64,000 nt of DNA from contig ML996697.1 in assembly GCA_010356995.1 (NCBI GenBank), positions 915,793-979,792 of the forward strand. Reading direction: 5' to 3'. A program made the translations under genes and the position numbers. The stretch is from Trichodelitschia bisporula. Lineage: Eukaryota. The notes beneath the pieces are model-generated. The model saw only the letters and a list, made by a program, of their open reading frames with translations, did no database searches and had not been told where the DNA came from. This document shows positions 1-64,000 of this stretch, piece by piece (the first letter of the stretch is position 1; each line of letters starts with the position of its first letter).

Positions 1-171
1 TCACTGATGTGGCGACATTTTTGTACGCCACTGTTACCATTCGCTATTGGAGTGCTTGATTTCAAAGCTGTGCCATTCCCATTTGTAATCCTTTGCCAAT
101 TTCACTTTCAAAAAGGTATAAAAGGGCTAGGACCGCAACGGAGGGGGGTGGGGACGAGGTTAAGAGAAACT

Positions 172-3100
172 TTAGCAAATGAATTCCATGATCAGCACCC
201 GGCCAGACGGACATCCCCAGCCTACCTTACCCTCGTGGACAGCAGCGCCAAATTTCGAACTGCGATACTCGGCTGGAAGCCAAAGAAGCTTTTCCGTGCC
301 TATGGCTACCCATTGCTCCTGGAAAATTATGGACCGTGGAAGATTCGATGCCGACGCCAGCTGGTTGCCGTCCGGCGAGAAGGCCACGGCCCTGAACGGA
401 CCCGAATGGCCCTTGAGCTCCTGCAGCGCCTTTCCCGACCCGGCGTCCCACAGCCTGNNNNNNNNNNNNNNNNNNNNNNNNNNNNNNNNNNNNNNNNNNN
501 NNNNNNNNNNNNNNNNNNNNNNNNNNNNNNNNNNNNNNNNNNNNNNNNNNNNNNNNNNNNNNNNNNNNNNNNNNNNNNNNNNNNNNNNNNNNNNNNNNNN
601 NNNNNNNNNNNNNNNNNNNNNNNNNNNNNNNNNNNNNNNNNNNNNNNNNNNNNNNNNNNNNNNNNNNNNNNNNNNNNNNNNNNNNNNNNNNNNNNNNNNN
701 NNNNNNNNNNNNNNNNNNNNNNNNNNNNNNNNNNNNNNNNNNNNNNNNNNNNNNNNNNNNNNNNNNNNNNNNNNNNNNNNNNNNNNNNNNNNNNNNNNNN
801 NNNNNNNNNNNNNNNNNNNNNNNNNNNNNNNNNNNNNNNNNNNNNNNNNNNNNNNNNNNNNNNNNNNNNNNNNNNNNNNNNNNNNNNNNNNNNNNNNNNN
901 NNNNNNNNNNNNNNNNNNNNNNNNNNNNNNNNNNNNNNNNNNNNNNNNNNNNNNNNNNNNNNNNNNNNNNNNNNNNNNNNNNNNNNNNNNNNNNNNNNNN
1001 NNNNNNNNNNNNNNNNNNNNNNNNNNNNNNNNNNNNNNNNNNNNNNNNNNNNNNNNNNNNNNNNNNNNNNNNNNNNNNNNNNNNNNNNNNNNNNNNNNNN
1101 NNNNNNNNNNNNNNNNNNNNNNNNNNNNNNNNNNNNNNNNNNNNNNNNNNNNNNNNNNNNNNNNNNNNNNNNNNNNNNNNNNNNNNNNNNNNNNNNNNNN
1201 NNNNNNNNNNNNNNNNNNNNNNNNNNNNNNNNNNNNNNNNNNNNNNNNNNNNNNNNNNNNNNNNNNNNNNNNNNNNNNNNNNNNNNNNNNNNNNNNNNNN
1301 NNNNGATGCCGACGCCAGCTGCTTGCCGTCCGGCGAGAAGGCCACGACCCTGACCGCACCCGAATGGCCCTCGAGCGTCTGCAGCGCCGCATCCCACGTA
1401 TCTTGCATGTTAGGTTGGAAGAGTATCCAGTCGGGTATCTGCATCTGGAATTGCTTTCGAATGATACTCATTTCCGGAGCAAAGATGAGTGCAGAAATGT
1501 ATGTTTGCAGCGGCGCGTGCTCGATAATCCACCGGTTCTTTAGGAGAAATCTCTTTGCGTCGAAAAGAAAACTCTGGAGTTCGGTATTTTTGCCGCTCTC
1601 GGCCTATTGCGTTAGCTAACTTTTGAGCAAAAAATTGCGGCTCTCATACCGAAAATAGCGACTGCAGTGTGTTAACTGCATTGACCGACTCCGTCATTCT
1701 CTCAATGAGGCCCATGGCTTCGAGCCAATGCAAAAAATGCTCCTTCAGGAAGACCTGCACTGCGTCTTGGTAGAGCAAAGGTTCTTTGCTGTTCTCAAGA
1801 TGGTGCACCCAGTACTGGCAGGCGTACTGGACTTCGGCTGGCAAGTACATTTTTATTGTTTTATCGCTGATTTCGGCCCGCAGTTTTCCAGGATCTTGGA
1901 TTCCGATGCTGCAGATGTCGTTTTTGAGGCCTTTAGACATGAGCTGGAGACATTTGATGGCAACCTTTCCATGCATTTCGTGCTCATCCACCCAAAATTC
2001 ACCCGCAGCCTTTTCGGTGTCCACAAGGAAGTCGCGAAAAGAAAGATGCAGGAGCCTTACCGGCTTCTTTTTGTCCTCCGGGATACTGAGGACGGAGTGT
2101 AGCGAATCTAATCTGATCTCGATGTCGTCTTCTGAAACTCCAAGGAGTTGAGCAATTGAAATAATGGAGAGTGGAGTAGCAAGAGTGATGATGATGCCAA
2201 CAATCTCACGAAACTCTGCCACAAGCTTAGCTTTGGCCTTGTTGCCGGGTTGATCGGCAATCTGCTGGTCCAAAATCGGGAGATATGTCCTTTCAAGGTT
2301 GGATCCCTCATGCTGGTGCTCCAGGATAGCGGCAAGAGTCTTCTTAGGATTCCATTTTAGATCGGCGATGAACCGACACACCGTAGCAGCGAAGATGAAC
2401 AATGGGATCGCCATCTCAACCAGCTTTTGGATCGTTTCATCTCCTGGCCAGTCTGACGGCAATCGGGCACGACTGAGGAAATTGTGTTTCCTTCGTATCC
2501 TGGCAAACTCGTGATGCAGGTACAAGGCAAGATCGCGCCTGATTGTGTCTTGCTGGATTACGTGGAGGACGACATCAAGATGTGTTTCTTTTGACATCTC
2601 GATGAACCCAAGACGAATCGGAAGCTCCGGACGGCTGGTTATGAATATCCGGAGCTGGACTGAAGACACATCCTTCCCCTGCTCTAGGATCTGAATGAGG
2701 CTCCTCACGTCCTGCTCCTGCTCACACTCGTCCAACGCGTCAACCACAACGATCAGAGGCGAGAAGTTTAACGGAGCATCTTTCAACGGCTGAATAATGA
2801 GTTTTTGAAACTGTTCGTGTGAAGACTTGTCGACGATAGTGGGGTCATTATCAATGGTCCGCGCAATGAATGGTGACAATTGGGGCCGCCTGATCGCAAG
2901 TTGAGAGGCGATAGTGGTGAAAAACTTGGCCACATTGCCGCGGTCGTCTTCACCTCGCTTGAAGAAGAAACTTGCCCCAAGCTGCCCCTTTCCCTCGAAA
3001 CTCCGAGCAACCGTGCGAGAAATGGTGGACTTTCCAGTACCGGCAACGCCATTCAGCCAGAATATGAACTTGCCGTGAGGATCCTCGGCCCAGTCAGAAA

Positions 3101-4448
3101 TGTCTCGTAGCAGCTCGGTCCTGGTATCTTGCAGACATTCCACTGAATGCTCATCTTGGTGTGAGTCGAATGCCGCGCCCGTAGCCATGGGCAATGTCGG
3201 GATCACCCTGAGCGTGAATGGGTCCATCTCAACTTTGGCCATCTCGACTTTGGCCGGCGGAAGCAACAACAAAAGCTCTTTAGCGTACGCTGCCGCCGTC
3301 CCCGCCGCGTACGGCTGCCAGCTCTTGCTCTTGTGAGAGTCCGAGTAGTCGCAGATTCCCCGCACAGGCAGGCATTGAAAACTGTTCATCACCCCGGCGG
3401 CTTCCATTTCGAAGCACAGGACGCCTCCGAGTTTCGCGCTGACTTTGTCTCGTTCCTTGGCATCGCGCATGACTTGATTCCCCGAGGCGATCGTACCGTA
3501 GTGAATCATGACATGTTCACCACGCGTCTGGCGCCGCACGCTATGTTCTTGCTTACAATTGTTGCAGTTTTCCTCTCCCTCCTCATGGTTGTACTCAGGG
3601 TCGTATAGGACATCGGGCCCGGCCTTGTCGCGAGCAAAAAGAGATTGGTTGCTGAGCTTGGCAAGATGTTCTACGAAACCAAATCTTCCAGTCAGATGGC
3701 TGGCCTTCAGCCTCGCCACCGCGTTCAGCAAGGCCATTGAGGGAGCGTTCAGAAATCCAGTCCGTTCAACCCCATCCGGCCTTGTCTTGCCCGAGTCGTA
3801 CTGAATCACTCCGCCACAATCCTTGGACGGCTGGCAAACAACAACGTCCCCAAGCCGGATGTCGGCTTTTGCGCTCGGCACACCGCCTCCGATGCCGACC
3901 ATGACGCCGAGTTGAACCGAAGTGAAGGTTGACTTCATTTGAGCAGCCGCCGAGGCCGCCGAGTTTGTGCCCGTCAGTCCCAGGACCATGAGGACGGTAT
4001 TGTGTTTGCCAACGCGGCCGAGCGTGTAGCTATTGGGATCGGACGCGTGCTGGGGGAGAGGTTGGTGCTCTTCATCGAGCATCTCCTTGGCTGCCGCAAG
4101 TTCAACCGGGAGAGCGCAAATCCACCCTATTGTGTAGTCTACGTGACGAAGTCGGCGGGCTGGCCCTCTGTTGGTGGCTCTCTGAAGGGCAAGTGGTGAA
4201 GATGAGGTCCGGAGAGTCGACGGATGCGGCTGCAAAGGAGCCGTCGGCGCAATCGGTGTTGCCGCTTGGGTATAAGAAGCTACCGATATGTTTAGGGATG
4301 GCGATGGTAGCGCCAAAAGAACGGTCTGGCTGACACTGCTCGCGGGGACAGGTGTGGTGGTCTCGCCAGCAACAGATGAGGAGGGACGCGAAAGGCTGGA
4401 AGAGGCACGAAATTGGCCCCGTGTCCGGATCCGCTTTGCAGGTGGCAT
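172..4448 (-). CDS. Fungal NLR (HNWD/STAND-like): PNP_UDP_1 nucleoside phosphorylase effector - NACHT - WD40 repeats; one intron (1604-1649); WD array mostly hidden in the N gap
   Basis: PNP motifs DYTIGWICALPVEL, GVMVGIGGGVP, DIRLGDVVV, HYGTIASGNQV, LCFEMEAAG and RGICDYSDSHK. NACHT Walker A GVAGTGKST and Walker B LIVVVDALDEC; HFLHWLEAMGL. Intron GTATGA..GCTAAC..TAG (1649-1604) joins in frame to AESGKNTELQSFLFDAKRF..APLQTYISALIFAP, followed by WD units LQTLEGHSGAVRVVAFSPDGKQLASA. Start is taken at MPPAKR (4448); the ORF is open to 4625. Confidence 0.93.
347..1388 (-). repeat. Highly conserved WD40 tandem repeat array (nominal 126-nt unit); first and last copies visible, middle in gap
   Basis: 347-430 and 1305-1388 align without indels with 7 mismatches in 84 nt and flank an 847-N gap. 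Confidence 0.88.
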
Positions 4449-7173
4449 CTTGAAAACAATGGTGCTAGTCAAGAAATTGCGGACTTGTGAAAATGCAGGA
4501 GTGGAACTCGAGGTTGAAGGCGAGGCTTTGGGGCTTCCAGCTGAGCTCAACTGCGGAGCAGAATGCCAAGAATGGGGCTGTGAGCTGTCGACGACGAGAT
4601 TGGAGGAGACACTGCGACATGCCACGGAGCATCAAGTTCTCATGCCAACTGATCAGTTCGTAGACGAAGACTTCGCTGGAGGACATATCCGGTCGTTCAT
4701 CCATGTACGCCGCCCACGCTGCTTGCGCCGTCTATGCCCGCATCGTAGGTGCTGTTTGCATGTCACTAATATGCAGATTGTGGATGTGTGAATATTGCTA
4801 TGTGTATTGTGTGTGTATCTAGCTAAGAGAGAGAGTGCAAGAGCCCGCTCAGCAGGTGGAGAGTTGACTGCCAAGCCATGAGGCCGGCCTAGTCCATTAC
4901 GTCTGATCTCATCTTGCTATCTGACCTTGGGTCAACAGGTGCTCTACGGGATATCGAGACTGACCAGGGCTCGAGCATAAACAGGCTCGGGAGGTACGGG
5001 AGTGGCGGTCATGGTTTGGGCGGGAGTTTAGCAGCACAGTGAGGGGCGGACAAGGCATGCAGACTGTTCCGATAGAGAAGATACGTAGTTGATTCTGCAG
5101 AAGAGGTGGCCGGATAATGTGTGAAATGGGTGTGGGGAGGAGCCCTGGTGCTGGATTGACGGCTCGATTGGAGTTGAGCAGACGACATCATATCAGTCAT
5201 GTTGTTTCGAGTGTCATCATCGCGGGACTCGAGAAACATGCAGTACCGCAGCACAATTGAGCCCGCGGGAGCGTGCGACCATTCCAACTGCGAAGGAAAG
5301 ATCTCATCCCCATCGAGCAGAAAAAATTGCCCATCCCCAACTCCACGACTTGTCGTCAACAGACCATCAATGGCAAAAGGTTGAAGTGATAGACAGCGCC
5401 TAGCTTCCCCTCGAACTAGCCTAGCGGCTCCTCCCGTCCATCAAGCGGCCCCGCGTAGCCCGTAGTCTATCCCTCGCATTCCCGGCCTCACAAATATTTT
5501 ACTCTATCACAGTTCGGCACATACGGCCACAGGTCGCTGAATACACCAGTCCCCGTCTGCTCACTGAAGTTAAACAGCGAACCGGTTGATTAGTAGTTGC
5601 GTGGGTGACCAGCAGCGAATCCCAACTGCTGTATGTTTTTGATGTTTTTGCCCTGGCAGGGTGCGATGGTCGTCATGCGGATTCTCCGCAGCTATCGTTT
5701 TGCTGACGCGCCTTGGGCCGACAGCTCCCAGAGAGACAGATACTGCAAACTGAGTGTCCGCAGTGCGGACAGGAAGGCAGTATGCATAGTACCGGCCACC
5801 GGTTTCTGGGTGGGGATAACGTACAGCACAGAAGAGTGGGCGAAGCGAATGGATAGTGGCACGTTCTACCCGACCTGGAGTTGCAGGCCATGTGCTGGTT
5901 ACCCGGCGGAGAGTCCTGAGGATTTTGGCGGTGTCCCGTGGACTGGAATGGAGGACATTTGTACATTTGCTTACCTGGCAGAGAGCCTCCGAAGAGATGT
6001 TGTCCATTGTGTGCCGGGTAGGTGTAGGACGAAGACAAGTGCAGTATACTCCGCTTACCCGGCATGGACATGGTGCAGCTTACCCGGCACGGAGGCTTGA
6101 AAAGATCAGTCTCAGGTTCAAATTTGAACAAAACATACGGCACCAGACCAGTGTCACGCTTCCAGAGTATGCGATCCAGAAGCGTGAAGGCGGTCTGCTG
6201 GACTGGCGAGAGTTGGCGGTGTGTTGTGCGTCGTGTAGACATGGGGGGGTGGAGCTTACCCGGCTCTCGGCCATCGTCGAAGAAAAATAGATCAACCATC
6301 CCATGATCTATCATTCACCACCCAAACCACCCATAGCGTGGAGCAAAACCACAAGTCTCCTCTCTCTTTCCCCAATGCCTTTCAGACTGGCATCCTCCGG
6401 TAAACCCGCCTTCACATATATCCTCCCGCCCCAAACCCCCCACTCACTTCGGGCAAAAGGAAAGAAAGACCACCCCACGCACTATGGAACAAAATGCAAA
6501 AATGATTCTGCCCGGGCTCGAACCGGGGACCACTTGTGTCCAAACATTGGAAGAATGTTAGACAAGTGTGATAACCAGCTACACCACAGAACCACTTGAT
6601 GATTTTCTATTAAAGTGTACTTTAAATAAGGGAGGCCAAAGAAAGCGGATGATCTCGAGGGCGCGAGCGGGGAGCGATGAATGGGTGGTGGCGGGTTTAA
6701 ATAATGACTGATTTGGAGAAAAGGTGGGCCTCCGTGCGTTGATGATCTCGGCGAAGTGATAAACTCGGAGACCCGGTGATGAAGACGGGGACATAATCAA
6801 GACGGGGAAACTGATGAAGTCGGTGAAACTGATGAACAAGGTGCCCGCGCCGAGCCCCAAACGTGGCCTTGCGGTCGATGATTGGCCCGACGCAACGTAC
6901 TACCACAAGGCCGAGAAACAACGACCACACCTCAAACAAGCAAGCGCACATGCCCGTCCCAGGCAAGGAAAATAAAGCATAAGTCATAGATGCGGAGTAG
7001 TATGCAACACGTAAAGCGGCCCAAAGTCATCGACGTCGTCACTCATTCGTTTTGCCTCCGCGCCGCCGTGATCATCCAACGCGAAAGCATGCGTGCCCAA
7101 CGCCGCTAAGCCGACCCATCCAATACCGCCCCTAAACGCCGATTTGCCATCCGCCTCGCACCAATGCCGGACC

Positions 7174-8638
7174 TCAGTCTCGCATCAGACACCCCTTCGC
7201 CTTGACATGCTCGATCCGCTCGCGCCACGTCTCGAACACAAGCGGGCACTCGCCGCGCCCACACCTGAGGAACCGCACCTCAACCGCATTAACCCTCCCC
7301 CAGTGCCCCAGTCTGCCCATCCGCTCTGTGTCCTGGTTAGGAGAGTGCTTCTGCCGGATATGTTGAGTGAGCTGATCCTTGCGCGCGAACACGCGGTGCT
7401 CCTCCGGCTTCGCCCGACACTCCTGGTACCTGTGCTCGGCCAGGTGCTTCTCGTCCACATCCGTCGCGTCGCAGAAGGGGCATAGCCCACCTATGACATC
7501 TGGCACATCCTCGGCGCAGCACACCCACTGTACAGGGCGCGCGTGGATCGCCTCCTCGTGCCGTTGCCACTTATCTGGCCTGTTGAAGCTCTCGTGGCAA
7601 AAGGTGCACTGGTGCACGCAGTCGCCCTGCCCGTGTCCCGACTTCTTCACATATGGGTGAAAACGTTTCTTGCCCTGCCGCCGTACCTCCTTGCCCCCAA
7701 AGCGCGGGCTTGGCGACGACGGCTGCGACACGGGACTGATAGGCAGCGGGGGCGCACGATCGCGCAAAAGCGGAGGAATGGCAAGCTTGGGCAGCGAAAT
7801 GGGACCCGGGCGGATGGGAATGAGGAACTGTGGGGGATGAGCGTCGTCTAGCGAGCCGTCAGCCTTGTCTTGGCAAAGTGACAGCGAGGGATAACCCACC
7901 AGTCTTGCAGCGCGCGCGCGTGTTGTTGAAGAAAGTCTTGACCACAGCAAGATCGAGCTCCAGCTTATCGGCCAACTGCCTCAGGGCCTCCTGCGTCGGG
8001 TACTTGTCCTTCTCAAAGGTCTCTTTGAGCTTGGTTTTGGCGGACTTGGGGATCGGGGTCTTGGGCGCGTAGCGGCGGCGGTTGCGCACGGGCTCGTTGG
8101 CGGCGGGCGTGTCCTCCGGTGGCGTCGAGGGCGTCGATGGCATCGGAACGTCGCCCAGATCCGACGATGCTAGGCCATAAGGAGAGTGATCCGAAATGTG
8201 GGGTGACAGGTCTTGTGCATTTCCGATCGGGGACGAGGAAGGTGAGCCTAGCAGCGAACCATCCCACGCCGGCGAGTCGGACGCCGGCGAGTCGAGCTGC
8301 CCGAAGGAGCCAAGGGACGGGCACGAGTCGCTGACACCAGAAGGGGAGTGCGGTTGATCAAAGGGTGAAGAATAACTGGACACCGAGGTGCTGTCATCTG
8401 GGACAAGGAAGATTGACAGGTCGTCGAGCGGGGGACTCCACTCCTCCTGCCATATAATGCCGTCGTCCCAATCCGAGAGAGCGTCAGCGGCCGCCGGGGG
8501 CCACTGCAAATTACAGGCGGGATCCGACTTCCCGCTTGCATCTATGATCCCATTTGCGGTATCACAGGGCGCTTGGGGATTCACGGTGGCTGTTGCTTCG
8601 CAACTTTCAGAAACACCACTAGGGGAAAAAGCATGCAA
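7174..8638 (-). CDS. Homeodomain plus C2H2 zinc-finger transcription factor; intron 7848-7899; 5' end uncertain
   Basis: Homeodomain PKTPIPKSAKTKLKETFEKDKYPTQEALRQLADKLELDLAVVKTFFNNTRAR. Intron GTGGGT..GCTGAC..TAG joins in frame to the exon with HQCTFCHESFNRPDKWQRHEEAIH, CPFCD..HLAEH, FARKDQLTQHIRQKH and CGRGEC..FETWRERIEHV. A short in-frame GTAAGT..TAG intron (8619-8656, 38 nt) could extend the gene to about 8935. Confidence 0.85.
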
Positions 8639-10602
8639 TGCAGGATTTAGACTTACTGCGTGCCATAATTCTTACGAAGCTGGGTAAAACACTTTGTTTC
8701 TTTAGCGGGACGCCAAACACGCGGGTAATCACAGCAATGAATCTTGTAGGTCGCCGTGGACTTCGAGGGCTGATTTTCCCCACGCCTCCATATGCCCAGC
8801 CAAAATGATGATCTCGGGGAAGCACCTTCGCTGATTGTCACGTTGGCCAAGGACAGGGCTGACGGGACTGGTTCAAGGGCACCATGGCTGCTGGGGGAGC
8901 CTTGCGCGGAGCGGTGCGCTGATTGGCGCATCATGACGGTTAGGAAAAAGCAACAACGGGCGTTCACGAGAGCTGGCAGCGGGGAAGATTGGGGATGTAA
9001 ATACATTATACTTCTATCAGACGTCAGTGGAATCGATGTCAGAGATGGAGAGAGGGGTACCTGAAGACGGTGAAGCTTTGATACCTAAACAATTGGGGTT
9101 AGTAACGACCTGCACGAGAGGGGCTTTGTTCAACGCATCGCGCTGCATTGTGCTCCCGAAGATGATCGAGGCAGAAGTGCCAGATCAAAACGCCACAGTG
9201 GTAGCCGAGGGACACAGAGGAACACAGGCCCGTATTTACCGTTAGATGGCACATTCAGCAGTCCAGGTTGGGGCGGAAGGTATGGGAGCCGTCGCCGCAA
9301 GGGAAGGCGGGCCTTGGGGTGCCATAAGTTGGCGACCCAAAAAACTCCAGACTGAACCCATTGCCAGATGAAGGCAAACGATTTCAACTGGTCTGTCAGT
9401 CAGCCAATCCAGCAGGTATTCCGGTAATGCTGTCGAGTTTGATGTCTCCAGAGTCTCTGGTATACGACGAAGCGAACGGTAAAATGAAAAGATGGTGTCC
9501 ACGAAAGAAATGATGCCCGGTCCCCGATCTGGACGGCAAGAAGAGCGGGTCACCAATGGAGCAGCTGTCGGGTCATCAAAACCAAAGGCATGCGAAGCGG
9601 GTTAAGTCCAGGGAAACAGAGGGCGGGGGGCACGCTCTTTATGTGCTCGAACTCGCGCCACGCTGCACTTGCCATGCTGTCCTCTGCAATGACGGTGAGT
9701 TGTCCGCAAGAACAGCGAACCAGAGCGGTGCAAGGTGCATTGGCATATGCAGAGTTTTCCCGAAGGCCAGAATTGGAGGTGAGGTATGCAAGGCGAAGGT
9801 GTTGCGGTGTTGGCAGATGCGGGTGCAAGATCTGGGAGGGTGGGGAGTTTATGAGCCTCGAGGGTGGAGGGTTAGCACATGGATGGTAGGATGTTTCGCT
9901 ATGCACTTGGATGCATGAGATGTAGGTACGGAGGAGCAAGCAGCACGCATGAGAGTGGCTGGGATAGGGTGGGAGAAAGTGTTTGATGGGATTGGAGATG
10001 AAGGCGCGGGGGATGCAAAAACTTCTGCCTCAGGACAACATGGGCCGACTATAGTACCGTCAGTGGCGGTGCAGCAAAGAATTGCGCCAAAAGTGGCTGA
10101 GCAGTGTGGCGAGTGCTGCAGGCAAACAAGCATGACGCTAGACAAGTGCTAACGCACTTCGGGAAGAAAGGCAACCAATGGAAAGCTGCGTTGCCCTGGT
10201 TATCCAGATGGACATGGCCTGTGCACGACCACAACTATTCCGCTCTCGTCTCTCGGTGAACCAGGCAAGCTGAGCTCAACCCCTCCCGTCAACTGGTGAG
10301 TAGAGCCACGGACACCGCAACTCTTCCCGTTCCCCCAGTTACACTCTCTGCAAAAGCATCCAGATCTTTATCGCATTCCCCGCTCCATATCTTCAGGTGA
10401 CTTTGGGATACCTTTGACCTTCGGATTCTCGGCAAAACGTCACAGTTCACGCTCAGCTCCCGACAGCTTCACCACTCTCAAGGCTATCGCGCTACAACAA
10501 TAACCGCATTGCACACACTCAACGCCGCCCGAGAGATGGCGCGCTGCCATTCCTAAGCACCTTTTAAACTTCTCTTTAGCAAGTGAACGGCACATAGCAA
10601 TC

Positions 10603-12977
10603 ATGTCGGCCGCCCTCCCTCCTCCGGGGAGCAGCTCCTACTCCTCCAACACGATGAACGTCGGCGATGGCACCTGGGATTCGCAGCGGCAGACTTTCCT
10701 GCTGCCGAATCTCATGGGCTTGAACTTCAAAACGATGCAGTACAATGGTATGTTGATGTCTGTATCCGCTCGACAGCAGCTCTAACTTCCTAGGAATGGG
10801 CAATCGCTTCAAGGACCTGCCGTACTACCACGGCATCGTTGCGGCACATGGCTCGCTCGCTGCCATTACCTTCCTCGGCATCATTCCTGCCGCCATCTTC
10901 TTCGCACGCTTCTACCACCGGGACAGCCGCTTGGCGCTGCGTCTGCATATCATGCTGCAGATTCTGACCGTGCTCTTCGCAACAGTCATACTGGTACTCG
11001 GCTGGTTCGCCGTGGGGCCGAAGCGCAGCTTGACCAATCCGCACCACGGAATTGGCCTCGCACTCTACGTGCTGGTGCTCTTCCAGTTCCTCTTCGGGGC
11101 GTGGATTCACCACCGCGAGAAGAACAAGGTTCGGTACCGTCTTCCAGCAAAGCTTATGGTGAGCTACACCCTATTGGTAATCTCTTATATCATCCTAACT
11201 AGTAATGCAGTTACACCAGTGGCTCGGCAGAGCAATTGCTCTTCTGGGCATTGCGCAAGTTCCGCTTGGCCTCACCCTCTATGGCGCCTCCAAAGTCTTC
11301 TTCATCCTGTATTCGCTCTGGATGTTCTTCCTCTTTATAGCCTATTTCGTACTCAGCTTCCAGCATCAGACAGTGCTCTCGGTCGACGAGCATGGGAGCT
11401 ACGTTTCGGGCTCGCACCGCACGGAAATTACAGAGGAAAGTCGACACCATGGACGCCTTGGATTACTGGGAGCGGCAGGTGCAGGAGCGGCGTTGGCTGC
11501 TCTGGGGCGCAGACGGAGCAAGCGGGAGTCGAGCCGCGAGCGTACCGACCACAGCTCACGACGAAGCCACTCTGGGTCTTATGACGAAAAGTCCACCGAG
11601 TCCCACCGCGACCACGGCATGCGCAACCGCCTTGCGACCGGTGCGGCGGGCGTCGGCCTGTTCGCACTCGCACGAAACCTGTTTAGCAGGCGCAAGGATG
11701 AGTCGGAGAGTAGCGATGTGTCCGCTAGCTACCACCGTCCCCTCGGCGGCAACCACCCGATCAGCCAGTCCGACCTCAGCCGCGTGGAACAGGGCCTGCC
11801 GCCATCGACGCCAACTGGCCGCCGCTACAATGACGACGGTACCACCATACCTCCAGCGATTGCTAGCACCGGCCGACGCCGTCGCAGCGGCGGTTCAGTT
11901 TACTCGGATGACAGCCGCGACAGCCGATCGCAGTTCTACAGTCCCGGCAAAGACAAGCGGCGCAACCACGGGACGCGAAACACGCTTGCGGCACTCGGCG
12001 CGATGGGCTATCTCAGGCATAAGATGAATCAGCGCAAGGAAGACAAGGAGAACCGCCGCGTGGCCGAAATGCGGGAGCGCGAGCGGCATAATGAGCGCAT
12101 AAACCGTGCCAACTCGAAACGCTACACAGGAGACGGCACACCCAGCCGATCCCACCGACGCCAGTCCTCTGTCCACGAGTCCGACTACAGTGAGAGCGAC
12201 CTCACGCCTATCGGTGGTAGCCATCCCGAGCTCTCGCGCAACACCTTGCCCCGTCCTTCGGCTGGTGCCACCCTTGGCACCAACCAACCCGGGACGGGCA
12301 TGCCACCTCCACCCCCCATGCACTCAACCATCTACGAGAGCTCGAACGATCCGTACGTGCATCCGCGGCACCGACACGAGGGTGCCGCCACAGCCGGTGC
12401 GCTTGCTACAGGAGCTGCCCTCGAAGCTGCCTCGGCACGGCGCGACACCAGCAGGCGCCGCTCAAGTAACGGCACGCCGCAGTCGCAAACACCCGTGTCG
12501 GTGCAAGTGAACATGCAAAAGGACGGTGGACGTGTAACGCTGCGGCGCCTGACGCCAGAAGAAGCCGCTGCGAAGCGCGATGCGCGGCGTCGTGAGCGAG
12601 GCAGCCGCACGCGCACGGGCAGCGTGAGCTCGGCCGGTGCGTCGGGCGATGACCGGTGGCGGCGTGTCGAGGAGCGTGAGGCACGCGAGGCGGCGCAAGC
12701 GGCGCAGCAGCACAACCTCCCGCCCCCTGCCGCCGGGCCGTCGGCACTTCCCGGCCCGCCGCCCGGTCCGCCGCCGCCGCTCGCCATGTCGGATCTCCCA
12801 CCCCCGCCACCGATTCCGGCGACGCAGAGCTACGGACCTGGCAGTCCTGGCGGTGGGTATGAGACCACGACTAGCGTGGCGGATAGTCGTGCAAATAGTA
12901 ATCGCCGGCGGCGCCGAGCAGAGCGGGCACGTATCGATCAAACGGTCGGCCGGGGCAGTCGCGTCGACTTTACGTAG
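10603..12977 (+). CDS. Cytochrome b561-domain membrane protein with long Arg/Ser/Pro-rich disordered C-terminus; introns 10748-10793 and 11159-11210
   Basis: Spliced frame MSAAL..NFKTMQYNGMGNRF; hydrophobic helices carry four candidate heme His residues (HGSLA, HIMLQ, HHGIG, HQWLG). Both introns have canonical donors, branch points and acceptors and keep the frame. Confidence 0.85.
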
Positions 12978-15357
12978 GACGTAGGTTTAGTACTGCTTGT
13001 TCTGCGATGGCGTTGTCGGCGTTTCTTCATGTTTTTCGGGGTGGTTGATGGGAAATTTTGACGGTTGACGGTCGATGGCTTCTTCACGCGACGTGCTGGC
13101 TTGTACAAGTATTAATGAGATTGCGACGGCAGCGACACTGTAGATAGCGGCTGAGGGTCACGCAACTACAGCGTAAAAGCTGCAGTTATGTCACTGGAAG
13201 CTAGAGATTAGGACTGCATCATGGTGGACAGAGAGATGATGGGAATGCAAGCGAGTCATGATGTTCGCAACTGATCTGGTGTGGCTGTGTCAAGAAAACG
13301 TGCTGGGAAGAGCCACAGTTTGGGAGGACTTTCCGTATCGGGGTGGGGTCATAGCAACGATGCTGTCACCTGTGCTCACATTACGACGCTTGTAGTATAT
13401 AAGAGGCGCAAGTCCCGGCTTCGGCTCGCCTCTGGCCCATTCTCGCCTTTGCCAACTCCATCCGCTCAATTTATGTCCTGACCACCGGCGACCCATTGCA
13501 GCAATAATGGCCCCCACCTCCACCACATCCGTCAGCCTTCCCAACAGCTGGGTCGACCTCAGCCAGCCTCCGTCCAATCTCGGCTCTTTCTCCGAATGGG
13601 TTTCAGCAAGAGGCTCTGCGCTTGGCGTGGAACGGGATAAAACCCGGTCCTGGTGATGAGCCGACGTCTGCTCTGATAGTTGTGAGATTCCCTACTTAAA
13701 CGCGCTGGGAGACGACCGAGCTGTTTCATCCGCGTCACGTCTATCTCCCAATACCTCGAAAAACGGCCGGTGGAACGCTGGTTCGTTTCTTCCTGCGGTG
13801 GATTCACACGCTAGGCACGCGGCGCGACGCCGGACAACTGGGGCTCGATGATAACGGTCTGTAATGTGTGCCTCTTCTACTGTACCTGGTGGAATAGATG
13901 TTTTGCTAATTCTCCCCAGATAGAACTCTTAGCAATGAGCATCGTTGTTCTATACTTGGCTTCATTCGGCTTCACCTTCCTAGCGCACCTCACCCACCAT
14001 GTTAGCGTCGTTTTAAACCCCAGCTAAGAGATAGTGGCTCTGGGGGAAGGGGAAGGGTCGACGGGAACGGGTTGTTGACGGCTATGGGTTGTTGACCTTG
14101 CTGCTCGCCCTCTCTTTCTCCCCTCCCCACTCTGCCAACTCCTCCCCACTCTTCCCTTTCCTTCCTCCCCCACTCTTCTCTCCATTTTTCTTCATTGTGC
14201 CCATCATGTGCTCCACGCTCATTTTATCGGCCTGGCTTTGACCTCTCCTGATGTCCTCGATTCGCTTTGTCTACGGTACATCACCAAACCCCGCTCTTAT
14301 GCACGTCAAGCGCCGTCTCAAGGCTCCAATTGTGTGAGGGAAGGGTTTGCGTAGCCGAAGGCGACTCTCTCCCGGCCTTCCCTCTCTTGGCTTTGACAAG
14401 ACTTCTTCCCCTCGAAGCGTGACAAGTGAGCGAAGTGAGCGAGCAGGCAGCCAACCAAGGCGACAGCGAGCATCCCCCAAAATAGCCTGTGACGACATCC
14501 GGGGCGCTCTCTGGCGGACCAGTTGCTCCACTAGTGGTGCACGCTTGCGAGCTTCGCATACCGGACTCCTTGTTCGTCAACCGCTTCTGCCGGGTGTTTC
14601 TCAGTGCAGCTCATGGTTGCCAACCCTACGTGGAAGGGCTTCCTGCCCGCCATCTGCACCACCGGCAGTAGGCAAAAGCCGCCCTGAACTTGGCACAGCC
14701 GAGAAGGAGCGGAAGAAGACCCGACCAGCCTTTCCCCCTCTCTCACGCACTAACAACCTTTCACATCCGTCTCGGCGAACTGCCACCGATTATTCCCTCC
14801 AATTCCGGGCTCTTCGAACCGAGAGAGGGGGATTCAAGCTTTTGGTGGTCTTCCTTCTTCCCGACGCCCATCACCTCCGCTGTCATCAGAGTTACGGATG
14901 ATGGTACGACCACGCCGTGGGAAGATGCTTGAATGGGCTACCCTGCCTCATATATCCGTCTCTCTTTAGTCCATAACCCCGATCCAGCGCAACTCACGGT
15001 CCCTAACACGGCTCCCGCTTGCTACTGCGTTTCCCCATTGGCTCCCCACTATCCCGATTCAACCCTAAAGGCCTAGCTGTGCCCCTCTCTCGTGGCTTGG
15101 TCCGTTGCTTGGCCTTTAATGACGGTGGGCATCCTCGACTTGCACTTGCGGGTGCGTATGCGGGTCCCCCTCTTCCCCTCTTCTGACAACCTCATCTCTC
15201 CCCACATCTTCCCTCTCTCCCTCTTCCCCACACTCAGATATCCTCCTCGCATCCCATCCTGCTCAACTGCGGCCGCAAAGATGACCTGCTGACCCCCCCG
15301 CAAGTCCATGGGCCAAGAGTCACTGATGTCCCCGCCTCAGCGTCGGCGGTCCCTAAC

Positions 15358-17291
15358 ATGTCCTCTTCGACACGCACCTCCGCCACGCCGCCGCCCGGCG
15401 GCGCGCCTGCAGGGCCAGGCGGAGCTCTCGCCACTACCAGTACCACGAAGCGCGCGTGCGACAAGTCAGTCTCGGGCTTCCCACAGTATCACCTCGCAGC
15501 CCCACCCCTAACACCCTTCCAGCTGCCACCGCCGTAAAATCAAATGCACCGTCGAACCCTCTGCCCCCAATGCACGTTGCACGAACTGCGCCACCTCCGG
15601 CCTGGCATGTACCTACAACGCGATTCCGCAGAAGAAGGGGCCCAAGGGCAGCCGCGCGAAGGTACTCAATGAACTCCGCCGTCAGAATAGCGGCGACCTG
15701 GGCCCTTCCCGCGCTTCTGCCTCCCTAAGCCAGGCCCCTCGCACGCCTGGCCTCTTGCCACCCGACGTCGTTCGCGCTTGCATCGACTTCTTCTTCAAGA
15801 AGCTGTATCCCATGCAACCCGTGGTGCACTTTGCCCAGATTGAGACGGTGGCGGGACGGATGGGCGGCTCCGCAGAGGCGTATGCCGAGATTGCCTCGCT
15901 CTGTGCGTTTGCCCTCCTGTATGCGGGCATGAGCGGCATGGGCCCGACTGAGGGGCTGGATCCGGCACGGGGTCGCGCGCTGCTGGATGAAGCGCTTGCG
16001 GTGCGGCGTGCGGTGGATGGGGTGGAAGCAGCGAGTCTGGGAGCCGTGTACACGGCGTACTGGGCCAGCTGCTGCTATTTGTGCCTCGATAACTCGACTG
16101 CGGCGTGGATCTGGCTGCGGCAGGCGACCACGGTCGCGCATGTTCTGGGTTTGCATGACGAGGCGACATATGACGATGAGGACTATGTGGAGAATAGTCG
16201 GAAGAGGCGGCTGTACTGGGTGATGTTCATGACGGAGCGGTGGGGATACGCCTTCCTCGCCAGTATCCCGAGCACAAAAGCTGACAAAGCAGGACCTACG
16301 CCATCCGCACCCACCGCCCTCTCACCCTGTACGCCACCATCCGCATGCCCGTCGCCGACGACGACCCATCGGAAACCGTGCCACTATCCGGCTTCTTCCA
16401 CGTGGCCACGCTCTTCCTGCCGCTCGACGACAAGTTCTTCAGCGTCCTCCACCGGCGCACCGAATTCCCGGGCGCGGCTTGGATTGTCACGCTCCAGGCA
16501 CGCCTGGCCGATGCGTTCCACTACATGGACAGCACGCACCGGCAAGTACTCTGCCTCAAGGTGACGCAGGCCTGGCTGCGCGTCCAAGTTTGGCGTCTCG
16601 CGTTGCGACACGACTGCATCTCCCCGCTCGCGCCCGAAGCCTGTCTAACCTATGGCTTTCCAGTCGATGTGGCGCGGGAACTAGTCGAGATGGTAAATGT
16701 GTACCTAACGCCGCAGATCGAGAACATGCTCGGCCTCGTACGTCTCCCGTCCCCTGGCCTAAGCGGTACTAATCCCCGCAGGCCGAGAAGCTAGCCGATG
16801 TAGCGGACACACTTGCCGATATCCTGGCGCTCGGCATAGTCCCGCCCTTTGCGCCCGCAAGCATACTCAACTCACTCACCTCTTCCATCGCCAGCGCCCG
16901 CGGGCCCGCATGGTCCGGCCTCGCGCGGCTACAGAGCAAAATCGCACAGCTGCCGAATCTGCGCGGCTTTCCACCGCAAGCGCAGCAGGTGGCCTACTCG
17001 CCCGACACAGGGTTGACCGCGAGTCCGCCGCCTCACCCCGCGGGACTAGCGGGCTACGGCGTGCCGATGCCTGGCCTGCCGTATCATCCGTTTCCAGCTC
17101 AGCACGGGCAGGGAAGCTTCCCGGGGGCACCGGGTGTGGAAAGCGGTGGATTCCAAACGCCTGAGGGAGGTGATTTTGCGGAGAGTTCGCGTGGACAGGC
17201 TGGACAGGCGCCCGGACAGGGAGGAGGAGGGTATGAGCCACCCGGGCAAGGTGGGGGTGGATATGAGCATGGAATGTTTCATGGGAGGTAG
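15358..17291 (+). CDS. Zn(II)2Cys6 transcription factor with fungal TF middle-homology domain; resembles the AmyR/COL-26/BglR/ART1 sugar-utilisation regulator group; introns 15465-15522, 16240-16292, 16738-16781
   Basis: Spliced CDNCHRRKIKC-x10-CTNCATSGLAC followed by YNAIPQKKGPKGSRAKVLNELR. Middle region AWIWLRQATTVAHVLGLHDEATY..RKRRLYWVMFMTERTYAI and TQAWLRVQVWRL. All three introns keep the frame. The subfamily assignment is from memory of the motif, not a search. Confidence 0.9.
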
Positions 17292-17979
17292 CATGTTTAC
17301 GGGGCGTTGACCAAAGCGTAGATACACTGGGGATGTTGGGCGGAAATCTGATTTGAGCATTTACTACAGTACTAGAGGGCGGTTAAAATGAAGGGCATTT
17401 TGCATGCATTGCGGGCCGGGATTGGGCTGTGGTGTGGTGTGGTGCTTGGACTTGGCGTGTGTCACGGGTTTGAGGGCCAGGGTCTCGGGAACGTGGTCTG
17501 GTGTGGGGCGCAGGTGGGGCGAGCGGGTATGTGGTTCCATGGGGGTGGGAGGTGGTGTGATTTGGGCCCGAAATCGGAGGGGGCGTGGGGATGCGGGGAT
17601 GGAGAAGTTGAGTGATGGGTTTTGGCTGCGGGCTTATGGTTCGGATGACGGGCTTCGGTTGCGGGCTCGAGCGTCCGGACGGCCGGCTTAGGGCAAGGGC
17701 GTGTCCGGAACGAAACGTGTGCGGCGGGCGGGCGTGGGAGCGGGGGCGGGCGTGGGAGCGGGGGCGGGAGGGGGAGCGCAGGGTTAGTACAACAAACGCA
17801 CGTGTACATAGCACAGGGAGCATAAGGTTGATTCCATATCGTCTTTGAATTAATTTTATGAGCCGAGCGGCGCAAGTGCTAGCTGTAGATGACCGAGCCT
17901 GCGATCCCCCTCCCCCTTCCTCCCCCAGAGATACGATTGCAAACGTGCTCGGTGGTGCGAAGACCCATACACCCATCAT

Positions 17980-18740
17980 GTTGAAAGTGATGCTTGCGCT
18001 GACTGGGAGGGTTGGGTTGCGGGGTATATGTCCAATTTAGATTGTGAGGTGAGGCGGAAGTGGAGGTGCGGTGGGATAGCGCGCTCAAGTTCGTCCATGG
18101 CTTTCTTGTATACCCCGTCGGGCGGGGAGAAGAGCGCTTTATATACCCCGCGGCCTGCGGACATGGCCTGGGTTGTAGTTGTCGTTTGTGGTGGTGAGTG
18201 ATGAAGTGGTGTGGAAGTTGTGGAGAGAGTTGGAAAAGGTGATGGGCCGTACTCGGGTATATTCCCCCCGGAAGAGCAGTAGACACAGAGAATGCTGTAT
18301 ATATATGCCGCCGGCCGGGTAGTGGGCCAGTTTGGGTATGTACCAGCCGTTGTTTTATAAACCCTGCAACCCGCGGGCCGGCTGTGAGGTCTCGTTGCTG
18401 TAGTGTTGGATGATGCGAGGGTGGAGGTGCGGGGCGGGGTATTGCTCAGCCTCGTGCGTACGCTGCTGATGGGGCGCTGGGTATACCCCGTAGNNNNNNN
18501 NNNNNNNNNNNNNNNNNNNNNNNNNNNNNNNNNNNNNNNNNNNNNNNNNNNNNNNNNNNNNNNNNNNNNNNNNNNNNNNNNNNNNNGGCGGCGGACGGTG
18601 ATGATGAATGTTGGTGATGAAGTGGAGTGGAAGTTGTGGGGAGAGATGGACGGGGGGGCGGAGATGCTGAGGTGTATATATCCCTCCCACCCCTGGGTGG
18701 AAACAGTAAACACTGAGAATGTGGTTGATGAAGGGTGCTC
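17980..18740. repeat. Diverged tandem direct repeat, about 430-bp unit, 2 copies (second interrupted by the 93-N gap)
   Basis: Shared blocks GTGATGAAGTGG(TG/AG)TGGAAGTTGTGG(A/G)GAGAG at ~18198 and ~18615, CAGTA(G/A)ACAC(A/T)GAGAATG at ~18277 and ~18704, and GTGGAGGTGCGG..GTATACCCCGT at ~18060-18118 and ~18421-18491. Confidence 0.7.
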
Positions 18741-21700
18741 GGAGTCTTGCTTGGGTTGTTGGGTTTTGCGGAGTACTTGTGGCGCGAGGGGCGCGAGGGC
18801 AGACTGGTCGTGGTGGAGGATGTGTCCTGTATATACGCTGTCGGCCGGGCGGCGGGCGGGTTCGACATGCGGCACCCATTTTTTTGTCTACCATTCCGGT
18901 TTCGGGGGCACTTTTATGCACCTCGCGCCCCGCGGGATAAGCGTTCTGTAGATGGAGAATGTTGATGGGAATGTTGAGTGATGCGGGGGTGAAGGAGGAG
19001 GCGGAGGCGGAGATGGCAATGCCATTACTGGGCTGCGTTCCGTTGTTGAACACCATGAGAGCGATCGGAGATAACAGCAAGCAAGATGAAGGACAAGAAG
19101 AGCAAGGCGGTTTTCCTGCCACCAGCCCTGAGGAGACTGGGAGGGTATAGAGCTCGGTGGAGGATGAGATGTGTATATATTGCATGTTCCCTCCGGGAGG
19201 AGCGGAGGATGCTGGGAGCGCGAAACGGTGCAGAGGTTTCAGTCGAATGTGGTGTCCTTGAAATCGCAGAAGCATCACCCGCATGGAATTCAGTTTGCGT
19301 AGTAAACAGTCGCAGACCGGGCGGAGTGCCTGAGATATATAGAGCAGGCCTTTTCGGAGCCGTTTCGAAGGGGAGGCGCCCCACGAGTAATGAGAGAAGT
19401 TGCCGGTGCACAAGTTCGAGTCCCTCAATATATATTCTGGTGGGAGGATAGTGAGGCGAGAGCGATGTGTGATGAGTTGGTGGAGAAGAAGAAGAGGAAG
19501 CGAAGCCAAGAGCGTATATACAGCCCCTCCGCCGTATATAAGGCCGGCTGTCAAGCCCGGCGGGACGCGCCGAGGACATGGTTACTGTCAGTCGTGTGTG
19601 CTGTAAGGGGCGCCGGCGCGGCGCATATATACCCGGCACTCCCCTCCGCGAGCATCTTCCGGGTGTGAGCGAGAACGGCCGCCGATTTTCACCGGGGATT
19701 CCCTTTTAGACGTGTCGGGGTGTTTCTTCAAACAGTTATTGTTTGTAGGCTGCGGGGAAAGTGACGGGAGATTGTTGCGCGTGCGAGCCCCGGATGGGCC
19801 GAGGACGCGCTTTATACATACCCCGCGAGCCGCGGTTCGGGTATAGACAGGTCGAGTGTGCGCCGGAGGTTGATTGATGCGATTGAGGTGTTGAGGCGGA
19901 GGCCGTGGCGGTGAGAGACTGCGATGGACGAAGCCACCGAAACAGCCAATGCGACCGGAATGAGAACGAAGAGAATCGACGGAACGCTCCGGCCAGCCTG
20001 ATTGTATATAGCCGTTACGGCAAAGGCCAGCAACGTCGTATACCTGAAGAACCGGAGCAACCGGAGGAATTTGAATCCGGGGCGCGCCCCCAGTGCCGGC
20101 CCCGGTGATATGACGTCCAGGAGGATAACTGCGAGCCCAGCTGCCCCTATATAGACTCGAGAGATCCAGTCCCATCTCACTGTACTTGGGAGGTAAAGGT
20201 AAAGTAGACTCGAAGACATTTGCAAAGAGCCGGAGGTTGCTATGTCCGCAGCAGAATGACCAACGGGGATGTTGCGGTACTTCTTCTTGTCGCGGCACCT
20301 TGGCAGCGTGAAGAGGATCCAGAAGTTCGGTTGAACAAATCGGTATATATCTTCCTCCCCGATATGACCGAGGGAGCAGAGAATATAGGCTTTTTGAGAT
20401 TTCCGGATTTGCTGGTGTTTGAAACTGAGCTTCCGCAGGCAGTCACAACGGGGACAAATCTCTGGAGGAACGAACGGACAGTCTGAGTCATATATAGAAT
20501 GCGGATGACGTACCATACCAGTTCGGCCTCAGAGACGAAATATGCCGTCTTGCATATACCCGGCCTCGGAGGCGGACTTCGGCCTTGGAGGCGGACTTCG
20601 ACCCAGGATCGGAGGCAGGGCTGTACACCCCTTTGCCCGCTCTTCTGAAGAATGTTTGCCTTTGGGCACGTGAGGGAACAGATGTGAGGACTTGGGAGTG
20701 GAACTGGTGAATGGGAAGGCCGACAGCATCGCAATCGCTACCCTTGCGAAGGCGGGCCCCAGTTGTATGAACATGCGCATTCTCAGGTCATATGCCGGAA
20801 TGACGGAGGGTGGTACCAGGCCCGGTAGTATTTATATTGGCCACCTGGGCCGCATATAGAGGTGACTTCAAATAGTTAGTCCCATCTGAAGAGTGGCCGG
20901 ATATCTCAAATGCTTACCAGGAAATAAATCCCTCGGACCAGCGAACTGCTTCCGCCACGAATCTCTCCACAGTCTCGCCGGGCGCCGGATATTTGGGCGT
21001 ATAATGTGGAGCAAGGGTGTAGATGGAAAGCGTTGAAGAGATAAGAAAGCATCGTGAAGCTGCAGGAGGTTTCGCTGGCGAGGACAATGTTCGGATAGAA
21101 AACAAACGAGACAAGCTTCGGCACAATGCCGAAAGCGGAAAGGACGGTTCGGCCCGTATATCACTGGCCCGCCGCCTTCTTGCAGCGCAATACAGGGATC
21201 CGCTGGTGTTTGCGTGAGGCTTCGATCGCACACTTCGACCCCATTTTTGAAGGTCGTACCCTTGCCGTCGTATTTTGGGGGAAGTTGTGGAGATGATGAT
21301 GTAGTAGGCAGATGGATTGTGTGGGACCAACGGGCGACCGCGCCGCGTTGGATTGCGGCGGGTATAATATTGCGGACAAGCAGTAGAGATGTTGGTAATG
21401 AGGGTCTGCCGCTCTTTCGAAGTGGCAATTGCAGAGCCGACGAGTGTCTGGGGCCGGCCGCTGCCTCAGTATATTTTGAGGAGAGTTTGAAGATGGCGAA
21501 GTTTTGTTGGTGAAGTTTTTGCTGACGATGAGAGGTTTGAGAGCTTCGAGACGGTGGAATTTTGCTGACGATGCTGTATATGAGAGAGGAAGGTTACGAG
21601 GCCGGGAACCTAGCCTTCTTCTACCATATATCTTCCTCTTCTGGCAAGTACAGAGCTAACAAGACCAACAGCATTGCATCACTCAAGGGAACACGAGGAG

Positions 21701-21997
21701 CTCATACTGTCATGGTTCTGGCCATCCACGGTGAGATGCCTCAGGCTATGATATGGTTTGGGTGGCAGCACAGTACCGAGGCGACGTATGGGGACTAGCG
21801 CAGTCATGTGACTGGAGCCAAGCCCCCACATTGCGGTTACACACCCATCCTGTATATTACTTCTCCAACTCTTTATCATCGTCTCGAAGCAATCTATGAT
21901 TTTTGCACCGCTCTTCGCTGGCACCGTGACACATACTGAAGTCAGCCCCGACCTGGAGGAATATCCAGTGGCAAACTCCGGCGAAATTGTGTTACCC

Positions 21998-23266
21998 TCA
22001 AGTTGCTGCTGCATGAATTGAACGGTATGATGATTTTCGTCGTTTCCGGCGTCGGAGCCCCGGGTTGCACTTCAGCCTGATCAGAATATAGAGGAGGTGG
22101 CGCCTACCGGAGCCGTCTTGGAGCTTGCGCTGAACCATAGTCCAGGGGAGAGGCTCGCAATCGTCGAGATGTAAACGACGTAATTCATGTCCGGAGTCCA
22201 GTTGTTGAACGTCTCTGCCCAGGCCGGAGGCTGTCGGCCACAGGTATACCGGTTTTGAAAGTGTGGATGGGTTGAGGCGCAGGCGGCAAGTAAGGGGTGT
22301 GAAGAACAAGACTGGAGCCCATATATGCGCACCATATAGCGTCTGACCGCCGGTAGGTCGTGCTGGTACCGGGTCCAGATGTCGGACGTTGTGTGTCGCA
22401 ACTGTCGGCATACCCAATGTCGGGATACCCGAAAGGCAGGCTTGGCACGGCGAACATCGAATTTGGTCAAGACGAATGGCCATCGATGGAAATCCACAAG
22501 CCCACAAACCTGCATTCCCCGCCAGCAACCGGCCAACGAGACCGAAGGACGGAGCGACACGAGGCACCCGAACCCCCAGTCGAAACTCCAGTCATCGAGC
22601 AAGACTCACCCCGTGAGAGGGAGTTGGACGAGCCGCGCGAGCCGAGTCCTGCATCAGAGCATCACGACGAGCCCATTGAGCTGCGCGAGCCAACCGAGCC
22701 AAATACGCCAACCGAGCCAGATCAGCCAAACGAGCCGCACGAGCCTGGCCCCACGGAGGATGAAAGCCGAACTCGAAACACCAGGGACTGCACCTTAAGT
22801 GTAATCCACGTTGCACTGCCGATGATCGAAAACGAAGCGCAATACCCAGAGACAGAGATCCTGGAGTCGCAACGTGGATTACACTTAAGGTGCGGTCCCT
22901 GGTGTTTCGAGTTCGGCTTTCATCCTCCGTGGGGCCAGGCTCGTGCGGCTCGTTTGGCTGATCTGGCTCGGTTGGCGTATTTGGCTCGGTTGGCTCGCGC
23001 AGCTCAATGGGCTCGTCGTGATGCTCTGATGCAGGACTCGGCTCGCGCGGCTCGTCCAACTCCCTCTCACGGGGTGAGTCTTGCTCGATGACTGGAGTTT
23101 CGACTGGGGGTTCGGGTGCCTCGTGTCGCTCCGTCCTTCGGTCTCGTTGGCCGGTTGCTGGCGGGGAATGCAGGTTTGTGGGCTTGTGGATTTCCATCGA
23201 TGGCCATTCGTCTTGACCAAATTCGATGTTCGCCGTGCCAAGCCTGCCTTTCGGGTATCCCGACAT
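21998..23266 (-). pseudogene. Orphan gene (MSGYPKGRLG.., Glu/Pro-rich) disrupted by an inverted copy of its own 5' part
   Basis: ATG at 23266 follows a pyrimidine-rich leader. Removing 22401-22814 (414 nt) gives one open frame from 23266 to 21998 (855 nt). As assembled, the frame stops at 22592 inside the inverted arm. Confidence 0.45.
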
Positions 23267-23281
23267 TGGGTATGCCGACAG
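22402..23281. repeat. Near-perfect long inverted repeat: 413-bp arms (22402-22814 and 22869-23281) with a 54-bp spacer
   Basis: The arms are reverse complements. The only mismatch seen is 22789/22894 (RDCT vs RDRT); mirror ORFs in several frames of the ORF track are otherwise identical. Confidence 0.97.
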
Positions 23282-24122
23282 AAAATGAGGAAAGAGGTTT
23301 GTGGGTCGCTTGTGGATTAAGCCGCAGGTTGCAACGCTGGAGAGGGTGAGTTTGTTTAGAGACTGAGGATGAAGAAAAAGATTTAGGGGGGGCTAGTGAA
23401 TTGAAGTGGCCAAGCCTTTGTGTCAAAGTGCCGTGGTCTTGCGGCCAAGAAGGAAAAGCCCCTCGCCCAGTGTATGGGAGTTTTACCGGCCGCGGCCTCC
23501 ATCAAGAAGGAGACTGAAACTTGAGGTTGCAACCATACATGCTTAGGCTGAGAGGTTCAGCAAAAGAGGGCTGGTCCCGGTGAGTATAAGGCATTCCTGA
23601 CACTGAGCGCAGGTCAGCAGAGACAATATACTGTGGAGGTACGGCAGACTTGCGAGGATTTGATATATCCGATAAATGAGTCGAATCGGAGTGCCTGGCG
23701 GAACATCCCTTATATAGGATCGATTCCATTGTTCGGCTGTTTGAGGCATCGAAGCAAACGGAAAAGATAGGTCATTCAATCTTGCCGACAAGAGCAATCA
23801 GAGTTATCAGACTTCCTGTGTCACAGAACCCTCTGGTGAATGCCAGAAGCTCACGAGCCTACGTAGTCCGCAGGAGCCATCTGGGTCCAGGCATGACTTC
23901 CGGGCCTAGCCCCAGTCCTACCCAGGGCACTTGCCTCAAAGACGGAGACTGGTATATGTACAATAGTAGATTTCTTTTTTCACGTCGCGCTTTGATCATG
24001 ATGGAGATGGTTGTCTACGCTTGAACAGCTCGCTAAACGCCTTCGCTGAACTGATTACCCGCCAAACCGACTACCCGTTCAACATGTTACCCGTTTAACA
24101 GGTTACCCGCGAAACTGGGTTT

Positions 24123-25500
24123 TCACAAAGGCCATCGCCACCCACAAATCACAAAGTACACTGCAGAAGTAAACGGCCCCGCCTTTCCGGCCGGATCAGA
24201 CACCACTGCGTCTCCCTCAAAGATCCCAGTGGAATCATTGTCACCCACTTCCGCATAACCATCTTCACTCGAGCTTGACAATGACCCGCTCGGCAATGAC
24301 GAGCTCTCTCCCTGCCGAGACGGACTGATTAGTCTGATAATAGACGGTATCGGTGGTACGGTCGCAATCGGCATGTTTAGAGGCGGTTCGAGCGGGTACG
24401 GCTCCGGTGTGACATGGTCCGAATGGCATATTTACGGAGGTCCAAGGGTTATTTAAACTGGTCTGAGACGGGGCGTTCAAAGGCGGTGCGGTCTGTGCGG
24501 GGCAGACTGAGGTCCGAAGTGGTGCATTCTCAGGCGGTGCGTTCAGATGCGGCCCGGTCTCGCGCCGTCTGAGTTGCTGAATTGCGGGGTTCAAGGGCCT
24601 ATGAGGGGTTAATATGATTTGAAACCAGGGACTACGAGGGCTATGTAGAAACATGAAAAGGGAGTCTAAAAGGCTTACAGTCCCAACCCAAAGAAATTTC
24701 CCTGCCTGGACGGCGTAACCGGGGCTGGCCGGACCGGGGCTAGCCGTATAGGACGAAAGTTCATCTCAGACCCACGCATGGCGGCAGCTTCGGCGAAGGG
24801 GGGTTGGCCGGCGGCGTTGGTAGGTAGTACCGGCAGTGGTATGAGGGGTGCCGGTAATAGTAGCAGGAAGAGTTTGCGCTTCTTCTACTTCACGTGAGTA
24901 CCTATATGATATTTGACGGATTGAGCATTGGTACCCTGGGGTTCTCTATTAATGGTACTCCTGCGAACCCCCCCCGCGGAACGAAGCCGTAAGACGTCTG
25001 GACCGGCGCGGAGCCGTAAGGTGTCTGGGCCGGTACGGGTGGAATAAGCTTCTGGATAGCCACGACGACGCGAAGGCGCCCCAGCAGCCATGAATTCATC
25101 CGAACCCACGGCGACGCCATGCGCCCAATCACCACCTCCAATCGCTCGGAAGGCCGCCAGGAAATCGTGCCCATCGTCTATGGGGTTCATGCGGCACTTT
25201 GACCCGATCGAGCTCGAGGATCAGAATGTCGGGTTGCGACCGCAAGAACATCAAGTCACCTGCGGTTTGACACCATCTCGTGAGCGCCATGTTCCAGTCC
25301 TAAGCGCACTCGATTCTCTGGAACGCCAGCGTATGCGTATCGATGATGCGCCTGGTGTGGAAAAGGACACACAACCGGCAGCGTAAGCAAAAGCTGAGTG
25401 AAAAGACGATTCAACTCACTGGGTCAGGGGAACCACGCGACTAAGTATGAGGCTCCACCGAGGCCTCCTTCTCAGCTGTCGGTGATGAGGTATGGCAGCA
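24123..25500 (-). CDS. Hypothetical orphan gene, copy 1 of a tandem paralogous pair (exon structure uncertain, possibly degenerate)
   Basis: Translated blocks match copy 2: MASPWVRMNSWLLGRLRVVV, KKRKL..PPFAEAAAMRGSE, FFGLGL|intron|PRSPWFQIILTPHRPLNP. Confidence 0.4.
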
Positions 25501-26090
25501 CCTAGACACGTACAAAGCATAGGGTGAATTGAGGCATTGATTGGAAGACGAGGAAAGGAAAAGAAGAGTCAGAAGACTCTGCTGCTTGATACAGGATATG
25601 GCCGGTCCTCCGTAGCTCCTTCCTTCACTTGACTTGTCACGTTATTTAGGTTGCAATGCTCCTTCCATACAAACGATACGGTCATGTGGCCTTGACTGCC
25701 TTGATGCCTTACACTTGACCCACGCCCACATCAGGTGTACACCGGGCCTTGCCTCCTACCATACATTGGTAGGCTCTTGCTAAGATATTCAAATGAGCCT
25801 TCTCTATGAGTCAATGCGTGAGGCATTCTTGCTCTAACCTGTGAGCGTTATCACTGAGAACACACAGCATGAAGAGAATGTGAATTCGATTGTACAGGTG
25901 AAGTGTGAGAGTGATCTCAGAAATCTATGGTGTGTGCGAGTGGCCTGTGCGCAGAGTCGCGTCATGTGTGGCACAGCTGCTGAGGCAGTGCGCAATCACG
26001 TGACTCATCAAGCTCAGTATCCTCCACACAACTGAGGAACCACACTCATGGAGTGTCGGTTGACATAACCCCCTATGTTCCTTCCCTACA

Positions 26091-27830
26091 TCAGGAGCTC
26101 GGCTCTTCACTCGAGCTCGGCTTTTGTGCGATGTGCTCAGGATGCTCCCGATGGGACGGAGTGATCGGTCTGGTAATACGCGGTACCGGTATAGTCTGAA
26201 CCGGCCTGCTCAGAAGCGACTCACGCGGGAGCACCCCGGGCGGAGGTGGTCCGAATGGCCCGTCTCCGGCCATTAAAAGCCAATTCGAAGTTGTCTTAGG
26301 CTGTACGTTTTGCACCGGCTCGAGCTGGAATGTCTCGGTCTCAAGCGGTCCAGGATGCAAGTTTGTGGGCTTCAAAGGACTACGAGGACTTAATATGATT
26401 TGAAACCAAGCACCATGAGGGCTATATTGGAACACGAAAAGAGAGTCTCAAAAGCTTACAGGTCCAACCCAAACAAATCCTCGTCGCTGAACAACCCGGC
26501 CGGTGCTGTCGCTGTGAGACTAGAGTTCCTCTCAGACCCACGTTGTGCGGCAGCTTCGGCTAAGGCGGGCTGGCTGGTGGTACCGGTTGGTGGTACTGGT
26601 AGTGCTAGTTGGGGTGCCTGCTGTGGTGTTGGGGAGAGCTTGCGCTTTTTCTACTTTGCGTTAGTATCTGTGGGATATATTAGGATCGAGCATACACTCA
26701 TTAGGGCTCTCCATTACTCCTGCGACCCTGCTCTGCGGGCCGGACCCGTATGACCTCGGGAACGGATTGGAGCCGTAAGTCATCTGGGGCGGAGCGGAGC
26801 CAAAATGCGTCGTAGACGGAACCGGACCGAAAGCCATCTGTGACAGGGCGGAGCCGCGAGACAGATGGGACGGAGGAAAGCCGCAAGACAGATGGGACGG
26901 AGCAGAGCCACGAGATATCTGTGACGGAGCAGAGCCGCGAGACATCTGTAACGGAGCAGAGCCGCGAGACATCTGTGACGGCTCGCGCACATCAGGCTCC
27001 AGGACAGATACGACGACGCGAATGCGCCCCAGCGTCCATGCCTTCGTTTGAATCCACTGCCGCGCCATATCCCAGTGCGCAGCGCTCGCGATTCTCTGAA
27101 GTCCCTCCGTATGGGCATAAACGAAGCACTCCACAGTGGTAAAATCCCGTGTGTCCATTATGATGCCGACCCCGTAGTTTATCACGGCGTACAGGTACGC
27201 GTAGTTCAGTAGATATCCGGAACTTTGATCTAGCAGGCGCAGGTCGACGCGGCCTTTGCGTACAAAGACGATTTCAGTCTCACTACTGCCGGAGATTGGG
27301 AAGGACTGAAAATCTGTGCCGGTGGGCGCCCTGGTGCAGGGCAGGTTGAAGATCGTGGAAGGAATAGGTTGCTGCGCCATCGTGCTTGGAGAAGCCTGTG
27401 CTCTGGCAAATGTGGGAGCAGGCCGTGGACCGGTTGTGATGTGCGCGGACAGCGGCGTCTGGGGGTGTTAGTGACTGACTTAAACCTCATTCTTCCTGGA
27501 GACGTGGAACAAGACTCCTCCTGGAGAGGAGGGAAACTCATTTTCTCTTGGGGACGGGGAACAAAATATGTGATGGAGATATGGGAACAAGCTTCCTCAT
27601 AGAAATGAGGCAATGAATATCTTCCGGGAGGTGAAGGCTGAACGCCTGTCGGTATACGTACCCCTCGGAAGATATTGCGACGGCCGTCCAACGATATTGC
27701 TGGGAGCAGCGCAAGCAGAGGAGACAGGCTTAATCTTTGTTGGTAAGGGAGATTGCACCAAGAGCCTAACCCAGGACTGTTCCATGCATGAGGGCCTGTA
27801 GAGTCAGTTTGGAAATTTTTGGGTTGAGCT
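26091..27830 (-). CDS. Hypothetical orphan gene, copy 2 of the tandem pair (core ORF 26661-27380; exon structure uncertain)
   Basis: 239-aa ORF with MARQWIQTKAWTLGRIRVVV. Downstream blocks KKRKL..AEAAAQRGSE and LFGLDL|intron|PHGAWFQIILSPRSPLKP are homologous to copy 1. Confidence 0.45.
26830..26982 (-). repeat. 27-bp coding minisatellite (SQMSRGSAP-like unit, about 5-6 copies)
   Basis: Repeated ACGGAGCAGAGCCGCGAGACATCTGT(A/G) units; translation SQMSRGSAP LQMSRGSAP SQISRGSAP SHLSCGFPP SHLSRGSAL. Confidence 0.85.
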
Positions 27831-28849
27831 TGCCACATGCAACAGGCTACGGTGTAAGCAGAAGACTCAGGTAAGGACAAACGGAGGAGGAGGGAAAGAG
27901 ACGCTCAAGACCAAATATTTGATACCCGTATCCTCCTGTGCTCCTTCCGTTCTCTCATGCACACATTATACTATGTCCAGCCTATTACTTCCGGACATAA
28001 CAATGCTCCTACCTTGTCACAGATGGAGCACTCTACAGTCCCGGGGCATTCCTTAGAAGGGGCTCGGTAGACTTTGGGTTTCTTGTAGCCTCAGGACGAA
28101 TGAAGAAGTATGCGGTTTGGTCTTTTTGATAGAGAAGAGTGGTGCAAATATGAGGTTTCGGGTCGTCGGCAGGTGAGAACGCTCATGAAACTTCCGCGAA
28201 GAATACCTGAATACCATGAGGCCGTACCTTCGGTTAGAGGTGAGCTCAGAAACACCATGAAGCTCACATGCTGTGAGTGTAACGCACAGTTGCTCATTGC
28301 CGGCCATGACGAGCATCTATATTTTTTTGAACAGAGCTTTGTGTGCAATAGCCTTCGTGACCTGAGGTGTGTTGCTTTGGATGGGAGACGTGTAAACAGG
28401 TACAGAGTAAAAGCCTTGAAAAGGACAGAGAACAAGCAAAGGGAGCTGCGGAGGCGGTCGACTCAATAGTTCTACAACGTTGGGCTTGTGAAGTTTTCTC
28501 TTGATGGGTGCATCATGTTCGGGATCTCCATGTCGGGGTCTCCGGGTCTGGGCCCTTTCCTAAGGTCCAATACTCATACCCAATACTGACGTCATGAGAG
28601 CTGGAGCAGACGATCATCCAGTTATCAGATTTCACGGGCAACCAGCAGCTTACGTGCACTCAGAATGTTAATAGTGTTTCATTGATGCCTTGTTTATTCC
28701 AATGTACAAGATACAATCGCCTCGGTCGCGGTGGAACCTCAGCCGCATTGGAAGTCTGTGCTGCAGTGACAGCCGCAGAGACAAGGTCATGAGCTTGGAT
28801 TTCTTCTTGATTGGTGACTGCTCGTCGTATAGCTGCTCCTCAGGAACCT

Positions 28850-31800
28850 TCTCACTGGATATATACCCTCGACACCAACTTGACTGATTGCTTCAGAAGC
28901 GGCGTTGACGGCTTCCTGATCGTCGATGAGGTCCTGCCTCCATCCCGCCGAGCACCTTCTGGATGGCACGCCGAGCCGCAGCCGCCAGAGTCGCATGAGG
29001 ACGAGGGACTCTGTAATGTTTGGCGGATAAAGCTTTCAGCGAAATATAGAATCCTAAGGCCGTTCAGGAAGTCATGCCACCAACAACACCCACGAGGCCA
29101 TTTGTCGACATGATAGTTCATACCATAGGAGCAGCCGGAGCTGTCGTCCTGGGCGGCGTTGGCGGCGGTGATGGGAATGCGTCCTCCATCACAATGTCTC
29201 CCGCGCTGACTGGCTTCTGAACCGGCGGCTGAGTCGTAGCCTTGGACCAGAGGAGGACATTTGAGCCAGGCGCGTCGATCATCTCCAGCTCGGGCGAAGC
29301 TGGAGCGAGGACGGCCTGATCCCGAATATAATACTTAGGGCCACGGGTATGTGTATATATGTAGCGTATGAGACTGCATCTCCGTTAGCGTCTGTGCCGG
29401 TGAGGATGGAGCGGTGTTGGAACTTACTTGTGCACGAGCGCGCTTCGCTCAGGAGTATAGAGAATGAAGAATAGCCCCGCAAATGGTCACACCTTCCATG
29501 GGTAGAAGGATGCTGCCGTTGTTGGCCTCGAGTTCGATTGCCGCGTGGGTGTATACAAGCTTGATGAGGTCCTCGAACACCTCGTAATGGCCAGCCGGGC
29601 GAGTAAAGAATTATCTCGTTCTGGCGCTGCAATGAAGTCTCTACGTTATGAGACCTCAGTAAGTATATAGGCTTCAGTCCCTTCAAACCACCCCGACAAT
29701 GATTTGTGTTTGTCGGCGTAGAAAGTTTGGACAGAGGCAGAGCCCGTTCGCGAGAGTGAACTCGAGTATATATGCATGCCACCGTATAGGCTTTCTCAAA
29801 AGGCTTTATACTGTTCGCAGTTGTGGCTTCCAGATCAGTGGCGGGGACAGGATCCGGTCTAACCCTCAATAGAGGATGCTTTGCAGGTTGGCGGATTTTG
29901 AGGGACTTGTTCAGTGGAGTGTTGTGCACTCTTTTGTGAGGACGTGGTGGAAGATGGATTGTGCCAGCACTGCAATATGGGTACAACTGTTGCAGCGGTT
30001 TGGTCTCTCACCGAGTGCCATGGTCGACGATGCGTAGATTGTTCTTGATGCCGGAAGACGCACCCGCCCACGCCAGTGGCATGGCAAGGCGAGCGACGAT
30101 ACACGGCCGTACCGCGCATATATATGGTGTATGGCTAAGCATTCGTTAGCGTCTTCACCGGTGAGCATTAAGCAAAGTCGGAACCTACCGGTATAATAAC
30201 CGCGCTGTCCGACGGCGCGCTAGGCCATGAGGTAGTTGGCGCTACGGATCAGGTGAAGCCAACCACATTTTCTCGAGGACAGCTATGATATTTTTGCCCC
30301 GCCCATGGGCCGATGTAACCCAGGATCAAGGTCAATTCGAGCCGAGTGCAAAAAGACCCTACTGAGAATGGCAAAGATGATGGGCAGGCAGCGGCGCGAT
30401 GTATCGCTTCATTCGCCCCGGCATTCCTGATAGTGGGGAAATTCTTGATTTCGGCCGTGGAAGGCGAAGTATACAGTGCGAGCCGAGAGAAATTGATGAA
30501 GTTTGCAATAAGGAGCCATTGTGTTCGCCGCTCGTATATAGCCTCCAGTTCTCACAGCATACGTGCACTCCACCGGCCGAGATAACCAGCTCAAGAACCC
30601 AAACCCAGCAGCCGCAATCACCCAACATCCGAAAGAGATTGTTCGCAGCCGCAATCGAATCCGATCTTGGTAGCTTTTGTTTGCTTCCTTGGCCTGTTGC
30701 TCCGGCTTCGTGCTCACGATTGCTGAAGAGATTTTGGAGCTTGGGGGAGACAAGGTACGTCTGGACTCCACCAGCCTAGATCTTAAGATGATAAGCGTGC
30801 GGCTAGGGGCTGTTAGCATACCTCCGACGTTGTCATTCGTTAGGGTGACTTGCCGTATATATAATTAGACCCGAAGCCTAGTGATCTTACTATGATCAGG
30901 ATCATAGAAGCCAGTAAAGACTGAAACGTCCTCTTCAACGATCCCATCGTCAGCCATTTCGGCGAGCACCTATATGACGGCAAGCCCGTGAATTGAATGT
31001 CCATCAAGGCCAGAAATAATTCATGAGAATGAGGCCGTCAGAGAACCCGGCCGGCAGGCTTAGCGTCATATATCCGGTATCCACGGAAGAGGCAGGCAGT
31101 GAGGAGTTTTTGAAGATGGTGCCGCCCACAGATGAGGTCGTTCCGCAAATCCGCGCAGCCTTCGCTTCGGGCGCCTCTGGCTCTATATAACTGGGGTTTT
31201 CTTGATGGCCGGCTTCTCCGACGCAAGCTTGCGCGGAAAGCCGGGGTTGAGCCGAATGTGGACGCTGAAGCCGAACGGCCGTGGATGCAGAGTCCGAAGG
31301 GGACGTGGATGCGGTAGCGGGATTTGAGGTGGACGGGGCGCCGAGGGCCAATTCGTAACCTGGGCTCAAGATGAAGGTGAGGTTGTGTGGGACGTATAAA
31401 GGCGTCTTCTCCGGGGTATGAGAAGCTCCGCCGCTCCGGACATCAGTGGAGGGTGGGAATAGCTTGACTTTCCGGATATACCCCTCCATTGCGATGTCGG
31501 TGCAGCGTGTTGAAGGAAGTATAGCGGGTGTTAGGCGTTGTGCTATCGATATCGTAAGGGTATAGGAAGTATAGTCCTGCCGCATTCATTAGTTGAGAAC
31601 ATCGAAGGAAGCACCCGTATTCTTACCTGCCGAGGAGGCGGGAGAAGCATCTTGGGCGACTCAAAGGACCAGTCCATTGCATTTGGGTCGGTCGTACTGC
31701 TAGCGGAGTTGCGGCTCCTCCGTACTCCCCCGGCAAATATATACCCATCCACGAGGGAGTTGCGGGCCATGTATATCAATGCTACCAGACCCGATCAGGA

Positions 31801-32300
31801 TCTCAAGCTGCAATGGCTAGCGGCTGTCAGCAAATCTCCTACGTCGACGTCCGTTGGGCAACTTACGGCGTTTCCATGGGTCTGGTAGTCATTCCCGCCG
31901 TGCTCGCCTTCCTCATCCGCTACTTTATAAGCCGCGACGGCCGCTTTCTCCGCATTACATTAAGCGCTTCCAGGAGAATGCAGCGCGCTATAGCCGGCGA
32001 GTGACAGAACGACGGGTACGGCGCACAGCGCGCTTGATCGTTTTTCGGTGTTGTCGGGTTGGTCGAGCCAGCCGCCGGGTTCGAGGAGAAAAAGAGTTGC
32101 TGAGGGCCGGCTTCGCTGTCGGCACCATCGAGGACTGCTTCATCTTTTTGTCGCTTTTTGGCGCGGTTGGTGGGCCTGGTCCGGAAGGAAAACGGGTGAA
32201 GATTGGGAAATGAAGGCCATTTTGATGGTGGCGTCGAGTTGTGTGGAGACGGTGGTGGTAAAGGTGTCAGTGGTGCTTGCTGTGGACCTGACGGTGCTAG
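28850..32300 (-). pseudogene. Degenerate multi-exon gene relic of unknown family (boundaries approximate)
   Basis: Well-formed introns at 31817-31866 (GTAAGT..GCTGAC..TAG), 31577-31626 (GTAAGA..ACTAAT..CAG) and 30135-30188. The spliced frame contains TAG (31922-31920), TGA (31797-31795) and TGA at 31004. Confidence 0.5.
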
Positions 32301-33334
32301 AGGACAGGTGCTAGAGCCGGGACGAGCACCCCATCAATACGAGGGAAATAACGGCAGACCCGATTTCGACGGGGCAGAACAGGAGGATCTTCATGAGCAG
32401 TGATCTCGTCCTCCAGGAACTGGGCGGCAACTTGACTCCACCTTGGCTCTCCTCATCCGCGGACTCTTACCCATCAGTGGTTTTCGCCGTCCCGCATATA
32501 TCGGTATAAGAAGAGCTACATGGGAGGGAATATTTTGACGTTTAGAAATAATGATTGATGTGTGGATGTGTTGATGTGCGGTTGTGTTGATGTGTGGGTG
32601 TTGTGGATGTGGGGATGTCGTGGAATATGGTGGATGTGTGGAAGTGTGATTGTATGAATGTGTGTGGATGCAGGTTTAGGTTTTGGAGCGCGAGGCTGTG
32701 GAGGTCAAGGCGAGGTTGGGTGACTGGGCGCGGGCGGAAAACAGTTAATCCGGGTGATGGCACGGGCCTCCTTCACCATTCATGGGGAGTGGAGGAAGAA
32801 GCGAGGCTGAAGTTGCTGCCCTGTGGCGGTGCCCGGTGGGTGGCTGAGAATGTAGAAAGTGTGGGGAGGATTGGTGGTGATGGAAGGTCTAGGTGGTGAT
32901 TATTCACGAGGCGAGGAATTTCACGTCACTAAATCGCATCACGGGAGATTGGTGACGGTGTTCTGTGATCGCGCTGTGTATAAGGCATGAAAATGTTGTT
33001 GGAGTACGTCCATGGCATATTTCTGAGTTCGAGATATCAAGAAGCAGTCGTGATATTGTAGGAAGATTTCAGCCAAAGTGACATTTCGTCAGTGTCTCAG
33101 CATTAGACTTGGTCAATTGCACCATTTGGACATGGAAACCAGGGCAGGATACCCCATAGTAACGCGACATCAATTCTAGTCCACCTCCATCCAATTCCCT
33201 ACATCGTGAGGTACAGCCTCCACTGAACCCATATTCAAAACACCAGACAACCCGAAACACCAGGTATCGTGAGCACATATCCCAGATCATCATCACTATC
33301 ATCGCCCTATGCCGGATCCCACCAATCTTACATC

Positions 33335-34573
33335 TCAAAACCCATCGCCCTCCCTCCACACCCTCCCCGCCATCCTCGCCCTCACCCTCGGATCTTCCCC
33401 CCTCTTCAAAGCCTTCTCTCGTTCGTAATCGAGCCATTTCCACCCATCTTCAACCCTCTTCTTTACTTCCTCCACTTTCCCCTTCTCTGGCCTCGGCAAA
33501 GAACCCGCCTTCCTCCCCTCCCCCATCCTCAACCACTCCTCCCTACCCGTTTCAATAACCCCCCAAGCCAGCAACTCCCACTCATCCCGGCGGACATAAT
33601 ACCTCATCTCAAACCACTTCTGAAAGCTCCCCTCATCCTCCCAACATAACCCATACCCATCACAATAACACTCATGCATACCAGGACAATACACGCCCAC
33701 ACCGCGCCAAACCCACTGCCACGCATACTCCAGCACCCGCCCCGAAACACCGTCCTCTAACTCCGTCTTCAGAAGCCAGTCCCTTATCCCCTCATACCGC
33801 CCCCTCTCCACCATCTTCAACCGTTCCCCACTAACCGCAAACTGCGCACAACACGCCTGCCCCAGTACCTCCGGCACCCGCTCACCAGGGAACATCTCCC
33901 CCCACGCCCCCGCCACATACCCCTCCTCCCCCTTCTCCCCCCCACCATCCCCACCACCCCCACCAGCATTCTCCACCGGCCTCAACCACCCCGGACACCC
34001 CGGATACCACTGACACCTGAGGTTAACGTACCCCTCCCTGACGACCCTCCTCCTCCTAATCAACTTCAACATCTCAACCACATCCCCATGCAACGCATCA
34101 TTATTATGCCACGCAAAGCGGCTCGCGTGCGTGAAGACCACAATATCCGGGAAACCCACCTCATAGTTATCCAGGATGTACGTCAGATACGCCATCGCCT
34201 CTCTCCCCTTATTCTTCAGCACCCGATGTTCATCCCGCCCCAACTTCTCACCCTCCGGGGCATCAACGACATAAACCGCCTTCTTAACCCCGGGGACTAA
34301 GTCCAACCAGGACACATCCTCACTCTTCAGCCGCGGCACCACTACGGTGACAGAGTAATTCCCCTCGCCCTTCCCATCAACCTTGCCAGGCGGGTATATC
34401 GAGCCCGTGAGTTCGGGCGGCGCGGCAGCGGGCGCGGCGTGTAGGGAGGCGAGTTCTGCATCCAGGATCCCGCGGCCGAAGGAGTAGATTTGAGGGGGTG
34501 GGCGGTGGTAGAAATATGCCAGGAGGAGGAGAGGTGGGAGGAGGAGCAGGAGGCGGCGGCGGGGGAGAGGCAT
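33335..34573 (-). CDS. DUF3431 family protein with N-terminal signal anchor (type II membrane, glycosyltransferase-like topology)
   Basis: Motifs NKGREAMAYLTYILDNY, PDIVVFTHASRFAWHND, GYVNLRCQWYPGCP, CCAQFAVS, SGRVLEYAWQWVW and CYCDGYGLC; RRRLLLLLPPLLLLAYFY at the N-terminus. Confidence 0.9.
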   Translation of the reverse strand: MPLPRRRLLLLLPPLLLLAYFYHRPPPQIYSFGRGILDAELASLHAAPAAAPPELTGSIYPPGKVDGKGEGNYSVTVVVPRLKSEDVSWLDLVPGVKKAVYVVDAPEGEKLGRDEHRVLKNKGREAMAYLTYILDNYEVGFPDIVVFTHASRFAWHNNDALHGDVVEMLKLIRRRRVVREGYVNLRCQWYPGCPGWLRPVENAGGGGGDGGGEKGEEGYVAGAWGEMFPGERVPEVLGQACCAQFAVSGERLKMVERGRYEGIRDWLLKTELEDGVSGRVLEYAWQWVWRGVGVYCPGMHECYCDGYGLCWEDEGSFQKWFEMRYYVRRDEWELLAWGVIETGREEWLRMGEGRKAGSLPRPEKGKVEEVKKRVEDGWKWLDYEREKALKRGEDPRVRARMAGRVWREGDGF

Positions 34574-36392
34574 TGTGCGTTGGAGGGACGGTGGGAGAAG
34601 TAGTTTGTAGGATGTGGAGGGTATTCTAGTCCATTAGTTACTGTATCGCCGTAGGTGAGCGGAAAGACGTACATGAAGCCATGCGACCGGCGCAAAGCAA
34701 AGCGCGATTGTGTCTTTCAGCTAGCGCAGCGCGCGTCAACAAGCAAGCGGCAAACCACACAATCCAAGCGCAGCAAAGGAGCGTAAGGGTAGGATACGCG
34801 TGTAAGAATGAATGCAAAGGTCGCGATGTTGATGGCGATATGTACAGTTCCCAAGTGCGAGACCACAGTGACGTGGGACGCGCACAGAACATCGCCTCCC
34901 CCACAGAACACCGCGCCAAGTCTCCGCACCTCCGCAACCGCAACGCCGCCAGATCGCACGTTGAGCCTCAACGCCACGGCCCAATCGTCAACTCTTGACA
35001 TCACGACAGGCGAATCGCAGGGGAACCCCAGTTGTCGATACTTAGGGCAGCGAATAAACGCGTGGGCGGCACAGTCACTTCACACAAGATAGATTGAGAT
35101 AGGCGCAAAATCGTTCGCAGAGCGAGGGTTCTATATTACTTGCTTGTTTACGGAGCGCGGATCTGAGATACAGCTTGTTTTCTCGAGGCGAGCGGCCACG
35201 GCCCCGATGCTTACTGGACGAAGTGCTATACAGGCGTATATGGCTGGAAAAGCTGCCGTCTGGTGCTTGAAGGTACAGTCCATACAGTTGAGATATGCGA
35301 CTTCCGAGAGCGGCTGGACGAAGCTCGAGATGTGCGCAGCTACGATATGGGATCACATGCAGACAGGGGACGAAGTTTACAGAAAACTATTAACAGTTCG
35401 ACTTACCTAGACTCACCAAAGACGGGCCATTGAGCAGCAACTAAGTGCAGCTCGATAACCCCACCAGGCATATCTCGACAACAAACTGATTGTTGCTGCG
35501 CCTTGAGTCGTTAACCCTCTGTTCTGCGAAGCCCGAATACCAAAGGCGTCGATGGTAGGCAGTCGCGCTCCCATCCACGGCAAGCCTGGCCCTAGTCAGT
35601 TCCACCCATGAAGGAGAAAGAGCACACTCGTTACCACCACATCGGGACGTAGATCAGCTACGAGCGCTGAAACAACACTCGCCGTGTTCCACGCAGCACT
35701 TCTGCCGCTGATTAAATAGATGGGCGATAACGTCGATACGTCGATTACGTCGATCAGTTGCTACGTCGAACAGTCGCACCCGGAACATGTCGCACGTCGT
35801 CACAGGCGAAAGTTGCCGAAATGGCGCATGCCGAACAGGTGGTTGCGCGAAAGTTGTTTATGAAACTGCCGCGCGGCGCACGAGGATTTGCATTTGCTTA
35901 AGGCGACAGAGGGCGACAGAGGGCGACAAGGAAAATGGTGAACAGTGTCGAACTTTTGCCGACTTGCTGGATGGGGGGAATAATGGAGTTGGGGAAGTTG
36001 CCGAAGCCACAGCGAACAGTGATAGTAGTACAATTTTAAGTCGAGCCAGAGACGGTCAGCCGAGCCGCCTTGATAATCCGTTTGCCCAGAGCCGAAATGT
36101 CAATCGAAGAGTTGCCCAATGAAACAAACCGTTGGAATCCCGTCGCGCCGTTCGTGAAATGGCCCGGACTTGGACTGTCTTGCTGCTTCAACCGGGTGAG
36201 AGTGTCGCCCGAAGATTGTAGAATTATCCGTATCATTCCCCAGCTCAACCGCAAAGAGCACGATGAAAGGAAAATGTGTCAAAGAAAACTAGTCGAGAAA
36301 GGCGTTTTTGATCCGACCCCCAAGCGATTGTACTGAGCCGAAGAGCTGCGAGCTCAAGTGCGCTTGGAATCTGAGGGAGTCAGTTGCGGGAT

Positions 36393-37525
36393 TCAGCGAC
36401 GCGAGTATCTGTCGTCACCCCTATCGTCGTAGGTACGACCGCCGCTGCCACTGCCACCGCCACCGCCGGTGTAGGCCTCGCGACCCTCACGAGGAGCAGC
36501 ATCGGCACCACCACTGTACGACGCAGCGGCGCGATCCTCACGGGGGTAGGAACCGCCGCCGTAGCCACCACCACCGCCGCCGCCGCGAGGCTCGTCACGT
36601 CCACCACCGCCGCCGTAGCGGTCCTCGCGAGGTTCACGGTTGTCACGACCACCGGCGTAACGGTCGATACGGCTGCTGCTACCACCGTAGCCACCACCGC
36701 TGCTATTGTAGTCATCGCGCTCACGGTACCGACGACCGTAGCCACGGTCACGGTCATCGTAGCGGTCACCGTAGCGCGAGCCACGCGAGCCGCCACCGCC
36801 GCCATAGTAGTCGTCACGGCGGCCACCGTAGCCACGGCGGTCATCGAAGCGGTCGCGACCACCACCACGACGCACAGGGAAGTCGTCTGTCCTGGTCAGT
36901 CCTGTTGCTGATGCTGATGAGTCGTCCAAACCTTTCTTTGGTGGGCCATGGTATTTGCCTGGAGTCGGTGTGCGCGGGCGGTTGCGACGCGCCTTCTCGA
37001 TGCTCAGAGTGCGGCCTTCATAGTTCTGGCCGTGCAGCTCCGCAATGCAAGCGTCGGCCTGCTCGACAAGGGCGTACTTGACGAAGCCGAAGCCACGCGA
37101 GTCGCCCGAGTGAGGGTCACGCATGATGTGGCAGTTCTGCACCTCGCCATGCTTCTCGAAGAGACCAGACAGCTCCTGCTCCGAGACACGCGACGCGATA
37201 CCGGTGACGAAGAGGTTGGAGCCAGGGTTCTCGGCGCCCTCCTCTAGGTCGCCACGGTTACCACCACTGGCGAGTTAGCGACGCGTCGTACAGAGAGCAC
37301 AAAACTTACCGGTGATCTTGGTGCGAGCGGCTGGGCGACGCGCTGCGTTGACGCATGTCGCTATCATCGCGGCGGTCGCGACGGGGTGAGCGCGAGCGGT
37401 CACGGCCGTCACGATCGTAGTCGCGATGGTCATCACCGGCTATCTGATGAGCGGATGATGCATTGCGATGGGGTAATCTTACCGTCATAACCACGCGGCT
37501 CGGCGTCAAAGTCCATGGCACTCAT
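36393..37525 (-). CDS. Single-RRM SR-like RNA-binding protein (Tra2/SR45a-like); introns 37440-37482, 37267-37309 and probably 36887-36931
   Basis: N-terminal RSRSPRR; RNP2 NPGSNLFVTGI; RNP1 SRGFGFVKY; SIEKARRNRPRTPTPGKYHGPPK signature; RGG/RD-rich tail. Introns keep the frame. Confidence 0.9.
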
Positions 37526-38342
37526 GGCTGGTTTGCGAGTATTACAGAGGGAACGAGGGGCTAGATTGACAGGCAGGGGAAAACAGTGCGGAGAAAGGTG
37601 AATGGGGAGATGAAAAAGCGGGTGAATCTGGAGATGTGGTGATGGAAGGGGTGAAAGAGGAGGAGAGGGAGGTGTTTTTGTCGTAGCAGAAGAAGGCGAA
37701 GGAAAAGGCCTTGGCGCGCGTCGCAGGGCAAGGACCGGCCGCACGGACTCACCGCTTGGCCGCTTTCGGCTGTATTAGGGCTTGGCACAGCCACCTTCCT
37801 TTGGACGCGCGCGACTGGCTCCTCCTTCCCTCTGTGGGAGGAGTGGGAAGCTGCGACCGTGTCATGTGCCTTACCGTCCTCGCTGTGCACCAGGCATCTA
37901 CCTTTCCATCGCACTGGGATTTGGACGTCCGCGTCCATTGGCCAGCCTCGTTGAACAAGATGCAGGAAGTGAGGCCGCACCCGATGAAGGATACGGGGGC
38001 TCAGTCTGCAGTATGCACGATGTATGCACGCTAAAGTGCAAGGCGGAAAACATCAAGGGTTTATCTATCTGGCGGCTCAAGGCGTCGTTTTCGAAAAGAA
38101 TCAGGCTCGAGAAACTCGAGGATAAAGCACTCGAGAATGAAGAATATCCGAATTGACGAATGGGCAATGACACTGCCCGCTAACAGTACATTCCGAGTGA
38201 ATTGCGCCCTGGATGCTCTCAACGAGTAGGATCCGACTCCATAGTGTACATTCCCGCAAATAACCCCGCCGCAAACACCCGTATCCATACCGAAAGCATG
38301 CCGTAGCACATAACGCCCGCTCCCGTCAAAACACCTATCCCA

Positions 38343-41300
38343 CTAACGAGCGCGGCGCCTCTTCGCCCGTGCCTTCTTCTTAGCAGCCGCCTCAGCAGCA
38401 GCCGCCACCTCCGCAGCATTATCCTCCTCTGCCGTCTGTGTCAGCTCATCCGGACTCTGCTCCACAAGCCCATTCAGCGCTTCGTCATCCAGCTCGCTAA
38501 GGTCTTCACTCATGTCGCGCGGCGTCTCCACGCGCTCGTCGTACACCGTCGTGCCGTCAGGATCGAACGCGCTGAGATACCACGGCACACCGCCCCGCGA
38601 CCGCGATGCGAGTAGTTGCTCCGTCGTGAGGGGCGTTGCGGGGCCGACGCGCGGAGATGGGTCTGTGCTGGCTGAGATGGAGAGCGTGGGCACGGCGGGT
38701 GTGTTGCGCTGACTACGGAATGAAGTTGTGGTGATGGAAATACCTGGGATTGGGGTCGAATGGTTGAGTGCACCGTTGGGCGTGCCGTTGACTTCGCCGT
38801 TGATTGTACCATTGACCTTGAGTGTGTCGTTGAGAGACTCAACAGCAGTTTCGGCGTCAGCCATGACAATGTCAGCATCATTGGCCGTGTTGTTCGCAGT
38901 ATCGTCGGCAGTACCATTAGCCGTGCCGTTAGTCGTGCCGTTCGTCATGCCGTTCGTCGTCCCATTTGTGGAATCCTCGTGGGTAGGCTCATGCAGTTGG
39001 TCGTTCGGATCGAGCAAGTCGACCATTTCAACGTCATCAGCAGGCTGCTCGGTTTCAACGGCGGCCTGAACTTCACCGCCCTGCTCCTCCGCGTTGACAC
39101 GCTCGGTGCCTTCAGCAGGCTCCTCGCCCGCTCCGACAGGATTCGCTTGCCCAGACTCCTCCCCGTTGTCAGGCCCGTCACCGTTGACATGTTCCACGTC
39201 CCCATTGGTTGGTGCGTCCGCATCGGGCAACACGGACTCTTGTTGGTCCCCTTCGGGCTCTAGGCTCACGCTCTTGCGCTTCCTGTTGACCTTCTTTGCG
39301 CTCTTGATCTTGTCTTCCTTGATGTGCGTTTCGCCCTTGCTCACGCGGCTCGTGCCATCATCCGCGTACTCGAGACGCTCGCCGGGAAGCAAGACGCTCT
39401 TGTCCAAGATGGCCTTGAAGATACGCTCGGTGTCGTTTATCGAGTCCGTGTTGTTGGGACAAAGCTCGGCCTCGTTGCGCGCCGCTTCCATGAGCATGGG
39501 CATAACGTACTTAGCGATACGCTGAGCTCGCCCGCGAACGTGCTTCTGAAACTCCGGGGGCTCGGTACGCAGCTGCGCAAGCCGCGTTGTGAAGGCGTGG
39601 GCCAGGTCCTCGACGAGGCTCAGTACAGTCTCGTACTGGCGGAGAATGAGCTTCTCTTTTAGCTCGTTTAGCTGGTCTTTGAAGTAGGACCGATTATTCG
39701 TATCGATCCTAGGAATGTCAGTAGGGGGATCCTGCTCGTGATCAACCTCAACATACGAAAGCGCCTTGTCCACGACAGGCCAGAGCAACGGAATGATAGG
39801 AAAGTAAATAGTGTCCACGAGCGAGCTCATAAGCTGCATGTCCTGGTACTTCAAGTCCTCGCGCTGCTGTATCTGATCGCAGATCTCCAGGACCTTGTGA
39901 ATATCCTGGGACAGCATCTCTGCGAACTCGATGCGGCGCTGCAGAGGGGGACCTCCAGCAGCACCTTCGGCGGCAAAGTCGCGCACCGGTAGCTGCACCG
40001 TCTTAGACGGCTCCGCCTGCACGTCCAGGCCGCGAAGTAGCGGCGCATTGCGGCGAGCCTCGCGTTTGAGCGTCCAGTAGGCGCACACCTTGGCCAGATA
40101 CTCCGGGCGCTTGCGGACCATGAAGCGCGTCAACGTGTTGAGCACGCGATCGAAGATGTAGGCGGGGATAATAGGCGCACCAAACGGCAGACGCCACTCA
40201 TTGTCGTGTTGTGAATTTTGAGCCGCCTGGCGCTTGCGCTTGCTGTTAGGTGATACTTCCACTTCTGCCTCGGGCATCGCCACTATGGCCGCGACGTTCT
40301 GCTGGCGGGCACCCCACTTGCGACCTTTGAAGAAGCGCTTGAAATAGGCCTTGGCCTCAACAATGCCCTTTTCCACGTTATGCTCCTTGCGCCAGTCAGC
40401 TGGCGTGTGCTTATCGCAATAGCACTTGTACACGCTCGTGTCGGTAATCGAGTTCGCATCGTTTTTCATCCGCAGGCAGAGCTGGGCGCGGCGGGCACAC
40501 GTCACGTGGAAGGCTGAGTAGCAGTTGATGTTGTGGCACTGCACGCACGCCCCGGTCTTCTGCTGGCAGATGTAGCACACCAGCTTGTAGCGCGCCTTGG
40601 GAACTTTTTCGACGTCCTGAACGGGTTCCATAAAGGTCATGTTGCCAACCGAGAGCTCGGAGATCCAGAGCGCGCAGAGCAGATGCGACCAGACCTCGGG
40701 ATCATTGGACGGCTTGAAGGCGCCCTCGCTGCTGGGGCAGAACTCACACATCTGAAGAGGGGTTAGTACGGGGGATGTGAGCGATGAATGACACTAACCG
40801 TCGGCATGTGAGGGCGCATCTGGCACTTGCGGCAATGCCACTGGCCTTCGGGGATAAAAGGCACGCCGTAGCACTCCTGGTGGACTGCTAGATCGCACCC
40901 GTCACAGAAGACAATAGCGTTTGTATTTTCACAATCTCCATCGTCGCAGACAGCGCACTTGGTATCGAGCTCCTCGCCAGGTGGCTCACCGTTGACGGCA
41001 GCGGAGGAACCCGCGCGAGGGCGTGTATGCGGCCCCTTGTATGGAGGCTTAGGGATACCTGAGTAGTCAGCGCTCTGTTACTTGCACACAGTGTGTGTAT
41101 ACTCCTTACGCTTGTTCAGTGCGTGCCACTCTCGCTCAATTTGCGTCATGGTGATCTCAAAAATGGCAGGGCGGATACTGTCCAAACCCTCTTTGGAGCG
41201 ATTCTCATTGAGCTTCTGCAGCCAGATGGAATCTTGCTCGTCCATGTCGTACTCGGAGCGTATGGTCTGTTGACCGGTTTTCGGCACATCGTAAACATCA

Positions 41301-42169
41301 TAATCTGGATCAATTCCCAAAGGATCGCTCGGAGCGATGATGTAGCCTTCAGGTCGGATGAAGATGTCGTTCTCGAGGTATCCACAGCGCGCGAGCTGCT
41401 TGTCGACGAAGTTGATACCGACCGTCGGATCGTCTTCAAACTTTTTCCAAGGGTCAACTTTCCGGAAGCTGGGCTTTGGCAGACTAAGTCGCTCCTTGGG
41501 ATTGTTGACCGGAAGTGGAAGAATCTTGCGCGGCGGTGACATGATACCGGTAAGCATGTGGGAACGCGGGCGTCCCACACGACGCTTGAGGGTGCCGGGT
41601 GTGTTCATAACAACAGTGTCATCATTTGGAGGGCTGTTAATGGGAGGAGGCACTTTGGAGGGCGTTCCGTCGCGGCTGTCACCTATGGCAGGGTCTTGCG
41701 CGTCAACCTGGTCGGCGCTGAAGGTCGCGAGCGAGATGTTTGTGTCGAGGTCCGGGTGGAATTCCTCCCACCCGCGCTCCTCACGTGGCTTGTATCCTTC
41801 GTAGTTCGTCATTGCCACTGCTGCGGCAGCAGAAGTGTATCGTGGCCGGGGTGGAGGTGGTTCGCGACGCAGGCGAGAGTAGGTTGCGGTGGGGGAGCGT
41901 GAGTAGCTGGGGGAGCGGGCCTGCTCCTCGTTGCGCCTCTTGGGGCGTGTACGCGAACTCGTCGCTGAAGGTCTTGGCGTGGAGTTCTGCTGAGGGGATA
42001 TCTCGTTGCCGTTGTCATCGATGTATCGACCGCCGCCTCCTACGCCGCCAGGCACGTACCTGACCTTCTTGCGCGGTGGCTCCGAGCTGTCTGCCGTGCT
42101 TGCCCTGGCGCGTGGACGACCAGGCCGGCGTTGCGCACTTCGATTCGGCGTGGTGAGTGCTGGGGCCAT
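38343..42169 (-). CDS. NTO1: NuA3 histone acetyltransferase scaffold (Nto1/BRPF/peregrin family): EPL-like + PHD + PZP zinc fingers; introns 41059-41109, 40752-40798 and probably 39709-39756
   Basis: [90 protein letters not shown]; second finger [57 protein letters not shown]. Confidence 0.93.
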
Positions 42170-42831
42170 CTGAGGATGATCTGGAGTGGGATTGTGGGGT
42201 GTTGGTTGGTGTCGAGGACCAGATGGGATGTGACTAGGAGGTTGTAGGTTGAGGTCGGGGAGGATCTAGAAGACGCGGGTAGATCGCGGTCGCGGACGCG
42301 ATTTGGACGGGGCAAATGAGTCGCACATCTGCGGAGAAAAGGACAACTGGTGGTTGAGAGAGTCTCGTTGATGGGAAGAGAGGACAGATGGTACGCGTTT
42401 CGTCTCTTGTTCTGTCGGTTCCGTCTCGTCGTAGCCCCCCAGATCTTGGACGTCGTTCGTCCGGGGGGGGGAGTTGGTCTTGGCGCGCTGTTGGGGCGAT
42501 TTGATTATGTAAGGGGGTCACATGGCAGGGATGCGAGCCGGGGGGTATTCGAGATGCATTGCGCAATTGGGGTAGTTGGTGATGCACCTACGGTGTACTT
42601 CACACTCACGCGAAATATTTACGTTACTCACGCTGTTGACATTGTTGACGCCGTTGACGCTGCATTTTCTGTTGCTCGGTGCTCCTCCTTGACCTCTCTT
42701 CTGTGTCGCATCTCCGATTACTCATCCTGATCCCCCATCTGTTGTAGCTCTCGTCGCCCATCGCGACATCGTGTTTACCCCTCCCGCCCCTCTCCGCCAT
42801 GTAGCGAACCTCGCGCCAACCAATACTACGA

Positions 42832-42877
42832 ACAGCCTCAACAGCTACAACAGCTACAACAGCTACAACAGCTACAA
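42832..42877 (+). repeat. 9-bp tandem repeat (ACAGCTACA)x4 in the 5' leader, ending at the start codon of the PQ-loop gene
   Basis: acagcctca acagctaca acagctaca acagctaca acagctaca ATG. Confidence 0.85.
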
Positions 42878-43874
42878 TGCCCTCTGCGCTCGAGATCATC
42901 TCCAGTGTGCTGGGTTGGACCTAGTACGCAAGCTGCCATTCCGCCCCTCCTAAGCTCCTAACTAACCCACCAGCTTCCTCTGCTGGTCCGTCTCCTTCTA
43001 CCCACAGCCACTCCTCAACTTTCGCCGGCGCTCGACCCACGGCCTCGCTATCGACTTCCCCACACTCAACGTGCTCGGCTTCGGTGCCTACAGCATCACA
43101 ACCCTCGCATTCTTCTACTCCCCCACAATCCGCTCGCAGTATGCATTCAGACACCCGGCGTCGCCGGAACCAACGGTGCGCTTCAACGACGTTGCCTTTG
43201 CGCTGCACGCCTTCGTGCTCTGTGTCATCACGTATAGCCAGTTCTTCCGCTGGATATGGGGATTTGCCGTCGGCGCAAGGCAGCGCGCTACGTTACCCAC
43301 ACTGCTGATTCTCTGGGGAAGCTTGGGCGCGATGGTGGGTGTGGTGACGGTTGTGGGTTTTGCGCCTGGCGCTGGCAACGATCCCAGGACGTGGGCGTGG
43401 CTCGACGTGGTCAGTTATGGGTAATGCGCACTGTTGATACGCAAAGCTAACGGCTGGTTGCAGATCTACGCCCTTGGGTACGTCAAGCTAGCGTGTACAG
43501 TGGTCAAGTACTGTCCACAGGCATACTTCAACTACAAGCGGAAGTCTACAGTCGGATGGAGCATTGGGCAGATCTTGCTCGACTTTAGCGGCGGCATCTT
43601 GTCGCTGCTGCAGCTGGTGATTGATTCGTCGATGCAGGGCGACTGGTCAGGGATTGCGGGCAATCCGGTCAAGCTTGGGCTGAGCAACATCAGCGTCGTG
43701 TTTGATGTCATCTTTATCACGCAGCACTACATGTAAGTTGGTCGATCGACCTGACGGGCACCACTGACGATTTGTAGATTGTACCACGGCGCGACCAACG
43801 AGGACGAGGAAGATAAGGGCTGGGTGGGCGAGAGAAGTCCGCTGGTAGGTGATCGGGGGGATGCGGAGATATAA
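42877..43874 (+). CDS. ERS1: Cystinosin/ERS1-like PQ-loop vacuolar cystine transporter; introns 42924-42973, 43410-43463, 43733-43777
   Basis: [92 protein letters not shown]-terminal ERSPLV resembles an acidic dileucine sorting motif. Confidence 0.92.
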
Positions 43875-45363
43875 TAGCCCTCATCACTGTCATTTCGAGC
43901 CACATCTAAGGCGCAAGGCATCTGGTAGGCATCCGAGATAGCATCACAGATGCATAAATAGCCCACTACCAAATAATTATGCAAACAAGCACAACGGTCG
44001 CCAGTCGCGGCAACAGTGACGGCAAATTAGCCCCTTATCGGCAGCCACGCGACGTGCCGCAACGGAAGACGGGACATTTTGCGCGCCAATGGATGCGAGG
44101 CGGGAGTCGGATGGGTTCGCTGGGATAGCACGGACAGATACGATGTTCCTGCATAAGTGCATTGGCTATCAAGTCTTGGAGAGGGGAAGAGAGAAGCGGA
44201 CTGGAGGAGAGAAAGAGAAGCGACTGGGGATGCGGAAGGCGGAGCCGTTTAGCATTGCGCTATTCTCCGCCCGTTCCCCTGAGCTGGGTGTGGAGCCTTG
44301 CATGTGGGGGTTATGGAGCTCGAACTACTGCATGTTACCAGTATCTTCAGCTCGACCGGCTGGACTTCATATGACCAGCTGCATCAATTGAACTCCCTAT
44401 CCTCAGTCTAGTCTAGATCTCGCAGTCAGAGCAGAGCAGCTGAAGAAGCAGTGCAATTCGCGGCTGCAGACCAATAACCAGCATCAGCCGCGTTTGCCTT
44501 CCCCGTACGGATGTACTTATCGACCTGCCTGTTCGATGCTGCATCACCACCACTCCCACCATCACCTCTCACAGTCCCGATGCCAGGTTTCCTGGATCCC
44601 GACATCTGCATAGTAGTCCGTGCTGTGCTGCTGCTAGATTGCTTGTTTGCATTGCTTCCGCGTCCCTCTCCCGACATTGCTTCATGTCGACTCGACGCTC
44701 TGCTTCCGCTGTCAGCGCATGCAGAGCGCATGCGACTATCTCCCGCGTCAAGCCCAAAGCCATCGCCTACCGTACCAGCAGAAGAAGAAGAAAAGGCGTT
44801 TCAAGTCTCAATGTGCCGCGTGCAAAGCCCACAAGGCGCAAACGCAGAGGCCCATTGAGTGGCGTCAGCACCTCAATCACCCCCCTAGTTGGACCCAAAG
44901 ATTAAAATGGCCCGGCTTGGGATTTGGCTTTTCGGAATGCTTTCAGATGGAAGAGGGGGGGGACTGAAGCATAGCGACATCAACTTCACTTCCTCACTTC
45001 CTCTCGCCATCTCCTCCTCTCCCGCAATATCTCGAGATCAGCGCGCTGTGCGTTTGTTTGTTTGTTTACCGAACCCGCTTGCGCTTCACCAACCATCGCA
45101 AGCTCTCCCAAACTCCCTCGCTATCTCGTCTCCCAAACTCCCTCCCTATCTCGTCCCCCACTGGCCACTCCACCGTCCACCCAGGCAAGGGGACCCCGGA
45201 GTCACCCCCATCCGCACTCTCAGCAGTCCACTCTCCGCGCGGGGTCGTGACCTGCGATGGCGTACACCTTGGTACATCCCCCATCTACCCTCTCCCCGCC
45301 ACCACTCTCTGTCAATCTTCCACACATCCATTGTACACCACGCCCTCCGCCCCTCCACCAGCC

Positions 45364-47695
45364 ATGTCCCTCCGCCGCGTCTGGTACAAACTCTTCTCTA
45401 ACGAACACACCCAGTTCCCCCCCTCCGACGCCCCGCCCTCCGTCCCACGCACCCGCTCCCTCTCGCGCCAGCGCTCCAAATCCCCCGCCCTCACCAGCAT
45501 CCTCGAGGCCACGCCTCCCCGCCCACAGGCGCCAGTCGAGCACAACCCCTCCTCCGCCTACCCCGCCGAAGCCGATAACGAAGATGCCTCCTCTGAGCCC
45601 CTCATAACCGACCTTGCAACCCGCAGCATCCCTCCCGAATACGCGCCTCTCAAATCCGCAACCCCAGAGCCAGGCACGCGGCGCGAGGCGAGTCGGCGCG
45701 CGGGGAAGCGCCCGGCAAGTTTTGCGTGTGATGGCGATTCTGTGTCCATGTATGGCAGTCTAGGGCTGGGGCAGAGGGAGATCCACATTCCGACGCGGAC
45801 GAGGTGAGTGACGGTTGTCGGGCACACGCTCGGCCTCGGGTGCGCAGTAGATACTGATACCCCTCAGCAGCAGCCGCGTCGTAAGCAACGGCACGGGCAC
45901 GAGCCGCAGGCGCAAGCGGCAAGGACGTGAGTTCTCCGCCTCCTCGTCCGCCCCCACGACCCCGGACCTGCGCTTAGGCAGCTCAGACGACAGCGTTCGC
46001 TCCTACTCCACCCACACATCGAGCGTCACGCGCAGCCCCCCCCTTCTCTCGAAACCGAGTATAGATGCGGATCGCCTGGCGCCGGTCACCGAAGACGACC
46101 CCCGGAGCTTCGATCTCGTGCAACCGGCGAGCGCCCCGGTGGGCGGCGGATTTGAGCTGGAGAAGAGGGTGGAGGAGATGTTCAGCGCGCAGCATCTGAG
46201 GGAGGTATTTGCTGACCCGGGGTTGTTACTGCGGTTTACGCATTTCTTGTCTAGTGGGAGGCCGGGGCGCATTCCGCTGCTGATATATTACCTCGATGCG
46301 CTCAAGGCGCTCCGGGCACTGGCGTACGCGAATGCGGTGAGCGAGGCGCTGGAACCCATTCCGGGACATGCGTTCACGGACAACCCACCGGGCCCGACGG
46401 TGAATGGCGTGTTGGAGGAGCGCGCGGAGCAGGCGTTCGATGCTCTGGTGCGCGATGATTTACCGGCCTTCGTGGGCCATGTGTTCACGCAGATCGCGGC
46501 GGATGCGATACACAAGCGCATCACGGGCGCGGAGCCGCTGGAGCTCGCGGATGCGGAGGGATTGGCGGAGGTGTTCTGCCTCACGGACCCGAGTCGGGCG
46601 GATAACCCCATCGTCTATGCCTCCGAAGGTACCTTTCCCCTCCCCCCCCAAATGCCCATTCCCCCTAACCCGAAGCCAGAATTCCACAAAACAACCCAAT
46701 ACGGCGTCACCTACTCCCTCGGCCGCAACCCCCGCTTCCTCCAAGGCCCCCGCACAACACCCTCCTCCATAACCACCCTTCAAGCAGCCCTCGCTCAACC
46801 AACAGAGTCCACGCACCTCCTCCTCAACTACCGCCGCGACGGCTCGCCCTTCCTGAATCTCCTCCTCCTCGCGCCGCTCACCGACTCGCGCGGCCAGCTT
46901 AGGTACTGGCTAGGCGCACACGTCGACGCTACGCCCCTCGCACGGTCCTGCGCGGGGCTAGATGGGCTGCAGCGCTTACTTTCCCGCGGCGGCGAAGGCG
47001 GTGAAGCAGGCGCGCAGAACGAGTTGCAGGACCTATGCGAAATGTTCAACCTCGACGAGCTCGCCACCATATCCCGGCGCGGCGGCGCCATGCACCGGGA
47101 CCTGCTCTCCCCCACACCCAACTTACACACCAAACGCAGTTTCAGCGGCGCGCCGCCGCCCGCGCATTTCTCCCCCGGTGTCGGGGTGCGGAGTTTGTTT
47201 CCGAAATACCTGATCCTGAGGCCGCATCCGAGTCTGCGGATTTTGTTCGCGAGTCCCGCGTTAAGGACGCCAAGGCTGTTGCAGACCCCATTTTTGAGTA
47301 GGATTGGCGGGAGTCCGAGGGTTAGGGATGAGCTTACGGCTGCGCTTGCGGGGGGGCGAGGGGTTACGGCTAAGGTGCGCTGGTTGAGTGCGCGGGAGGG
47401 AGAAGGGGATGGGGAAGATGGGGAGGAGGGAAGGGTGAGGTGGATTCATTGTACGCCCCTGCTGGGACGGGAGGGGGTTGTGGGTGCTTGGGTTGTGCTT
47501 GTTGTTGATGAGGAGAGTGCGGGGGGGGAGGGAAGGAGGGTTAGTACGGGGTGGAAGCCGGCGCCGGTGGTGGAGGGGCGGAAGAAGGTTGCTGGACTTG
47601 GGGTTATTAGAGACAGGACGGATGAGGCGCCGTTTGAGAGGGGGATGTCGGTAGGGGGGGGGAGTGAGAGGGGGGAGGAATGGGGACTCGAGTGA
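45364..47695 (+). CDS. RGS-like - LOV(PAS) - C-terminal PAS-like/DUF protein (fungal RGS-LOV, BcLOV4-type architecture) with a non-canonical LOV active site; introns 45804-~45867 and 46629-46679
   Basis: SFDLVQP..LEKRVEEMFSAQHLREVFADP..IPLLIYYLDALKALRAL (RGS-like). LOV core EGLAEVFCLTDPSRADNPIVYASEEFHKTTQYG..GRNPRFLQGPRT..LLNYRRDGSPFLNLLLLAPLTDSRGQLRYWLGAHVD. C-domain YLILRPHPSLRILFASPALR..GVTAKVRW..RWIHCTPLLG..VGAWVVLVVD. Confidence 0.88.
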
Positions 47696-48300
47696 GGGAA
47701 TCTGAACTTTGGATGAACAATTTGGAGTTGTGGGTATGATGTCGGAAGGATTATGCGGCGATATAAGGCGATATAAGGTGTTTTGAGCGCGAGCTGGATG
47801 GCATGGGATGAAGATTGTCACTCTTGGTGCTTTGAGGGGGGTTTTGGCGCAGGCGCTTCTGGATATATGGGTATGACATATGGCTAGCGGATAGATTTCT
47901 GTTTTGCGAGAGAATGTATAGTGTGTAAGCTGTCTGCTCCGTTACGTTGTGGTGGCGATGTCCGTTGCATCTTGAAGTGCGGTTTAGGATCCACGATGGA
48001 TACTTGATTTCGGGGTGAAACTGTTAGCGCATATTCAAGTTATAAATCGACGACCGGCACATTTCGCTTCTAGATCATCAAAACATCCTCGTTTACCTCT
48101 TCTCACTCATTTAACTAAACCTTTTCCACACCAAATATCATCGCGAAAGCGGTGCAAAAAGAAAGAAGTTCAGATACTCGTGACCGCATCTTCAAATGCC
48201 TCCCGCAAACGCCACCGCATAATCCCATCGCAGCGCTGATACGATTTCACCTCCGACTCCGGGTCCCAAAAAAAATCCGTTCTCATAATCAGATGAAAAG

Positions 48301-48306
48301 AAAAAA
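48301..48306 (-). terminator. RNA polymerase III oligo-T terminator of the tRNA gene
   Basis: T6 tract a few bases downstream of the tRNA 3' end on the minus strand. Confidence 0.75.
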
Positions 48307-48312
48307 GAACAC

Positions 48313-48400
48313 TGGACGCGGAGGGAATTGAACCCCCGACCGTTCACAATATTGCATCAGGCAATGCAAAGCGAAAATCATACCCCTAGACCACGCGCCC
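48313..48400 (-). tRNA. tRNA-Ala(UGC) with a 16-nt intron (48349-48364)
   Basis: The reverse complement folds as a cloverleaf: acceptor GGGCGCG/CGCGTCC with G3:U70 (Ala identity), anticodon arm TTCGC-TT TGC A[intron]T-GTGAA, T-arm GGGGG-TTCAATT-CCCTC, discriminator A. Confidence 0.95.
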
Positions 48401-51400
48401 TTTCTGGTTCTTGATACGTTTAACATATGTGGAATATATAATTGCTTAAAGTGCAGGGATAAGGTGGCGACGAAGAGTGGGGTTGGCGGCCATAGGACAG
48501 GTCAGCCTTGTGATCTGCATTTTTCGGGGTCTGAATCGCGCCGACCGACAACTTGGACAAGATGAAGTGACTATGTTGGGAGTCGAAAGGCTGCTGGGCG
48601 ATGGAGACCAAATATCAAGGTGAGAGTGCTTTGGAAAAAAGTCGGATGGTGAACGCAACTTGAGCCAAACAGCATCCGGGCACCGGTCAACTCACGGAAC
48701 ACCTTCTTTCATTTCTCACACTGTATGCTTTCGACTACATAACCATCCATCATCGTCGTCTGAAGCTCCACTATCCCCACGCAAATCCCATCAAGAAATC
48801 GGAGCGCCTCGATGAGTCGAGGCTCACCATGCTTGACGATGTCGCCAGGTGAAAGGTGACTGCTCAGAACGTCGAAGGACACTACAGCCACTAAGCAGCG
48901 CAATTCGCCCACAGCTTACAACGTCAGCCTCGCTCACTCAAAAAGAATCACAACTTACCGTTCCCCAAATTGTATTAACCCACCCCCCAATCCCAGGACA
49001 GAAATTCCAGATCCGCATCATAGCATCATAGCACTCATCGTAATTAAACGCCATATGGCTTGGGTCACTGATATTCTCTGGTGCAATGCGATCGACGGTG
49101 ATCATTCCTGCCAGCATTAGCACCTTTTTCACAAGCGAGCACGTCACCGTGCTCCTTCCCATCATTACCCTTGGTCCTTCACAAAAGTAATCTTCTCCTT
49201 CTAATGTCAAGTATGCCGTTGCAATGCCTTATCCCCATCGTGTCCACATCAACTCCAAACCATAATATTACTCTTTTTTGCTACGCCCGCAAGCCACTTG
49301 CACCGGGGAGCAGGAGTGCTTGACTAATAAACGGCCGTCGTATTGCCGATTTCAACTGGGAGCCGTGTTATTCCATTGTGCAATCGGCAGTACCGAAAAG
49401 TAGCGCTAGGCACGAGATACAGGAGTTGCCGAGGCCGTGCCGGTTAGATTCACGATGTCGCGGCGAACAAACTTCCGCCGGCTGTCTGGGAAAGTCAACT
49501 TGTCACGGGTAGTACGCCCAGGCACTGGTAACCCGGAGATATGGACGGCGTAACGTCGCATGTCACCGTGAACTGTGGGCTTAGAAACCCCGGTCGAGGG
49601 CAGGTTGGAGGCGAGGATGACTCCCTAAATTCCAGAGGGATATGAGAACCATCAGTGTCGCCGGTCAAATGTACTCAGTACTGAAGTGCTTCTATTGGAG
49701 TCAATGGTAGAGCAGGCGGACTTGATGGGAGGCGAATGTGCTAAGGGACGGCCCACGGATGCGGTCGGGACCAAATGACATTTGTATGACCTGCGGACTG
49801 CCGACATTTGAGTGTGTAAAATCTAGACGGACGGAAGTGATAATGTCACTGTGACAAATGGAGGCTGGGCAAGAGGGCGCCGTAGACGTTGACCATGGTC
49901 ATGGTGATTTCTAGATGCTGGTCAGTCTAAAGACGGGTTGAGCAGCGGAATGTAATGCGAATTCATACAGCGCGCCCACCATCGGTAATGTTTCATTCCG
50001 AATGCCTTTGCCTGGTGGACCAATTCCAATCAAACTCGTACGCAAAGGCGTATCCGTCGGGGAAAGTGGTCTCGTGAGCTTCACGGTCGGAGATTGACTC
50101 TCCGTTACAAGCACCTGACGCGAGGAGCTTTGACACGGGAACTTGAATCATAGGCCATCGGCACGCACATATCGGGCAAGATAGTAGCAGCAGTTGCCCA
50201 TCGACGGCAGCGGATCCAAGTCGCCTCTGGCTGGCAGTGCCTGGAATGCTGAACCTCTGAAGGCGGATAGGAGCATAACGTGAGGATACGCTTGACATGG
50301 ACGCATTGTCGACTCCCACGTACGGGTGTAGAGCGTTCGCCGAGGAAGAGAAAAGAGGTCTATCATTCGGGACGCGTGATGCCGCAATCGTTGTCATCAA
50401 TCCTTGAGCAGCTGTCTTCATTAGCAATGTACCGAGGAGTATCATGAGTTATTTTGCGGATGTTTCTCTACAGAATTCAGCCCACCGAAGCCGATGTCGC
50501 TGCAGAAGACAACCGCTCCTTCTTTCTCTTCAATCGTCGGTGTCGTCATCGCCGCCGTTGCGCCCCATTGAATGTGGACCCCATTTCCCCACGTGATGTA
50601 ACGACATGTCGAGATCTTCGTCGTCGTCCTCGACTTCAGCTCTCCGCCCCATCTTCATCTCGGCCAGTCTATTTCGGTCACATCGGGATGGCCGAGTCTT
50701 CGAGCTGCTCTGCTGCCTTCGGCTCCCGACCCACTTCGCGACAACCGCTCGCCACTGGAGCAGAGACAGGAGCATCTCATCTCACCCTTCACACCCTCAC
50801 GACGCCGAACTCCCGTTCTCATTCTCATTCCCGCCTCATCCGCGATGCCGTCCCACTCGCGAAACCGCTATCACAGAACAGACTCTGACCCGAAACGCAT
50901 GGAAGCCGGACCGCAACCCCAGCGACCGCAAGCGCAAGGCTGAAGGAGCACCCACAAATACCCGTCCCGTCAAGACGAAACGCAGCGCGCGGGAGAGAAA
51001 ACTCGAAAATGGTCCCGTTTCGCTCCGCCCGCAGCAGTCTGGACCAGTTTCACGCCCGGCCGCCAATGACAGCCTCACCCTACCATGACTCCCCACCTTG
51101 CGCCCAATCACCGTTTCCGCCCCAAGCCCTCCCGGAGCGCGGACCACTCGCCCCGCGGCCCTACTGTTACCCCCCATGCCTAGGGCGAGGCCGAGGATCG
51201 GCGCTCGAGACGGGCAAACAGGTTGCTGGGCCCCCGCGCAACCAATGACGCGGCCGCGCGGCCTGATGAACGCAAAAACGTCCAAGGAACGGACCGGCCG
51301 GGACGCTCATCTTGCGGTCGACGAGTGAGGTGCGCGAGCCCGGCGACGGAGGCACGAGCTAGGCCGATGTCCAAGGTGGGGCGCGGGCGACGCCTGACGG

Positions 51401-52814
51401 AGGGGGCTGAGCACGAGAGGGCGAGTGGGAGCGCCGGCGCAACGCTGATTGGTGTGTGCCCGGGCGTCGCGGCTGCAGTAGCGCGGCTTGCTTTTGGCGG
51501 ATGGTGGTGCAGCGGAAGCCGCGCGCAGGTACCCTTGATTGCAGGCGGGATCTTCAGCCTGGTCGGATAGAAGAGCTGAGGGGGGGGGGGGCACGCCTTG
51601 ATACGGCGGGACTTTGGGGCGTGCGTCATGGTATTGGATGGGTGTGTGGGTTGTGTGTGTGCATGGAGGGGGAACCTGGAATGAGAAGTCTCGCCGGGAT
51701 GTTGCGACGAACAGCCGCGGGCCTCGCCGCACGGATTGAGGCACCACATTTGCAATCGCATCGAGGCGAAGAAGGCAACTGGGAGGCGACAGCAGTTCTT
51801 CGGCGGTTCCTGGATTGCGCAAGTCGGCGACGCATCCGAAGGCTTTTCCTTTTCACGACCAGTCGTCTTGCACAATTCACGCCAGGCATCTCAAATCCAC
51901 CATCCATGATTGAGGATCATCCACCATCATCCATGTCCCAGGTCTATCGATAGCAACCCCGACGGGCGGCGTGTGGCTTCCCGGTGGCTTACGACACGGG
52001 GTCACGAGCCCTGCTGACGGACTGATCACAGGCTTTTCCTGCGAACACCCGGCGCACACAATTGCGTCGAGCATGTGGGCTGCGACCCGGGAAGAGAGTT
52101 GAGCAGCGAGGCTTGCATCATGTTGCAAGGGAAGCATACTGGAGATGGAGTGTTGCTAACCGTTTGGAGTTGCCCCGATGGGCCCGACGCTGGAGGCTCG
52201 CGAGGAGCTGCTAAACTCGAAATGGCGAATGGCGTTGCCTTTGCGTTGCGCTAGGTGCTGCTTGGCGCACGCTGCGGAGAGCGGGTTGGTGGATGGGGAC
52301 TGGGGGGTGATGTTGGAGGGGGGAGGGGTTGGTGAGAATTGGGGAGGGGGAGGGGGTCGATGGCTATTGATGGATGGGTTGATGGTGGGGAGGGGGGGGT
52401 GGAATGGAGGGATGCTCCCTCTTGTCCTGCTCTTGCGCCTCCTGCGGGCGTTGATGGTGGAGGTGGAGGTGGAGGAGATGGCGGAGGTGGAGCAGCAGCG
52501 GGTGCATCAAGAGGAGGAGAAGCAGAATGAAGGCATGAAGGAGGGTGTGGAGCAGCACCAAAGTGGAGTCTGTGTGGCACTGGAGGAGGAGTGCGAAAGG
52601 TGAGAAAGACAGGAAGCACCTCCAACCCCACACTTGCGCAGTACTCACCACCCTCTTCTCCACCTCCTCCACCTCCTCCACCTTCTCCTCACTCCACACT
52701 CCACTCCCCTCCTCCCTCCTCCATCCCCTTCACCCCCATCAGGCGGCCCAGAGAACTCACACACTTCCTTCAAAGAGGGGCTGCGCGCAAGGGATCACGC
52801 GGCGCTGCCCAGGT

Positions 52815-52821
52815 ATATAAG
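52815..52821 (+). promoter_or_regulatory. Candidate TATA box of the ORF at 53001
   Basis: TATATAA about 185 nt upstream of TCAAAATG, followed by a pyrimidine-rich leader. Confidence 0.5.
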
Positions 52822-53000
52822 CATACTCGCATCTCCTCTCCCATTCGCTGCCATCCCTTCCACTTTGGACCTCCATCTTGCATCTGCTTTACCATCGCTG
52901 CTAGCTCTGATCTCCGTCGCATCTCGTCGCCCTCAACAACCTCCCCTCCTCCCCCCCCCCTTCCTTCTCTCTTTCCACATCCACCCCCCGCTCCCTCAAA

Positions 53001-53762
53001 ATGTGCTTCTTCTCCTCCTCCGACAAAAAACGCCGCTACTCCTCCCTCCACAGCGACGAAAACCTCAACCCGCGCCACAAACGTATCTCCCGCCCTCCCT
53101 CCTCGCACTCCCGCTACGAGCCCCTCCACGGACAAGGCATAAAGCGCTCTCCCCCCCGCAACGTCGCGACCAAACCCCGCTCCAGCGAAAACGACAAACC
53201 CCTCCGCGGCACCGGCGCAAAGCGACACGACCCCGCATCTACACGCGCCAAGAAACCGCAAATGGCCGAGCAGCGCCCCCCCGCGCCCACGCCCCCGCAA
53301 GTCGCAAAGAACACCCGCACCGATTACCGCGCCAGCGATGCGCGCCGCCGGTCTTCCGACACGAGGCGGCATTCCGTCGCCGACCCCCAGCCTACGCGGC
53401 GCACCAGCTCCGGCGCGCGCAGTACGAACCGTCATTCCTACCCCCGCCCCGCGACGCCCTACCACGCGGCCACCGGCTACTCCCCTCAACAGGCGCAATA
53501 CTCCTACCCTGAAGCCCAACAGCAGATGACCGAGTCCGACACCACCGCTGCCGCCTGGGCCGCCTACTACGCCTCCTACGCCGCGCCGCCGGCGAGCGGC
53601 TACGCCCCCCCTAAGCCGGCGCATGCGGCGGTGCGGGATCCGAGTGCGGTGCGGTATGCGACGAGTGCGGCGCTTAGGGGGGGGGATGTGGGGCCCGCGC
53701 GGGGGTTGAGGCGGCAGCCGGCGTATGGGCATTTGCGGTATAGTAATGGGGAGTGGGCTTGA
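53001..53762 (+). CDS. Hypothetical 253-aa basic, low-complexity protein
   Basis: Intronless ORF with good fungal start context (TCAAAATG), upstream TATA box, C-ending codon bias and the same C-rich-to-G-rich polarity as neighbouring real genes. No recognisable domain. Confidence 0.6.
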   Translation: MCFFSSSDKKRRYSSLHSDENLNPRHKRISRPPSSHSRYEPLHGQGIKRSPPRNVATKPRSSENDKPLRGTGAKRHDPASTRAKKPQMAEQRPPAPTPPQVAKNTRTDYRASDARRRSSDTRRHSVADPQPTRRTSSGARSTNRHSYPRPATPYHAATGYSPQQAQYSYPEAQQQMTESDTTAAAWAAYYASYAAPPASGYAPPKPAHAAVRDPSAVRYATSAALRGGDVGPARGLRRQPAYGHLRYSNGEWA

Positions 53763-56099
53763 GGGGGGGGCGAGGGAAGCGAGGGAACGCTGAGTGACCG
53801 CCGAGCTATTGCGATGAAAGCCGGGCGATGGGACGGGCGATCTGCGCATGCGACTGACAGCGGCTACTGCAAGGCGCTGCTGCACGGCGGGAACGCGCAG
53901 CGTTTCCTTTGTCCGCATGTCGCAGCCTAGCCTGGTTGGCGAGAAACGGCGCACGTTTCGCCGCGCTGGGAAAGGCTGAGGCTTTAGTTCTAGCCTTGCG
54001 AGCACGGCGGCATCTCAAACCTATGCCGCGCGCGGCTGGCCGGGACAGACAAACACGGGTGGCATCTAGACGGGCGGTTTCTGCGGGTTTTGCGCCTGAC
54101 TCTGGATTGACTTTGCGGCGCGGCTGGGGCGGGCGGTGTGGTCCGTGAACTTGGGCGCCGTCGGAGAGGATGCGGGACGTTTCATCGGTCGGCATTGGCG
54201 GGGTGGTGGCGTTTGTGGGCCGTGGGCGGGGTGTGCTTACGCGTAGAGCTTTTGGCGTGGATATGGGTGCGAACGACATGGTGCAAGTGAGTGGACGGGT
54301 TTTGGACGGCGTTTCTTGGTTTTAGGCGTTTGGGGGTGGGATGGGTGGGCGGCGTGTTTAAGGTGCTAGGCAATGAGGGCGTCTTGGATGTTAGTTCAAT
54401 ATACAACGTAGCCGATGGCTAGTTTCTCCTCCGCTTTGTGAGCTGTGCGGTTGGTTTGACGTGTGTAGTGATGCGAGCTGAGAACGATGGCATGGCCGGC
54501 CTTTGAGGCGGTGATGGATGAGTGGTGGCGCGCGGAGTTGATGTCGGGGTTTGGAGGCGCGCGCTTCATTGGCGATGACGTCTGTTCCCGCTAATTGACC
54601 TTCACGACACGACCCTCCACGCACCTCACAATGCTGACGACCTACGTTCATGAAAACCCCGCCGCTTACGGCCATGTCGCAAGAAAGGATGGCGCGTGAA
54701 GGGCACGTCGGAGATTGGAGGCGCGCTCCGAGGTTCCGATGACGTCTCCTGCTGTTGGTGGGCCTTCTACGCGTTTCGCCATGCTAACGACCGACGTTCG
54801 TGAGAACTCTGCCGGGTATCGCCATGTCGCCAGCTTCATTCGCCCGCTTCTTATGAGGTTTTCTCAAGGACGGACTGCACGGCCGGGTATCGCGTTCAGT
54901 GTGCGTACGGGCGCCCTCGAACTTCTTTGCCATTTTTGTGGACGCCATCATTATCCGCTTCGTGCAATCCGTACCTTTGGTCCGGGATTGTGTTTACCAG
55001 AGCGCCATCCAGGTCGGGACGTCCGAGACTACTGGTAGATCGTGCATACGAGGCTGTTTGGACGGTCTTCCGGCGGATCGCATCTCATTTTCAGTCGAAG
55101 GTGCTAGAGTGGGTTCGAATCAGCACTCAGACTTCATCAGCCGCAGTTCGGGACTCACCGTGTACTATCGGACGGCGTCGAGCTCGGGTACTCACCGCCT
55201 GGGGATGGGGATATCGTTCTTAGCGCTTTTGCGTCAAAATAAGCCCACGGAGGCCATCGGCTACGGTCCGGGACTCGCCTCGCGCCATGGGACGTCGTCG
55301 GACCCTTCATCTTCAGGTGCGCATGTAGACGCGCTCGGGCTTCCTGCCGATAGTCCCCCTCTGATCCAGAGCTGTACTGTATATGCCGATTTCCCAACAA
55401 AATCAGAACGTCCGAGACTATCAGCACGTCGCGTAACTGATGCCGCACGACGGCATTCCTGTGTATCGCATGTCGTTTCCACTCGACGGCCCTAACGTGG
55501 GGGTTGAGTTAGCACTCAGTCTCCATCAGCCACAATCCGGGACTCACCATGTGCCATGGGACATCGTCAGACTCTCCGTATGCAGGGTAGCGATGTCGTC
55601 CTTCGAAAATTTGGCGACTTGGACCGACTGTTGCGGCCCATGGAGCCGGTACGCTGCGCAGTTGAGGATCAAAGTGGGAGACTGGATGTTTGGGAGAGCT
55701 TGAGCTGGGCCGTAATGTTTCCAGTGAGTCTTGCTAATCGTTCCTTCCCTGTTTGGTCAGTTCGGTCCTGCCAATACTCTCTTCTGCCCATTTTTCCTTG
55801 AAGCATTTAGCTAGCGCGAAATGATGCAGGCCGGACTGCCGCACGGGATCATGCCGATAGTGGGCACTGCGCCAGTTCTCCCGCTGAACCTCATCGTGGC
55901 CCGCTTACTCATAAGCTCAAATGATCCAGTCATCGGAAAGCGATCAAGAATGAATTCATGCTACTCTAACTCCAGATCATGCAAGCAATGAACGTCGCAC
56001 CGTGTTGCGCACGGCAGCGAGCGTGAAGTCCATGGAAAGCAAGAGACGGGTATCCAAAAACTCGCACCCGCTCGCCTGTCCATCTTCCTGCGACACTGT

Positions 56100-59000
56100 T
56101 TACCCCCCCTTCGGCTTCTTCGACTTCTTCCAATTCTTCGAAAGGGCTGGCTTCCCCTCCTCCTTTTTATCCTCATCCCCAAGGCCCATAATATCAGCTA
56201 CGCTGGCTTCTGCTGTATACATAGGGGGGTTTGAGGCGACGGATGAGTCCTCAGCTTTTGAGCCTTTAGGCTTAGCATCCGTCGACGACACCAAACCCTT
56301 CACCGGTGGGAGATCTTTGACTGGATCGAAGGGCAACCCCGTCGCCTTTTCCTTTCCCTTCCCCTTTGGCGGATCGGACGGTAGCCTCGTTGCCTTCTCC
56401 TTCTCCTTTTCCTCCCCCTTGGGCGGATCAGACGCTTCTCCTGCGCTCTTCTCCTTTTTCTTCTCCTTTTTCAAAAGGACTGGCTTCCATCCCTCCTCCT
56501 TTTTGTCCTGATCCCCAAGGCCCATAATATCAGCTACGCTGGCTTCGGCTGTGTACATGGGGGGCTTTGAGGCTACGGATGAGTCCTCAGCTTTTGAGCC
56601 TTCAGGCTTCGCGTCCGTAGACGACACCAAATCCCCCACCCGTGGGAAGTCCTTGACTGGATCGAAGGGCAACCCTGTCGCCTTTTCCTTTCCCTTTCCC
56701 TTTGGCGGATCGGACGGTAGCCTCGTTGCCTTCTCCTTCTCATTTTCCTTCCCCTTGAGCGGATCGGACGTCTCTCCTGCGCTCTTCTCCTTCTTCTTCT
56801 CCTTCTTCGATAGGACCGGCTTCCATCCCGCCTCCTTTTTGTCCTGATCCCCACGGCCCGTAACATCAGCTACGCTGGCTTCGGCTGTATACACGGGAGG
56901 CTTTGAGGCGACAGATGACTCTCCAGCTTTTGAGCTTTCACGCTTAGGGTCCGCCGACGGTACTAAATCCTTCACGGATGGGAGTTCCCTGACTGGATCG
57001 AAGGGGAGCCACGTCACCTTTTTCTTTTCTTTTCCCTTTGGCGGATCGGACGATAGCCTCGTTGTCTTCTCCTTTCCCTTTCCCTTTCCCTTTGCTGGAT
57101 CAGACGGTTCTCCTGCGCTCGCGGCCCGTGGGTCGCTCGATTGTCCCGCTGCCACCGTGGCCCAGGTGCCCGTCAGCTCTGGGGAGGACCTCTGGAGCGC
57201 CTCTACAACCTCTTTGCGGCCTAATTCCGCGACTACCTTTGGGTCCCAACTGTCCTTTTCCCCTTGGAGCAGCTCCTTTACAGTCGCGGAGCGTTCTGAA
57301 GCCTTGGTTGCCTCCCTGGCCGATGTGCCCTTCGGTCCTTCTGACAGCTTCTCTGCAGCCTTGGGGTCGCCTGGTGTTTCGGCTGCCTCCGCGGCCGGTG
57401 TGCTCCCCCATCGTTCGACCTGCTCCCGTAAGATGTTCGTTAATTGTAAAGCCTTTCCGCCGAGAATTTCTTCTGCCACAGCCCTTAAATGGGTCAATTC
57501 TTTTAGTGTAACCGGGAAGCCGTATTGTTCGACTAAATCCGCGGCCGATGTGTCCTTGGGCCCTTTGGACGGCTTCCCTGCAGCCTTGGTGTCACCTGGT
57601 GCTTCGGCTGCCTCAGCGGTTCCGATGCTCTCCCATCGTTTAAGGTCCTCCATTAAGAGCTTCGTCACAGCCTCTTTTATGGCTGGTTCTTCCAGCGTGG
57701 CTATTGCTTCAAACATAATCTGGGGGCCGGTTTTACCGACCATATCCTCGATCTCTTGGCGTATGTCTTCGACTGGGTCATTCGGCCCTTCAGACGGCTT
57801 CTCTGCAACCTCTTGGAGACCCGAAGCCTCGGATGCTCCCGCAGCTCCCGGGTCCTTCGGCTCTTTGGGCAACCCCTCTGCAGCCTTGGACCCGCCTGAT
57901 GCTTGTGCTGCCTCTATGGCCGATGTTTTCTTCCCAAGTTCGAAGTGCCACTGTACGAGACTCACCGCATCCTTTGGACCACCTGACCATGCCAGCCATT
58001 CCTTTGGGCCGCCAAGTCTTTCAATCACCTCCCTGGCCCCTGGGTCCTGCGGCCCTTGGAGGAACTCCTGTGCGGCCTGTAAGTTGCCCATAGCCTCGGT
58101 TGCGTCCGTGAGCAATGCCTCTTCCGTCCATTCGGACGGCCCCTCTGCAGCATTGAGGTCGCCTGATGCTTCGGCCCCTAGGTCCTTCGGCCCTTCGGAT
58201 AGCTCTTTTACAGCCTCGGGGTCGCCTGATGCTTCGGCCCATAGGTCCTTCGGCCCTTCAGATAGCTTCTTTACAGCCTCGGGGTCGCCTGGTACTTCGG
58301 CCCCTGCTTCCTTCGGCTTTCCAGACGGTTCCTCTATAGCCTTGCGGTCATCTGGTGTTTTACCTGCCTTTCTGGCCCGCAAGTGCGCTATCTCGGTGCT
58401 GACAATGCTTACCAGCTCGAGTCCTTCGTCTCCTGGGATTATCCCTTTGGACAGTTCGTCCAACGCCTTGAAGACCTTCCAGACACCCTCGTCGCCGCCT
58501 AATTTTTTGACAAAATTCATGTTCCGTTGGCCGTTTGATAAAAGCAGCTCCCCGAATTCCGTGAAGTCTGGTTCGTCGCCCGGGGTCTTCGGCCCTTCGG
58601 ACAGCTTCTTTGCAGCCTCAGGGTCGCCTGATGCTTCGGTCTCGAGGCCCTTCGGCTCTTCGAACAGCTCCTTTGCAGCCTCGGGATCGCTTGATGCTTC
58701 TCCCTCTGTGGCCTTCGGCTTTTCGGACGGCTTCTCTGCAGTCCTTGGGTAGCCTGGTGCTTTCCCTGCAATTTTGGCCGGCATGTCCGCGGTCTTATCA
58801 GCGACGTCGTTCCTCGAGCGGCGTGGTGATTCGGCCCCTAGGTCTTCGGCCCCCAAGTCCTTCGGCCCTTCGACCTGCGCTACGAGCTTCCGTATGAACT
58901 TCAAACCAGCCCCGTCTTCGCCGTATGCTTTGACCACCTCCATATTGACTTGGCCATCCGGCCCTAGGAACTGATTCTCGGGGAGGTTTGGTTCTTCGAG

Positions 59001-62000
59001 CACTGGGGCCTTCGCCTTTTTGGGCTGCCCTTCTACAGCCTCGGGGTCGCCCGATGCTTCGGTCTCTAGGCCCTTCGGCTCTTCGAACAGCTCCTTTGCA
59101 GCTTTAGGCTCACCTGAAGCTTCGGCCCATACGTCTTTCGGCTTTCTACACGGCTCTTCTGCAGCCTTGGGATCACCTGGTGCGTTGCTCGCCTTTTTGG
59201 TCTGCGTCTCCGAGATCTCTTCGGCGACGTCTTCCGTCGAGCGGCCTAGTGCTTCGGCCCCTATGTTCTTTTGCCCCTCGGACAGCTCCGTAAGCTCCGT
59301 AAAGAGCTCCAGAACAGCCTCCAAGTCGCCGTGTGCTTCGACTTCTTCCATATTAAATTCGCCATCCGGTCTTTTGAACTGCCCCACTAAGTGGTCTAGT
59401 TCTAGCTGTTCGAGCGCTGGGCCCTTCGGTCGTTCGGACAGCTCCTTTTCAGCCTTTGGGCTCCCTGATGCAGCGCCTGCCTTCTTGGCCTGTATGTCCT
59501 GGAACTGTGTGGCGATATCATCTAAGCCTTTTGCGGCAGTCCTCATGGAGCCAATCGCTTTGTTGAATTTGTCCATCGGCAATGGAAACACTTCTCCTTT
59601 AGCCTTTGGGCTACTTGATGCTTCGGCTGCCTCCGTGGGCCTTGTGTCGTTCGGTCTTTTGGACAGCCCCTCTACAGCCTTTGCGGTCTCCGCTTGTTTT
59701 GCCGGCTCTTTGGCAGTCTCTGAGGCGACCGGCTGCATGGCAAGCTGTTCCGCTGGCTGTGCAGTCCCTGTCGGTTTGCTCGGCCCTTCTGCAGTCCTTG
59801 CTGGCTCCGCGTCCTTGACCGTCGTTTCTGCAGCTTTTGTGGTCCCCGCCTCTCTCGTCCGGAGTTCAGCAGCGCCTGTGGCGGGAAGCTCTGTGGCTCG
59901 CTTCCCATCCCATAAAGAACGCGCCTTTTCGGTCACCGTCGGGGACACCACAGCCTCCATCTCGTCGGACATTGGCGGAGGCTTTGTCACTGGGACACGA
60001 TCCAGGGGCAATAGAGCCTTCAACCGGTTGGAGAATTGCAAAGGATCCAGAGAAGAATTCGCTATTGCGCCCAGATCCCAGGATAACAGAACCTTCTTCA
60101 TCTTGTCCGCTATATCCAAAGCTCGACCTCCCTCGTTTGTGGATACGCTCGCGATCACGGCCTTTGCGGTGGCTGCCTCTTCGGCCGGCTCCGGAGCCTT
60201 GGTGGTCTCCACGGCTTCGGGCGCCTTCGAAGCCTTTGCCTCCAATTCTCCAGTTAGCTCGGAAACACGTGTGGACGCTGCTTCGTCGACCACCTGCGAA
60301 GTATTTGAATAACTCTCCTCGGAACCCTCTTGAGCCGTTGTGGTCGTTCCCTCCCCTGTCGGTATTCTTGCAACGCCTTTGGCGGCTAGCTCCCGCATCA
60401 GCTCTGCGTGCCGTAAAGACTCTTCCTCTTCAAGTTGTGGAGCGACTCGAGGCCCCATATCGTCCAGCAGTTCCCGCATCGTCGTCCCCCATGAAGAATT
60501 CATCACTTCAGCCACGGCCGTGGACAATATAGCCTTCCCCCGCTCGCGGTTTTCCAAAGGTCGACCTCCTGTGCTTTTGGCCGGCGTCAAGACCAGTGCG
60601 CGGGCTGTCCCTTCGGCTCGCTCTCGCTCCTGAGCCTTGGTGGCAACAGGTGAGGATTCTGCTTCTTCGGCCACCTTCAAAGACTTTGAGATTCCCTCCT
60701 CAACGCCCTTTCCATTTTCTCGTGGCTTCGGCTCCATAGCTTGCTCTGAAGCTATTGACGAGTGCTCCTGACCTGCCGGCTTCAAGGTCTCCTGACCTGC
60801 CGGTCGGCGAGGCATCCGCAAAGCCGCCATGGTCTCCAGCAGTGGATCCGCCTCTCTTTGAAGTGCCAGCTAGGTCGCGGTTAGCATGTTACGTCGCTGG
60901 AGCCACAAAGTTCGTGAGTGAATTTACCCCAGCACGGTGATGCTCCGTAAACTTCCGGCACGTGTCTATGAGGGTATCATTCTCCTGTTGGAGCTGGTGC
61001 AGCTGCTTCAATATCTTCGCGCTCTCTTCTTCCAATAGCTCTTTTTCTGTACCCAGCTGTACGGAGTGCATCGTCCTCTCGTAATGCTCCATAACCAGTT
61101 TGTAATAATGCTTCCCGATCATCTGGGAATTGTTCAACTGGTCTTCCAGCGCTTTTCGGAAAGCGCCAACCTGCTTTCCCGTTGCTCTTTGGAGAGCTTC
61201 ACACTTTTTCCGGAGAAGCTTCTCTCGAGACGTCGGTTTTAGGAGGTTTTCTCGCATTGCGTCGGCCAATTCATGCGCCTCATCGACCATGGCCCATATC
61301 GCATCATCCACCCGCGACTGAGCCTCAACCGTGGCATCCCAAGCTTTTTCTTCCTTGACAAAGGCTTCTATTTGCGCCTTAAGAGCAGCATTCTCTTCGT
61401 GAGCGGCTGTACTGCCGGGTTGCGCAACAATTTGAGCCTCGTGGAGCTCAATTAAACGTCTCAGCTCATGAACCATCGCCCTTGAACGATTCTTTAGCTG
61501 AAGGATCGATTCCCGGTTTTTTTCTAGCCACCTGTTATCATCATTCTTCTGCTCTTGACCATGACGTTCCTCCATATCCTCCAGCTCTTTTTTGTGCTTT
61601 CGCTCAGCGGTCTTCATCTCTTCCATGTGCTTTCGCTCAATGACCTCGGTCTCTTCCGTGTGCTTTTGCTCCATCTGCTTGTGCCTATGCTCCAGATACT
61701 GGGCCTTGGTGTGCAGCCGCTTATTTTCGTGCTCAATCTCCTGCATCTCGTCCTTGTGCTTTTGCTCTAGCGCCTTGTTCTGGTCGCGCAGTGCCGCCTC
61801 ATGAGCTCGCTCAGTGGCCTTCAAGTTTTCCTTGTGACTTCGCCTCATATCCGTCATCCGATTGTGCAGCCCCGCCTCATTCTCCGTTGATTTCCTGAGG
61901 TCCGCCTCGGCCCTTGCCTTCTCTTTCCTCTCACGTTCAGATTCCTTGAGCTTTTGGCTCATGTCCACGACCTTTCGCTCCATGGCCTTGTTCTGGTCGC

Positions 62001-63435
62001 GCAGCACCGCCTCGTTGGCCTCCGATCTCTTGAGGTCTGCCGCGACTTTGGCCAACTCTTTGTTCACGAGCTCATCCTCTCGGGACTTCTTCTTCTCCTC
62101 CTCGAGCTCTCGCTCCAGGTCCTGGATCCGGTCTTGTAACCTCGCTGTAGTAGTCTCTACCCATTCATTCAAGTCCACTACCGTCGTTGCCATCCTTCCC
62201 AGCTCAGCCGCATCTTCTTTGATCTTTTGGCCCATGTCCACGACCTTTCGCTCCAGGTCCTTGTTCTGGTCGCGCAGCACCGCCTCATTGGCCTCCGATT
62301 TCTCGAGTTTCGCCGCGACTTCAGCCAGCTCGTTGCTCACAAGCTCATATTCTTGGGACTTTTGCTTCATGACCACGAGCTCTCGCTCCATCTCCACGAT
62401 CCGGTGTCGCAACGGCTCCTCGGAAGCCTCCTTTGATTGTTGAAGGTGCGCCATGGCCTCTTGCATATCTCTGAACCTGCGCTCTTCATCTATGTGCTCT
62501 TGTTGCTTGGTGTCGAGCTGTCGCTCCAGGTCCTTGTACTTGTCGCGCAGCACCCGCCCATCAATCTCCACCTTCTCGAGCTCCGCCTCGAGCTTGGCCT
62601 GCTCTTTTCTTGCACTCCCAGTCAGGGCTTTCACCGCTTCCTCCTGCGAAACCTCTTGCCGCTTGAGCTTTCGCTCCAAGGCGGCCCTCATCTCTTGCAG
62701 AAGCGCTATCCTTCTCTTAAGGTACGATACTTCGTGGGCTAACTCTCCCTGTTCACCCTGATCGCCCTTCTCCGCTTCGAGCTCCTTCAATTTTCGATGT
62801 AGCATCAGATAGGCCACCTTACATGTGCGATACTGCGTCGTGAGCTCCATAATCTTCTTGTCCTTTTTCTCAAGGGACGCAGACAACCCCACCAAGTGAT
62901 CTTTGTCCCTTAGCTCTTGTGTTTCACTGCCGTCGTTGCTCACGCTGTGCCGGCGGAATAGACGAGGCGGCAGGCCGCTCGGACTGTATGCACCATGGCT
63001 CGCACTGCGCCGACGACGACGGCGAGGCTGCGTGACATTCGGTCTGTTGCCTATGGGAAACAGCCTGGCGATGCTGCATTTGAGGTCCGCCTGACGCTGA
63101 TTGTTCTCCAGCAGCATGAGGTGTAGCTTCTGGGCGCTCGCAACGAGTGGGTTGATCGCTCTGGCTGGGGCCTCGTCCAAGGCCAGCCCGGACCGCATGT
63201 ACTCGGCGAAGGCATCGAAGTCCAAGGGAGAAATGCGTTCCGCGCCATTCGGATCAACGTGGTGGGTGTGAAGGCGAGAGTGGGCTTGTTCCGGTGAGAC
63301 TTCGGGAGAAGGAGGGTTGGGGTTGTCTGTTGCGGGGGCAGAGCTGCCGGAAGGCGGAAGGTTGACTGTAACGATTGGGCTGTCGTCATCCCCATCCCAG
63401 GTGGGGACAGTTTTTTGGACGTCCGGCTGGATCAC
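56100..63435 (-). CDS. Very large (~2,400 aa) orphan protein: N-terminal coiled coil plus Glu/Lys/Pro/Ala-rich repeats; intron 60870-60927; true start uncertain
   Basis: The 848-aa and 1576-aa ORFs are joined in frame by GTAAAT..GCTAAC..TAG (..HRAG|LALQREADPLLETMAAL..). Heptad-like E/K/L/Q composition in the first part. Position 63435 is a GTG, so an upstream exon or a later ATG is likely. Confidence 0.75.
56146..57120 (-). repeat. 336-bp (112-aa) coding tandem repeat, about 3 copies
   Basis: The same anchor recurs at 56181, 56517 and 56853 (336-nt spacing); unit KEKATRLPSDPPKGKGKEKATGLPFDPV..SSVASKPPMYTAEASVADIMGLGDQDKKEEGWKP. Confidence 0.92.
57320..59480 (-). repeat. Dispersed/tandem ~20-aa coding repeats (EASGDPEAAKELSEGPKDLGA-like)
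   Basis: More than 10 recurrences of [ST]GDP[EK]A[AV]..S[EK]GPK; EASGDPEAAKELFEEPKGLETEASGDPEA-like blocks occur twice. Confidence 0.85.
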
Positions 63436-64000
63436 CCAGGAGTGTCAGCCCAGTTGCACCTCATCATACGGTTGAGAATTGGTCTCTGTCACCTCATCAT
63501 TTGTGGATGCAGCCTGAGCCTGTGAATGAACCTGGGATTCCGGAGTAGATCCCATGGAGCTGATGTATGTTTCGGTATCAATGAGAGCAGATACACAACG
63601 AAATAATGTTAGATCGTGGGGGAATGGTGATGGAATTGGTAAACAAGTGGGCTTGTGGCTACTTATCAGTACCTAGCCCGGCTGTAAACAAACAGAGAGT
63701 GGCTTCTCCTTCTCCTGGGAAGCGACCCACTGCTTCGTCAAGGCTGAACGTGCCTCCTTCTCCCGGGCAGCGACCGACTCCTTCGTCAAGACTGAACGCG
63801 CCCTCCTTCCCCGCTCGTATCGCCTTCTTCAGGAAGCTTTATCCCCCACCTTCGAAGCCAGGACCCATTGCCACCGACCTTGGCCTTTGATTCGTCTTTC
63901 CCCAACTCAGTTGGCGCGCGAAGAAGCCCAGATCCATCCTGGCCGTCCCCGGCCATTGATCCTCCTTCCTCCACCTCGTGTCCACTTGGTGCGGCTTCCG

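Follow-up and report, generated by a model that had tools for sequence, protein, structure and literature searches.

The gene EJ06DRAFT_511929 of Trichodelitschia bisporula raises the question of whether a fungal protein of the BcLOV4 type can still sense light when both the adduct-forming Cys and the active-site (relay) Gln of its LOV domain are replaced. The gene lies in a stretch of 64,000 nucleotides of contig ML996697.1, which we refer to as the window. BcLOV4 translocates to membranes under blue light (Glantz 2018, PMC6099885), and proteins of its type are also temperature-responsive, through their C-terminal domain (PMC12667789). As their output, these relatives bind anionic membranes, and regulation of G proteins is presumed. 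The family was named RGS-LOV-DUF and later renamed RGS-LOV-TSD or 'RLT'; the T. bisporula protein shares with BcLOV4 and its homologues the full-length architecture and the gene neighbourhood of canonical orthologues, whereas it has Pro for C292 and His for Q355 of BcLOV4, and is devoid of an Arg in the F-alpha helix and a Glu in the G-beta strand.

Gene model and domain architecture

The window gene is EJ06DRAFT_511929, transcribed from the + strand, with three introns and a product of 726 aa (Table 1). The spliced translation of the window was identical to the public protein P0001 from residue 6 on, and the first exon of P0001 (MAYTL) agreed with the 45272-45414 joint seen in the run contigs. 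The position of intron 3 corresponded to a gap of 17 residues in the phmmer alignment to solved LOV domains.

Table 1. Features of EJ06DRAFT_511929, in window coordinates
Feature	Position	Strand	Basis
Full coding region, RGS-like/LOV/PAS-like gene	45257..47695	+	spliced translation vs P0001
Exons	45257-45271, 45415-45803, 45868-46628, 46680-47695	+	
Intron 1, 143 nt, GT..AG	45272..45414	+	bridged by X3, X4 contigs; not by DNA runs X1, X2
Intron 2, 64 nt, GT..AG	45804..45867	+	bridged by X3, X4 contigs, 255 letters on shorter side
Intron 3, 51 nt, GT..AG, in frame, within LOV domain	46629..46679	+	bridged by X3, X4 contigs
N-terminal helical 'RGS-like' domain, ~residues 231-354	46154..46525	+	AlphaFold2 model
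LOV domain, residues 366-478, split by intron 3	46559..46948	+	Pfam PAS_9, phmmer
CCC, Pro406, at the adduct-forming Cys position (BcLOV4 C292)	46730..46732	+	phmmer alignment; four runs agree
ACC, Thr421, in place of family-invariant Arg, F-alpha helix	46775..46777	+	family column count
CAC, His434, in place of near-invariant Glu, G-beta strand	46814..46816	+	family column count
CAC, His469, at the active-site/relay Gln position, I-beta strand (oat LOV2 Q513, BcLOV4 Q355)	46919..46921	+	alignment; four runs agree
LOV to C-terminal domain linker (J-alpha and amphipathic-helix region in BcLOV4)	46949..47206	+	family alignment
C-terminal PAS-like domain (the 'DUF' of the 2018 paper and the 'TSD' of the 2025 preprint)	47207..47509	+	model and Foldseek
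Stop codon	47693-47695	+	

As judged by sequence comparison, the protein contains a PAS fold with homology to solved LOV domains: the Pfam model PAS_9 scored 36.2 bits (cut-off 27), and phmmer against solved structures gave E values of 1.8e-19 to miniSOG and 4.4e-19 to oat phototropin LOV2 (2v0u). The linker that follows could be aligned, with several substitutions, with the family segment DEFQELSEMFN..ELDTVR..GGRMHRE. For the C-terminal domain, the AlphaFold2 model of 47150-47614 (mean pLDDT 78.5) had five strands plus helices, and a Foldseek search of the PDB with this model returned 203 matches at E <= 0.001, the top rows being all LOV/PAS and the best match 6ph3_C (E 7e-6). The predicted arrangement, a PAS-like C-terminal domain after a conserved linker, is that of the BcLOV4-type family.

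The N-terminal domain was modelled by AlphaFold2 (46064-46549) as all-helical, with a mean pLDDT of 86.9. Foldseek found no match to it at E <= 0.001, and the best row, RGS10, stood above that level with an E value of 1.0. In VIA the best row was RGS7 (Z 7.0, rmsd 3.8, 86 residues aligned), and coiled coils tied with it. The Pfam RGS domain was not found in the window protein, nor at E <= 1 in any of the ten family members tested. The first-pass annotation had described an intact RGS-LOV-DUF frame; its LOV and C-terminal parts stood, whereas the 'RGS' label is not confirmed by these values.

Altered LOV positions, orthology and constraint

The spliced frame of the LOV domain reads GRNPRFLQG and YWLGAHVD, and P0001 is identical there. 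In the alignment with oat phototropin LOV2 these stretches are placed under GRNCRFLQG and YFIGVQLD, which bears out what had been claimed on first inspection of the letters, namely that Pro and His occupy the Cys and the Gln site, respectively. The argument made there that the Pro is not a single-base error also holds, as CCC is at least two base changes away from any Cys codon (TGT/TGC); the change from a Gln codon (CAA/CAG) to CAC takes one. The rest of the flavin site had been described as intact. This is correct for the GRNxRFLQG frame and for both Asn, so that on sequence grounds the scaffold of the flavin pocket appears mostly retained, but two further conserved residues of the domain are lost. 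The column of Thr421 holds R in 132 of 134 aligned rows and that of His434 holds E in 130 of 135, and in each of them the T. bisporula protein alone has the T or the H.

Two published definitions can be compared with these data. Nine flavin-site positions of YtvA are named in the Methods of PMC4682037 (G, N, R, F, L and Q of the motif, two Asn and the Gln); eight are kept in the T. bisporula protein and the Gln is lost. The Cys-less LOV* proteins of Yee et al. are defined by at least nine of ten other conserved residues; here the Cys is absent and eight of the nine residues named in those Methods are present. With LOV homology and His in place of the Gln, the domain falls by its sequence into the natural Gln-deficient LOV class of Dietler et al. 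2022.

The letters themselves were compared with four sequencing runs, and over 45200-47900 no differing letters were found in any of them, at CCC and CAC included; the TGC and CAG whose presence in raw reads would speak for an error were not seen. Two of the runs (X1, X2) are DNA and possibly the source of the assembly, while X3 and X4 come from a different sample and study. Contigs of both X3 and X4 span all three GT..AG introns as spliced joints, and record 9 of X4 covers 46678-47340 with no other letters; contig cover of these two runs is absent at 47475-47656. X3 and X4 are assigned to RNA by an automated guess only, and we infer their RNA origin from the spliced joints. On this basis, the gene is expressed and correctly spliced. 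The substitutions are not an assembly error, because spliced contigs from a second sample show the same letters. It is very improbable that Pro406 and His469 are sequencing or assembly errors, or mutations acquired by one strain in culture. Such an origin could be argued from the fact that there is one species and probably one strain, with two DNA runs that may be the assembly source; however, the spliced contigs carrying the same letters stem from another sample and study, the Pro takes two base changes, and the protein departs from all relatives at ~45% of conserved columns, which fits a long divergence and not a recent slip.

Among the best 120 matches we found 119 homologues at E <= 3e-143, with ~90% of the protein aligned and 46-53% identity. 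Cys was present in 119 of the 120 aligned best homologues and Gln likewise in 119; the T. bisporula protein alone had Pro and His. In further shorter proteins and fragments, Cys and Gln were both present in 82 of 82. The searched collections, including a search with exon 4 only (185-590 aa), contained no relative above 54% identity, and the combination of Pro and His is known from one species only. Seven other RGS-LOV representatives are non-canonical at the Cys and/or the Gln site; losses of either residue are sporadic in the rest of the family.

The protein was the sole one of T. bisporula among the 120 best matches, and likewise among the 120 best of the exon-4 search. In the tree it was placed inside the canonical clade, beside P0121 of Westerdykella ornata (support 0.94). 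The gene NTO1 lies ~3 kb from EJ06DRAFT_511929, and the same two genes share a contig, with locus tags differing by two, in Coniosporium (H2199_004165 and 004167) and in Meristemomyces (LTR85_002757 and 002759). Because of its uniqueness among the best matches, its nesting in the canonical clade and the shared NTO1 neighbourhood, the sequences identify the protein as a positional orthologue of BcLOV4-type proteins and not a stray paralogue. The BcLOV4-type anatomy proposed by the first-pass annotation is upheld.

Of the 120 terminal branches, that of the T. bisporula protein is the longest (0.79 vs a median of 0.096), and the protein keeps 148 of 164 near-invariant columns; Thr421 is also counted among the 16 deviations. 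NTO1 from the same window served as a control gene. Its branch is 0.91 vs a median of 0.091, its identity to the consensus is the lowest, and it keeps 181 of 206 near-invariant columns (25 deviations). A relaxed constraint specific to our gene, as the long branch might suggest, was rejected, and the long branch is lineage-wide, because NTO1 is equally diverged. The whole protein thus appears to be under about the same constraint as this housekeeping neighbour. When domains were considered separately, the divergence from the family consensus relative to the median member was 2.5x for LOV, 2.1x for the C-terminal domain and 1.45x for the RGS-like domain, with 1.7x for NTO1. With an identity of 0.646 to the consensus, the LOV domain ranks last among the 120, the value above it being 0.761, and the C-terminal domain (0.625) likewise ranks last.

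These values could be taken as signs of a decaying sensor module, in which the gene is transcribed, useful flavin binding by the LOV domain has been lost, and the protein is heading to loss or serves as an RGS-like scaffold only. Four LOV positions that rank among the most conserved are altered, LOV and C-terminal domain are both the farthest from consensus, residues at the Cys and Gln sites have been lost sporadically in the family, and a review states that removal of the homologue RGS5 left Magnaporthe without an apparent phenotype (PMC10056346). We nevertheless consider such decay rather improbable. The 726-codon frame is intact and its three introns are correctly spliced, near-invariant columns are kept at 51 of 57 positions in LOV and 46 of 52 in the C-terminal domain, the overall divergence equals that of NTO1, and an engineered LOV domain that combines the lack of Cys with His (CagFbFP) still binds FMN (10.1101/2021.02.05.429969).

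Consequences for light sensing

The canonical thiol adduct is impossible without the Cys, and by analogy with other LOV domains the T. bisporula LOV almost certainly has no canonical photocycle. Light sensing in the usual style has probably been lost from the protein. In our preferred explanation, to which we give about an even chance, it is a conserved orthologue in which the canonical photocycle has been lost and which is now constitutive or acts via temperature or redox. Judging from mutants of other LOV domains, His469 would suppress flavin photochemistry while the flavin stays bound. The domain would then no longer be a fast, reversible blue-light switch, and its output (anionic membrane binding and, presumably, G-protein regulation) would be fixed in a lit-like or a dark-like form. 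Alternatively, the output could be set by the remaining inputs, i.e. temperature, by way of the C-terminal domain, or the redox state of the flavin.

The mutants in question are YF1 Q123H, NmPAL Q347H and AsLOV2 Q513H, with His at the same I-beta position as in T. bisporula. They bound flavin, formed no adduct and gave no light response; His, unlike Leu or Met, ended photochemistry in all three LOV domains, with slight bleaching at high light doses (PMC9098866). NmPAL Q347H was constitutively lit-like and YF1 Q123H was tilted to dark-type activity. Unlike in the T. bisporula protein, the Cys is retained in these variants, which are domains of bacterial or plant origin coupled to other effectors, and the state in which they are locked varies (PMC9098866). 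A parallel at the two sites is CagFbFP (C85A) Q148H (PDB 6YWQ, 6YWR), which like T. bisporula has no Cys and has His at the Gln site, and 6ywq was among the phmmer sequence matches of the T. bisporula LOV. This protein binds FMN and is fluorescent, blue-shifted by 8 nm and mildly pH-sensitive (10.1101/2021.02.05.429969); it differs in being an engineered bacterial mini-domain with Ala instead of Pro and without an effector.

Some observations count against the preferred explanation. The engineered BcLOV4 C292P has the same Cys-to-Pro change in the same family, but keeps the Gln, to which T. bisporula adds the Gln-to-His change. In mammalian cells, light still drives membrane binding of BcLOV4 C292A and C292P, more slowly and with a more stable active state; it persisted for > 10 h at 37 C and binding in the dark was raised (PMC12667789). 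Since these variants still reach the membrane in light, Pro alone does not blind the protein. Moreover, flavin binding might be weaker with the F-alpha Arg gone, and the excess divergence of LOV and the C-terminal domain would also fit a partial decay of the sensor module.

The same variants point to another possibility, namely cysteine-less light sensing, in which blue light would photoreduce the bound flavin to the neutral semiquinone, the protonation of N5 being relayed without Gln, by water or His. The protein would then be a slow, integrating and thermally robust membrane switch or, equally, a cellular redox sensor. Signalling of Cys-less VVD and YF1 proceeds via the semiquinone, and BAT-LOV, in which the Pro is natural, responds to flavin reduction (Yee 2015, PMC4682037). 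The Gln is generally dispensable for LOV signalling and natural Gln-less LOV domains function (Dietler 2022, PMC9098866), and the frame of the flavin pocket is kept in T. bisporula. On the other hand, His abolished photochemistry in every one of the three LOV domains tested (PMC9098866), photoreduction of BAT-LOV with Pro is slower by about two orders of magnitude than that of Cys-less VVD (PMC4682037), and two more family-invariant LOV residues (Arg, Glu) are gone. We regard cysteine-less light sensing as somewhat unlikely. What the first-pass annotation had stated on BAT-LOV, Gln-less LOV domains and the translocation of BcLOV4 agrees with the papers (PMC4682037, PMC9098866, PMC6099885). As possible roles it had named a redox or ligand sensor, a light-independent version, and a photosensitiser or fluorophore, all of them compatible with the sequence.

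A further, quite unlikely possibility is that a light-and-temperature switch was turned light-blind by the two substitutions together, giving a thermo- or redox sensor re-purposed from a photoreceptor. Pro406 would abolish any photocycle, and with His469 the interface between LOV and linker would stay locked in a lit-like form, by comparison with NmPAL Q347H and with BcLOV4 Q355N, which is membrane-bound in the dark whereas C292A is soluble in vitro (PMC6099885). Temperature, sensed by the C-terminal domain, or flavin redox would then be the sole control on whether the RGS-like protein binds membranes. If true, this would fit a dung fungus, the spores of which transit a warm, dark and anoxic gut before growth on cool dung.

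Natural precedents and significance

LOV domains lacking the Cys, lacking the Gln, or doubly deficient (Pro and no Gln) have already been catalogued in nature. BAT-LOV* of halobacteria, catalogued along with ~70 natural Cys-less LOV-like proteins, has Pro at the Cys position, as does T. bisporula, while it is archaeal, has another architecture and keeps the Gln by the authors' filter (PMC4682037). About 350 natural Gln-deficient LOV receptors, of the same class as T. bisporula at the Gln site, are listed in Suppl. Data 3 of PMC9098866, and two of them belong to the RGS-LOV family: OTB05271.1 (P0175, Hypoxylon) and KAF2858525.1 (P0152, Piedraia). Four rows of that catalogue read NPRFLQG and thus combine Pro with the lack of Gln, none of them characterised; they differ from T. 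bisporula in that the residue in place of the Gln is never His and that no fungal RGS-LOV protein is among them. The readable part of the supplementary alignment of Dietler 2022 does not include the T. bisporula protein. As to whether the double variant is an already described, common subfamily, it is not so in the RGS-LOV family, whereas LOV domains with Pro and no Gln are listed in that supplement. By title among the matches listed, the literature on Trichodelitschia included no photoreceptor study and that on RGS-LOV/BcLOV4 no natural Cys-less members, which is weak evidence that the variant is unpublished.

The weight of the finding is limited by its coming from one species with no close relative, and by the comparable doubly deficient LOV sequences in published lists. 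BcLOV4, in wide use as an optogenetic tool, is the model of a fungal photoreceptor class, the natural role of which is barely known. In T. bisporula, a change also introduced by engineering (Cys-to-Pro) occurs in a natural orthologue, paired with one known to stop LOV photochemistry (Gln-to-His), and the protein thus provides a natural test case for the role of the family without light input, for the state locked by His and for stand-alone temperature sensing. Together with the seven other non-canonical representatives, it shows that light sensing should not be assumed for all photoreceptor-like proteins in catalogues of fungal genomes.

Gene structure and the two substituted LOV sites

The spliced translation of the RGS-LOV-type gene agrees with the public 'hypothetical protein EJ06DRAFT_511929 [Trichodelitschia bisporula]' (P0001, 726 aa), which was also the top match of our homologue search, where its identity of 97% fell short because the in-frame intron was included in the query. 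The species is a Dothideomycete of the order Phaeotrichales (taxonomy lookup) and is described as living on dung (PMC7082219).

Features of the window discussed in the text
Feature	Position	Strand	Remarks
EJ06DRAFT_511929, RGS-LOV-type gene	ATG 45257-45259, stop 47693-47695	+	four exons
intron 1	45272-45414	+	contig joints, GT..AG
intron 2	45804-45867	+	contig joints, GT..AG
intron 3, in-frame	46629-46679	+	contig joints, GT..AG
NTO1, NuA3 histone acetyltransferase component (P0274, 1226 aa)	38346-42265	-	EPL1 + PHD fingers; ~3 kb from RGS-LOV gene
tRNA gene, 88 nt	48313-48400	-	Rfam tRNA 44.9 bits; ~600 bp downstream of RGS-LOV stop
open frame, 995 aa	1647-4631	-	Pfam: PNP_UDP_1 (nucleoside-phosphorylase-like), NPHP3_N/NACHT NTPase
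open frame, 1589 aa	56103-60869	-	very long
open frame, 851 aa	60892-63444	-	very long

The first-pass annotation had read Pro for the adduct-forming Cys and His for the active-site Gln, and both readings hold. The codons CCC (46730-46732) and CAC (46919-46921) are present in the window sequence, and a sequence search of solved structures aligned the LOV region with oat phototropin LOV2 and miniSOG (E about 2e-19), pairing GRNPRFLQG with GRNCRFLQG and YWLGAHVD with YFIGVQLD; the sole gap, of 17 residues, coincided exactly with the in-frame intron. Thus Pro406 occupies the Cys position and His469 the Gln position. The codons were also checked in reads, by comparing positions 45200-47900 with four public runs: two DNA runs, which may be the assembly's own source and hence not independent, and two runs from another sample and study. 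No differing letters were listed for any of the four. Contigs of both other-sample runs have spliced joints at all three introns, whereas those of the DNA runs do not; no run is recorded as RNA, and from these joints we infer that the other-sample contigs are transcript-derived and therefore that the gene is expressed, with splicing in keeping with the annotation. One of these contigs extends over 46678-47340 and shows 0 differences; the second has 1 difference within 46678-47396, which does not appear among the tabulated differences lying away from contig ends and which we take to be located at the contig end. Both stop shortly before a G-rich, low-complexity stretch at the 3' end of the coding sequence (47400-47690, plus strand), in which Gly, Glu and Arg codons are repeated in runs.

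The LOV domain, which apart from the two sites had been described as intact, keeps 51 of its 57 near-invariant columns; besides C406P and Q469H, the deviations are F385Y, R392K, R421T and E434H, so the description stands only in part. In the wider representative set, Arg is found at position 421, in the F-alpha helix, in 132 of 134 rows of the alignment, and Glu at position 434, in the G-beta strand, in 130 of 135. The solved-structure alignment pairs these two positions with oat LOV2 K465 and V478, and we conjecture that R421T and E434H might weaken flavin binding. By simple arithmetic, the chance that six random deviations among 57 columns include both key sites is about 0.009. The co-occurrence of Pro and His looks linked, and after the loss of one key residue the other was probably released to vary.

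The proposed RGS-LOV-DUF layout was upheld at its C-terminal end. The BcLOV4 'DUF' had been proposed to be PAS-like (PMC6099885), and the predicted model of this domain (pLDDT 78.5) matches 203 PDB chains at E <= 0.001, LOV/PAS structures with a best E of 7e-6, a fold match that confirms the PAS-like nature of the BcLOV4-type 'DUF' at the level of the model. For the N-terminal helical domain (pLDDT 86.9), RGS domains recur among the top fold matches without significance (Foldseek E 1.0), the Z of 7.0 to RGS7 (VIA) is level with coiled coils, and the Pfam RGS model matched none of the 10 family members tested. Support for the 'RGS' label thus comes from the literature and not from these tests. 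According to a review (PMC10056346), RGS5, the homologue in Magnaporthe, is a binder of G-alpha subunits, and cAMP is higher once RGS5 is lost.

Elsewhere in the window, the anticodon of the tRNA gene was not named by ARAGORN, and this gene probably contains an intron. The 995-aa open frame has, judging by its Pfam domains, a fungal NLR-type architecture; neither of the two very long frames contained a Pfam family at E <= 0.001.

Non-canonical sites within the BcLOV4-type family

Among the best 120 proteins of the homologue search, aligned with MAFFT, 119 had Cys and 119 had Gln, and Pro with His occurred in the T. bisporula protein only. A second search with exon 4 alone, in a length band of 185-590 aa aimed at fragments of closer relatives, gave 111 new proteins: Cys and Gln were present in all 82 spanning both sites, Gln in all 29 further fragments spanning the second site only, and no relative exceeded 54% identity to the query. 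The Pro/His variant has been seen in one species, without a close relative for gauging conservation. When 1.84 billion cluster representatives were searched exhaustively with HMMER, 14,726 proteins reached E <= 0.001, and the best 150 of these were examined; leaving out four giant multi-LOV proteins (P0123, P0127, P0183, P0230), we retained 145 family representatives, query included. Cys/Gln was found in 115 of the 123 spanning both sites. Besides the query, seven were non-canonical (Cys site/Gln site): P0147 of Cercospora (Ser/Gln), P0158 of Daldinia (Ser/Met), P0213 (Thr/Ser), P0198 of Curvularia kusanoi (Cys/Arg, with a canonical copy, P0045, in the same species), P0152 of Piedraia hortae (Cys/Ala), P0175 of Hypoxylon (Cys/Leu) and P0192 of Sarea (Ala/Gln, its garbled mid-domain looking like an error of the gene model). 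A FastTree was built from 230 members (237 picked by length, 7 removed for >35% gaps); in it P0147/P0213, P0158/P0175 and P0198, and likewise P0152, were lone tips or pairs within otherwise canonical clades, and we read these as apparently sporadic, independent losses.

Cercospora has a second RGS-LOV-type gene, annotated 'Phototropin-2', whose motif is GRNSSFLQG in C. beticola (P0147), C. berteroae (P0269) and C. kikuchii (P0270) alike; both the Cys and the Arg after it are replaced by Ser. Gln is retained in the two species with a strand-motif match, P0269 having none, and C. beticola also carries the canonical P0064, 'Phototropin-1A'. This gene looks like a conserved Cys-less paralogue.

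Beyond the family, natural LOVs lacking Cys (about 70, in which it is replaced by Ala, His or Pro; PMC4682037) or Gln (about 350, replacements including His; PMC9098866) are on record, as the first-pass annotation had stated. Supplementary file 5 of PMC9098866, an alignment, includes two BcLOV4-type members, OTB05271.1 (P0175) and KAF2858525.1 (P0152), both also found independently in our searches, and four rows with NPRFLQG, that is, Pro without Gln; the T. bisporula protein, or any Pro/His pair, is absent from that alignment.

Orthology and divergence of the lineage

Locus tags suggest that the RGS-LOV gene and NTO1 are also neighbours in Coniosporium tulheliwenetii (H2199_004165 and H2199_004167) and Meristemomyces frigidus (LTR85_002759 and LTR85_002757), the contigs within each pair being equal in length, and the common NTO1 neighbourhood was therefore taken as positional orthology. 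Neither homologue search had a further T. bisporula protein among its best 120. In the 230-member tree the protein lay within a canonical Dothideomycete group, adjoining Westerdykella ornata P0121 (SH-like support 0.94), of the largely dung-inhabiting Sporormiaceae, whereas in the NTO1 tree T. bisporula grouped with Tothia and Verruconis (0.98). This conflict could be due to long-branch attraction or convergence.

The T. bisporula protein had the longest terminal branch of the 120 (0.79, median 0.096) and the lowest mean identity, and deviated at 16 of 164 near-invariant columns (median 0.5). As a control, T. bisporula NTO1 was compared with its own 119 best homologues by the same procedure, and it too had the longest branch (0.91, median 0.091) and the lowest identity to consensus (0.556, median 0.737), with 25 of 206 near-invariant columns deviating. 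This like behaviour mostly removes release from constraint as a gene-specific cause of the long branch; the lineage as a whole is therefore isolated and fast-evolving. By our own arithmetic, with the median family member set at 1, distance from consensus was 2.5 for the LOV domain, 2.1 for the C-terminal domain, 1.56 for the linker and 1.45 for the RGS-like domain, against 1.7 for NTO1, so that any extra acceleration of the sensor half is modest at most. That the sensor module is in decay seems improbable to us, as the reading frame is unbroken, splicing is correct and near-invariant columns are kept both in LOV (51/57) and in the C-terminal domain (46/52).

Photochemistry and output

In earlier studies, BcLOV4 C292A lost light-driven lipid binding in vitro and Q355N was bound in the dark (PMC6099885). 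According to a 2025 preprint (PMC12667789), C292A and C292P were still light-activated in mammalian cells, more slowly, with raised dark binding and an active state that persisted for over 10 h at 37 C, and the authors ascribed this activation to the flavin semiquinone; a light response was seen in 8 of 11 BcLOV4-type homologues tested, and temperature was also sensed, via the C-terminal domain. Gln-to-His variants of YF1, NmPAL and oat LOV2 retained flavin but formed no adduct and did not respond to light; NmPAL was locked in a lit-like state and YF1 tilted toward dark-type activity (PMC9098866). CagFbFP (C85A) with Q148H, which combines loss of Cys with His, bound FMN and was fluorescent, with an 8 nm blue shift and mild pH sensitivity (10.1101/2021.02.05.429969).

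In the T. bisporula LOV domain the flavin-Cys adduct is impossible. By analogy with these mutants, flavin probably stays bound, and we infer that His469 would also block or strongly damp its photochemistry. On these two grounds, the impossible adduct and the presumed His block, we rank the absence of a fast switch first, slow signalling through photoreduction, a doubtful reading, second and sensor decay third. Our leading reading, held with about even confidence, is that the protein is a conserved orthologue in which no fast light switch operates and whose output would be fixed or set by temperature or redox. The substitutions are real and their combination is new for the BcLOV4-type family, and the T. 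bisporula protein is a natural counterpart to two engineered LOV mutations, Cys-to-Pro and Gln-to-His.
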